A stretch of 64,000 nt of DNA, taken from positions 76,944,001 through 77,008,000 of the forward strand of contig NC_086108.1 in assembly GCF_963921235.1 (NCBI RefSeq), given 5' to 3'. Shown here piece by piece: positions 1-64,000 of the stretch. The position numbers and the translations under genes were made by a program. The number at the start of each line of letters is the position of its first letter. Within the stretch, counting starts at the first letter, position 1. The DNA comes from Mobula hypostoma. Its lineage: Eukaryota. The notes under the pieces are model-generated. The model had not been told where the DNA came from and ran no database searches. It was given only the letters and a program-made list of their open reading frames with translations.

Positions 1-300
1 GTTCAAGTGGTCACAAACTGTAGTGATTAGGGTTGTGCCAGTTGGTTCATGAACCATATGATTGAAGGGAAACAGCTGTTCTTTATGAACCTGTTGGTGT
101 GAAATTTCGGTACCTTCTGCCCATCGGTAGCTGTGAGAAGATAGCATGGCCCCGATGGTGTGATTCCATAAAATCAGCCAATGGAGGGAAGCGATGTGCT
201 CATGGTATTGGGCAGAGTCTGCTACTCTATACAGTTTTTTATGTTCCTACACTTTTGAATTGCTGTACCCAGGACCTGATGTTCTGTATTGCAAGTTTTG
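1..300 (-). mobile_element. Degenerate Rex1/Babar-type LINE 3' fragment
   Basis: Resembles the other minus-strand Rex1 3' ends (e.g. gaagatagcatggccccgatggtg vs 19250-19300). Boundaries approximate. Confidence 0.5.
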
Positions 301-565
301 AATGAGCTGACTGTGGAGATGATAGATGTACTAGTTGTTATCTTTAACATTCCATAGAGTTTAGAATGTTTGTAACAAATTGGAAGGGAATAAATGTAAC
401 CTCAGTTTAAAAAAAAGGTTGAAGAGAGAAAACGATGAACTATAGACTGGTAAACAGGTGATGGGAGTTAAAAAAAAAGCTAGAATCTATTAATTAGAAA
501 GTTTACACCGCACTTGGGGAGGAGGGAGTGGGAGGAGCAGTGAATGGATTGGGTGGGTTAGCCTT

Positions 566-945
566 GGATCAGAATCAGAAGCAAGTTTAATATCACCAGT
601 ATTTGTCGTGAAATGTATTAACTTAGTGGCAGCAGTACAATACATGACAATAAGAAAAAAATAAGTTGTGTGTGTGCATGTGTGTATGTATATGTGTGTG
701 TGTGTGTGTTTACACACACACACACACTATTTATAATAGTTCAATTAAAAGCAGTGCAAAAGTGAGGTAGTGTTCATGGGTTCCATTTTCATTTAGGAAT
801 CGGATGGCAGAGGAGAAGCAGTTTTTCCTGAATTGCTGAGTGGGGAAGTCCTTAATAATGGACGGTGCCTTTCTGAGGCACCACTTCTTGAAGGTGTCTT
901 GGATACTACGGAGGCTCGTACCCAAGATGGAGCCGACTAATATTG
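566..945 (-). mobile_element. Rex1/Babar LINE 3' fragment with (TCTGAT)n-type tail and internal (TG)n/(CA)n microsatellite
   Basis: ORF 731-925 (MGTSLRSIQDTFKKWCLRKAPSIIKD) matches the C-terminus in ORF 13920-14399. Tail gatcagaatcaga. Microsatellite at 667-727. Confidence 0.8.
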
Positions 946-1009
946 CAGCTTTTTTGCGAAAGAGAAATTAAGTTTGCCATATAACATACTGATATATTAA
1001 TATTTAACA

Positions 1010-1710
1010 TACTGCTACACGCAAAGGGCTAGTTAACAGGCAGATAGTAAGAATAAATGGATGGCTTTCAAGTTGGGAGGCTGTAACTAGTGGGAAACTG
1101 CAGTGATCAGTGCCTGGGCACTAGTTATTCACAATTTATGTCAATGATTTGGATTAGGAGACTATGTGTAATCTAGGTTTGCTGATGATTTTATGCTGGG
1201 AGGTATTGTTGCTTATGCTTTGGATTTGGCAAGAGTTTAAGGGATATGGGTAAACTATAACTTATAAGCATGCAGGAGCCCATTAGCCCAATTTCCTTAT
1301 TTCCCTGCATTTCTCACTCCTCATATAGGAGCATCCAGGAGTTCCCATCTGTTAAATGGAGAGAACATGCTCACTTTACTCAGACAGCAATCCGGATTGA
1401 ACCTGGCTTCCTAAAACTTTGAGGCTTAGAAATTGAGTCTTAGAATGTAAGATTGGGAGGTTTTCCTAGAACTGCTTATAATGCTAATTAGGCCATGGCT
1501 GAGTCAATCCTCCACATTGTAGGAGAGATGAGATGGCATTTAAGAGGATATAGAGAAGATTTATGCGAATGTTGCCAGGACTGAAAATTGTAACTATGAA
1601 GAAAGGATGGGTAAAATTGAGTTATTTTCCATGGAACTTTTTTCAACTGGCACAAGTTTAAAGGACCAAATGGCCTTCTCCTGTATCATCAATTCCCAAT
1701 GGTTCTTTCT
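1010..1710 (+). mobile_element. Old CR1 LINE RT/3' fragments interrupted by a V-SINE remnant (~1255-1420, minus)
   Basis: CR1-like DNA: gtaactagtgggaaactgcagtgatcagtgcctggg (SGVPQGSVLG-like), aggtttgctgatga (FADD), and a CR1 3' end ggaccaaatggccttctcctg. Confidence 0.55.
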
Positions 1711-2524
1711 ATGATTCTGATTTGTTTACCTGCAATCATTTGAGTATTCTGCCAGGAAGTTGGGGATTTTTGATACTATTTGACATTATTTAGTATAAAT
1801 TGAGATATGGATTTATAGCAAGTTCATTTGATTAACTCTTGAAGTGAAATTAGAGTGCCTTTGCACTGCTTTATTTTTTATAGTGAAATCAGTGTTTATA
1901 GTTTTTGAGAGGGAGAGAGCGACTGAGACTCTCATTCTACAGGTGCTGACTGACATGTATTTAAGTTTCCCCTGAATTCAAGTTAAGTTTCATTTTAAAA
2001 TTATCCTATAAAATTCTGGGGCTGTTAATGTGGAGTGCATTTTCTTTTTATTCTTGCACCCTACTTTATATTCACTGGATGCTGTGATCTCTTAAAGTTT
2101 ATGCCAAATGGAAAGTCACTTGGAGGTGGCCAGCAAGGGGTGTGATATACGTTGTACAAATAATAATTTGATGTTGGTGTTTTGATGATTTCCATTCAAT
2201 ACATAAAATTTCTTGCCACATTATTATGTTTAAGGATAGGATGTGTATTTCTTAGGTCTTCACTACAGCTAGATTTTCTTCCCTACTATTGTGCGAAGTA
2301 GTTACAGAATCGGGTAACTGTAGCATTCCACTTGCATCTCTGCATAGTATGGAGCAGCTTTTGCCTGCCTTCAGTAAGGAATGAACTGCATTTAAATAGT
2401 GGCAGATAAGTGCAAGTTACAGTTGCATTTAAGAAGTGTTAGGGAATTAATACCCTTTAGTACCTGCCAACATTCAACAGGATTTCCATTCTAGCATTCT
2501 TTAGGTCACCATCGACCAAAAACA

Positions 2525-2862
2525 GTCATAGAGAGATAAGCGTGGAAACAGGCTCTTATTTCTGTTACGTAGTCCACTGAGTTTACATTAATCTTACAAT
2601 AATTTGATTTTTTATATTCACTCTGCATTCTCAGTAACTCTGTCCAGATTTAACCATTCACCAGGGCACAAGGGCAATTTACACAGGCCAATTAACCTAC
2701 CAAACCACAACTCTTTGACATGTGGGAGGAAACCAGAGCTCTAGAAGATTACCTACTTGGTTACAGACAGAGTATACAAACACTATACACACAACTTTTG
2801 AGTTTAGGATTGAACACAGCTCTCCGGAACTGTGAAACATTGGCTCTACTAGCGGCACCAAC
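2525..2862 (-). mobile_element. V-SINE (HE1-like) copy
   Basis: Reverse complement of the V-domain (tttgacatgtgggaggaaaccagagc) plus a tRNA-like head remnant (ggattgaac...ctctactagcggcacca). Confidence 0.65.
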
Positions 2863-3299
2863 AGGACGTGTCAGCTAAATGCCAAACCTGCAGTAGGCAT
2901 TCATAAGAATTATGGCAACTGACTCATCTCTCGGCTCTCCAAAGTCTTTCCACAGTCTACAAGGCACAAGTCAGCTCAATGATAGAATGTCCTCCATGTG
3001 CTTACTGTGTGTAGCTTCAGTAGCATCCAAGCCTAGGGCTGTGCAGAATATCTGTTCAGTCTGTGTTCATCCCACTTTCATTCTGTTTCTGGCTTTATTC
3101 TGTCATTGCTCCAACAATGCCCAATGCAACTTAGTGATACAGCACGTCATTTTCTAATGGGCATATTATAGTTCTCAGGACTCGCTGTTGAATTTCACAA
3201 AATCACCCTTTTATGTTTCTGTTTCTAACCATTTTTAAAGTAATTGTTACTCTTAACAATTCTGTTTTGCACCGTATCACAATCATTCTCTCTATCCTT

Positions 3300-3445
3300 G
3301 CATCCTTTCCCCACTCAAACTTAAAATGCTTGATTTTTCAGTTTTCTAGTTCTGATGAAGAGGTCTCCCTGTGGAACCTGCTGTACCTGTTGAGAGCCTC
3401 CAGCTTTTTCAGTTTTGGCTTGGGTTCCCAACATCTGCTTTGGTA
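3300..3445 (+). mobile_element. Degenerate Penelope 3' (pLTR) fragment
   Basis: ctgatgaagaggtctc...acctgttgagagcctccagc...tttcccaacatctgc resembles 36590-36715. Confidence 0.55.
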
Positions 3446-4254
3446 AAGATGATTGCAGGTTTGCTGTTTTTGCTGCAGTTATCTTGGCCAAAGCAGTCTG
3501 CTTGATTGGCATTCAATCACATTCTAAGCATCCCCACTATCTACTAACTGCATGCACACAACTCAGATCAGGACAGTAGGCACAAAGGAGTGTCATCACC
3601 AGCAATCTTCTCCCCAAGTGTTGAATTTAAAATATAGTGCAATCCCTTCCTCATTATGGGTCAAAATCCTGTAGTTCCCGAATTGGAACTATGACTGCAG
3701 TTCGAAATTGGCATTGCCATTAATACATATTTCCATGCATGAATTAAAGCATTGCTGGTACCATAAATTAATGGTAATTGTAGCCGATTGATCCTTCTGA
3801 TGTTAATGCACTGTTAGCAGTTTTTGAATTTTAAAATGATTTTTCTCTCTTTATTTCTCATCACACACATACACAAATATTTAGCAACTGTGTTATATAA
3901 AGTTGTACCTACTTCTTACCTTCACAATCATTATTCTATTAGCTTACATGTTTACAGTGTACAAAAATATATATTTTTTGTAAATTTGGCTGGCTATATA
4001 AATTCATCACCATCTTCTGTTTGTTTCTTGATGGCATGCAAAATATGATCTTAATCTCAGCTTCCTGTGTTGTGGAATTAATCCACGGGGCAAATGGGAA
4101 ATTGTTCAAACCATGTTGCCTCCATGCCAGCACAAAGGTCACCCCCAGTTTCACGAGGTGCACTACATGGATGCTGTTTACTATTCATACATTCAAAGGT
4201 ACTTTAGAAGTATAAAAGATACTGGCTCTTACTCTTAACATCTGCAAAAGAAAA

Positions 4255-5030
4255 GTACACCCCTCACAATATATTGCCCTACTAAATATGGCAGCCTCCT
4301 TTATCAAGAAGCCATGACTCAATGAAAGCCTTTATCGAAGATGAGGCTGTCAGAATTTTAATGTGTAAGCATGGTTTTGGCCATGTGAAGAAAAACCTCT
4401 TTGACGATTACTTCAGAAGGACACATCTGAGACATGAGCTACCTACAGAAGGCTCCTCAAAGCATCGGGGGAAATAACACCAATGCTGTCCGTGGTGAAT
4501 CCTCCAAATCCATGGGCAGGATGACCAAATAATGGCAGTAATCTCTGCCAGCCTTCTCAGCACTGAGGTCTAATGAAACCTGGTTGGCTTCAGTGGTCTG
4601 TATCCATTGTTTGCATATCTGATCTCAGATTATAGAGGCACTCTGAGCCTTTTCATGGTATGAAATTGCATATTATGAACAGAGGAAAGGATTTATGTAA
4701 GCCTGCCTGTAAAAGTAATATCTGCATTGACAGGTGGGAATGCTAGGCCTATGACTACACAAAATGGCATAGGAAAATTTGGAATGGCATTGACAATCTT
4801 GAATCCATGTCTTGGAGTATACTGAAAGCCATAATAAGCAGTGGAAAGAAGGCACTATCTTGATAGTGAGAGACTTTAGTCATACTGAAATCTATCTGGC
4901 TGTGCCAGTATTCTGATTCCAAACTGGTTTCACCAGCCTGGAAGCTCAGCAGGTTGAGTGGTAGCAAGTCATCTTCGATCACAAGAGGAAGAAGACAAGA
5001 ATGAAAGCCACAGTGTTTCTATCCTAATTT
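4255..5030 (+). mobile_element. Old RTE-clade LINE 3' fragment
   Basis: Degenerate C-terminal RT-like coding (atcctccaaatccatgggcaggatg, ILQIHWQD-like; gaatccatgtcttggagtatactg). Ends in a gaagaaga tail. A related fragment lies on the minus strand at ~15180-15560. Confidence 0.45.
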
Positions 5031-7923
5031 GCCTTTCGAGTTTGAAGTTTAGACAAATCCAAATTTTGAAGATTTCTTGTCTTCATAGCAATTATTGTTT
5101 CTGAACTTTATATATTAACGTCAGTACAATTTTGTAAATTCAGAGCTGTACAATTGCTTGTTACTGAATTGTGAGCAATATTATGGACCCTGTTGCGGTC
5201 TCTTGCCTAGCAGTTATAAGAGTAGTGTTGGCAAACTGTTGGAAAGAGTCTTAACAGTTTACTGCTGCTGACCTTTGACTTTTTTTGTGAAATAGCAAAT
5301 CTACACACTTATAGTCATTAAGTTTTGAGAGTCTTATGGACAAAAACCTGCAGACGTCTTTCCTTTTCCTACTTTTGTCCCTTTAGAGTTAGGTTGAAAA
5401 GACGGAAGGCCTTGTATTTATATTGAATCTTTTCCTACATCCTATAACTGAAGAAGTACTTTTGAAGTGCTTTCAGTGTTGTATTGCAGTAAAAATAGTC
5501 AGATTGTTTTAAAGCGCAAACGTAAATTTACAGAGCAAATTGATATCATGGTGATTCCAATTGATGTAATGCTTGGGTGTGAGAATCCTAATATAGAACC
5601 GTAGATGACTTTATTTTGACTTTTTTTTCATGGTGTTAAGACAGAGTGCATTACCAATTTGGTTTGGTTCTGTTGTTTGTTTGTGCCCTCCATTATATTG
5701 TAGTGGAAATGTCCTTGGCCCAAGCCTGATGGTTCTTCAGAGAAAGAGGAGAAAATGACTCTTCCTTAGTTCATCACTGAATTTTTGTAATTGATCTACA
5801 TTGTGAAGGTGGAATTCAGACATCTGAGTATCTAGTCACTATCTTGACTGTGTACAATGTGTCAACTGATAAATCTTCAGTGCCTTTCAGCATTTTATAG
5901 CCACTTTTCCTAATTTGACTCACCCCAATTATATCTTGTGACTCAAGGGCTACAAGGTTGATGAGGGCAGCCTTCTTACCATCTACGATATGTCAATTGA
6001 CAAGCTTCTGTCTGCGTCTTGTCATTCCTTTGGGTTCACGTCAATAACAGATTTCCTAATTAACCACAAAGGGTATGTCAGTTTGCTTGTGCAGATATCC
6101 CTTGGGATCAGTGGATACTCTAAATGTTTAGCAAATATGAAACTGTGTTGCTGTTTCCCTGGGTAACACTGGGGAGGGTCAGTGGGGTAGTAAGGTTGTT
6201 GGCAGGTGGGGAATGACATGGAGCTGGTGGGGCTGGCATACAGCTGAGAGTAAAGCAATCTGAACTATCAGTTGTATTGTAAACTATTTGAAAGAACCGA
6301 TGTGCAGCAGGCATTTGCCGTTTTGTTAGTACATTTATAACTTGTTGCTTCCCATACTTGCATTAGCGTAAGTAATGCAGAGGTGTTGATTATATTAAAT
6401 AGAAGTATCTCTAAGCATGGTACTTCCTTGGTATATGAAGTAGTGGCTCTTCAATGGGTACTCTTGTTGCTGCACTGGAGATTGTGTTATAGTTTCACTT
6501 GGAATTGATCTGTTTCAGTGTGGGAGTGAGAATCTGGATTTCTTTTCAGAATTAAAAAAGAATCCTGTTTGTTACTGTACCTTTGTGTTTCCTTCTGCCT
6601 ATTGGTTTTTGTTTGAAGTTCTTTGTTGTTTTAGCGGTGATCACTGATGAAAATATAAGTGAATTGTATTTGAAGAGTTTGCAAGAGAAGCACAGCCACT
6701 AGAAAATGACAAAAACAATGCATTTGAGCTCTGTATGTAAGTTATAATGTTAGCTCAAATTCTGATCAATAGCATGGTTGATAATATCTGTATAATTTAC
6801 AACAAGCTCTTGATTCATTCTTTCTTATAGTTAATGAACATGTCCCTGTTTTGAATTACCCACATTCCCCAGTATGGGGATACTGGGAACTGTTAGCTTA
6901 TTATTTTAGGACCCCTCCCTTTCCCAGGAACAAATTTAACAATATCCTTTTGGTGCTCTCAGTGGCAAAATAATACCCATCTGAAGGGTTTGTAGTTTTT
7001 TTCTCAAACTGAAAATAAAGCACACAGTATTGATTTAAGAGCAAAAACTAAGAAATGTAGGGATGTAATTGGCAGAATAGGTTTTTGATTTGAAAATTTC
7101 AGAGTTGAAGCTCTTTACAACAGTCCCACCTTTCCACATTACCAGAGAGCAATATATGGAGGGTCTTTGATTAGGCAGTTTATTTGAGAGATAAATAAAC
7201 TCTCAAATAAATAAACTCTGACAAAGATGTTGCCCTTGATCATGCACATATCCGTAAACGCCTCAAGCTTCAGACTGCAGGAAGAAATATAATTACCCAT
7301 CCATATCCACAAACATTTTGGATCGTTTTCTTTGTTTTAGTTACTATTTATCTGCAAACTAACATTTCTTTAAAAAACTATGGAATTATGTATTTCATTA
7401 CATTTAGTTGGACCACAGGATTGTGAAAATCAATCATCACGTCTTCCAACATCACGACAATAACGGCACGGTAGAAGCACAAGAGGCAAAAACTACCAAT
7501 GGTGTTTATGCAAAATTTTCTATATTCATCGTGAGGAAAAACAAATCGATGTCAGTGTTCTCTCTGAGGCTCCACTTCACTGGAGAGTGTTGGGAATCAG
7601 GTGCATCCACTGGTTAAGATTACATTTTTCATGCCTTCATGCTTCCAGGCAGCCACATGCCCAAAATGTTACTTTTGAACACTGCACATGAGGTGATCTT
7701 CATTTACTAATGGCACTGGAGAAAGCCAAACATTTCTTTGGTTTGTACTGGCTGAAGATAGGCTTCGGACATCATAGGACCTACCAACCCTTTTTTTTAA
7801 GACTATGGACAGATCCTTGTACAATATAGCACTTTAAATGTAAATCTAAGTATATTTTAAATGTGGTAGGTGTTTATGTTGGAGTTTTTTTAAGATTCCT
7901 GAATCTGAAGTGTATATAATATA

Positions 7924-8539
7924 TGAGGGGTGATTGATAAGTTCGTGGCCCAAGGTAGGACTTCGAGTCAATTTTAGAAAACCTAACACATTTATTTTTC
8001 CTACATTTACACACTTAGTCCAACGGTCGTGGAGCATTCAGATCCCTTCTTTGTAAAAGTCGGCATCTTGGACCTCCAGAAAGTAGTCCATAGCAGGGGT
8101 GATTGAGAAGTTCGTGGCCTGAAGTAGAAGGAGATGAGGAGAAACTTCAAACTTTCTGCATTTTCACTCAGAGTTGAACTGCGCGTGCATGTAACGAGAG
8201 CTATAGAACTCATCTCCGTCTACCTTAGGCCACGAACTTATCAATCACCCCTGCTGTGGACCACCTGGAGGTCCAAGATGCTCTTGTTACATGCACGTGC
8301 AGTTCAACTCTTTGAGTGATAGTGCAGAAAGTTTGATGTTAATAACTCATCGCCTTCTACCTTAGGCCACAAACTTATCAATCACCCCTGCTGTGGAGCA
8401 CTTCTACAAAGAAGGGATCCGTATGCTCCACGACCGCTGGACTAAGTGTAGGAGGGGACTATGTTGAAAAATAAATGTGCTAGGTTTTCTAACATTGACT
8501 CCTTCTACCTTAGGTCACAAACTTATCAATCACCCCTTG
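7924..8539. mobile_element. Palindromic mariner-derived MITE
   Basis: TA TSD at 7922-23 and 8540-41. Terminal inverted repeat (TIR) (c/t)gaggggtgattgataagttcgtggcc...aggtag. Both arms carry the mariner transposase C-terminus FYKEGIRMLHDRWTKC..GGDYVEK* (8402-8474, and minus ORF 7846-8037). Three extra internal TIR copies. Confidence 0.88.
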
Positions 8540-9689
8540 TATCTAAAGTAGGCAGGACTGTAACATATAAGTATGGTGCAGTCTGAGAGTTGATGTGATG
8601 CTTATGAGATGATCTTCCTTCTCTATAGTCCATGTGTTACATGTGTTCCTGGAACTGAAATTTCCTTTTATGTTTTTATAACTAAACACAGTATGTAGTT
8701 GATCTTATTAAAGCTTTTTTTTCTTTGAATGCTCAGTAGCTAATTGCATCCATGGAGAGCTGCTTGCAAATAAATCTCTGACAAGTGTGGCCACTTGCGT
8801 AGATGACTGCTCTGCACCCTACTAACGGTAGTTGTTTCTCCAAACATGTGGTGTTAACTTCACTCAGTTGTTCCAAGGAGATTAACAGATGAGATTTCTT
8901 ATCCTTCATCTGAAGGCAAAGTGACTTTGTCATTCTGTATATTTTGCATATTAAAAGGCTATTTTCTGTGTTCAGTCAGGTGTGTCAATATGGAATCTCT
9001 GTTGTGGCCATTAACTTGACCCTAATCAGAATTTATCCAATTAAATGCAACAGTATCTTTCACATGGGATTGCTGAGCATTGTCTCCAAAACCTTAAAGT
9101 GCTTACATACATGTTGTTTAGAAATTGATGAGCTGCTTCATTTTGGTGGTATATATTAGTTTTTATCCTCTTGAAATCACTTTGAACATGCATTGTTCCT
9201 AGAGCAAATACTGACTTTCTAATTTAAGATGATGAAGCCCCAGAATAAATATATTACCATTTCAGTTTAATTTTAATGTTTTAAAATTCATTTATCATTT
9301 AGAATAAGTAAAGTTCACTCCATTTGAATTTTACTAATAAAACTTAATATGCTTTGTAATGTGTGTAGCATTTGTGTTCAGCTGAAAGCCCAATGCACAT
9401 GTAGTGCAAACTTTTCCGGTAAGGCCCACATAGTTTCTTGAACGGAATAAAGTTCACTGTGGCAATCCCATAATAAAAATGTAAACGTAGCATAACTGGA
9501 CTTGACTCTGATCTCTTTTCATTTGGGTAAACAAGGCTGACTCAAGGAGATGACTGCACATTGTGAACAATAGTTAATTAATGATCTTAATTTAATAACA
9601 TTTCACCAACATCTTTAGAGCCCGATATCTTTGTGAAATTCTTCCACCCACCATCAAGTTTGCATTTTACAGGTTTGATGTTACATTTT

Positions 9690-10080
9690 ACAGGTTAGAT
9701 AGAGGTATTTAAAATTATGAGGGGGATTGGTAGAGTTGGTGTGGATAGGCTTTTTCCATTGAGAGTGGGGAGAGATTCAAACAAGAGGATGTGAGTTGAG
9801 AGTTAAAGGACAAAAGTTTAGGGGTAACATGAAGGGGAACTTCTTTACTCAGAGAGTGGTAGCTGTGTGGAATGAGCTTCCAGCAGAAGTGGTTGAGGCA
9901 GGTTCGATGTTGTCATTTAAAGTTAAATTACGTTTGTAGATAGATATATGGATAGGAAAGGAATGGAGGGTTGTGGGCTGAGTGCAGGTCAGTGGGACTA
10001 GGTGAGAGTAAGAGTTCAACAGGGATTAGAAGGACCGAGATGGCCTGTTTCCGTGCTGTAATTGTTATATGGTTATATAT
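9690..10080 (+). mobile_element. CR1 (HER1-like) LINE 3' end
   Basis: atagaggtatttaaaattatgagggg...aacttctttactcagagagtggtagctgtgtggaatgagcttcca (FFTQRVV..WN.LP), ending ggcctgtttccgtgctgtaattgttatatggttatat. Confidence 0.85.
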
Positions 10081-10589
10081 TCACAACACCCTTCTTTATT
10101 TGAAACTGTGAAGTCTTCCATTTAGGTCATAAGATCCCAGATGAGTTTGGAAATACCTTTTATATTATCTCTCAGTACCGCTTAGACATACAGACTGCAG
10201 AAGATATTGTATATCTACAGGTAATATATCCAATTATATTTATTGTTGGTCCACTTCATACCATAGATTCATTAGTTGCAATTTACATCCTGATGTTAAT
10301 TTTTAACTTTCTTAACTTGGGCTGAAGTGTTGCTGAAGTGTTCTTCCCTACAAAATAGCCCCCTACTTGTGAAATTTTTGTGACCGAATAAAAAAGGGAG
10401 TGTCTAGAGCTTTGATGCAGATCTGCACCAATTCCAATCAACAAAAATATGATTACTGCCTGCTGACAGTGTCGACTCCTGAAATATTCCATTTGACTCC
10501 TGGATGTCTGAGAGTATAGGTCAAGATTTTATTTTTGCAAAATTAGTAGTTACCAGGGTGAAGTTAAATCATAATTGTCTTTTTAGTTT

Positions 10590-10720
10590 GAGCCACGCTG
10601 CCCAGCAATCCCCTGATTTAATCTGAGCCTAATCATGGGACAATTTACAATGACCAATTAACCCATCAACCGGTACGTCTTTGGACTGTGAACCAGAGAA
10701 CCCAGAAGAAACCCATGTTT
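10590..10720 (-). mobile_element. V-SINE fragment
   Basis: gggacaatttacaatgaccaattaacc...ggtacgtctttggactgtg...gaaacccatg. Confidence 0.6.
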
Positions 10721-11154
10721 TAAAATGAGCACCAGAACATCCTGTAAAGCCTGTGGCCCATCTATTTTGTAGTGAGTGGTTAAGTAACATGCTGTATTCT
10801 GTTAGGCTGAAATATCAGCTATTATGGAAATTCTCTAAACGGTACTGTGGAAGGTTTCAGCCTATTTTCTGGCACTTCGGTGATTTGCAGTAGTGCTTCT
10901 TTTCCAGCTTCCTTTGTACTCTGCAGTACAATAGATTTGAAGGATCGTACAAGCAGGATCATTCAGTCCATCATAGCTGTCTCAATCTTTGTAGAAAAAT
11001 CCAAAACATTTCTATTCTCTCACTTTTTTTTCTGTTGCCCATCTTGTTTTCCTCAAGTACTTAACCAGGTCCCTTTCAAAACTCCTGATTTTTTTACTTT
11101 TGTTTCCACCACCTAGACAGACATTGAATTGCAAATCATAACTTTGAAGTTACT

Positions 11155-11395
11155 TGAGTCAGAGGGTGGTAAATCTGTGGAATTTGTTGCCACGAGCAGC
11201 TGTGGAGGCCAAGTCATTGGGTGTATTTAAGCAGAGATAGATAGGTTCTTGATTAGCCAGGGCATCAAAGGGTATGGGTTGAAGGCAGGGGAGTGGGGAG
11301 GACTGGAAGAATTGGATCAGCCCATGATTGAATGGCGGAGCAGACTCAATGGGCCGAATGACCTACTTCTGCTCTTGTACCTTATGGTCTTATAA
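11155..11395 (+). mobile_element. CR1 LINE 3' end
   Basis: cagagggtggtaaatctgtggaatttgttgccacg...gggccgaatgacctacttctgctcttgtaccttatggtctta. Confidence 0.85.
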
Positions 11396-11454
11396 TCACC
11401 CTGTGCACATAAACAATCACTTGAATTCTAAACCCTTCCCCATGTCTTTACCTA

Positions 11455-11757
11455 CTGGCCATCCCTGGGTTACAAACACCCAACTTCTAGGTATCTGTAC
11501 ATACAAACGAGATGTGTGATATTAATAAATTCAGAACTCCCATATGCGTACATACATATGGTCATTCCTATGATTGGTAGAATTAATTTCCTCCCTCTCT
11601 TCACTTCTAGTAATTGTTCTTATGTGTTTCTGATGCCATTCATTACAATATTTTGGAGGTATGGTATGGAGGGGTGTATATGTATTTTCTGATTAATGGA
11701 AAAAATTTGACTAAAGGATGCCTATAAAACGGAACCCATTAATTGCCTGGATTAATT
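11455..11757. mobile_element. Old Tigger-like MITE (~300 bp)
   Basis: Begins ta-ctggccatccctgggttacaaac. Right part ttctgattaatggaaaaaatttgactaaaggat...ggaaccc resembles 27300-27377. TIRs are degenerate. Confidence 0.4.
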
Positions 11758-11865
11758 TAAATCTGTGTCCCTTAAACATTGAATTATCCATAATTGGAAC
11801 AGCATTTCTCTCTTTGCCCCTATTGCAGTTTTGTATATCTGTTACATCTCCTTTTGGCACATTTA

Positions 11866-13301
11866 CAGGTTTCCCCCGCCATCCAAAGGTACAGCGTTCC
11901 TATGAAACGGTTCGTAAGCCGGAATGTCGTAAAGCGAAAAAGCAATTACCATTTATTTATGTGGGAAAAATTTGTGAGCGTTTGCAGACCCAAAAAAAAA
12001 TCTACCAAATCATGTCAAATAACACACTAAACCTAAAATAACAGTAACATGTAGTAAAAGCAGGAATGATATGATAAATACACAGCCTATATAAAGTAGA
12101 AATACTTTTCCACAATCATTGCCGCACTGTTCTCTGTAGCGAAAATCTCATGCAAGCACTTTTGGCAGAAACATGGCGCAAGCGCTCTCGGCGGAAAATC
12201 TCACGCAAGCGCTCTTGGCAGAAACACTCTCTCCAGTAACCTTTATGCTATGAAGCTGCCAAATCATACCAAATAACACATAAAAATACACAGCTTACAT
12301 AAAGTAGAAATAATGTATCACTTACAGGAACCAGGAAGACATTGAGCACACTGATGATGGTGTGTTAGGCTGAGTAGTCGGAGGTTGGGGCGGTGCAGTG
12401 GTCCCCACCCTCTGGGCAGCGAACTGATACCGATCCATGGAAAATGCAGCGGTAGCCGGGACGCACCCAGTGCATCCTTAAGAAAAAAGCCGAAATAAAC
12501 AAGCTAATTAATTAGGTGCCGCCAGGCATGTAAATGTCGGCCCAGATCAGAGGCGATGCAATCGGCAATCACCTCTGATCTGGGCCAACATTTACGTGCC
12601 GGGTGGCACCTAATCACTTAGCTTGTTTATTTCGGTTTTTTTCTTAAAGATGTGCTGGGAGCATCCCGACTACTGCTGCATTCTCCGCGGATCGGTATCT
12701 GTCTGCGGCCTGGGGGTTGGGGTGGTAGGACACTAGGGTGTCATCTCGTCGTCTGTTTCCATCGGGGCAGGCAGGTCATCTTCTTCACGTTCGGTTCCTG
12801 GACGACTTCACTTTCGGTCCTTTCACTACTGCATTCGGTTTCAATTGTTATCCTTTCCTCTTCCACTTGCATCAGCTCTTCATCTATCAGTTCTGAGTCA
12901 TGGGATGCCAAAACCTCTTCGATATCATCTTCTTCATCTTCCACAAGCCAAACTCACTTTGTCCTTACTTTGTTCACCATGATTGAAACACTTAATTATG
13001 TCTAGTTTTACGCTAAGTGTAACACCCTTACGAGTTCTTTTAGGCTTTTCCGATACCTTAGAACTCATCTTGCTAACGGCTGCTCACAGGCATGTGTTTA
13101 AGCAATGCCGTTCCAAATCCGGGGGAGAGTGGCTGCTTGGGGCACCCGCTGCTTTTTTATCACGCGCTGATTTTTTTTTCGCGAGCTGCCTTTTTTCATA
13201 ACAGTGAAAACACCTTCTGTTCGTGAAAACAGGTACTAATGTAGGTCTTTCGTAACAGCAAGGTGTCGTAAAGCAAACGTTCGAAAAGCGGGGGACACCT
13301 G
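11866..13301 (-). mobile_element. Internally deleted Tigger/pogo DNA transposon
   Basis: TA TSD at 11864-65 and 13302-03. TIRs caggtttcccccgc and gcgggggacacctg. Minus-strand acidic Tigger C-terminal peptide EDEEDDIEEVLASHDSELIDEELMQVEEE (12741-12944). About four ~25-bp tandem units at 12138-12235. Confidence 0.88.
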
Positions 13302-13569
13302 TACTCCAAAAAGTAGGTTTGTGGACTCCAGGAAGACAGCTTCTCTATTCTAATCTTAAAGTTGAAATTCCACATCTCTGAAAACTTCCTGAGCTGTCTT
13401 TTCAGCATCAACATTCTGTTCATCTTTTACTAACCATTGTTAGGTACTTCCTAAAAACTCCTTTTATTTTGCTGTTTTCCATTCATTTGACCTTGCCCCA
13501 ATTTAGATATGATTGAAAGAAAGAGACAAGCACATATGCTTTTTTTGCATCTTTACTTCCTGATGGGAA

Positions 13570-14897
13570 AGCTACAGAACCTAGGCCTCTGTACTTCCCT
13601 CTGCAGCTGGATTCTCAGCTTCCTAACCAGAAGACCATAATCTGTGTGGATTGGAAATAACATCTCCACCTCATTGACAATTAATAATGGTGCTTCACAA
13701 GAATGTGTGCTTAGTCCACTGCTCTATTCTCTCTATGCGTATGACTATGCGGCTAGGCATAGTTCAACCAGCATCTATAAATTTACTGATGATACAACCA
13801 TGGTTGACAGTATTTGAGATGGTGATGAAAGGGTGTATAAAAGCGAGGTATATCAGTTAGTTGCGTAGTGTTGCAGCAGCAACCTTGCACTCAACATCAG
13901 CAAGACCAAAGAGCTGACAGTGGATTTCAGAAAGGGTAAGACAAAGGAACACAAGCTAATCCTCATAGAGGGATCAGAAGTGGAGAGAGTGAGCAGCTTC
14001 AAGTCCCTGGGTGTCAGTATCTCTGAGGACCTATCATGTCACAACATATTGATGCAGCTATACTTCATTAGGAGTCTGAGGAGATCTGGCTTGTCAATTA
14101 AAACAATCGAAAACTTCTATAAATGTACTGTGGAGAGCATTCTGACTGGCTGCTTCACCATCTGGTATGGGGGGGGCGCTACTGTACAAGATCAAAGTAA
14201 GTTGCATAAACTTGTAAAATTAGTCAACTCTATCATGGGTACCAGCCTCAGTCGTATCAAAGACATCTTCAAAGGGCAGTGCCCTAGGAAAGCAGCGTCC
14301 ATCATTAGGGATCCTCATCACCTAGGACATGCTCTCTTCACATTGTTACAGTTGGGAAATAGGTACAGAAGTGTGGTAAACCATGTATATATGTTGTAAC
14401 TCGGTTACCTGTCTGGACACACACCTCTGCTGACTGCCCCTGTGGCTCCTCTGACTGCCCCTGTGGCTCCTCCCACAGAGTCCTGTATAAAGGTGTTCGC
14501 CTTGCCCCTCTCCCTCAGTCCGGGGGCAGACACTCACTGTGGAGGTCGTATTGTACAGCGAATAAAAGCCTTTCAGTATTTTACCAAACCTCAGTCTTTT
14601 GGAGTAATTGAAGGTGCTTCAGGAAGCCTAAAGGCACACACTCAGCGATTCAGGAGCAGCTTCTAACCCCCTGCCATCCAATTTCTAAATGGACATTGAA
14701 CCCATGAACACTGCCTTATTACTTTTTTAATTTATGTTATTTTGCACCACTTATCTTGATTTTACTATTTATATGTACACTTAACGTAGCTCAGTTTTCT
14801 CCCTTTATATTTATCATGTATTTCATTGTATTGCTGCCCTGAAGTTAACGAATTTCATGACATATGCCAGTGATATTTAATCTGATTCTGATTCTGA
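13570..14897 (+). mobile_element. 5'-truncated Rex1/Babar LINE (RT C-terminal half)
   Basis: ggtgcttcacaagaatgtgtgcttagtccactg (GAPQGCVLSP-like), aaatttactgatgatacaacc (KFxDDTT), ORF 13920-14399 (VERVSSFKSLGV...FYKCTVESILT), tail tctgattctgattctga. Interrupted by a solo LTR. Confidence 0.9.
14372..14621 (+). mobile_element. Solo LTR (250 bp) inserted in the Rex1 copy
   Basis: TG...CA termini. 5-bp TSD agaag/ggaag with one mismatch. TATAAA at 14486, AATAAA at 14561, 21-bp tandem duplication at 14430-14471. Rex1 sequence resumes after it (cctaaaggcacacactcagcgattc). Confidence 0.8.
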
Positions 14898-17800
14898 CCT
14901 CCCTTATCAAGCTGCTATGCTTCCCATCTTGACCAGGTGATTTGTTGCTTTAAGCATAGTCAATCTGTCTAATTTCTGATACTTTTCATCCTATTTATTA
15001 TGCCTGCTGGCCTCCTATCTAATTTGTTTTTTTTTGCTGTTTGTGTTTGAAAACTTTGAGTTCCCTCTCTCCTCTCAACATTGTGGCGGTATAAAATCAC
15101 TCTTCCTCTGTGCTTATTTTGTTTATGTGTCCTTGGTGTCTCGAAGGCACTGAGGCTTGTATTCTTTGGGGTCAAGGAATTCTTGCTTCTACCCATGCAG
15201 GCCCAAAGGCTGCTTGGGATCTTGTGTGTTCCTCCTGCTATTTTTCTTGGATTGTTGTAGACCTGAGGTGCAACAGTAGTTTCTCAAATGCAATTTCTCC
15301 ACTTTGAGTGGTCAAAAGCTAGGAATTCCCATGGATGTTACACTTTTTTAAAGGAGTCCTTGATCTTTTTTCTCTCTTGGAGATCTCTGGCTGTTTGGAG
15401 CTTAGGATTGTTTTGGGAATCTGCTGTCAAGCATATGGTCAATGTAGAAAGCCTATCGGAACTGGCTGAGGGTGATCAGAGTCCCTCTGCTGGTCTGGGT
15501 GATGATGCTGACATAGGTTTCCCTATCTTTCCAATGAATTTTGAAGTACTTTTTGAGGCTGTGTTATGTACATGATATTCATTGCTTCACAGCAGAACTA
15601 AATTAAAGTTTCTACGGGAGTATGAGGACATGATGGTTGTTAACGTCACCCATTGTCTGAATTCTGTTTGTGAGCCAAATGGCGGTTCCGTAATTGACCT
15701 GATGGACAGTAATGTGAGAGCCTTTTTCAGAATTATAATTTACTTCCAGGAATTTCTTTTAATTAAAAATCTTCGTCTTCAGATAGCCAAATGTAGTTTG
15801 AATAAAGTGGTTAGTTTGGTATCAGATTGTTACTTCAGTTGTAATTAATGCGCTAACCAATCTTGGCTCCCTTCCGAAATTATCATCATAAAGCTGACAT
15901 TAAATGTTAACTTTATAAGTGCAATGGAGCCTACCTGATTTATTATTGCCATACCCTATTGCAGGATCTAGAAGGATAATTCATCAGATTTATTAGTAAA
16001 CTGCATTGGTTCTGAAGGAAGATAACAGTCATAAAATATAATCTGAAAGAAGAAGTCTGTCTGGCACTACCTCTTGTTTTTAAAAGAAGTCTTTAAGAAG
16101 AATTATGATTAAATTTGGGATAGCATGGGTATTTTACTGCAGTAGCATTTTGTCCTTTATATTGGCAGGTTGTAGTTCCATGCTGAAAATCGCAGCTCTT
16201 TTCTTGGATTTAGTTTTTATATTGGTGATTTATATTTATATAGATTCTAAATATTTTAGTAAAAAAGGTTAATTTAAAAATTGAAGACCTGCTACAGAAT
16301 AGTTCTTAAATTATCCATGTGATGGTTTGGCATGATGCTCTTCATTGAGGAAGTAATCAGGCTGTGACAATCAGAATTTAAATTTTCTGCTCTTCTGAAT
16401 ATATTAAAACTAGAATGTGAATTGGCTGGCATTTGGCATGCTGCTTTGGTTCCCTAAAAGTCACGCTGTTGTCCTTTTACTATTAATTTGTATCAGTTTG
16501 CTGCCACTTCTGGAAGACCTGGATTTTGAAAATTTTAAATTAAAGGGATTCTGTGATACTCACCATTATTAAGGCTAAATTAATAGATTCTGGCAACTGC
16601 ATTTGAGCAGTTAAATATTGAAATTAGGAATTTCTCCTACTCCAGCAGAAACAGTACCATAAGCCAAGCTAAAAGTCACCGTCAAACTACATGAAATAAT
16701 GTGAATTTGCTTGGCTCTGTGATGGTGTTCATTGGAAAAAATAGAGCTTATTGATTAGGATTAGCATGAGAAGTTTTGAGATGCACCTGACACCACAGGT
16801 TTTGCTGGCACTAAATGACCTTGCAGCTTTTATTTATTAATTTTTATTTAGCGCTGTTAAATTTTAGATAATTCTCTTCTGTATTTTAACTTGTCCTCAG
16901 TGAGGAAGGATAACCAGATTCATATAAAAGGTTTAGAATATTGGTTAAGTATGAAAGATGAGAAACTACAGATTAGATGCAAAACAAAACTGTACTTTTG
17001 AAATAGTGGTAACTATGAGAAAGTTTAATTTATGTGTTACTGGTATGTTTTTGACTCATTGTCACCCCCTAAGAAGTCACTGCACCAAGATGGATAAATA
17101 TTGCTCCTTATCTTCTGTAAGAATCAAATTCCAACCAGAAAGAAAAATGTATGGTAGAGGAATAATCAGTATTCAGGATTTCCCCTGTTTGTTGATAGTG
17201 AGGTTTGCTACGGAGAATAATATAGGGAAATTTGGAAAGATAATCTGTAACAATAACATGCAATGAGGTCACTGTTCGAAGAAAAAATGGTGTTTGTTCA
17301 TACCACATACTGCAGGGAAAATGAAACTGTCCTTTTCTTTTGTTATCTTTGGCAGTGTTGGTCATGTGCCTTCATAGACTTCTGGAGGGGTTAATATTGT
17401 GGTATTTTGATATCGTTTAGATTCAGGCTGTAGTTTACAATATTATGTGAACCAGAAACATCACGATGAATCAGTTTGAATGAATAGCCTACCTCACCGA
17501 CAGGCACTGATTGGGGCTAGGTTCTGTCAGTGCCACCGAGATCTTAAAGTACACAGGAGTGTGATTACCAGATAATTAATTAATGATGATAGTGTAATCA
17601 CTTCTAATTAATTCAGTCTTAACTGTTTTGGACACAGCATTCCTGGAAATACTATACACTAAGGGTGTCAGATAAGTAAAGTTTAACCTGCTTTTATTAG
17701 TTCCCCGTTGGCTTAATCCTGGGGCTGGCAATTTCATCCTTATTGCCATTGGGATGAAGGTAATCTTACAAATAGCTATTTGGCTATGGTAAAAGCATTT

Positions 17801-18687
17801 TACTTATAAGGAAAGTATATCTGACCATCGATGAGTTGGTAAATAATGATTCCAATAATATTGAAAATCTAGGAGAGTTGAATGTTTGGTGGTGTTGCCT
17901 GAAACTTAATTCAGACTTGGCAGCTTTGTATTGTTAGAATTATGTTTGGATAATTAAATATTGTTATTAATCAGCATCATTAGGTTTATGGTATATGATT
18001 CATTTATTTGTTCAAATAAAATGAGTTGAAAGATGTATCTATGAATAGCTTTCTAATTTTCATTCTGGTGAAGAGGGTGGGATAACAAGAGACTCTGTTA
18101 TCTTGCAAGATTCTCTCTCACTGAGTCCCAAAGAGGTAGTTGAAATGTCAGGCTGGAGCTTATCTGCCATTAGGAACCTTATGTCTGGTAGCACTCTTCA
18201 AGTGCAAAACAGTTTTACTATTATTGACTACAGAGGTTCTATTCATTGATCTTAAAAAGAATAAAATCAAGAATTGAACACTTCCCCTTAATGCAGATTG
18301 AATATGGCAATGAAATCTGTCTCAATAATATTTGGGTTGTTTTGGTGTCTATTACATATCAGTGTCTCCTAAGACTGCTCTGGGAAATCATAAGTGCAGT
18401 GAGTAAATCAGTCCCCTTCCACAGTCAAGCTTCACTCGACCTGCAATCTGTGATCATCAGTTTTTTTTTTAAATGCCTTTTTTTCGAAACCATATCTCCC
18501 TTTTAATTGTTCCATTTAAATCAGAAGAGTTGGGTGAGACTAAAATATATCCTGAGTGCTGTTTCTGATGAGGCCTTCCTTCTGGTGTTACACTAAACAA
18601 GAATCTTCAGGGAGATCATATTAGGGGAATTTTCAATGTTGAATTTAAATTTCAGATTTCACGGCAGGATAGTTACGGGCACAGTAG

Positions 18688-19006
18688 AAATCGGTGGCAC
18701 TGGGGTGTAGCAACTTGTGTAATGGTTTATAGGGCCAGTGATTGGGGTCCAGTTCCTGCTGTTGTTTGTAAGGAGTTTTGTATATTCTCTCCATGACCAC
18801 GTGGTTCTCTGGTTTCCTCCCGCATTCCAATGACGTAGGAATTAGTAAGGGTTAGTAAGTATGGGCATGCTACGTTGGTGCTGGAAGTAGGGTGCAAATG
18901 TGGGCTTCCTTCGGCATATCATCAGACTGTTGGTCATTGCTGCAAATGATACATTTCACTGTATGCTTTGATGTACATATGACAAATAAAGCTATTCTTT
19001 ATCTTT
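18688..19006 (+). mobile_element. V-SINE with Rex1-like 3' tail
   Basis: tRNA-like head (ggtggcac...ggggtccagttcc), V-domain (aggagttttgtatattctc...ggtttcctcccgcattccaa), tail gacaaataaagctattctttatcttt. Confidence 0.7.
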
Positions 19007-19690
19007 GAATTAGAATCAGAATTGGGCTTATTACTCCTTCCATATGTTTTGAAATCTGTTGCGCTGTGGCAGCAGTATAGTCCAAGACATAAAAGTCACT
19101 CTAGGTTGCAGAATATAAATAATAGCACAAGGGAGGAATAGTGGGTGAGGTAGTGTTCATGGGTTAATAGACATTTCAAAAATCTGATGGTGGAGAGGAA
19201 GAAAAATGTTATCTGGGACTTCAGACTCCTCTATTTCCTACTCAATGGTAGTAATGAAAAGATGCCATATCTGGATGGTGAGAGTACTTCATGATGGATG
19301 CTGCCTTCCTTAGGCTCTGTCTTTTGGAAATGTGCATGATGGAGGGGTGACTTGTGCCCTTGATGGAGCTTGCTGAGTCTACAACCCTCTCTAGCCTCTT
19401 TTGTTCATTGGAGCCACTTTGGAGCCTTCATACCAGGCAGTAATGCAACCAGTTAGGATGCTCTCCATAGTACATCTGAAGAAATTTGCTGAAGTCTTTG
19501 GAGATATACCAGATCTCCTCCAGCTCCTGATGAAGTGCTGTTACTAACATGCTTCCTTCATGATTGCATCAGTGTTTTGGGCCCAGCTTTGATCTTCTGA
19601 GATGTTGACATACAGGAACTTGAAGCTGCTCACCCTTTTCACTGCTGATTCCTCAATGAAGACTGGTGTTTGCCCCCCAACTATCACTAA
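19007..19690 (-). mobile_element. Rex1/Babar LINE 3' fragment
   Basis: Tail gaattagaatcagaa. gaggtagtgttcatggg...atggatgctgccttccttagg...aggatgctctccatagtacatctgaagaaattt is the reverse complement of the Rex1 C-terminal region. Confidence 0.8.
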
Positions 19691-22436
19691 TTTCTTTGTT
19701 TAAAAAAAAATATATACTTTGAAAGTATTCAAAACGTTTTGTTTTTAGTTTTTTTCTTCTCAATAATCCTGTCATCATTAATTCAAAGCTGATCCAAGAT
19801 CATAGTAACTTTTTGTTTTGGAAATGTGATTTCAGGTTTTCACTCTGTAGAATACAATGTAAGAATTGTATTTCTCTAGAGCCTGGAGTACTATGAATTC
19901 AGTGGAGTTAAAACAGTAGGTCTTGTGTGATTGAGCTGGGTTTTTCTATTCAGCAGAGCCTTTCAAGAGGACATTATCAATTAGACCAGAGATCTTCCAT
20001 TCAGTATTTAGTCAGAGACAGCTGAATAATCTGCATATAGCCATAGATGGCTTTCTCACTTCCTCCACCCCTCCTTTTACTCTTGATATCACTTGTACCT
20101 AAAAATTAATGTAGCATCACTCAATTTGCAGTTAAGGAGAACAAAGAATTACAGTAAAATAGGCAGTGTTCTGCGGTGTTAAATTTCTAATTATGTGCAG
20201 GACAGTTTTTAAAGAACAGAGCAAGGGAAGATAAAATTTATAAATTTGTACAATGGGCACTGGGGATTAAATGGATAATTTTGGAATGAGCCTGTCAAGT
20301 GAAACCGTTTCAAGAAATAATCTGGTTTTCTTACTGTGACACATTTAATCTGCTCTCTGATTACTATTTAAATTAAGACCCTAATTGCCATGATAGATTA
20401 TTTCCTTCATAAATTGAAAGGAAATTTTCAGACAGGCAAGAGCAGACACATTGAGATTTTTAAAAAATGACAGCACTTTTGTTTTAGTGATCCTTTTGTC
20501 AAACCTTAATCTAAAGAAGGTGTATGAATTTTACAAGGAGTGAGCAATATATATATTCTAGTAGAAGGCTTCCATCAAAGGCAGTCAAAGTATAAGTATT
20601 ACTTCATTTATGAAAGGTTACATTTGTACAAAATGTTTTGTTGAGCTAAAAAAAATTGAAACCATTCAGTACAGTGCATTGATAAGGGAAGGTAAGTGAT
20701 TCATTGTTATACCAAAAAATTAGATCTGTAAGTCAAAAACTCATGTACCTACCAAAGAATCAGTGGCATTATAGTGTCAATTTGTAAATAAAATGTTCTG
20801 AAATCAAGGATGAGTGTTTGTCTGGAGTCAGGCCTCAATTATTCATAAAATCAGTATAGTTCACAACAGATCCCTTATACACGTTTTTACTCCTAATTTT
20901 TAAAACATTTTGAATGTAAATGTTTCAATGGCCAAGTTTTTTAAAATTTATGTATTCATTAACCACAGAATTTTCAAACAGTTGGAAAAAGGTTTCTGTC
21001 ATACAGATACTCCCATTGAAATTTAAAGTTCAAACTTGGTGTAAGCAACGAACACAGTGTCAACTAGGTTCTTCCATCTGGAGTCTGAACTGCACTTTTA
21101 TCCTAACAAAACTGATGTGTTATGTCAAGGAAAGCTCAATCATTTGAAGCAACCAGAATTACCCAAAGCTCCAGCTTTTCTATAGCTTTCCTATTAATGC
21201 ATGTGAGCTTTCTATTTGACTTATAGTTATGAAGTAAAGGTTCAGATGCCACAACTTAACTATCCCTGGACATCCAATTCTTTTTAAAGTTTATAATTTT
21301 GTATTACCCAGGTGATAAAATATTTTGTATTTGTTTCAAGTTTTTTAACTGGATTTTTAAAATGAAAGCGTTGCCTTTGTTTTCTTGCTGAGAGTTAACA
21401 CATACGTCACAAAGTGGTATATATCAGTAAAGTCATCATTCTAATACAGTAGAGTATGATAAACAGAAAATATTCATCAAATAATTGGTTCAGTGACATT
21501 TATTAGGTGACTAACAATCTGATCATCCCAAAATAATAGTACTATAAGAAGTTTGCATCTACATGAGAAAGAAGGTGAAGCCTTGATTTTTAAAGCTGAA
21601 CTGAAAGATGGTATCTCTGACATTGCACTGCTCAGTAAATAAACATTTGCAGGAGAACATGAACCCAAAACTTTGACTTCCTGATGGGGATGCTGCTATT
21701 GATCATTCATTGATGATATTTGAATTTATGAGCTACAACCTCTTGCTACCTGAGTAAAGCCAGTTCAATAATCCCTTAAATAAAAACTAGCTTTTCAGTT
21801 TTCCCCAGAGGGAAACACCAGGAAACCCAAACCTATTAATTATTTTCCAAAATAATTAGTTTTATGTCCATATCATGTGACCACTGTTTCATCTTGTAGA
21901 CTATATTGAAGATTTATTTGAAGAATGGTGACATCGAGTGTCCTTTGACAGAATGATTAGCCTTTTAAGAAATGTAAAGCTTTGTGAAGGTTTTTGTAAG
22001 ATTGGTCTTTGAGAGAACATGACTATTTTGTGATTGTACTTCAATCATTTCATGTTTTATTCAGATTGTGCATTGTTTAAGTTCCTCCATTATCACTTTG
22101 TCCAATATGAACTCGGGTCATGAAAACATCAGCTAATTTAGTGTCTTTGTTGGGCTTAATTGCTAAGCATAGCCTTCTGAAACTACCTTTCGAAGACACA
22201 GAGATGTTCCATGTATTGCTATAACGGCATGGGAGTAGAACTTTGGGAGAAAGTTTCTCTTGAAACAATATATGAAGTTTCTCTAATATATAAGGATTCA
22301 GTAAAATAATTTTGATAAATGAATGAGATAATATGTATTATACAGCTGTGAAACTAATCTAAGTTAATTAAATTTTATGTAATTGTGATAATATTTCATG
22401 TTAGTTTTTTTCCTGCACTATTTATTTTGAACCATT

Positions 22437-25400
22437 CTTCTTCTTCATGTGCCTTGCACGTTACACACTTGGGCGATCATGGCTCTCCACATCGAACGAT
22501 CCCTCGCAGCGTCAATGATACCTTGCACACTTAGATCTGTTAGTTTTTTCACAGTGTCCTTATATTTTCTTCTTTGCTTTCCTCTTGCACATTTCCCAGG
22601 CATACAGCCTTGTAATGTAAGGCATTCTATTTCTCCCTTTCTGATGACATGGCCCAGGAATTTAAGTTTCCTTTCATTTAATATTCTCATTAATGATCTT
22701 TTTGTATGGGCACATTGGAGTACTGTCATTAGTTACCCTATCTCTATGTGATATTTTCAGCATTCTTCTAAGAAACCACATTTCTGTTGCTTCTAAGTTT
22801 CTTTGGCGTTCTGGTGTTACAGTCCATGTTTTGGAAGCATACAGCAAGATTGACCAGATGTAACATTTTAGTAGCCTAAGCCTTGTTGTCATAGAAATGT
22901 GTCTGTTGGTAAAAATGGGTTTCATTTTTTGGAAGTTGGTTTTGGAAATGGCAGTTCTTCTTTTTATTTCTACTTTACTTCTAGCATGTTGTGATATAAA
23001 GCTACCAAGTTAATTAAAGCTGGTCTTTTGTTCAATCTCTTGGTTACCGATATACAATTGGCAGTTGGGGGTATCCTGCTGTTTTGATATTACCATACAT
23101 TTGTTTTTTTTTACAGTTGATCATTAGACCAAAATCTGTACTTGTTTGTACTACTTTGTCTAGGAGGATTTGTAGGTCTTCTGCAGCACTTGCTATTAGG
23201 TGGTATTGCTTGCATATCTTATATTGTTGATGTTAACACCTCCAATTTTTATCCCATCTAGGTATTCTATTTCTCTGAGAATCATTTCACTGTAGATACT
23301 AAATAATTCCGGTGAGGCAACGCATCCTTGTCTAACTCCTCTTTGAATTTTAGTCCAACTGCTTATATTATCATCAATTTTTACCGCCGCCGTTTGATTC
23401 CAATATAAATTTTGAAGCAGTTGTTGGTCCCTTCCGGCAATGTTTAGTTTAGCGAGAATTTGAAATAATTTTTCATGTTGCACTTTGTCAAATGCTTTAG
23501 TGAAATCAATAAAACATAAAAAGACATCATTTTGATATTCAGTTGCCCTTCCTGAAAGCATTCGTAGTATGAATATTATGTTCCTAGTTCCTCTATCCTC
23601 AATAAACCCATATTGCAGTTTAGAAATTTCTGGCGTTAACTTGTTTTTGATTCGACTCAGAACAATTCTCAGCAAAATCTTTATTATGTGACTCATAAGA
23701 CTGATTGTTCTATAATTTTCACAGTCAATAGTTCCAGGAATTTTTGGCAGAGTTATAAATACTGATTTCAAGCGATCGTCAGGCAATACACCAGACTCAT
23801 ATATGCTATTAAACAGTTCAAAAAGAATATCTGTGCCCAGATCTTCTAGGGCTTGTATCATTTCCACTGAAGTTTCATCAGGTCCAGTGGCTTTACCATG
23901 TTTCATGCTTTTCATTGCTTTAGTTATTTCTTCTTTGGTAGTAGGTGGGCCAGAATTAGGGTGTTTAATATCTGGGGGTTCCCCTCTATTATCTTCAAAA
24001 AGCTGCTCTATATACTGAATCCACCTCTCACATACTTTATCTGGATCTGTTAGCATGGATCCATCTGCTGATCTTATGCATCCTGTAGAGGAGGTTTTCT
24101 TAATTCCAGTAATTTCCTTAATTTTCTTGTGCATTTCTTTGCTGTTGTTAATATGGCCTCTACTTCATTGCATTTTTGAGTCAGCCACTCTTCCTTTGCA
24201 ATATTTCACAATTGTCTGATCTGTCTGTCTAGCTCTCTGTATTGCACTTCATTATTCTTCACTAACCTTCTTTGTTCCATCAGATCTAGAATTTCTTTGG
24301 TTATCCACCCCTTGTTGGTGTGTTGAATTTCTTGTACTGGGATTATCTCCTCTGCTGATTGCTGTATAGCATATTTAAATCTGTCCCAAATAGGTGCTGA
24401 TTCATTTTTGTTGAGGTGTTCTTCTACAGCTGTTTTGAATTGTTGCTTAAGTATGCTATCATTTTTAAGTTCTCCCAACATATATTTCTTTCTCTTTTTT
24501 CCACATTTGTTTCTTCAATTTTGTTTTGATGGTAGCTATTACTGGATGGTGATCTGAACCACATTCTGTTCCTGGGTAGGCTTTAGAATTTGTGATATTA
24601 TTTCTAAGGTGTTCATCGATGATAATGAAGTCGATTTGATTCCTTGTTCTATCTCCAGGGCTAATCCAAGTACACAATCTACGTGGATGGTTTTTATACC
24701 AAGTACTGGTGATCACTTGGTTGTTTCTGACACACCAATCAGTAAACCTTTCTCCATTTTCATTTTTCTCCCCTAATCCAAAAGGTGCTATTTGCTGAAC
24801 CCTTTTTTTCTTAAACCCTTTCCTGTCCAACTTTGGAGTTAAAATCTCCCATGACTAGTTTTATATCTTGAGATTTACATTGCTCATAAGCACTGTTGAG
24901 ATCTTCATAAAACTGGTTGATATCCTCTTCATCCGCATCATTTGTTGGCGCATAGGCTTGGATTATGCTAATGTTAAAAGGGGTCGCCCTTAATTTAACT
25001 AAAAGCAGCCGGTCAGATATCGCCCAAAATACCATAAGACATTTTGATACTTGTTTGTTTAAAATAATTCCAACTCCATACATATGCTCTTGACCTCCAG
25101 AATGCATTATCAGAGAACTATTCTTTGTGAATTTGCCACTGTCGGTCCATCTAATTTCTGACAGGCCTAAGATATCAACTTCCAACCTTTTCATTTCATT
25201 TAATGTGTTGTCCAACTTTCCTTTCTGGTAAAGTATACGGATGTTCCATGTTGCTATCCTTAGCCTTTCCCTATTGCTTACAGTCTCTGGATGACAGTCT
25301 GGAGTCACCTACAGCACATGACTATCCCTACCAAGCGAGGAGTTGTTCTATTGATTAGAGTCAAACCCATTCACGCTGTTGTCTGGTTTCCTTCTTCTGT

Positions 25401-25814
25401 TTCTTTCCATGATTCACTAGGCAGAAATTCCAACAGTGGTTTGCCGTTGCCTTCTGTTGCCGCAGTGCTCATCTATCTAGAGTATTTGACCTCTACTGGT
25501 GTTCCCAATTGGAAATCCTACACTAGACGTTGCCCAACCTTTGCTGTTGTTGTACAAAGACAATCCTCCACCAAAGCTTGGAATCCATCTCCCTGCTGCT
25601 GAAGACTTCTGTGATTTTAGGTGACACCACCATCATTGGTCTGGTTATTTTTCTGGTGCCAAACACTTGCCATAGACAGAGCTTCTTCAGCAAGACAGGG
25701 TGCACCAGGACCCAAGTCCTATGTGAAACCAGAGTTGTCTTGGGTGGGAGAAGCTATATAATCGCTATTGGCACTTCCTGATATTTAGTCAGGACCAACC
25801 ACCCCATACACCCC
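22437..25814 (-). mobile_element. Near-full-length RTE-clade LINE (single APE-RT ORF, now frameshifted)
   Basis: Endonuclease motifs RIATWNIR, GLSEIRW, IIQAYAPT, MGDFNSKVG, NQIDFI, SDHHPV. RT motifs FIDFTKAFDKV, GVRQGCVASP, NNIRYA. The stop codon is followed directly by a (GAA)n tail. 11-bp TSD tttgaaccatt at 22426-36 and 25815-25. Confidence 0.95.
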
Positions 25815-27069
25815 TTTGAACCATTATTCACCTGCAAATGATGACAAGAAAGGGAAATTCTACATAAATTGAACCTTACCAATGTGCATACACACTGTTT
25901 AAAAAAATATTTTGGGGTCTAGACACGAGAGTCTAATGCCATATTGTCCCCACAATTTGTTAGGCCAGGCAGCAATATATTACTAACTGTACAATGTAAT
26001 TGTGTTTCTCTGTTCAACTGCTCTTGGTCCCTTGATTTAGAAGACAGGAAATTGTGCTGTTATGGGGATGCTGACAATTTGCTGCCATTAAAATTTTGTT
26101 CTAGTATGTTTCTTTTGATCTTTTTGTTAAATACTAATGAAAGTCAAATTTCCTTTTTTTAATCTTTGCTGAACTGTTGATTGGATTGACTTGGCTCAGA
26201 ATATTTGACATTTTCAACTCCTGTATATCCATGATGTCTAAAATCTTAAAAAAGAAGATAAGACATGATTTTGTTTGCATTTCACCATACTCTCCAGATG
26301 CTTCAAAGTTCTTCTGCAAATGCAGATTTCTTTTTTTTTGAAATGCAATTCTCATTACTTTACCATTCTAATATATGAGCAGCAAGCTTAAGTGAATTAC
26401 AAAATAAATGATGTTGTTTTATAAAGAATTGTTTTCCAGAAATCTGAAGTATCGGTATTCTGTTTTTTTTGAACCACCTCTTGGAATCTTCTGCATGCAA
26501 GTCAATTGGCAGTTATGTTAAATCTCTCATCCAAAGGCTAGCACCCTAAAGGTTCATACTTGGAGCCAAAGTGTACAATGACTTCAGTAGCCTTTAGCCT
26601 AGTGGCTAAAGAAGTCTGTATTTTTGGTGAGGAAAGGCAATAGAGCTGGCTTTGATTTCTTTTTAACTTCTCAGCAGGTGCTGAGCTAGACTTTTATATT
26701 TTATTGACCTTTTCCATGAACAATATGAAATGAAAACCTTTTGGGGGAAAAACTCACTTGAGCCAAGGAACCTGAATAAAACATTGTATATGTCAGCTAA
26801 AATTCAGTTGCCACATTAGGAGTCTTGCTGCTGTGTAGAGGATTACACAGTATATTTGTCCTTTAGCCAACATTATCATTGCTGAAACATTACCCTCAAC
26901 ATTACCGTTACCTTCAGATAGCAGATCTGTGCATGGTACATTGTTGGAGATTTATTAGAAACATTTGGTACACGGGCGGTACAGTTCACTGTGAGGATGT
27001 ACTGTACTGAAGACTTTTGGTGGGTTATACATTAACCACTTCCTTAAGTACTGGCCAACCAACAGGTTA

Positions 27070-27375
27070 CAGGCTGTACCGTGTTAGAACCGCTGACATA
27101 GGGCAATATATGAACCCATTTCTGTAATGTTAAATCCCAAAGTCCCATGTACCTTCATGCATTTGTTCCAATAAAGAGCAGAACTAGTTTCCTCACTTTT
27201 TTTCCATTTCTAGTAATTGTTCCTTATTATTGGGTACTTTTGATGCTGTTTATTATATTACTGTGGAGGTTTGGTTACCATATTGAGAGCTTTCGTGTAT
27301 TTTCTGATTTATGGACAAAATTGACTTATGGACATTTGTAAATAGGGAACATGAGCATTACCCAGGGATAGTTTG
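27070..27375. mobile_element. Old Tigger-like MITE, same family as 11455-11757
   Basis: ta-caggctgtaccgtgtta ... ttacccagggatagtttg-ta, with the shared subterminal ttctgatttatggacaaaattgacttatggac. Confidence 0.45.
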
Positions 27376-27595
27376 TAGTTGGGTTTGCTGAAGTTTATTT
27401 GTCCTCTTCCAAAGATAATTCTAACCTAATGAAGCAGAGCTAATATCAAAGCCTAACAGATCAGTTTTGTAAGCGTATTGTTTACAAATCAGCCCCTGTA
27501 AAGTTTTATGCATATTTGAATTATATTTGGGTTTTGAAAATATATTTCCTGAAAGAACATTGATAGTAAACCCTTGTTTGTTTCTTGTCTTTTAG

Positions 27596-27720
27596 CACGG
27601 ATAGGGAAAAACAAGAGGAAGAAGGCCTCAGAGGATGGCCAGGTATGTCCACTATGCAATGAGACGCTTTCTGGATCTATGGAGGACATGAGTAGACATG
27701 TGGAAGCCTGCCTGGACAAG
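27596..27720 (+). CDS. rnf220: RNF220 internal coding exon (ARIGKNKRKKASEDGQ-VCPLCNETLSGSMEDMSRHVEACLDK)
   Basis: Pyrimidine tract plus tttag acceptor (AG 27594-95) and donor AAG|gtagtt at 27721. Phase 1 in, phase 0 out. Peptide resembles the recalled RNF220 segment ARIGKMKRRKQDEGQ and joins in frame to the 44801 exon. A second donor CAG|gtatgt lies at 27643. Confidence 0.93.
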
Positions 27721-28479
27721 GTAGTTGATGGGCATGTTGAAACATCAACAAGTCTTTTTTTTTTCTTTGAACCATATCAGAAGGCTCGTTTATAACATTT
27801 GTAGATGTTTTATTAGCCTATGAATATATTTCTATTCTTGTAGTTCCTTCACAGTGCTCCCAGTATCACCCCTCTTCCCATTAGTAATATCCCCAGTAAA
27901 TGGCACCGAATCTCTTTGCTGCTTTGGAACCGAAGACCGTACTTGCACCACTGCTGCACCTCGCCTTTCCAGCTAACATCTTGACTCCCTCAAATTCAGC
28001 ATGCCTGTTCCACATCCTTCCGTCTTTATTTGTTACTTAAACTCTTGCTGCCATCACAGAAGTTCTTTGCTTCCTTCCTTCATCATTTGTCACCAAGTAA
28101 TGAAAACATATAATATGGTTAAATTCCAGCTCTTACCGTCCTCTCAAAAAATTGCTATCTAGTTCATCTTCCAAGTATCCATCCTCCAAGGTTTCTAATC
28201 TTCCGAGTGCTTATGAGCCATTTGTAAACCAGAGCCCTCTGCTTTACTGGCCTTGAAAAATGCATTGTTTAAATTACCCCAGATCCTCCCATTATCATCT
28301 TCTATGCCCTCAAAGGATAATACTGCATCTTAAGTTAGCACTGTTGTTTTCACATACCTATCTTTCTGCTTGTAAGTTCTGGAGCAGTCCTCATCTCCCC
28401 ACCTTGCATGACCTTACTTTCTTTTTACTTCTTTCCCAATTCAATATTAGAACAAAGCATTGGCTGTTTGATGCCACCC

Positions 28480-28662
28480 AACCCCTTGATTTCACCCCAC
28501 CTTCCACCTATTCCCCTTTCGTGCTGCTACCTACCTGCTGTAACACAATCAACACACATGAAATCTGGAGAAACATCGATGCCACCTGACCTGCTGAGTA
28601 CCTCCAGCATTTTGTGTGTGTTGCTTGGATATCCAGCATCTGCAGATTTTTTCTTATTTGCT
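28480..28662 (+). mobile_element. Penelope 3' (pLTR) fragment
   Basis: gatgccacctgacctgctgagtacctccagcattttgtgtgtgttgc...ccagcatctgcagatt matches 36640-36715. Confidence 0.75.
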
Positions 28663-30095
28663 GCAACACTGTTTTTTCTAATTTCTTCGTGTATATCCTG
28701 GGCTTCAATATAAGGTAAGAATTAAAACTTAACACAAGCTAAAAAGATGTAATAATCAACTTCGTTATTGCAGTTTCTAAAAAAATATGCATATAATTTG
28801 AAGAAGAGAAGAATAGTGTTTTCATACTATTATGTGATACCAATGATTTAATTTATCTGATAACTAGAAAAAAAAAGTGACCTGATATGCCAGAGTATAT
28901 CTTTGTAGCTGTTGTGAACTAATGTTATCAACTGGTGGTATAAATTATTTCCATATTTAAGTATTCATCACCCTAAAAGTACTGGATTGTGTCTAATGTC
29001 AATTTCTGTTTGGCAGTTCAAATATCTGCAAAAAAGTAATATTGTGCGCCAGCATATTACAAAATCTTAATTGGTACTCCTATTGAGACAGAGTTGTCTT
29101 TAATATGGGTAGCTATTAACTTTTATTTGAACTTGCTCATTACTTAATTGACTTTAATTGGACTTAAAGAAACAAACATGCATTTCATCTGATAAATACA
29201 ATATTGTTTTCATGTGGCATAGTATTCCATTATATAAGAACAACATTTGATTTGGTTTTAAACAGTGCAGTAGAGGGCTGAAGATGGAACAATTAGAAAG
29301 GAGGATATATGACTCTTACAACTTCTGCTAATGGAAATTCCCATTTGTACCAGTTAATCTATGGCCAGACAAATATCATGATGCTGACTTAAAGTGGGGT
29401 CAGAGCAGAGCATATGGATCTTGGGTAGTAGACTGGTAGTCCAAGGATGTGGAGGCTTATCTTAATGCTGGACTCTCTCCTGGAGTCTGGATTGGATTCA
29501 TTGTCTGAATTGTGCATTGCATTGGGAGTCCCTTGACAGCACATGTAGTCTGTTCATTGAGAAGTAGTTCTGGCTGTGGTTATTCTGATTGCAGTGAGGA
29601 GTAGGGATGGAAATATCAAAGGGTAACATAAGAAAAAGTAAAGGAGTAGGGGCTCTTATGGCTGCAGTACTGTATTACTGTGTTAAGGAACTGGAGCTGA
29701 AGCTAGATGATCTACGGATCTTTCGGGAAGCTGAGGAGTTAATAAACAGGAGCTAAAGGGAGGCAGTCACACCAAACTTGCAAGGGTCATAGAACTGGGT
29801 GACTATCAGGAGAGGGAAAGGGAATAGGCAGAAAATGTATTGTGACCATTCTCCTCAATAACAAGCATACCACTTTGGAATCTGTTGGTGGGAAGACCTA
29901 CTGGGAGAAAGCTGCAGCGACTGGGTCTCTGGTACTGAACTTGGCTTTGTGGCTCAGTAGGGAAGGGCGGAAAAGGGCAGGAGTGATAGAGAATTCGAAG
30001 ATTTAAGAGAAACAGGAGCTTCTGTGGACATGAAAGACTCCGGGATGAAATGTTGTTTTCCAGGCGTCAGGATCAGAGACACAGCTCAGGCTTCA

Positions 30096-30893
30096 CAAGT
30101 CAAGTCAAGTCACTTTTTATTGTCATTTCAACCATAACTGCTGGTACAGAACATAGTAAAAATGAGGCAGTATTTTCCAGGACCATGGTGCTACATGAAA
30201 CAATACAAAAACTACACTGAACTACGTAAGAAAAAAAAACTACACTAGACTACAGTCCTTTCCAGGACTGCATAAAGTTCACAAAACAGTGCAGGCACTA
30301 CAATAAATAATAATAAATAATAAACAAGACAGTAGGCACAGTAGAGGGTATAGTAGGTTGGTGCCAGTCCAGGCTCTGGGTATTGAGGAGTCTGATGGCT
30401 TGGGGGAAGAAACTGTTACATAGTCTGGTAGTGAGAGCACGAATGCTTGGGTGCCTTTTTCCAGATGGCAGGAGGGAGAAGAGTTTATATGAGGGGTGCG
30501 TGGGGTCCTTCATAATGTTGTTTGCTTTGCGGATGCAGCATGTGGTGTAAATGTCTGTGATGGCGGGAAGAGAGACCCTGATGATCTTCTCAGCTGTCCT
30601 CACTATCCACTGCAGGGTCTTGTGATCTGAGATGGTGCAATTTCCGAACCAGGCAGTGATGCAGCTGCTCAGGATGCTCTCAATACAGCCTCTGTAGAAT
30701 GTGGTGAGGATGGGGGGTGGGAGATGGACTTTTCTCAGCCTTCGCAGAAAGTAGAGACGCTGCTGGGCTTTCTTTGCTATGGAGCTGGTGTTGAGGGACC
30801 AGGTGAGATTCTCTGCCAGGTGAACACCAAGAAATTTGGTGCTCTTAATGATCTCTATGGAGGAGTCGTCGATGTTCAGCGGAGAGTGGTCGC
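30096..30893 (-). mobile_element. Young 5'-truncated Rex1/Babar LINE inside CR1 ORF1
   Basis: Open ORF 30298-30960 ([14 protein letters not shown]...[13 protein letters not shown]...[11 protein letters not shown]...NSFFPQAIRLLN). (TTGAC)n tail seen as caagtcaagtcaagtca. Confidence 0.92.
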
Positions 30894-31644
30894 TTAAGGG
30901 ATTGGGGTTGGTGGACGGTAAGCATCCAGAAGTCATGATAGGTATTGGTAACAACGACATAACTAGGAAAAGGGATGTAGAAAGCTGAAAAACAGGACCT
31001 CAAGGATAGTGATCTCTGGATTACTACCAGCGAGCTAAGAATAGAATAATATGACAGATGAATGTGTGGCTGAAGAATTGGTGCAGAGCCAGGGTTTCAG
31101 GTGTATGGATCATTACGATCTCTTCCGGCGAAGGTAAAACCTGTACGAAAGGAACAGGTTATATTTGAATTCAAGAGGAACCAATATCCTTGTGGGCAGG
31201 GTTACGAGAGCTGTTAGGGTGCATTTAAACTAGTTCAGCAGGAGGATGGGAACCAGTGATAGATGATGGAGCAGTCGGTTAAAGGTAGAGACTGTGAGGA
31301 AGGCTAGGCAGTGGATAGGGTACAATTAGTTGAATGGTTTGAAATGTACTTAATGCACAAAATGTCAAGAACAAGGGTGATTGACATAGTGCGTAGATCA
31401 GTATGTGGACATTACAGAGACTTGGCTGACAGAAGGGCAGGAATAGCTGCTGGTTGTCCTGGGGTTTAGAAGTTTCAAAGAGGATAAGGAGTGAGGTAAA
31501 AGAAGTGGGGAAGTGGCATTGCTATCAAACATAGTATCACAGCTGTAGGAAGGGGAGACATTGTGGAGAGATTGTTTACTGAGTCATTGTGAGTGGAAGT
31601 CAGAAACAGCAAGGGAGCAATCATACTGCTTGGAGCATTCTATT

Positions 31645-31932
31645 AAAATTATTCGCTATATTTGTCGAATGAACATCAAAACATCGAAAAATACTCTGAA
31701 ATTCATAATTTTGCACGAGCAACCAACACAGCATGAGGATTGTGCTGGGGGAAGCCCGCAAGTGTGGCAGACTTCTGCCTGCAATGTAGTATGCAACAAC
31801 TCACTAACCATATGTCTTTTTGGAATATGGGAAAAAACCCGAGTACCTGGAGGAAACCCACACAGTCACAGGGAGAACGTACAAACTCCTTATAAACAGT
31901 GATGGGAATTGAACCCTGATTGGTGATTGCCT
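31645..31932 (-). mobile_element. V-SINE inside CR1
   Basis: Reverse complement of the V-domain: acctggaggaaacccacacagtcacagggagaacgtacaaactcc...gggaattgaaccc. Confidence 0.8.
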
Positions 31933-32449
31933 ATTGAGCAGAGAACTGAGGAGCAGATCAGTAGACAGAGTTTGGAAATGTGAAAAAATAACAGGGTTGT
32001 TTTCATGGGTGACTTCAACTTCCTTGATATTGATTAGCACCTTCTTAGTGCTAGAGCATAAGTGGGATATGTTTAGGAAGTAAAAATTAGACAGGGATCT
32101 TGAGGTTTATAAGATTGCCAGGAAGGAACTTAAGAATAGATTTAGGAGAGCTAGAAGAGGGCATGAGAAGGTCTTAGCAATTAGGATTAAGGAAAACTCC
32201 AAGACATTCTACATGTACTTGAGGAACAGGAGGATGACAAGAGTGAGGTTAGGACTGACCAGGGATAAAAGAGAAACATGCTTTGGAGTCAGGAGAAGTA
32301 GGGAGGTCCTGTGAATGCTTCAGTATTCACAGAAGAGGGGGACTTTGACAAATGTGAGGTCACTGTAGAACAGGCTAATATGCATGAGCATATTGAAGTT
32401 AAGAAAGAGGATGCAACTATCGAAAAACGTTACGGCTGAGCAGAATATA

Positions 32450-32726
32450 TACACAAGAGATTCTGCAGGTGCTGGAAAGCCACAAATGCTATAGGAACTC
32501 GACCGGTCAGGCAGAATCTATGGAAAGCAATAAACAGTCGATGTTGTAGGCCAAGACCCTTCATCAGGACTGGAAAGTAAGGGGTAAGAAGCCAGAATTA
32601 GAAGGTGGGGGAGGGGAAGCTAGAAGGTGATAGGTGAAGTCAGGTGGGGAGAGGGGAGGAGCAGTGAAGTGAGATTCTGAGAGGTTGATGGGTGGAAAAG
32701 GTAAAGGGTTGAAGAAGAAAGAATCT
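32450..32726 (-). mobile_element. Penelope pLTR fragment inside CR1
   Basis: acacaagagattctgcaggtgctgga...cagtcgatgttgtaggccaagacccttcatcaggactgg. The hammerhead core is degraded (GAAA to ACAA). Confidence 0.8.
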
Positions 32727-34483
32727 TCTTCACATCTAGCAGGCAATCTACTGGAGAGAATTCTTAGTGACAGAATTTATCAGCACTTGGAGAAGCATAT
32801 TAGGGATTAGGGAGAGTCAGTATGGTTTTGTGAGAGGCAGGTCATACGTCATGAGCTGGATTGACTTTTTGAGGGGGTTACAAAACAAGTTGATGAAGGT
32901 AGAGCAGTGGATATGGTGTATGTGTGGACTTTAGTAAGGCATTCAACAAGGTTCCCCATGGTAGGTTCATTCAGAAAGTCGGGAGACGTGGGATTCAGGG
33001 AACCTTGACTGCACGAACTCAGACTACAGAAGACAGAGGGTGGTAGTAGATGGAATGCATTTTGCCTGGAGGTCAGTGACCAGTGGTGTTCTACAGGACT
33101 CTGTTCTAGGACCCCTTTTCTTTATGGTTTTTATAATAACTTGGATGAGGAAGTGGAAGGGTAGGTTACTATGTTTGTAGTTGATAAGAGGTTGGTTGGG
33201 GGTGATGTAGAAAGTTGTCATAGGTTATAACAGGACATTGATCGGACACAGAGCACAAGATCAAGTTTAATTATCATTCAACCTTGCTTTAATATAGCCA
33301 AACAAAACAGCGTTCCTCCAGGACCGAGATGAAAAACAAATTACCAACAGCACAAAGCACCAGCACAAATAGCACATACACTTACAGTGGCATGCAAAAG
33401 TTTGGGCACCCCGGTCAAAATTTCTGTTACTGTGAATAGTTAAGTGAGTAGAAGTTCAACTGATCTCCAAACGTCATAAAGTTAAGATGAAACATTCTTT
33501 TCAACATTTTAAGCAAGATTATTTTTGTTTTGTACAGTTTTAGAGTGAAAAAAAGGAAGGGAGCACCATGCAAAAGTTTGGGTACCCCAAGAGATTTGAG
33601 CTCTCAGATAACTTTTACCAACATCTCAGACCTTCATCAGCGTGTTAGGGCTATGGCTTGTTCACAGTCATCGTTAGGAAAGGCCAGGTTATGCAAATTT
33701 CAAAGCTTTATAAATACCCTGACTCCTCAAACCTTGTCCCAACAATCACCAGCCATGGGCTCCTCTAAACAGCTGCCTAGCACTCTGAAAATTAAAATAA
33801 ATGATGCCCACAAAGCAGGAGAAGGCTATAGGAAGATAGCAAAGAGTTTTCAGGTAGCCATTTCCTCAGTTCGTAATGTACGCCCTATCCTCGTTATATG
33901 CGTCTTCAGACAATGCGGATTCACAGTTATGCGAGGAACCTATTTCTACCAACTTCTCATCATATGCATCCAAAACTCACAGTTATGTGAGGAGCTCTGC
34001 TTTCCCACCAATACAAGTCACGTGTGCACGCATCACAGTCTCACTACCGCCATTCTTGCATTGGTTTTGGCAGCGTATGGATGTGCGATCTTGTGCTCTT
34101 AAACTTTTGTGTTTTTACCTACGGTGCAGTGATTTTGTGCTTGAAATATTTAATTATGCCTCCTAAGCGTCTGATGTCAAGTCCTGGGCCATCAGCCAAG
34201 CGGCTGAGAACCGCTTTAACACTTGGAAAAAAGGTTGGAAATTATGAACAGGGCGGCATCAGGTGAAGGTAACGCAGCTCTGGGACTCTACCCTGTGCAC
34301 TTGTGGGCTATGATAGCTGAGGTAGGCATCACACTGAAGCAGGTGTTTAATGTAGACGAGTCCTGGCTTTTTTGGAAGTGTATGCTGAAGCGCACTTACA
34401 TAAGTAAGGATGAAAAAACTGCAACACATATTAAAGTTGCTGGTGAACGCAACAGGCCAGGCAGCATCTCTAGGGAGAGGTAC

Positions 34484-34519
34484 AGTCAACGTTTCAGGCC
34501 GAGACCCTTCGTCAGGAGT
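34484..34519 (-). ncRNA. Minimal hammerhead ribozyme motif in the inverted pLTR copy
   Basis: Reverse complement reads ACTC-CTGACGA-AGGGTCTCGGCCT-GAAAC-GTT-GACT. Confidence 0.65.
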
Positions 34520-36587
34520 AACTGAAGGAAGAGTAAGTAAGAGATTTGAAAGTGGGAGGGGGAGGGGGAGATCCAAAATGATAGGAGAAGACAGGAGGGG
34601 GAGGGATGGAACCAAGAGCTGGACAGTTGATTGGCAAAGGGGATATGAGAGGATCATGGGACAGGAGGCCTGGGGAGAAAGACAAGGGGTGGGCGGGGGG
34701 AACCCAGAGGATGGGCAAGGGGTATAGTCAGAGGGACAGAGGGAGAAAAAGGAGAGTGAGAGAAAGAATGTATGTATAAAAATAAATAACGGATGGGGTA
34801 CGAGGGGGAGGTGGGGCATTAGCCGAAATTAGAGAAGTTGATGTTCATGCCATCAGGTTGGAGGCTACCCAGACGGAATATAAGGTGTTGTTCCTCCAAC
34901 CTGAGTGTGGCTTCATCTTTACAGTGGAGGAGGCCGTGGATAGACATGTCAGAATGGGAATGGGATGTCCAGTCCCTATATACTTCCATCCCCCATCAGG
35001 AAGGTCTCAAAGCTCTCCGTTTCTTTTTGGATTCCAGACCTAATCAGTTCCCCTCTACTACCACTCTGTTCCGTCTAGTGGAATTAGTCCTTACTCTTAA
35101 TAATTTCTCCTTTGGCTCCTCCCACTTCCTCCAAACTAAAGGTGTAGCTATGGGCACCCGTATGGGTCCAAGCTATACCTGCCTTTTTGTTGGCTTTGTG
35201 GAACAATCTATGTTCCGTACCTATTCTGGTATCTGACCCCACTTTTCCTTCGCTACATCGATGACTGTATTGGCGCTGCTTCCTGCACGCATGCTGAGCT
35301 CGTTGACTTTATTAACTTTGCCTCCAACTTTCACCCTGCCCTCAAGTTTACCTGCTCCATTTCCGACACCTCCCTCCCCTTTCTAGATCATGTCTACTAT
35401 AAGCCGACTGACTCTCACAGCTATCTGGACTATTCCTCTTCTCACCCTGTCTCTTGCAAAAACGCCATCCCCTTCTCGCAATTCCTCCGTCTCCGCCGCA
35501 TCTGCTCTCAGGATGAGGCTTTTCATTCCAGGACGAGGGAGATGTCCTCCTTTTTTAAAGAAAGGGGCTTCCCTTCCTCCACCATCAACTCTGCTCTCAA
35601 ATGCATCTCCCCCATTTCACGCACACCTGCTCCCACTCCATCCTCCCGCCACCCCACTAGGAATAGGGTTCCCCTGGTCCTCACCTACCACCCCACCAGC
35701 CTCCGGGTCCAACATATTATTCTCCGTAACTTCCACCATCTCCAACGAGATCCAACCACGAAGCACATCTTTCCTGCCCCCCCCCCCCGCTTTCCGCAGG
35801 GATCGCTCCCTATGCGACTCCCTTGTCCGTTCGTCCCCCCCATCCCTCCCCACTGATCTCCCTCCTGGCACTTATCCTTGTAAGTGGAACAAGTGCTACA
35901 CGTGCCCTTACACTTCGTCCCTTACCACCATTCAGGACCCCAGATAGTCCTTCCAGGTGAGGCGACACTTCACCTGTGAGTTGGCTGGGGTGATATACTG
36001 CGTCCGGTGCTCCCGATGTGGCCTTCTATGTATTGGCGAGACCCGACGCAGACTGGGAGACTGCTTTGCTGAACACCTACGCTCTGTCCGCCAGAGAAAG
36101 CAGGATCTCCCAGTGGCCACTCATTTTAATTCCACACCCCACTCCCATTCTGACATGTCTATCCACGGCCTCCTCTACTGTAAAGATGAAACCACACTCA
36201 GGTTGGAGGAACAACACCTTATATTCCGTCTGGGTAGCCTCCAACCTGATGGCATGAACATCGACTTCTCTAACTTACGCTAATGCCCCACCTCCCCCTT
36301 GTACCCCATCCGTTATTTATTTTTATACACACATTCTTTCTCTCACTCTCCTTTTTCTCCCTCTGTCCCTCTGACTATACCCCTTGCCCATCCTCTGGGT
36401 TCCCCCCGCCCACCCCTTGTCTTTCTCCCCAGGCCTCTTGTCCCATGATACTCTCATATCCCCTTTGCCAATCACCTGACCAGCTCTTGGCTCCATCCCT
36501 CCCCCTCCTGTCTTCTCCTATCATTTTGGATCTCCCTCTCCCCCTCCCCCTCCCACTTGAAATCTCTTACTAACTCTTCCTTCAGTT

Positions 36588-36623
36588 AGTCCTGACGAAG
36601 GGTCTCGGCCTGAAATGTCGACT
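36588..36623 (+). ncRNA. Minimal hammerhead ribozyme motif in Penelope pLTR, sense to rnf220
   Basis: AGTC-CTGACGA-AGGGTCTCGGCCT-GAAA-T-GTC-GACT: stem I AGTC/GACT, CUGANGA and GAAA boxes, GUC site, no stable helix III. Confidence 0.7.
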
Positions 36624-39104
36624 GTACCTCTCCCTAGAGATGCTGCCTGGCCTGCTGCGTTCACCAGCAACTTTGATGTGTGTTGCTTGAGTTTCCAGCA
36701 TCTGCAGAATTCCTGTTGTTTGCGTGAAAAAACTGCATCAGGTTTCAAGGCAGCAAAGGATAGATTGACTTTGCTTATGTGCTCCAATGCCGAAGGAGAT
36801 TGTCAGATGAAGCCTCTCTTAGTTTAGCATTCACTAAACCCCCGTGCTCTTAAGGGTTTGAGTAAGAATATGCTTCCTGTCCACTGGGCAGCTAACAAGA
36901 AAGCATGGGTCACTGGTCAAATCTTTGAAGATTGGTCTGCTAATCATTTTGCTATTGATGCTGAACGCTACTGCCGGGAACAGAATCTTGCCTTTAAAGT
37001 TCTTCTGTTGCTTGACAATGCACCAGCCCATCCTAAACATTTGGACAGTATTCATCGTAACATAGCAGTGCGTTTCCTGCCGCCTAACACAACATCGCTG
37101 ATTCAACCACTCGACCAAGGTGTGATATCCACATTCAAGGTGTATTACGGCAGACTGTCGCTCAGATGCTGCAAGCAACAGACGATTTTGAAAATCCCGG
37201 CAGTTTACCAACGGTGAGGGAATGGTGGAAGTTCTTCAACATCAGACATGCCATCAACAACATTGATGAACCCTGGAAAGAGGTCAGGTCTTCCACTTTG
37301 AAGCAACTGACCGAATTTTTTAAGGCTGCGGAACACTTGGCACAAATGGCGATGGATGTGGACCCAAGTTGAGAACGGAATCAGCATTTCAGTCATTCCC
37401 TGCAGTTAAGCCTTCTTCCCTACAAGCAAATTTATGCTGAAAAACAAAATGCTGCTAAGCAAGCAACCCTCACCACTTTCTTCAAACTGGTGTTATCTCC
37501 TGCTGCCGGTGAGAGTTTTGTGAACCTTCCTGCTGGCGAGAGTTTTGTGAGTCTTCCAAACCCCTTGCTGTCCTTGATGATCCTGACGACACACAACCAT
37601 CCACCTCATCCATGTAAAGCTGCCCGACACCACAACAACCACTCATCTCCCAGAGTGAACACACCTGCCACTGTTGGTGAGTACTGTACACCCTAGTAAG
37701 TTAACTTTCTTATGATTTATTATGTTGAATATTACCTTAAATTGATGAAATATAATACGAATGTTGCCTTGTGGTACTGCTTTTGTGTCGTATTGGTATG
37801 AAAATGTGAATAAGTTACAGATAAAACATATTTAGGAAGCCCTCAAGAACGCAATCCTATTTTCTCCATTTAAATAATTATTCACATTATACGTCAACTT
37901 CGAGGAACGTATCCCATTCATATAACGAGGATAGGGTGTAATTAAGAAATGGCAGTTAACCGGAACGGTGGAGGTCAAGTTGAGGTCTTGAAGACCAAGA
38001 AAACTTTCCGAGAGAACTGCTCGTAGGATTGCTAGAAAGGCAAATCAAAACCCGTTTGACTGCAAAAGACTTTCAGGAAGATTTAGCAGACTCCGGAGTG
38101 GTGGTGCATTGTTCTACTGTGCAGCGACACCTGTACAAACATGACCTTCATGGAAGAGTCATCAGAAGAAAACCTTTCCTGTGTCCTCACCACAAAATTC
38201 AGCGTCAGAAGTTTGCAAAGGAACATCTAAACAAGCCTGATGCACTTTGGAAACAAGTCCTGTGGACTGATGAAGTTAAAATAGAACTTATTGGCTGCAA
38301 TGAGCAAAGGTATGTTTGGAGAAAAAAGGGTGCAGAATTTCATGAAAAGAACACCTCTCCAGCTGTTAAGCACGGGGGTGGATCGATCATGCTTTGGGCT
38401 TGTGTTGCAGACTGTGGCACGGGGAACATTTCACTGGTAGAGGGAAGAATGAATTCAATTAAATACCTGCAAATTCTGGAAGCAAACATCACACCGTCTA
38501 TAAAAAAGCTGAAGATGAAAAGAGGATGGCTTCTACAACAGGATAATGATCCTAAACACACCTCAGAATCCACAGTGGGCTACCTCAAGAGGCGCAAGCT
38601 GAAGGTTTTGCCATGGCCCTCATAGTCACCCGACTTAAACCTCATCGAAAACCTGTGGATAGACCTCAAAAGAGCAGTGCGTGCAAGACGGCCCAAGAAT
38701 CTCACAGAACTAGAAGCCTTTTGCAAGGAAGAATTGGCGAAAATCCCCCAAACAGAAATTGAAAGACTCTTAGTTGGCTACAGAAAGTGTTTTCAAGCTG
38801 TGATACTTGCCAAAGGGGTTGTTACTAAGTACTGACCATGCAGGGTGCCCAAACTTTTGCTTCGGGCCCTTTTCCTTTTTTATTTTGAAACTGTAAAAGA
38901 TGGAAATAAAAAAAGTAATCTTGCTTAAAATATTAAAGAAATGTGTTATCTTTAACTTTATGCCTTTTGGAAATCAGGTCATCTTTTACTCGCTTAGCTA
39001 TTCACAGTTAACAGAAATTTGGACTAGGAGTGTCCAAACTTTTGCATGCCACTGTATGTTTTCAGAAAAACATACAGTCACAAAGAACAAAGAAAATAAT
39101 GTAG

Positions 39105-39940
39105 CACAAGAAATTCGGCTGATTCCGGAAATCCAAAGCAGTACACACAAAGGCTGGAGGAGATGAGAGGGAACTCAGCAGGCCAGGCCGCATCTATGGA
39201 AAAGAGTAAACGATTGACTTTTCGGGCCAAGACCCTTCATCAGGACTGGAAAAAAAGATGAGAAGTTAGATCAGAAAGGTGGGTGGAGAGGAGGAAGAAG
39301 TACAAGGGAGGTAGGTGATAGGTGATACTGGGAGAAGGAGAGGGGTGAAGTAAAGGGCTGGGAAGCTGATATGTGAAAGAAATAAAGGGCTGGAGAAGGG
39401 GGAATCTGATAGAAGAGGGTGGAAGACCATGGACAGAAAGGGAAAAGGGAGGAGCACCTAAGGGAGATGATGAGATAAGATGAGAGAGGGCTATGGGAAT
39501 GGTGAAGGTGGGGATGGGTAACTACCAGAAATTCAAGAAATTGACGTTCATGCCATTAGGTTGGAGGCCACCCAGATGAAATATAAGGTGTTGTTCCTCC
39601 AAGCTGAGTGTGGCCTCATCGCAACAGTAAAAGAGGCCATGGACTGACATGTCAAAATAGGAAGTAGAGTTGAAGAGGGTGGCCACCAGGAGATCCAGCT
39701 TTTTCTGCTGGATGGAGTGTAGATGCTCAGCGAAATGGTCTCCCAATCTATGTCAGGCCTCACTGATATACAGGAAGCCACATTGGATACACCAGATACA
39801 GTAGGTGACCCCAACAGACTCATATGTGAAGTGTTGCCTCACCTGGAATGACTGTTTTGGGTCCTGAATGGTAGTGAGGGAGGTGGTGTCGGGCCGGGTA
39901 TGGCACTTGTTCAGCTTGCAAGGATAAGTACCAGGAGGAA
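39105..39940 (-). mobile_element. Penelope 3' fragment (GIY-YIG remnant plus pLTR, hammerhead motif at 39212-39248)
   Basis: ORF 39522-39746 (GDHFAEHLHSI...LEEQHLIFHLGGLQPNGMN). Reverse complement reads cagtc-CTGATGA-agggtcttggccc-GAAA-agtc. Confidence 0.9.
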
Positions 39941-41149
39941 GACTGCTGGAGGAAAAACAGCAGGTCAGGCACCAGCAAAAAATATTCTTCTACCTAGTGA
40001 ACACTGGATGGTCCAGCCCACAGGGGTCCTCCCACATGACCTCGGTATCTCTAGTTCCTGGTCGACTGCACAGGTAACCCCGTAGCATTGATCTAGATCT
40101 CGCCACAACTGAGGCAACGCGGCTGCCCCAGCAGTGAACCAGTGAACTGGATTTGAAGTATTCGACATTACCAATGCCCAGCAGGGTTTTGTGATCACAA
40201 TAAAAACGGTCGAGACAATCACTCGCACTGCGCACCATGTAACAATACACGACAAGTCCAGGCGACAACACGGCAACGGTACACAATAAGTCCAACTCTG
40301 TCACTATTGAGCAACTCATTGATGGGATAGTCCTGTAATAGTGGATGTTCTTAGTATCTAGCAGTGACTTGCGATCATACAAGACGAACAAATACACCTT
40401 TGATTGAATCTGGAGTGCCCACTGCGTCCAAGTGAACCGCTGTTTTCCCAACCCCTTTCTTCCTGGAGCTGAATTGAAAGGTAGATGGAGTTCAGTCCAG
40501 AAAAGTATGAAGTGATCCTTTGCAAGTTTGAACTTGAGGGCACAGTACAAAGTTAATGGCAGGAACCTTAGCAGTGTGGAACAACTGAGGGATCTTGAGA
40601 TCCACATCCAGAGATCACTCAAAGTTATTACACAGGTTGATAGGGTTGCTAACAACTTATATGGTGTTCTAGCCTTCTTGCAGAGAAATCTGAATGGTTG
40701 CGTTAAATACCCTGCTGCAACTAGATATTGCCCTATATCTCCCTGTATGTTTATTTAAATATATTGTTAGACAGACACATTTCTGACTTATAAACTGATC
40801 AGGTTACAAACAGTTCTCTGGAAAGGAACCCTGTCATTAAGATGGGGACAATTTGTTTACTATTTGGCCTTGTCCTTTTTGACTGTGAAGGTTGTGGGAT
40901 GGGTGGATAGACTGGATGAATAACTGCAGTGCAATTTGCAGATATTACACTCTGAAGCCACAGTACATTGTGGTTAATATTTAGGGTGTTGCATGGGTTA
41001 CTAGTCAAACTGGCTACTTTGTCCTGGGTAGTGTTTAGCTTTATGGTCTGGAATATAGTTATTACCTGTTAGGATCCATTAGTAACTTTAGTAGTGTTGC
41101 TGAATCAGATGAGTGTCCCATCAGATTTCTGACTTGTGCCTGGTAAATA

Positions 41150-41530
41150 GTGAAAATGCTATTGACTGTCAGGCTGTGAGTTACTCACCATAGAATACCC
41201 AGTCTCTGAGCTGATCTTTCAGCCTCTGTTTTCCTATGGCTTGTTCATTTTCCTGTCAGTCTGTGGGAGCTTAGTAGTGATAATGCCATTAAATGCCAGG
41301 CTCTGTTGGTTAGATTCTCTTGTTGGAAGTGATCATCGCATGGTATTTATGTGCATTACTATTACTGACTATAACTTGCCACTTATTAGCCCATGTCTGA
41401 ATGTTAGGCTGACCTTGATTTGTGCAAGCTTGGACTACTTCATTTTCTGAGGAGCTGAATGTCATGCAATCATCAGCAAACATTTCTTCCTCTGACCTTA
41501 TGATAGAGTAAGAATCATTGATGAAGGCTC
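41150..41530 (-). mobile_element. Old CR1-like RT fragment
   Basis: Reverse complement gives FIND (tcattgatgaag) and MFADDC (gcaatcatcagcaaacat). Related 3' fragments at ~3480-3750, 46050-46440 and 47200-47520. Confidence 0.55.
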
Positions 41531-42569
41531 TTACAAACTTTTTAATACATGGGCAAAGGACATGTATTCAGTGTTGGTTTAAGGACTCTAATGAATAGCA
41601 GCTGAGCTGATATTTTCCTTATTTCTATTTCCTGCGGTTAACGTACTGCAGACTTCACCTTTATCTCTCAGAATAAAAACTGCTGTAAAGTAATCATTGC
41701 CTATTACTGCCACTCACTGAGAGTTCCTTCTAATCTGTCCTGTAAATCATTTGTCAAGACCTCTAGTTTCTGTAGAATATGAGATTGCACTGCTGGTCTT
41801 GTAGTCGTAGTAAGTAAAAACACAGATTTTAAATTCTGCTGCAAATTATCACACAAGTAGTATGTTAAGTGGGATTTTGTTTGAAGCAATAAGTTGTTAT
41901 CTGGAAGAGGATTCAGGAATGATTTTTAAAAGTTACATGGATAAATACTTCAACTCCAGTTTTAAGGGAAAAATCTATTGGAAGTGGATTTAATAGTGAA
42001 ACAGCTATTTCAAAGAACCAAACTGGCCTCATGGACCAAGTGACTTCTTCCAAAGCTGTAAATGTCTTTGATCTTACTTCTAGGTCTAAAATTATTATAC
42101 TTATTGAAATTAATGCTCTCATCCATAATTTTATTAACTAAAGGTTGTTTTGAAGATTGCCTGAATTTTCTCTTTGTGATTAGTAATTATAGATGTTCAT
42201 TCCTTATCACATTATCTGTTTGGATAAATTTTGTTCCACTGTATCGTAGTTATCAAATGAAACTTACATGCTAAATATTTGAAAACAGTCAAAATTTAAG
42301 TAAAATAATTATGGAGAGGGCAAATAGATGCTTTGTTTTTAATATACAAAGTTCTTTGCTTCTCTTCTGCACAACTTAGGCTAGGCATACCTTGATTGCT
42401 GTGTCCCTTTCAGTTCCTCCTAATAATTTGCATTGATAAATTTAGAAGCTGCTATATGGACCCTATTACATTCTTGCATAAGACATCAACATATTGAAAG
42501 ATATATAGTCAAAAAATTTTGACAAATCATCTTGTTAACTTTTGTACAATATGATCTATAATTTGAATT

Positions 42570-43500
42570 CAGTAGAGTTTTTTGAAGAGGTGACAAATAG
42601 AATTGATGAGGACAGGGTGGTAGATGTGGTTCATGTGGAATTTAGCAAGGCTTTTGAATTGGTCCACATGGTAGGCTAGTCTGGAAAGTGGGATCCAGAG
42701 TGAACTAGCCAATTGGATACAAAATTGCCTCAGTGGAAGTAGTCAGTGGCTGATAGTGGAGAGTTATTGAAAATGAAGGTCTGTGACCAATGCTGGGTGG
42801 TGTAGTGAACAGGGAAGAAGGTTATCTAAAATTACAACCTGAATTAAATGTACTGGGAAAGTGGAACAAGGAATTTTGTTGTAACATGTAACAAGGAATT
42901 GGCCATGCGCCACACATATTGCATTTTGGCAACTTAAATTAGGGCAGGACTTGGGAGGGCCTGGACAATGTTGTAAAATAGAATACACAGGGGTAAACAC
43001 CTGGTAACACCCATAGATGGGGTGCTAAAGAAAGTGTTTGGTATGCTTTCCTTCAGTTTTATTATCACTGACATATTGTATGTCATGAACTTTGTTTTGT
43101 GTATTGCGTACAGGAGTTAGGACATCATGTTACACTTAAACAAGTCATTGGTGAGATCACATTTGGAGCATTGTGCACAGTTCTTGTCACCCATCCAGGA
43201 AGGATGTTATTTAGCTGGAGAAGGTACAGAAAAGATTCACAAGGATGGCAATGGTACTAGAGTGCTTGAGTTACAACGGGAACCTCAATAGTCTGAAACA
43301 CTTATCCTGGAGCGCAAATGGCTGAGGGGAGTGATCATATAAATTACAATGTTTCAGAGGCATTTGGTCAGGTTCATATATAGAAAAAGCCTTGAGAGAT
43401 TTGGGCCAACTGCAGGCAAGTGGGTGTGGCTTAGATAGACATTATAGTTGCCATGGACAAGTTGGGCCGAAGGGCCTGTTTCTGTACTCACCACAACTCT
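42570..43500 (+). mobile_element. CR1 LINE RT/3' fragment
   Basis: gtagatgtggttcatgtggaatttagcaaggcttttga (VDVVxxxFSKAF), cacatttggagcattgtgcacagttc (HLExCxQF), and 3' end gggccgaagggcctgtttctgtac. Confidence 0.8.
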
Positions 43501-44800
43501 CTTTATCGCGGTATAATAATTTTTCCCAATTGTAGACTAGTTAAATCAATCTACTTAAGTCTGATACATGCTTTGGATAAACTTACAATTAAATATGTTT
43601 CATAAGCTTTAATTTCATTTGTGTTTTAGGAGATACCTCGATATTTCCAATGTATGCAGTCCTACATTAACATTTTCTCTATTTTTCTAATGAACCACAA
43701 GGAAACAGGAAAATGCAGCTAGTCCATACAATTATCTTCAAGAAGTCCAGATTCCTATGTAAATTATTACTGCCAAGAGCGTAGCTTTTTGATTAAACTT
43801 CGACTGGGAAGGAAACCACAGAAAAAGAAGTGAAAATAAGAGTAGAAGATTTTTATTTGGTGTGGGGTCAGGAGAAATTTTAAAAAAAAATTTAGTTGTA
43901 TTTCATATGAAATCAGAACAAGCTGCTTTATTAGAAAGGAAATATTAATTGAGTAGTAAATGTAAGAAGTGACAAACTGGAATTTTCATTTGGGAAACCC
44001 TGTTTGAGGAAATTATAGTCTTGCACAAGTGGATAAATTACATATTGAACTGAGTCCAGTTGTTTCTGTAAAGAGCAGAAAGTAAGTCAATTGAATTCAA
44101 CTCAATGGACTGAACTCTGATCGTAGCTTGAGCGTACAGCCCTATTCTCATTAGCCCTGCAGCCAAACAAATTTTCGTGGCAGCATGGCCCTAACTTACT
44201 GCCATTGTCACTTCTGTAGCCCTTCCATAAAATGCAGCAGACTACAAGCATTTCTTGATCTGCAGGCAGTGGGAACGAAAGCCTTGCCTACAGTCAGCTC
44301 ACAGATGGATTCAGTAGCCTTCTGTCAACTTATGCTATAAGGAAGCCTTTTCACTGATTATCAAATTCATCTGAAAACATTAAGTTAAAACAAAGTAAAT
44401 TAATCTATTTTTCAATAATAATAAATGTATTTAAAACACATTAAATGGCAATTAATTAAAACATAAATATAAATTGAAGTAAATCCATCTTGAATGAAGT
44501 AACAGTAAATGTATCTACTCTATGGCTGTGGTAAAGCTGAAGGATCAGATATGAAGCATATTGAATTTCTAATTTCAACAACTAGTGAGTCCACGGACAC
44601 AGTAGGGTCAGTTGGGGATGCATCTGATGTCCATCATGTTCCCAGTTCCATGCTCTAGTTTTCAGACCTGAAAGTCAAGAATGCATTGTACACACATTGT
44701 AGTTAGCCATTGTGGACCTGCCAACTAGTAACAGCAAAATTCCAGCCCAGTTAAACTAGCTAAAGCATGAATTATTAAAATGGTTTATTTTATTTTACAG

Positions 44801-44939
44801 AGAGATGGTTCTTACACAAATGATGATGACTCTGTGGACATAGAAAATGAGAGTGCAAGTGGGAACAGATTTGAAGAATATGAATGGTGTGGGCAGAAGA
44901 GAATACGTGCTACAACCTTATTAGAAGGTGGTTTTCGAG
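44801..44939 (+). CDS. rnf220: RNF220 coding exon (RDGSYTNDDDSVDIENESASGNRFEEYEWCGQKRIRATTLLEGGFR-G)
   Basis: Acceptor ttttattttacag| and donor G|gtatgc. 139 nt, phase 0 to 1. Contains the RNF220 motif RFEEYEWCGQKRIRATTLLEGGFRG. Confidence 0.97.
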
Positions 44940-46599
44940 GTATGCAAAATTTTCAAGGTTTTATTTTGCGACTAATCACACTTTTATAATTATTAACTAA
45001 AATTGAATTTAAACTGAATTCTTTTTGCAAGTTGTTTCTTGAACTTTTAAAGAATGTAAATGCTCATTGCTATCTATGTAGCCTATGTCTAGGATTTCTA
45101 CATTTGGCCAGGTCCAAAGCTAGGTTGATGAATGGTTTGGATGAAGACACGACGTTCTGGAATTTAAATAAAAATGTTGTTTTTTCCAGTAAAATGTTGG
45201 TCAAAAACGGTGATGGTCTAGTTAGCTGTAGTGGGAAGTAAAAATAAAGTTAAAGCATATTGTTTTTTTTGATCATCTTCCCAGAACATCTTTGGGAGGT
45301 GGGTTGCTGTTTACAGACTTGACATTGCTTTTGAGCTATAATAACATCTAATCTAGTTTATTGATATTGTTGTTTCAGAGATTGTTGTTTCCACACAATA
45401 GATGTCTCCGCCTTGTTATGTTTATGTTTTTAAGTTTTTAAAAATCATTTCTTAAAACCCTTACTCCTAATTTTGGTATCTGGACATTTTTATCTAAGTG
45501 TGTTTAAGGCAATATTTAATCCTCTGGATTGATCTACTGAATTCATTTGTAAGTTTTTTTTTATAATAACTTAGCTCAATTCTATTGACAACTCCTCAGC
45601 AAATGAATCAGTTCATGCCTGAATGAAGCAAGGACTAAAAAAAAGTAGCATCATTAAATTGCCAGACAGTGATTGTCTCTAACCAGAAGGAGGAGTCTTT
45701 ACAACCTGTCCTTGATATTCTGTAGCCCAACCAATAAAAGCCCCTTTCATCAATATTTGGTTTATAACTGTCACATGTACTAAGATACAGTAAACTTGTC
45801 ATGCAGATCAGATCATTACACAGTGCATTGAACAATGTAAAACAATAGCAATGCACAATAAAGTGTAACAGCAATGAGAGTGCAGTGTGTATGTATCTGT
45901 GTGTGTGTATACACACACACACACGCACGTGCGCACGAATGATCGGGATCCAACATCAAGTAATTCACTTCCTGATCCTTTCCACCCACTGAAAGGGATT
46001 TGGTGAAATAGTCTCCCAATTTCCTACAGACTCCTAGTGGAGTTCTACAATACTCAAGAAGCAGTGCACCACCCTGGACAAAGCAGCTGACTTGATTGGC
46101 ATCTTGTCCAACATCCTAAATGTTCATTCCCTTTGCTGGCACATAGTGGCAACTTTGCCTACTTCTACAGAATGCCTAGGTTATTCTGAGCATTCTGTAG
46201 CATTTCCTATACTGCCAACTCTTGCACCAAAAAGAACAAGACTTGAAGAAAATGGGAACACCAAATATTCCTTTTTAAGTAAGAACTTTTTAAGTATATC
46301 AATGTAACTTCATCGTTACTCGGTTCCAGGTCCTGCCATCTACGCAGCATCATTGTAGTAGTATCTTCAGCAGAAGGACTATAATATTTCTAGATGTGAG
46401 CTCAGTTACTCGGTGATAGGCAATAAATGCTGTTGTCCCTGCAGTGCTAGATTTTAGCAAAGTTAATATATAAAGAAAAAATGACTTACCTTTTAGGCAC
46501 ATGGTTTGGGATTTGAATAAATTTTAATTTCTTTGAGCTGAAGCAAGCCTTACCTAAGAAGGGTGACATGGTGACAGTGCATTTAAAGCACACTAAATG

Positions 46600-46870
46600 G
46601 CAGTTTCAATGGTAGTAGATGTTTCACAACTCCAGAAAACTGCAATTGATTCAGATTCTCTGGTGCTGTCCGTGAAGTTTGCATGTTCTCCTGTAATTGC
46701 ATAGTTCCATCCTGTTAGTCTGATTTTCTCCCTCAGGCATATTAGTGTAGTACTGGAGGCTGACGGAAGAATTGGGGTGACTGTGGGCATGTGTGAGAGA
46801 ATGGGTTGCAGCAAAATAATCAGGGCAATGGAATTGAAGAAATTCTCTGAGGCATCGGCTCTATGGGTTG
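46600..46870 (+). mobile_element. Old V-SINE
   Basis: V-domain start gtgctgtccgtgaagtttgcatgttctcctgt. Confidence 0.55.
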
Positions 46871-49800
46871 AAAGGAAACATGAAAATTTACTTTGAGAGA
46901 GCTAACAAGATGCCAATCAGGGCAGCTGCTTGGCATGCAAAACTTAATTAATAGAATAATTCAAGGTGATTTTATTTGAGTGTTACCTGTTACAGAATTT
47001 GTTTGGAAACTTGAAATTCAAAGCTTGTTGTCATAATTCGTAACTTTAAAGAGATGTATTATGGGTCAGAAGCTCAGAATTCTTCTGACTTTACTAAGTA
47101 TTTCCATTGTCAAGGAGACACAAAGATAGAATGCTTTCCACATGCTTCATCATTTGAATCAGGATAAAACAGCCTATTTTATCGACACCCATTTTGAGCA
47201 TCCACTTCTTCCATTATTGGAATACTGTTGTTCCAAATTCTATTATCTCTTGGATGTTCAGTTGCAACTAAGCTTCATGAACAACACCATCCAGCACTGA
47301 CAAAGCTTCATTAACAGCACTTCCCAGTACAGTCCTCTGACAAGAAAAACCAGGGTAACGGGTGTTTGGCCTGTTATTGAATGTTCCTTTTCAAGTCATA
47401 TACTGTCATGAATTGGAATAATTTTGCCACTTGATCGATTTTACTGGGCAAAAGTCTTAGAATATGATCCCTTCATCTAAATAGTAGTGTGGATGTACTA
47501 CACCACTAGTCTGAGAAGAAATTAAAATCAGAAGCCTGCAAATGCTGGAAATCTGCAATGAAAACTGGAGGCCCTCAACAGACCCTCATTTTTGGATAGA
47601 GAAACAGTTAAGGTTCCATACCTATAATAGATATTGTCATCTCTATTTATGCCAATCTCCACCTTCTTTGGAACTTGAAGCTGACTTGCTTTCTCCCTGT
47701 AAAGGGTCTTCATACTGAAACATTGATCTGCTGAATGTAATCTTTTAATTACATAGCATCTCTTCAAGGGCAGTATGAAGGGTTATAGTTACTAGAACAG
47801 ACATTCTGTATTGGAATTTAAAAAAAAATTCTTACTTACATATTTATTTTTTATCAGAAGTTAATACAGATTTTGTCAAAACATTAATGAATATCTTCTA
47901 TAGTTACTGAGGATTGGCAAAGTCTTATTCTGCAGAAAACTGTGAGAAAGACCAAAATTCTGTCGGTAAATTTCCTTTAAAGAAATCTCTGAAATTGAGC
48001 CATTTGCTCATTCCTAATATTTGACCTTAACTTGACCAGTCCTGGGAATGTAATTTTAGTGAGGCTCTGCTTTTGGATCACTGAGGGCAGAATAGCTGAG
48101 AAATGAGAGCTTGTCAAACAAAATTCCCTGTTATCTCCCTTGTTTTACCTAAATGAGCTAGGGCAAGGAGCACAGTGTCTCATTTCAAAAGTTATAAAAT
48201 ATTAAAAAAGCTGTGTCTAGTGGGAGCTGCCAGGGGGATTGCAGGTACAAGGTCTGCGATCAATTTGTACCGTTTTTCTAATGAAAGCTACAGAGTTTGT
48301 GTCAGATGCGCTTCACAGCTGGGCCAGTCATGTCGGCCAAAGAACAAGTCTGTATTCTCAGCTAGCCTGAAAGAAAAGGTGTATATACTTGGCAACATTT
48401 TCAAGAAACCACATCTTGGTCTTCCTATTGGACCTTATTGTGTTGTTTCAAAATGTAGAAATTAATGTGGGAAAATTTAAGGTCCTCAAATTTGAAGTAT
48501 GAGCAGTGTTTGCTGGCTGTTCTGGACGGGTAAAAAAAACTTAAGCACATTTTTCAAAGAAAGTAATATACAGCCTCTATGGGTGGAGTATTTGATTGGT
48601 GCCCCTGATTGCTATGTTTGAAATTTGACTGTATGGTTCTGGTTTTCTCATAAGCTTTCCTTTTTGAGGGCTTTTCATAGGGAGCGTTCATAAGGATTTT
48701 TGATTGCTTCATGTTTGTCATCTGCTATACAGCATCAATGCCCAAGTTCCGAAATGGACCTGTGTAGCTATACCAAGTTTTTAATTGATGTGGAGTAGTA
48801 ATTATGACTTTTATTCCCTCACCTCTTTTTCAGCTCCTTGAATTGGTTTCACACACATTAATAGCTATTAAGTGGTTACTTTTCATGTGAGGATGGATAG
48901 TTTATGCCACAAAAGAAGTACTAAAATGGTGTGCAGAGAGAATGCCGTGTATTTATTCATTTAGGAATTGGCTAGATGGGCTTTCATGATGTTTCTTGTT
49001 GATACACCAAGATGATAAACATGGCAAACAACAACAGCTTAAATAAAAGAAGTCATAATATTTAAAGTTTCATTTGCACTTAAGTCATGGTAATTTTTTT
49101 ATTCAATATATCATGTAATAATAAACCCATTTACCCAAAAATTGAATTGATACAGTCTAAACCAGGCTATCATCTTTAAATGATTCACTGCAGTTTAAAG
49201 AAAGTGACTGGACTGTAACTAACTGAGGTTATTTACAGTTAGCAAACTATTGACACTGTGGATGAAACTATAGTAACTGTGGAATGAACAAGGTGATAAG
49301 AAAGTAATGATGGCATCAGAAAATGTTTGACGCTGTGCTTTCATACCTGCTTTGTAATGTGACTTCAAAGCTGATGGGGGGTGGGGTTGTTCTGCCTGAG
49401 CAAGTCCCCACTCACTGCAAACCACTGACTGAGGAAATCTTTGGTTGTTATTTCGGCCTGAGCAGATGGGACTAAGTAGATTAGGTAGCGATAGGTCAGA
49501 GGCGGCCAGTTGTTCCCTTCTGTTCAGTTCCATTTAGGGATTTCGGGTCGATTGGCATCATGTGTCATTCCTCCAGTGATATCGCTCAGGTATTGATCCA
49601 GTCTAGACAAGAGCTGGAGGCATCGCAGAGAACGTGTGCTGCACCATGCATAATGTGATTGAAAGGCAGTTAAAATGGCACTGACCTTTTCAGGGAGGAT
49701 TAGATTGCCTGCCAAGTCTGTTTAAAGCAAGTGATAACGCGTGGTAAGGAAAACTGTCCGGACAACTTCAGAGAGAGAGCGAGAGAGGGAGGGAGGTTGA

Positions 49801-51148
49801 GCAAAAATGTTTTACAGACCTCTGCTGGGCTTTTTGAAACAGCACTATATTTTATGTTGTACAGATTTATAGAGGATTGAAATTTACAAAAGTATTTACT
49901 TCAGGTTTTGGCCTCAGAAAGATGGGAGAACTTGCTGAATACAACAGTGTCTTGTTGTAGTACTTATAATGTTCATTTCTAAATGTAGGGTATTAGCTAT
50001 TTTAATAGTTAATGTTTGAGAAAACCCGTGCTTTTATTAATACTAGCTCTAAAACTGAGGATAGTTTCGATTCTGCTTCGTTTTCTTCCCTCTAAGTGGT
50101 GTGTAACAGTGTAAAATACAGATTATTATGATGTTCTGTAGCTGATTTGTTAAAATCCTTTGTGAAATTCTGAGTTAAGGTTTCCCAAATTTGAAATTTA
50201 TTGAACTTTGGTTTTTAAATTCGTTTAGTTTATGTGTGAAGAAGTAATTAAGATATTGAGCTAAAATCCCATTTTTGCTGTTTCTGTCAAGAATATAATT
50301 TTATGATTTTATCCAGGAATAGCAAATGGGGGAGACCTTGTGATATATTTTTGATGCTAACAAACAGTGATCAGATTAAATTTTCCTTAGTGAGGTGGAT
50401 CGATTCTTGTGTCCTACCAGGTGAGATGACCTAATGTAGATTTATTTAGTAGAGGAGAAATCTGACACATTGTATATCAGTATATAGCTATGACAGAGGT
50501 CATAGTCAGCACATTATATGGATAACCAATATTGAAATCTTAATAAGAGTTGCATTAGTTTTTGTTGCAGTGCATACAGTTGTTGGATTTGAAGTGTGCA
50601 GCTCAGTATGGACTAATACCGGATCAGTACTGAATTGTTGAGTGATGCATGCACAGAGGGAAATAAACAGGAATTTTCAGAAAATCATTGAAATTTCCAG
50701 CTGTCTGTGAAAGGGATTTCACAGATCCCTAAAAGGTGCATTTTGTACGATTGTCAACATTTTCCTCAATGACAAAACTCAAAAGTACACTAAAAGTTTC
50801 CATCTCCTACCCCCAACTTTTGCAGTGGCTTCCTGTTGGTTGAATTGCGCTTTGTGCAAAATAGCTGCTTCATTTCATTTATTTGTTCATTTAACAATCA
50901 TTGCATTTTGGGGTAATTTCACTTGACATGAGGTGCTTTGTCAGGAAAAAATGAAAAGATGTCCTTGACTTGCAGGTCTGATAATTATATGGTAGCAGGA
51001 CATTGGATATTAGCTTTTCTAATTTAGAACTAAATTCAGATGCAGCACAATGAAATAATGTCATCATACTAACCATGCTTTGAGTGTGTCCCACATTCAT
51101 TTGAGCATTGTTGATATATGTCTACCCACTTTGATTCTGTAATAGATA

Positions 51149-51660
51149 CAGTATTTTGCAAAAGTCTCAGGCACATATATAGCTAGGATGCCTAAGACTT
51201 TTGCACAGTACTATAGTAATTTTATATATTGCTTTGTACTGTTGCTGGAAAAAAAACTAATTTCATGATGTATGATTGATGATAAACCTGATTCTGATAT
51301 GGGTCTCTATTGTGGACTGAGAGTGGAAAGGACACAGGGAGAGGGGAATAGTGATTGGAAAACGGGGTATGGAGGAGGGAGGGAGCGGGAAGCAGCAGAG
51401 GGACATTCTGTAATAATCAATAAACCAGTTGTTTGGCATCAAATGACTTTGCTTGGTGTCTCAGGGTTGGGTGTGTCTGCAACTGCGCTATACCCTGCCC
51501 GTGGCACTCCTTCTCTGTCACCTGTTCTACCCCCTTCTGTGGTGCTTCTCCCTCACCATTCCCATCCTTTGTTTACGCCAGACTTACAAACTCTCTCTTC
51601 TCCACATTGACAAATACAGAACTTTGTATTTAGGCACCCTAAGATTTTTGAACAGTACTC
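51149..51660. mobile_element. Composite Tc1-type MITE with a TIR-pair hairpin at each end
   Basis: TA-cagtattttgcaaaagtctcaggcac...tgcctaagacttttgcacagtacta-TA (51149-51213). A second degenerate pair at 51617-51660 is followed by TA. Carries an internal Rex1-type tail (aaacctgattctgat). Confidence 0.7.
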
Positions 51661-54600
51661 TATGTGGATGATTGACAAATAATTTTCTTTCCATGAATGA
51701 TGCTCCCAAAGAGGGCCTTGCAAAGATATTTAATTTGAGAGTTGGTTGGGGTGTGTGATTTTGGTCAGCAGTTGATAGGACAGGTGGATAGGTTAGCAGG
51801 AGTATTGAGTGGAAGATTAGTCACAGTGCAAAGTTCAAGAATGTACCCACCTGCACTGGGAAGGGCTCCTCAGAATTTCCAATAGTGATCCAGATAGGAT
51901 GATAACCTGGATGATTACCTAACTGAGGGTTGCTTTTTTTTACTCATTGCTTTAATACTTATTTTCCAAAATTACTTGGTGAAAACAGATAATTTTGTAA
52001 TGTAATGAAATGCTGGTGACTGGTATAGATTTTAACTGAGGTTGATAGCCATTTTTAAAAGTCAGTGTTCTTTCATTATGGCTAAATAAAAATAATGTAG
52101 CTCTGTTTGTTTTAAAAAGTAATCTCAATTGAAGGGGGTCATTGTTATGCACATTTGTAACCATTTCTTAAATGCCTTGACAACTAAACAATTTACCAGA
52201 CCTCTTTGGAAGACATATAGAGAGAATGATCTAGTGTGGGACTAAATCACAAATAAGAGAGGCAAATTCCTTTCAAGAAGTGCATTAAGTAAATGAGTTG
52301 AGTTTCTGAGTTAAAAACAGCTTTCACTTTCTGCTTTTCCTCCATGACTTAAACAGCTTTTAAAATATTAGTTTTACATAATGCCATGATGATGTTTAGG
52401 TTTCACAATCCAATAATTTAAAGAAATATGTCCTGATATACTCTTACAAACCTGCTCTTCAAGAAATAGTAATTCAACCAAAGTGCATAATGGATACTTG
52501 GGAGTCTATTGCCATAATATTAATAAATGTTGAAATTTCTTCTTTACACATATGTGATGTGATTGACAATGATTTGATGCCATCTTATTTTGATTTCATA
52601 TACATATATCCTCAGCAAACCTGACCAAACAATCTTCTGAAATCGTCTCTTTCACGCATCTCTCTCCATCCAAGTTTGAAAGTAATTGGCATGTTGTACG
52701 TCTTGCTAAACACACAGCTTATGTGCATATAAGAACACACACAGTTTGTAGGCCTTTTGAGCAGCTTCTGATGGGGGCTAACTATATTTGACACACGGCA
52801 ACTTCTTACCTCCACACCAGATAATTGCATTGTCAACTATTCAGCAAAGTGGCAGGTGACATCTGAGGCGATTGACTAGCAGAGTTGTTCTGTGTAGGAC
52901 TGTCAGCTGTTCAATCAATAGAGTTTACAGAAGACACCCTGATTGCATCTGTAACTAATTTAACTTTGAAACCCCTAGCTCCCCTTTGCACAAAGTTGCA
53001 ATTCTATTCAGGATGTGCACTGAATGGCAGGTGAAAAAAATCAATGGCAGCTTTCTGCGGTCGTGCAGTCGTGGGTTTTTGCTCTGCATGGTTAACAAGC
53101 AGTCATGACTTCAAATCAATGAACTGATCAATTGATTAAATTAACAGTGATTTTCTTTTGGGTTAGCAGCCAGGGTCCTTGGATTATTAGTTGTGTTGTC
53201 TTTTGAGGTAACTTGCATTTATAAAATTTAAGGCTTATTAACAACTCAGCACTTGGAAATTCCACTTTCTCCTCTCTTTCAACATGTAATGTTAATTAGT
53301 TGGGCAGAAGCCTTGGCCTATTGGGATTTGGGATGTATTTGACAGGATTGGATTGGGTTACTGCAGCACAAGCCCTTTGCTTCCTCTCTCAGCAGTTCAG
53401 AAGCTAGTTAAGTAGTTCTGATAGGTAGAGCGTGATTGATGGGGAAGTTTGTCTCCGGTAGTGTCAGGGACTTATAGAGGTGTCATTCAAGATTGGCGCC
53501 TGAATTACTTGTCACATTCTGTCAAAGAATGTCGAAGAAACAAGGAACTGCTGCATTACTTTGTTTTTCTCTGTTAAATGACCCATGTCTTATCTGCTTG
53601 CTATTTGTATTGGTTGAAGGTTAAAAAGACAGCTTTAAATAGGCAGCATTTTAAAAAGTCAGAAATTAAAGCTCTAAGAATTTTATTCCAGTTGAATAAC
53701 TGAACAATATATAAAAAAAACATTGTATTCAACAGAGTTTGATAAGATTCTCCTGTCTAGTGAAGTAGTTTGTCTGTTCATCCACCTCATAGCAAGAACT
53801 AAACCTACACATATCGATACATACCCTGGAATATTGCAGAAACCTCGAAAGCAAATTAAAATAGAATTTAGACTCTTGACAACTTCAATGAGACTAATGC
53901 AGAATTTTGAGGATTAGCTGCATATCAGTGAAAAACATGAAATCCAGATCAGTTGTGAGTGAAGTATAACTTACCTCCCCAGTAAAAGCAAGCTAGCAAA
54001 CTGTACAGCTGAATTCCTGGTATTGCAGTAACATGACTAGTTTCTGCAGTCCTTTTCTGATCATTTTGCTGTCCCTCATAGCACCTCTTTATTCATCACA
54101 TTTCCTGCTGCTTCTGTTCCTGGTAATTTGCTTTAACAAGTAAGCAGCAGAAAAATATATTTGTTCTTGATTTCCCTTTGTTTTAAAAATTGAATAAAAA
54201 TGGGCTAAGTTGAGGGTGAAATTTGTAATACTCTCTCCTTCTTTGTTCACCAATTTATAAAATTGTTCCAAGTGAATGAACAGTGATTGAAGATCACTGG
54301 GATTCTTGCCCCTTCACCACATATGACTGCTGATTCCTGATGTACAATAAACTTTCTCATATTCTACAAATTTAGATATTTGGTATTTCTTGACCCAAAT
54401 TACAGTTACAACTGCAGATGAATTTCTGTTTCGTTATTTACTCCAGAGAATGGTGGCATTGCTGAATGACTGCTTTTATTGTCCCACCCTTATTTCATTG
54501 AGGTAATGGGGTTGTATGTTTGAACTAACCAGCTGGAATAAAATAGGTGAGATGTGGGCCTTGATTAAGCAAATATCTTTATTGGGCAGAAATTAGCTCA

Positions 54601-55763
54601 CCTAAATTCTGGAGCATTTTCAGTGGCAAGAGGTGAGCATTGTAAGAAAGCTGCTGTGGAAGAGGACCTCAGGAAATTTAACATTTTTGTTACCAGTGTT
54701 TGACTGGTCCCTGAAGGCATTACCAAGTCCTAAGGTGCTTACTTCATTCCTGACAAGGAATAAGATTGGCTGCCGGGACCAGGTATGAGGCTCATGTTAA
54801 GATGGTGAATGGAGGTTCTAGAAGGTCCATTATTTTTTGATTCCACTTTCAATTAAGTAACATGTTACCTATTTGGTAGCAACCCCTTTATGAACAACAA
54901 ACAATCTCTTGGAGCAATTCAGCGGGTCAAGCAGTATCTGTGGCAGGAAAGGAATTATCAACATTTCAGGTTGAAACCCTGCATCTGCTTTTTTTTTTAA
55001 CTTGTGTGTCATATGGACTTTGCCATCATTCCAGGCAGGTGCCAGCGACTATTAAGTGTTGTCCTGAATGACTTTGTGACTGATGCGCACCTTGTTTGCT
55101 GTGATCATTTGCAGATGACAAGAAGAATTGATTTTTTGTGGTTCCTGCTTTGTGTCTAAGTGATATGCAAAATATTATTCAGTTTTGTTCCATACCTGTT
55201 TTGAGATTTGTATAAAGTAGTTTTATTCTCCCTGTCCTTCCTCTATTTCCAGTGCAGCTAGACAATGGAAGGAATTTAATGTTTTTGTATTTGTTTATGA
55301 CTCTGTTTCAGACCGTTAACTATATTCTCCAAATGTGCGTATTGCCACGCCTTATATAAAAAATGATGTTAAGTGCACCATTTCCCAATGTGTAGATTGG
55401 CTTTCAAAAAGTAATTATTTGGTGTCTTTTGTTTGGTTTGAACTTGGCATTGAAAATTCAGAGGCTTACATAGAAACTAAGGAGATATTAAATATGACTT
55501 TATTTATAAAATGAATGGTTTCTGCTTGGTGAAGCAGGTAGCATTGAGCACATAATGGAACGATAAAGTATATTTTATGTTATAGTGTAGATTTGTCCAA
55601 AATATGTAAATTGGCATGTTCTCCAAAGTATGTAAAGTGTTATTTTGCCAAATATATAGAGAGAATTTTCTATTCTGATTTTAAACTTTGGTGTTATATG
55701 TACTGTGCAGAAGCAGTCTTGTTTTCACCTCATTTTACATCTTTGTTTTTGTTTTCAACATAG

Positions 55764-55860
55764 GATCTGGGTTTGTCACCTGCAGCAGTAAAGAGAATCA
55801 TGACAGTGATGCAGATCTTGATGTGGATGGAGATGACACTTTGGAGTATGGGAAACCACA
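55764..55860 (+). CDS. rnf220: RNF220 coding exon (GSGFVTCSSKENHDSDADLDVDGDDTLEYGKP-Q)
   Basis: Acceptor ttttcaacatag|. 97 nt, phase 1 to 2. DSDADLDVDGDDTLEYGKPQ motif. Ends at the non-canonical donor CA|gcatcccttt. Confidence 0.95.
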
Positions 55861-57372
55861 GCATCCCTTTTGTCAATAAATGCAGAATTGGCTTGTATTG
55901 ATTTAAAAGGTTCTTCTTTGAGGAGCCTCCTATCTTTTTTTAATATAAATAATTGTATTCGCATTTCCCCTGCAGTGGCTTAATAAATTAAAGAAAAATA
56001 AGGAATAATAGGACACATCTTCACTAGATGCCAAGCCTGGTGGTTTCCTGCTCAGACCATGGTGTTTCATCCATTGTCTCCCAGGTGCAACCTTTCGTTG
56101 GTTAGTCGGTTCTTGGCTGATCAGGAGGTCAGTGCAGTTTAATACAGTGCAAAACTTTTCTGTTCATAATTGCCCTGTTGACTCCCAGAATAGCTATGAC
56201 TGTCACCCTAAAGTTTGGTTGTCATAGCAGTTACTGACATTGAAAGCCTATGGGGCTCTTAAAAAATGAATATTGTCTTCTAAGTAAGTAGATGTTTTAT
56301 AATTTCAATACAGGTAAATATTTTGAAACTCTATAGCTAAAATAAAATAAGAGTTCTACTCCCCTTTATACTCACAGTCAATTGATTCAACAATTAAAAA
56401 CTAGATTTACAGTTACAAAGCCTCAGAACGGGAAAACCTGTGGAAGTTAGTCCCACCCAGTAAGATTCTAACGAGAGTCCATCAGTGCAGTGCAAGTGAC
56501 CTGGGAACAGTGCTGTGAGTTGGTTGCTCCACTTCAGCCTTGTAGCTGGGAGTACAGCTTTCCACTCACCAGGGCAGTCCCTGGATATCTGTGAGAGGCA
56601 CTACTCACATCCAGAATTTAACTGTCTGCTAATTCTTAAGATGGAAATCATTACCATTTGTTTAATTGTGTGCTGAACCAACATAATAATTACATAATAG
56701 ATAATATTGAAATTAAACTAAAGAAGATGACCATTCAGTCAACCATTTTGTTTATTTACTGACCAAATAAATAACTTATGTCCTGCAGTAATACCAAAGA
56801 AGAAGACTTTTAAACTTACAATTCTTTTGTTCTGTGACTGAAAGAGACAATGATTTGAGTAAGAAGGATATAAATTCCCGATGTGAAAATATTCAATTTT
56901 TTTTTGTAGTATTTAGCCACTGGAGTGCCCCTTTTACCAGATGAAAAATAAATATTGGTGCCAGGAGATGTAAATAGTGATGCAACTGTAGTTGCAACAG
57001 TAGATAATATAGTGATATAGAAAGATCTGCTTGAAGGCTGAAACTTCAAATGTTGATGGGTGAATGCCAACACAATCTAATAAACTATCTGTTGTAGTTG
57101 GCATGGTAAAGATAGATCTAAAGATTATTTCATGGTCAACTGAAATGTTGCTTGTCCAAGTTACTATCAATCTTACCTTTGCGGCTGTAGCTGTTTGTAC
57201 TATGATCATAACTCAAACAGCATTGACACAAAATATATTTCTCACGAATAGAACCAGATATAAACCAGTTTATACAAGGATGGTTTTTGAGGTTAGTGGG
57301 AAAGTTTCACAGTATAAGGGTGAAGTCTCTGAAATTCTTTTGTAGTGGGCCATTTCTTTAACTACTAAACAG
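55861..57372 (+). other. U12-type (minor spliceosome) intron with GC-AG termini
   Basis: 5' end GCATCCCTTT (U12 consensus RTATCCTTT). Branch site TTCTTTAAC at 57354-57362 (consensus TTCCTTRAC), about 11 nt before AG 57371-72, with no polypyrimidine tract. Splicing gives CA|A TAC, restoring KPQYTEAD. Confidence 0.85.
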
Positions 57373-57459
57373 ATACACAGAAGCAGATATTATACCATGC
57401 ACTGGAGAAGAACCAGGGGAGGCCAAAGAGAGGGAGGCACTACGTGGTGCTGTGCTAAA
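57373..57459 (+). CDS. rnf220: RNF220 coding exon (YTEADIIPCTGEEPGEAKEREALRGAVL-N)
   Basis: 87 nt, phase 2 to 2, donor AA|gtaagt. Near-identical to the recalled RNF220 peptide YTEADVIPCTGEEPGEAKEREALRGAVLN. Absent from the ORF track; translated by hand. Confidence 0.96.
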
Positions 57460-57734
57460 GTAAGTAGAAACACCAGTACTATCTCATTCCAGTAGAAATA
57501 TGGTCATGATGCACTGTTGGGGGCTTTTTAGTAGTTTTCTTTAGCTACATTTGCCTTTTTTTCTAATTTTTAAATTGCATCATGTGACTCACGAAATGAG
57601 CACTTAGTTGCAAAGTTGTTTCACAGAACGAGTTAGTATGTGAAATTAAAACATCACATTGCCTAATATATCTGTTGAGATTCAAATTCATGAAAAAGGA
57701 TGTTATTTATAAATGTCCATAAAAGACTATTGTG

Positions 57735-58030
57735 CAAGTCAAGCAACATCTGTGGAAGATAATAGACAGTGGATGTTACAGGCCTTGGCCTTTCTTCAGA
57801 ACTGGAAAGGGGCCAGAATCAAGAAAAAGAATGTGGAGAGAGTGGAAGGGGTACAAGCTGGCAGATGATAGGTGAGACCAAGGACGAGGTGGGTCACCTG
57901 CCAACTTGATTTCCTTACCCTCCCCCCCACTATCTTGTTCTATCATTTATTTCCTTCCCTTCCAGTCCTGATGTTGACTGTCTATTTTGTCTGATTTGCT
58001 GACTTCCTTCTCCAGCATGTGTGTGTTGCA
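57735..58030. mobile_element. Inverted pair of degenerate Penelope pLTR fragments
   Basis: Left arm gcaacatctgtgga...atagacagt...cagaactggaaagg...caagctggcagatga; right arm tcacctgccaacttg...ttccagtcctgatgttgactgtctat...tccagcatgtgtgtgttgc. Confidence 0.65.
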
Positions 58031-58321
58031 TTTCTCTATTTTGAGTACTGAAATTGAAACATGTCTGCTAAGTCACCATTTGTTTTAAATTAATTCATGC
58101 TTTACTGATTTTTTTTGTGAATTAAAATATTTATTACAGGGATGGAGATTGTTCATATCCAGTGATAGTTCCTTCTTTTGTTATATTGGTCTGAAAAAAC
58201 TGTAACCCTCTAACAAACACTCATAGCAAAAAAAAAGCATTACCTTACATTGCTGTTTCTGTCAATTATTTCATTTGTTTTTAATAAGTATGATATTTAT
58301 CACAGTATATTATTATTACAG

Positions 58322-58377
58322 TGGTGGAACTCCAAGCAACAGAATTACACCAGAATTTTCCAAATGGGCCAGTGATG
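58322..58377 (+). CDS. rnf220: RNF220 coding exon (GGTPSNRITPEFSKWASD-E)
   Basis: Acceptor ttattacag| and donor G|gtagga. 56 nt, phase 2 to 1. RITPEFSKWASD motif. Confidence 0.95.
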
Positions 58378-59151
58378 GTAGGATGAAGCTTTGACTTTAA
58401 TAGGATTTGATTTTAATACTTCCTCTGTTAGCTGTGTTTATAATGATCCACTAAATTGCTTTGAACTTTTATAGCATCCTGAATTTTAAAATCAATCTAG
58501 AAATTGACTGAGTTTAAATGATCGCCTATGAGAAATTGCTCTATTTATGGTGAATAAGGGTTGAGAAAAAGGAAAACGCTCAGCATGTCAGGCAGCATAC
58601 ATGGAAAAAGAAAGAGTGAACACTTCAGGTCAAAAACTCTGTAAAGCAGGATAGTGGGATCCGGAAAGAGCGTGGGAAATAGAGAAGAGCTGGGGACTTT
58701 CTAATGAGATCCAGTAGAGAGAGAGAGGGTCTAGTGAGAGCCGATGCTGAGAGGAAGAATGGGGTCCAGCAAGTGGCAGAGGGGAGAGGGAGATTCACCA
58801 AGGATATTGAGGAGGGGATTTTGATGAAGAGAGGGAGGTGTCTTATGTTTGATGAATATTGTGAAGAGTACAATATTTTAAGCTTTAATTTCTAATAAAA
58901 TATTTCGGGTTAATAAGTAATGATTTTTGTATGTGTTTAACTAATTAGTTCTTGAGCACTGCAATGCAATCCGTGTTTAGCAGTAAAATTAATGGCAAAA
59001 CTTTTTGATTTCTGAGTTTTCACTTACTCAATGTGTATTCCAGTGCACAAAACCTTGATCACATTGAACACCACATCTCTGGTGTACAAATTTGTATTTT
59101 TGAGAAATAGTGATATAGTTCTCAGACTTTTTACTTCTGATTTCTTTACAG

Positions 59152-59233
59152 AAATGCCCTCAACAAGTAATGGAGAGAGTGGCAAACTAGAAATGCAGAC
59201 ACAGAAGACATGTAAAAACAGTGAGATTGAAAA
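59152..59233 (+). CDS. rnf220: RNF220 coding exon (EMPSTSNGESGKLEMQTQKTCKNSEIE-K)
   Basis: Acceptor tttctttacag| and donor AA|gtaagt. 82 nt, phase 1 to 2. EMPSTSNGES...QKTCKNS motif. Confidence 0.95.
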
Positions 59234-59410
59234 GTAAGTGCTTATGTATTAACTGAGTGGATCAAGACAGTTTCTGAACTTATTGACTCAAATCAGGAAG
59301 AATGCATTTCTGTTACCTGCAGAAACAGCTTCTAAATTGGTTTGTATCAGTGCATTTTGAGGGGTGAGTGGATAAATTGCATGGGAATTTCCATTAATCT
59401 ATTGTATACT

Positions 59411-59518
59411 TCTGCCCTAGATTCCTGTTTTATAGGAGAGCACTTTATTTACCTGGAAACTATTTTTCCAGCCCTAGATTCCTGTTTTACAGAAAGGCAA
59501 TTTATTTACCTGGAAATT
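59411..59518 (+). repeat. Tandem duplication, 57-bp period, two copies
   Basis: gccctagattcctgtttta...tttatttacctggaaa at 59414 and 59471. Confidence 0.9.
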
Positions 59519-59994
59519 CATGGATACTGCTTTTCTTTCAGCAAATGGCATGAAGCAGTTATTCGTGTGTCATTTTAGGTGGAAATTTGAAGAGTCACCT
59601 TCAGACATGAATCACGTTGGGGTTCCCAATACAATTTCTGGAATTCCCCCAGAATACTTTGGGCCTCCTAGTGCCATGTGCCAGGTTGAATTGGGATGGC
59701 TGTCATTTATATCACTTTCTTCCCTTTAATCCCAAGAAATTCTTCCCTCTTTAATCTCCTACAATGCATAGACCATCAGCTCTGCCAGAGTACTACAATT
59801 AACTGATCTGTTGGTATAACACACACGTTTCTGCAGACTTTTAAGTGTTTTCTGTCCCAAGTTACCCCAATTGTTTATCACTAATGTGATCTGATTTCAT
59901 CTCCCATTTTTTGGCCTCTTCCCACTACTGGAATATCCTTGGCTCCTTCTCTTGGGTATGGAGGGTCAGTCAGATTTCCTGATTTTAGAATTTG

Positions 59995-60245
59995 AAATAT
60001 AGCCAAACGAGCCCAAGCTGCCCAATTTACACCCATGTGACCTACTAACCTACTAACCCATACTGTGACCTACTAACCTACTAACCCATACATCTTTGGA
60101 ATATTGGAGGAAACTGGAGCACCCGACGGAAGCCCACGTAGTCACGGGGAGAACTAACAAACTCCTTACAAACAGTGGCGGGAATTGAATCTGGGTTACT
60201 GGCACTGTTATAGCATTATGCTAACCACTTTGCTGCTGTGCCACT
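59995..60245 (-). mobile_element. V-SINE with internal 28-bp tandem duplication
   Basis: ggaggaaactggagcacccgacggaagcccacgtagtcacggggagaactaacaaactcc...gggaattgaatc...ctaaccac, plus tgtgacctactaacctactaacccatac twice. Confidence 0.85.
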
Positions 60246-61554
60246 CCAGATGTACAGAGATGACGGACTAAATGCAACATAACCCGGTGTACTGTTTGTT
60301 TGGGGAGGAGAGACCTGTCCAGGCCAAGTGATAGCACAGTAGAACTGGGTGCAGTGTCTTTTAGGAAGTTTCTGTGCAGCAGTGGGAGAAATATGAACTA
60401 ATTTAGCATAGGCTTGTATATAGTCCATAAGGCATTCCCGTGACACATAGGATAGTACCCAAGATGGTATGCGTGAGGAAGAAGTTGCAGAAATAAATAG
60501 CGTCATAGCAGACATTTTTAGACAGGACCGGACAGTTTTATGATGAAGGTTTGTAAATCCAAGAAGCACATGAAACAAAAGTGGAAAGCTGAAGGTGAGA
60601 TTAACCAAGTACATTTGCAATGTTGTGGCAATAGCAGAAATAATGTAGGAATAGGAAAGATATGGAAAGGAAGAAAAGGGGTGAAGTAGCAGTATCGATA
60701 GACGGGAATATTGCATTGTTGAAGAGGATATCATGCAGTCATCAAACACAAAATCTGTCTAGAATTCAGGGAAAATAAAACTCTGATTATACACTGAAAT
60801 TTTCATATTAGATAATAGGCAGCAAATTTGCAGGTAAATTGAAGAGATGTGCAAAAGCCTAATAGTAATGATAATCAGGGAACTGAAGTGTTTTAGTTTA
60901 GATTGAGATAGCAATGGCAAAAGAGTTAAAGATGAAAGGAGTTTCTGAACATTTTGATTGATCCTTTTATAGACTCCACTCATGGCTGTCTGTGAAATAG
61001 GGCCTTAGTGGTTAGGCTTCTGATATTTCTGATGAATATATGAGTGTCTTGGCTGTGAGTGAGTTGATGGGTCTCTTGCGAGGCTTCCCTTCATTTAGAT
61101 AATGGGTTTTCTATTTGACTTCATTCTTCAGTTGGTCCTTCAGTTGCTTATAGTGCATTTTCCATGGTGGAACCTCCTAATCAGGAATCCTTAGCATTTG
61201 TAATTAGCTACAATGTATATAAAAGTGATTTAAAATGTTCCCATGCTACAAAAGTTTTAGAAAGTATTACGTAAGAAAGTTTTACGTAAGAAAGTTTTAA
61301 AGCAGTCTTTTACTTATCATACATCAACCAACTTGTGTTTGGTCATGAATGGTATTGCACAGCATGTGAGAAGCAGAGCTAAATTGAATTAGCATAATTT
61401 AGGTATGAAAGTCCAGTAAATCTTGGCAATTGAGCGAAAGGTATTAAATTAAATTACTGTAATTATTTTATTTCTTTTTAATTTATCAAAGATGATTTTA
61501 ATAATTGGAAGCATTGTATACAAGGAGAAGTTTCTTGCCAAAAACATCAGTTTA

Positions 61555-61995
61555 AGCGTATAGAGAAAGTTTACAAGGATGTTGCCAGGGCTAAGGACCT
61601 GAGTTATAAGGAAAGATTGAATAGATAAGGACTTTATTCCTTGGACCGTGGAGGATTGAGGGGAGATTTGATAGAAGTATAAAAAATTATATATAGGGTA
61701 AATGCAAGCAGACTTTTTCCATTGGGGTTGGGTGGAACTACAACTAGAAGTCATGGGTTATGGGTGAAAGGTGAAAAGTTGAAGGGGAACATGAGGGGAA
61801 ACTTCTTCACTAGGAGGGTTGTGAGTATGTGGTACGAGCTGCCAGTGCAAGTGGTGTATATGAGCTTGATTTAAATGTTTAGGAGGTTTGGATAGGTATG
61901 GAGGTCTATGGTCTGTGTGCTGGTCAATGGGACTAGGCCACTTAAATGACTAGATGGGCCAATGATCTAGGTTCTGTACTTGCACTTTACTCTGA
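61555..61995 (+). mobile_element. CR1 LINE 3' end
   Basis: tttacaaggatgttgccagg...gaggggagatttgatagaagtataaaaaatt...aacttcttcactaggagggttgtgagtatgtggtacgagctgcca. Confidence 0.85.
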
Positions 61996-62854
61996 CTCAG
62001 TTCTGATTGGCAGCATTTGCGAATGCACTTCCAGTACTGATCTTGCAAGTCCCTGAAAACAGTGACTGTGTTGCTAAATGGTGGCAGTCAATAGATCAAT
62101 TATCAGGGTATGAAGTGTAAATTAGGCATTTTTATTTTATTATTTCAGTCAGTCATTTCTAAAATGGATTTTGTTTTTGTCTTTGAAAGTGCCTGGTTAT
62201 TATCTTATGCAAGTATTACTGAATGAAATAATAATTGTCATACTGTTTTAAAGGTTCTCAAAAATATTCCATCACTTGAATGTGCTTTTAATGCAAATAT
62301 TTAAATGTTTAATTTCGCTTTGTTGGTTTTATTAGCATCAGAATTGATATTTTGGTGTAGTACCATATTGATATTGACTGTTGTAACTGGAGTATTTATT
62401 GAGCAACTTTGACAAAATTTAATCGAAATTTGACTTTCTAGTTTAGTGATGGGGGAGAGACCACATTATTTTATTCAGCTGTCTGGTGAATTAGTGCATT
62501 TGCGTTAACTTTAATAACCGAAAGTGTTGTGTAATGATGGCCGTATGTGGGAAATGGCTGGTGGTGTAGGAAGTAAAAATGAGGCTGTAGTCAAGTAACC
62601 ATAAGGATGCTGAGCAGAAACAGTCAAGTGTCTGATGAAGGGGTACTTGCACCCAAAAGATCAACAACAGATATTTAGCTTACATCTGGATATTAGAGAT
62701 GGGCAGAAAATTTTTTAGGATTGTGCTACATCCAGAATGTTCATAGCTATTATTTCATGGTAATTTGAAAGTCTTGATTTTATCTTGTAATAGAATGCGA
62801 CTTACTGATGACTTTGCTTTTTTTTCCTTGTGCTTTCCATCAATTTTTTCACCT

Positions 62855-63520
62855 TCATAGTCATAGTCATACTTTATTGATCCCGGGGGAAATTGGATTT
62901 TCATTACAGTTGCACCATAAATAATAAATAGTAATAAAACCATAAATAGTTAAATGGTAATATGTAAATTATGCCAGTAAATTATGAAATAAGTCCAGGA
63001 CCAGCCTATTGGCTCAGGGTGTCTGACCCTCCAAGGGAGGAGTTGTAAAGTTTGATGGCCACAGGCAGGAATGACTTCCTGTGACGCTCTGTGTTGCACC
63101 TCGGTGGAATGAGTCTCTGGCTGAATGTACTCCTGTGCCCAACCAGTACATTATGTAGTGGATGGGAGACATTGTCCAAGATGGCATGCAACTTGGACAG
63201 CATCCTCTTTTCAGACACCACCGTGAGAGAGTACAGTTCCATCCCCACAACATCACTGGCCTTACGAATGAGTTTGTTGATTCTGTTGGTGTCTGCTACC
63301 CTCAGCCTGCTGCCCCAGCACACAACAGCAAACATGATCGCACTGGCCACCACAAACTCGTAGAACATCCTCAGCATCGTCCGACAGATGTTAAAGGACC
63401 TCAGTTTCCTCAGGAAATAGAGACGGCTCTGACCCTTCTTGTAGACAGCCTCAGTGTTCTTTGATCAGTCCAGTTTATTGTCAATTCGTATCCCCAGGTA
63501 TTTGCAATCCTCCACCATGT
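62855..63520 (-). mobile_element. Young 5'-truncated Rex1/Babar LINE, (CTATGA)n tail
   Basis: ORF 63006-63377 (MLRMFYEFVVASAIMFAVVCWGS...RKSFLPVAIKLYN). Tail tcatagtcatagtcatac. Confidence 0.9.
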
Positions 63521-63782
63521 CTTATTTTATCTTATTTACTTCATCTTATTTACAGTTGTCACTTATTTTTCCAGAGGAAATTAGCTTTTAAATTTATTTT
63601 AAGTTAACGAAATCAAGTTTTCTATTATAAGATTAATTGGGAAAATTCTAAATGTTAAAGTATTGTGGATCGAACATTCTATCTAACTGGTTTCATATAT
63701 TTTCACTCTGATGTTAGAATATTATTGACTTATTGATAGCTACTTGCGGCTAATTCAGGAACTTAATACTCTATTTAATATG

Positions 63783-64000
63783 CAGTGGATTCTGGTTAAT
63801 TGGGACATATTGGGATCAATACATTTTGGCCCAATTAGCTGAAGTTTCATAGAAATAGTTAAAAAGGTACTTTAAAAAAAGACAAATTACCATTTAACTG
63901 AGTAACAAATTATAAATTTAAATGAAATACCAAACAAATTAGAACACTACCAATACTACTGAATACTATAAAATTGTGTATTAGTATATAATAGTTATCA
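63783..64000. mobile_element. Probable Tigger-like element start, running off the window
   Basis: cagtggattctggttaattgggac... is a CAG-initiated TIR-like end with repeated aattggg/cccaatt motifs. The second end is not visible. Confidence 0.4.

Follow-up and report, generated by a model that had tools for sequence, protein, structure and literature searches.

Introduction

Few splice signals are as constrained as the donors of minor introns. U12-type introns with GC-AG ends are on record: PMC1557818 describes four in human, four in mouse and one in fly, all of them starting GCATCCT, with LZTR1 carrying a GC-AG intron in both human and mouse, and it reports that switching of the ends between species is frequent among non-canonical minor introns. 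GC-AG introns account for 0.61% of U12 introns in human and for 0-4.3% in the vertebrates listed in Table 2 of PMC7367187. Other odd minor-intron ends have been described (PMC2831892), and the text on GC-AG in PMC10639083 adds nothing specific. U2-type GC donors, for their part, compensate for the changed end by a closer match to the consensus (PMC1557818).

According to PMC11874965, SNRNP48, SNRNP35 and U11 stem-loop 3 recognise a minor donor at -1 to +4, while +5 to +10 pair with the 5' end of U11; position +2 pairs with neither U11 nor U6atac (PMC3584512, PMC11874965), and SNRNP48 cross-links to U+2 (bioRxiv 10.1101/2023.12.22.573053). C instead of T at +7 is found in mammalian minor introns such as those of SSU72, AP1M1, human SLC12A4 and human MATN1 (PMC6717393 supplement). 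It fills 31 cells of that human/mouse donor table, 30 of them reading GTATCCC and one ATATCCC, and among those listed (28 and one) it is often found in one species only; in several minor introns common to human and mouse the two species differ at +7.

RNF220 is a catalogued minor-intron gene in human, mouse and zebrafish (PMC6717393, PMC11347168), as an earlier note on the present DNA had suggested. The human and mouse introns have the donor ACA/GTATCCTTG (the slash marks the exon end) and are classed as minor (PMC6717393 supplement). The supplements of PMC6717393 and PMC11347168 give the human intron as chr1:44644795-44644994 (200 nt), the mouse intron as 177 nt and that of zebrafish rnf220a as 109 nt; Table S6 of PMC11347168 lists the minor class together with a response to minor-spliceosome inhibition in 5 of 9 human datasets, 1 of 6 in mouse and 2 of 2 for zebrafish rnf220a. 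Here we describe this intron in the ray Mobula hypostoma, where it starts with GC and has C at +7.

Results and Discussion

The rnf220a locus and the splice junction

The window, by which we mean the whole 64,000-nt stretch of DNA analysed, holds the middle of rnf220a; the RING exons lie beyond it. The exon at 44801-44939 is 100% identical to Mobula RNF220a over 46 aa and 98% identical to other rays and sharks. The features referred to below are the following.

44801..44939, + strand: rnf220a coding exon of 139 nt with a GT donor, located upstream of the exon pair; the loose end of the spliced contigs falls at its end
55764..55860, + strand: exon preceding the intron, 97 nt; ends in phase 2 inside the Gln codon of KPQ
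55861..57372, + strand: GC-AG intron, 1512 nt, very likely U12-type by sequence and orthology; joint 55860^57373 in four of four runs
55861..55871, + strand: 5' splice site GCATCCCTTTT, off consensus at +2 (C) and +7 (C)
55877..55879, + strand: in-frame TAA 17 nt into the intron, a stop if the intron is retained
57353..57362, + strand: branch box of U12 type, TTTCTTTAAC, with the branch A predicted at 57361
57370..57372, + strand: 3' splice site CAG
57373..57459, + strand: exon following the intron, 87 nt, GTAAGT donor
58322..58377, + strand: subsequent exon, 56 nt

The upstream exon ends AAACCACA and the intron opens GCATCCCTTTTG from 55861; at its 3' end it reads TTTCTTTAAC TACTAAACAG followed by ATACACA at 57372/57373, the sequence before exon 57373-57459 being TTTCTTTAACTACTAAACAG. 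Removal of 55861-57372 restores the peptide KPQYTEAD. When the junction was slid through 13 registers (-6 to +6), a recognised pair of ends appeared in only one, namely GC-AG at 55861/57372; GT-AG or AT-AC ends were found in none of the 13. The letters thus agree with the earlier note, which had described an intron starting GC, with no GT at the junction and with KPQ/YTEAD restored.

The predicted joint 55860^57373 was found exactly in transcript-like contigs of all four runs searched (two from the window's organism in one study, two from a close relative, organism B, in another), which are typed as RNA by guess, none being on record as RNA and one being flagged as probably DNA, yet with a spliced contig. 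Within region 55600-58450, one contig of about 6 kb per run also joins 57459 to 58322 (4/4 runs). Such contigs report the junction and not the efficiency of splicing, and rare forms are dropped in assembly. Over about 1,020 intron bases, organism B has 26 differences from the window; its donor lies outside contig coverage, and the GC-AG label is read from the window's DNA. In stored proteins, 483 of which were examined, the cross-junction peptide Q-Y-T-E follows in 249 of the 327 that have this exon end; most of the remainder are read-throughs into the intron.

No retained-intron contig was found in either run of the window's species, where the spliced form has depths of 22 and 38, and nonsense-mediated decay would hide retained rnf220a transcripts. 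In the two runs of organism B, contigs of low depth lie inside the intron (about 4-8 vs 217 for the spliced form in one run, 3-5 vs 73 in the other), and the next intron has no contigs apart from a repeat. We set these intronic contigs aside as evidence of retention, as the runs had been chosen for containing words of that intron and one is flagged as probably DNA. The repeat in the next intron, at 57810-57970, is a short interspersed one that draws many contigs. Strong major-type GT donors also lie inside the 1512-nt intron, at 56284 and 56314; they are unused in the assembled contigs, and it is possible that they act as cryptic sites if minor splicing is blocked.

Orthologs, paralog and the C at +2

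Gene calls on raw genomic contigs that run from the exon into the intron report the donor: Tyr after the split Gln codon means T at +2, and His means C. Such read-through peptides cannot distinguish G from A at +1 and are blind to +7; they are database entries rather than independent species and were taken from the best 120 of 807 and the best 120 of 1307 matches. Among the matches listed, 70 of 71 have Tyr and one (P0414) has His. The mammal-type read-throughs are Q-Y-P-W, as the donor ACA/GTATCCTTG encodes, and since they match the human and mouse donor the mammalian intron lies at the same position as the KPQ junction. The coelacanth reads Q-Y-P-F.

A scan of metagenome contigs gave two RNF220 loci, one teleost-like (L017) and one bird-like (L018). 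The teleost-like contig, which stops short of its 3' splice site, has the donor GTATCCTTTA, in a longer reading GTATCCTTTAC. At L018:3113-4125 the bird-like locus has a minor intron of 1013 nt with the donor GTATCGTTTTTG, in which +6 is G, and a perfect TTCCTTAAC branch box; its exon peptides match 51 stored proteins, of which the named ones are nearly all from birds and one is from a marsupial. The window's genome also holds a diverged rnf220 paralog (L031, minus strand; G000:C81, about 24.18-24.23 Mb). Its donor GTATCCTTTG, in the exon context AA/GTATCCTTTGC, starts with GT, follows the minor consensus and stands at the same phase-2 place; its branch site and acceptor were sought and could not be located with confidence.

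The ray intron is the ortholog of the RNF220 minor intron catalogued in human, mouse and zebrafish; the two have in common the gene, an exon ending in ACA, phase 2, and a donor core and branch box of U12 type. It differs in that the human and mouse introns have GT with T at +7, whereas the 1512-nt ray intron has GC with C at +7. As GT, or T at +2, is found in human, mouse, the teleost-like copy, the coelacanth and the paralog of the same genome, GT is likely ancestral and GC derived.

This raises the question of whether the GC might be an assembly error at 55862 or a private allele, with GT as the true donor. Four DNA runs, which may be the assembly's own source, hold a share of 1.00 of 197 words sampled from the stretch; about 3.4 of these words are expected to lie over 55862, and under random sampling the chance that none covers it is 0.026. 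Independently of these runs, P0414, an unrelated record on two contigs, reads K-P-Q-H-P-F-C as the window does, a peptide that only C at +2 can give. In the last 42 bases of its upstream intron there are 7 or more differences from the window, with similarity lost beyond. On the peptide evidence, C at +2 is thus common to the window and at least one more distant cartilaginous fish, the taxon of P0414 being taken from its exon peptide. In favour of an error, the donor of organism B lies outside contig coverage, as said above. We conclude that the C at +2 is real and not an assembly slip; the error or private-allele reading, the first of which the earlier note had named as a refuter, is already largely refuted and in our view almost certainly wrong.

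Recognition of the donor and branch site

A loose version of the donor pattern occurs four times on the + strand of the 64,000 bases. The donor motif alone is thus unremarkable, and it is the position at a spliced junction and the orthologs that carry weight. Against the extended donor RTATCCTT (the consensus, in agreement with the human/mouse donor table), GCATCCCT matches at 6 of 8 positions, differing at +2 and +7. U1 could pair at 3 of 11 donor positions only (-1.3 kcal/mol), while three GT donors of rnf220a give -5.8 to -7.7 kcal/mol; the exon ends CA, not AG. The earlier note had likened the donor to the U12 consensus and not to that of U2.

The window's genome has genes for U11, U12, U6atac and U1, and in their donor- and branch-pairing arms the best U11, U12 and U6atac genes equal the Rfam consensus, so that these snRNAs carry no compensatory change (4 of 4 U11 and 8 of 18 U6atac matches were inspected, the weaker ones looking like decayed copies). 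At the other end of the intron, the duplex computed for the branch box and the U12 of this genome has -6.4 kcal/mol with A57361 bulged. This predicted branch A lies 11 nt from the last intron base, as the earlier note had estimated, and within the optimum of 11-13 nt from the 3' end (PMC3584512). The note's further remark that there is no pyrimidine tract is too strong: it holds for the ten bases directly before CAG, 3 of which are pyrimidines, but over -22 to -4 the share is 0.63, inside the range of 0.58-0.74 measured for three other rnf220a acceptors.

All energies given here come from a simple nearest-neighbour calculation, which takes no account of proteins or of U11 helix H. The C at +2 has no effect on the computed duplexes; since +2 is read by SNRNP48 and U11 stem-loop 3, it would instead alter a protein contact. 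In the textbook register, C at +7 costs one pair, or about 4 kcal/mol, taking U6atac from -7.1 to -2.9 and U11 from -6.1 to -1.9 kcal/mol. However, CCCUUUU complements the U11 arm one base over, with -8.2 vs -6.5 kcal/mol for the 10-nt end and -4.5 vs -3.7 kcal/mol when only the single-stranded 6 nt are allowed to pair. Register-shifted pairing is known for U1; we met no precedent for a shifted register in the U11 literature consulted. The earlier note had called this an unusually weak U11/U6atac site. That is half supported: U6atac pairing is predicted to be weaker at +7, but U11 could pair as well or better one base over; C at +7 occurs in mammals, and +2 pairs with neither snRNA.

Type of the intron

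With a branch box that pairs with U12, minor orthologous introns, and U11, U12 and U6atac in the host, the intron is very likely minor-type as far as sequence can tell. Like the U12-type GC-AG introns of PMC1557818, it has GCATCC at +1 to +6, an AG end, a U12 branch box at a fitting distance and a non-U2 exon end. In that source, all such introns read GCATCCT; ray rnf220a reads GCATCCC and so lacks the T at +7, which is a description of that set and not the rule by which it was searched. From these introns a second deviation beyond GC was unexpected, because all of them have T at +7. The intron has C at +7 in common with the +7 C minor introns, and the same CCCTT run as human SLC12A4 and MATN1, but those introns keep T at +2 where the ray has C. 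With U2-type GC-AG introns it is alike in its terminal dinucleotides, whereas those depend on pairing strongly with U1 at the other donor positions, and such pairing is absent here.

Could the intron nevertheless have drifted to a hybrid state, in which the major spliceosome takes it out, in whole or in part, as a U2-type intron with GC-AG ends? Such ends are much more frequent in U2 introns (PMC7367187), and the pyrimidine share upstream of the acceptor is like that of the other rnf220a acceptors; in addition, at the place where minor introns prefer a second C the branch box carries T, which in minor-like introns has been linked to handling of the major type (PMC11347168). Yet the compensating consensus match that U2-type GC donors display (PMC1557818) is missing, with U1 limited to the 3 of 11 positions given above and C/A rather than A/G at -2/-1, and stronger GT donors at 56128, 56284 and 56314 go unused in the assembled contigs. 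We consider removal by the major spliceosome very improbable.

RNF220 does not appear by name in the passages and tables on U12-type GC-AG introns that were consulted (PMC1557818, PMC7367187), and in the literature we found neither a GC donor in RNF220 nor this intron in cartilaginous fishes; online intron databases may already list it. The combination of a GC start and C at +7 in one minor intron was not found in print. GC-AG minor introns being already known, what is new is that a catalogued minor intron has both GC and C at +7, and that birds have another off-consensus form of it.

A tolerated variant or a regulatory valve

We suggest that the minor spliceosome likely removes the GC-AG intron of rnf220a, and that this is likely the old RNF220 minor intron of vertebrates, with a tolerated change from GT to GC that arose within the cartilaginous fishes. 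U12 would pair with the branch box, leaving A57361 bulged. The pairing of U11 would span +5 to +11 in one of two ways: in register, with a single mismatch at +7, or shifted by one base, where six pairs are perfect. Positions +1 to +4 would be held by SNRNP48 and U11 stem-loop 3, which would tolerate the C at +2, and U6atac would then take over with a C-A mismatch at +7. Molecules left unspliced would meet the stop 17 nt into the intron and, as the RING exons are further downstream, would encode no RING domain. Splicing is apparently good enough, with the spliced form dominating. The junction in four of four runs (with the reservation on their typing made above), minor orthologs, a paralog with GT, the poor U1 pairing, and the known GC-AG class with its switches of ends all support this proposal, and other off-consensus donors of the RNF220 minor intron elsewhere fit with tolerance. 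Against it, C at +2 has been kept in a relative with at least 7 differences in 42 bases of neighbouring intron, as selection would also give, and the second deviation at +7 is not what the introns of PMC1557818 would lead one to expect.

The earlier note had gone further and proposed a possible regulatory valve upstream of the RING exons. In such a scheme the donor would be kept weak on purpose, as a rate-limiting step on RING-bearing RNF220, and lineages would have weakened it differently, by C at +2 and +7 in the ray and by G or A at +6 in bird- and reptile-like copies. [quoted passage not shown] Human RNF220 does skip both flanking exons, in up to about 20% of events in one tissue column of the PMC6717393 supplement. 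The loss of U6atac pairing in the textbook register and the C at +2 common to the diverged P0414 would both suit a weakened donor. The bird-like donor GTATCGTTTTTG is predicted to pair poorly, its best U11 duplex being -2.5 kcal/mol vs about -6.5 for ordinary donors and its U6atac pairing also poor; GTATCG occurs once in the human/mouse donor table. Changes at +6 are seen in 14 Y-R and 5 Y-H of the 71 read-throughs, among the matches listed, which suggests that donors with G or A at +6 are widespread in animals related to L018.

Direct support for a valve was not obtained, however. Donors are ordinary in human, mouse, coelacanth, the teleost-like copies and the paralog; only the spliced form was assembled in the window's species (two runs); U11 pairing need not be weaker, given the register shifted by one base; and a comparison of the ray intron with that of bird-like L018 gave no conserved element, the score of 21 being reached by 93 of 100 shuffles. 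That odd donors recur is as compatible with relaxed constraint as with tuning. We therefore regard a purposely weak donor as unlikely, although deserving of some weight. It is also unlikely that the RNF220 minor intron became a dose valve for the RING ligase by being weakened separately in cartilaginous fishes (+2 C, +7 C) and in birds or reptiles (+6 G or A), with the ray donor pairing U11 one base off the textbook register. A tolerated variant of an old intron, rather than a new regulatory switch, is the likely nature of the rnf220 GC intron.

By itself the RNF220 GC donor reveals no new mechanism, but it is a useful test substrate. A natural, correctly spliced donor changed at +2 (the position of the protein and U11 stem-loop 3) and at +7 (that of U11 and U6atac), together with the bird-like change at +6, makes a ready series within one intron, which can be used to test the flexibility of the minor spliceosome and the slip of the U11 register. 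Catalogues based on motifs may miss or misclassify the RNF220 minor intron in these lineages.

Further observations

Some annotated isoforms of other vertebrates skip, in frame, the three exons around the minor intron (240 nt; the equivalent of window 55764-58377), and others in the same group of proteins (P0086, P0260, P0285, P0048, P0049, P0469) lack just the 87-nt exon or have a different acceptor close by. The minor intron may have misled the annotation in some of these cases. P0124, an 'RNF220-like' stingray protein whose gene lies on another chromosome, groups with rnf220a and is possibly a retrocopy; the window's genome showed no copy like it.

The genome of the window (G000; L003-L005, L007-L013) holds many decayed U6atac copies, with 18 matches, and a few U11 copies. 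Several of the U6atac copies are followed by similar repeat-like sequence, suggesting that they are retroposed chimeras. On the minus strand at 63006-63464, the window has a fragment resembling the end of what we take to be a LINE reverse-transcriptase reading frame. Finally, the residues of the fungal RING protein P0361 at the aligned junction are Q-Y-P-L, which is how a minor donor left unspliced would translate; judging from this one record, the position of the RNF220 intron may be far older than the vertebrates.
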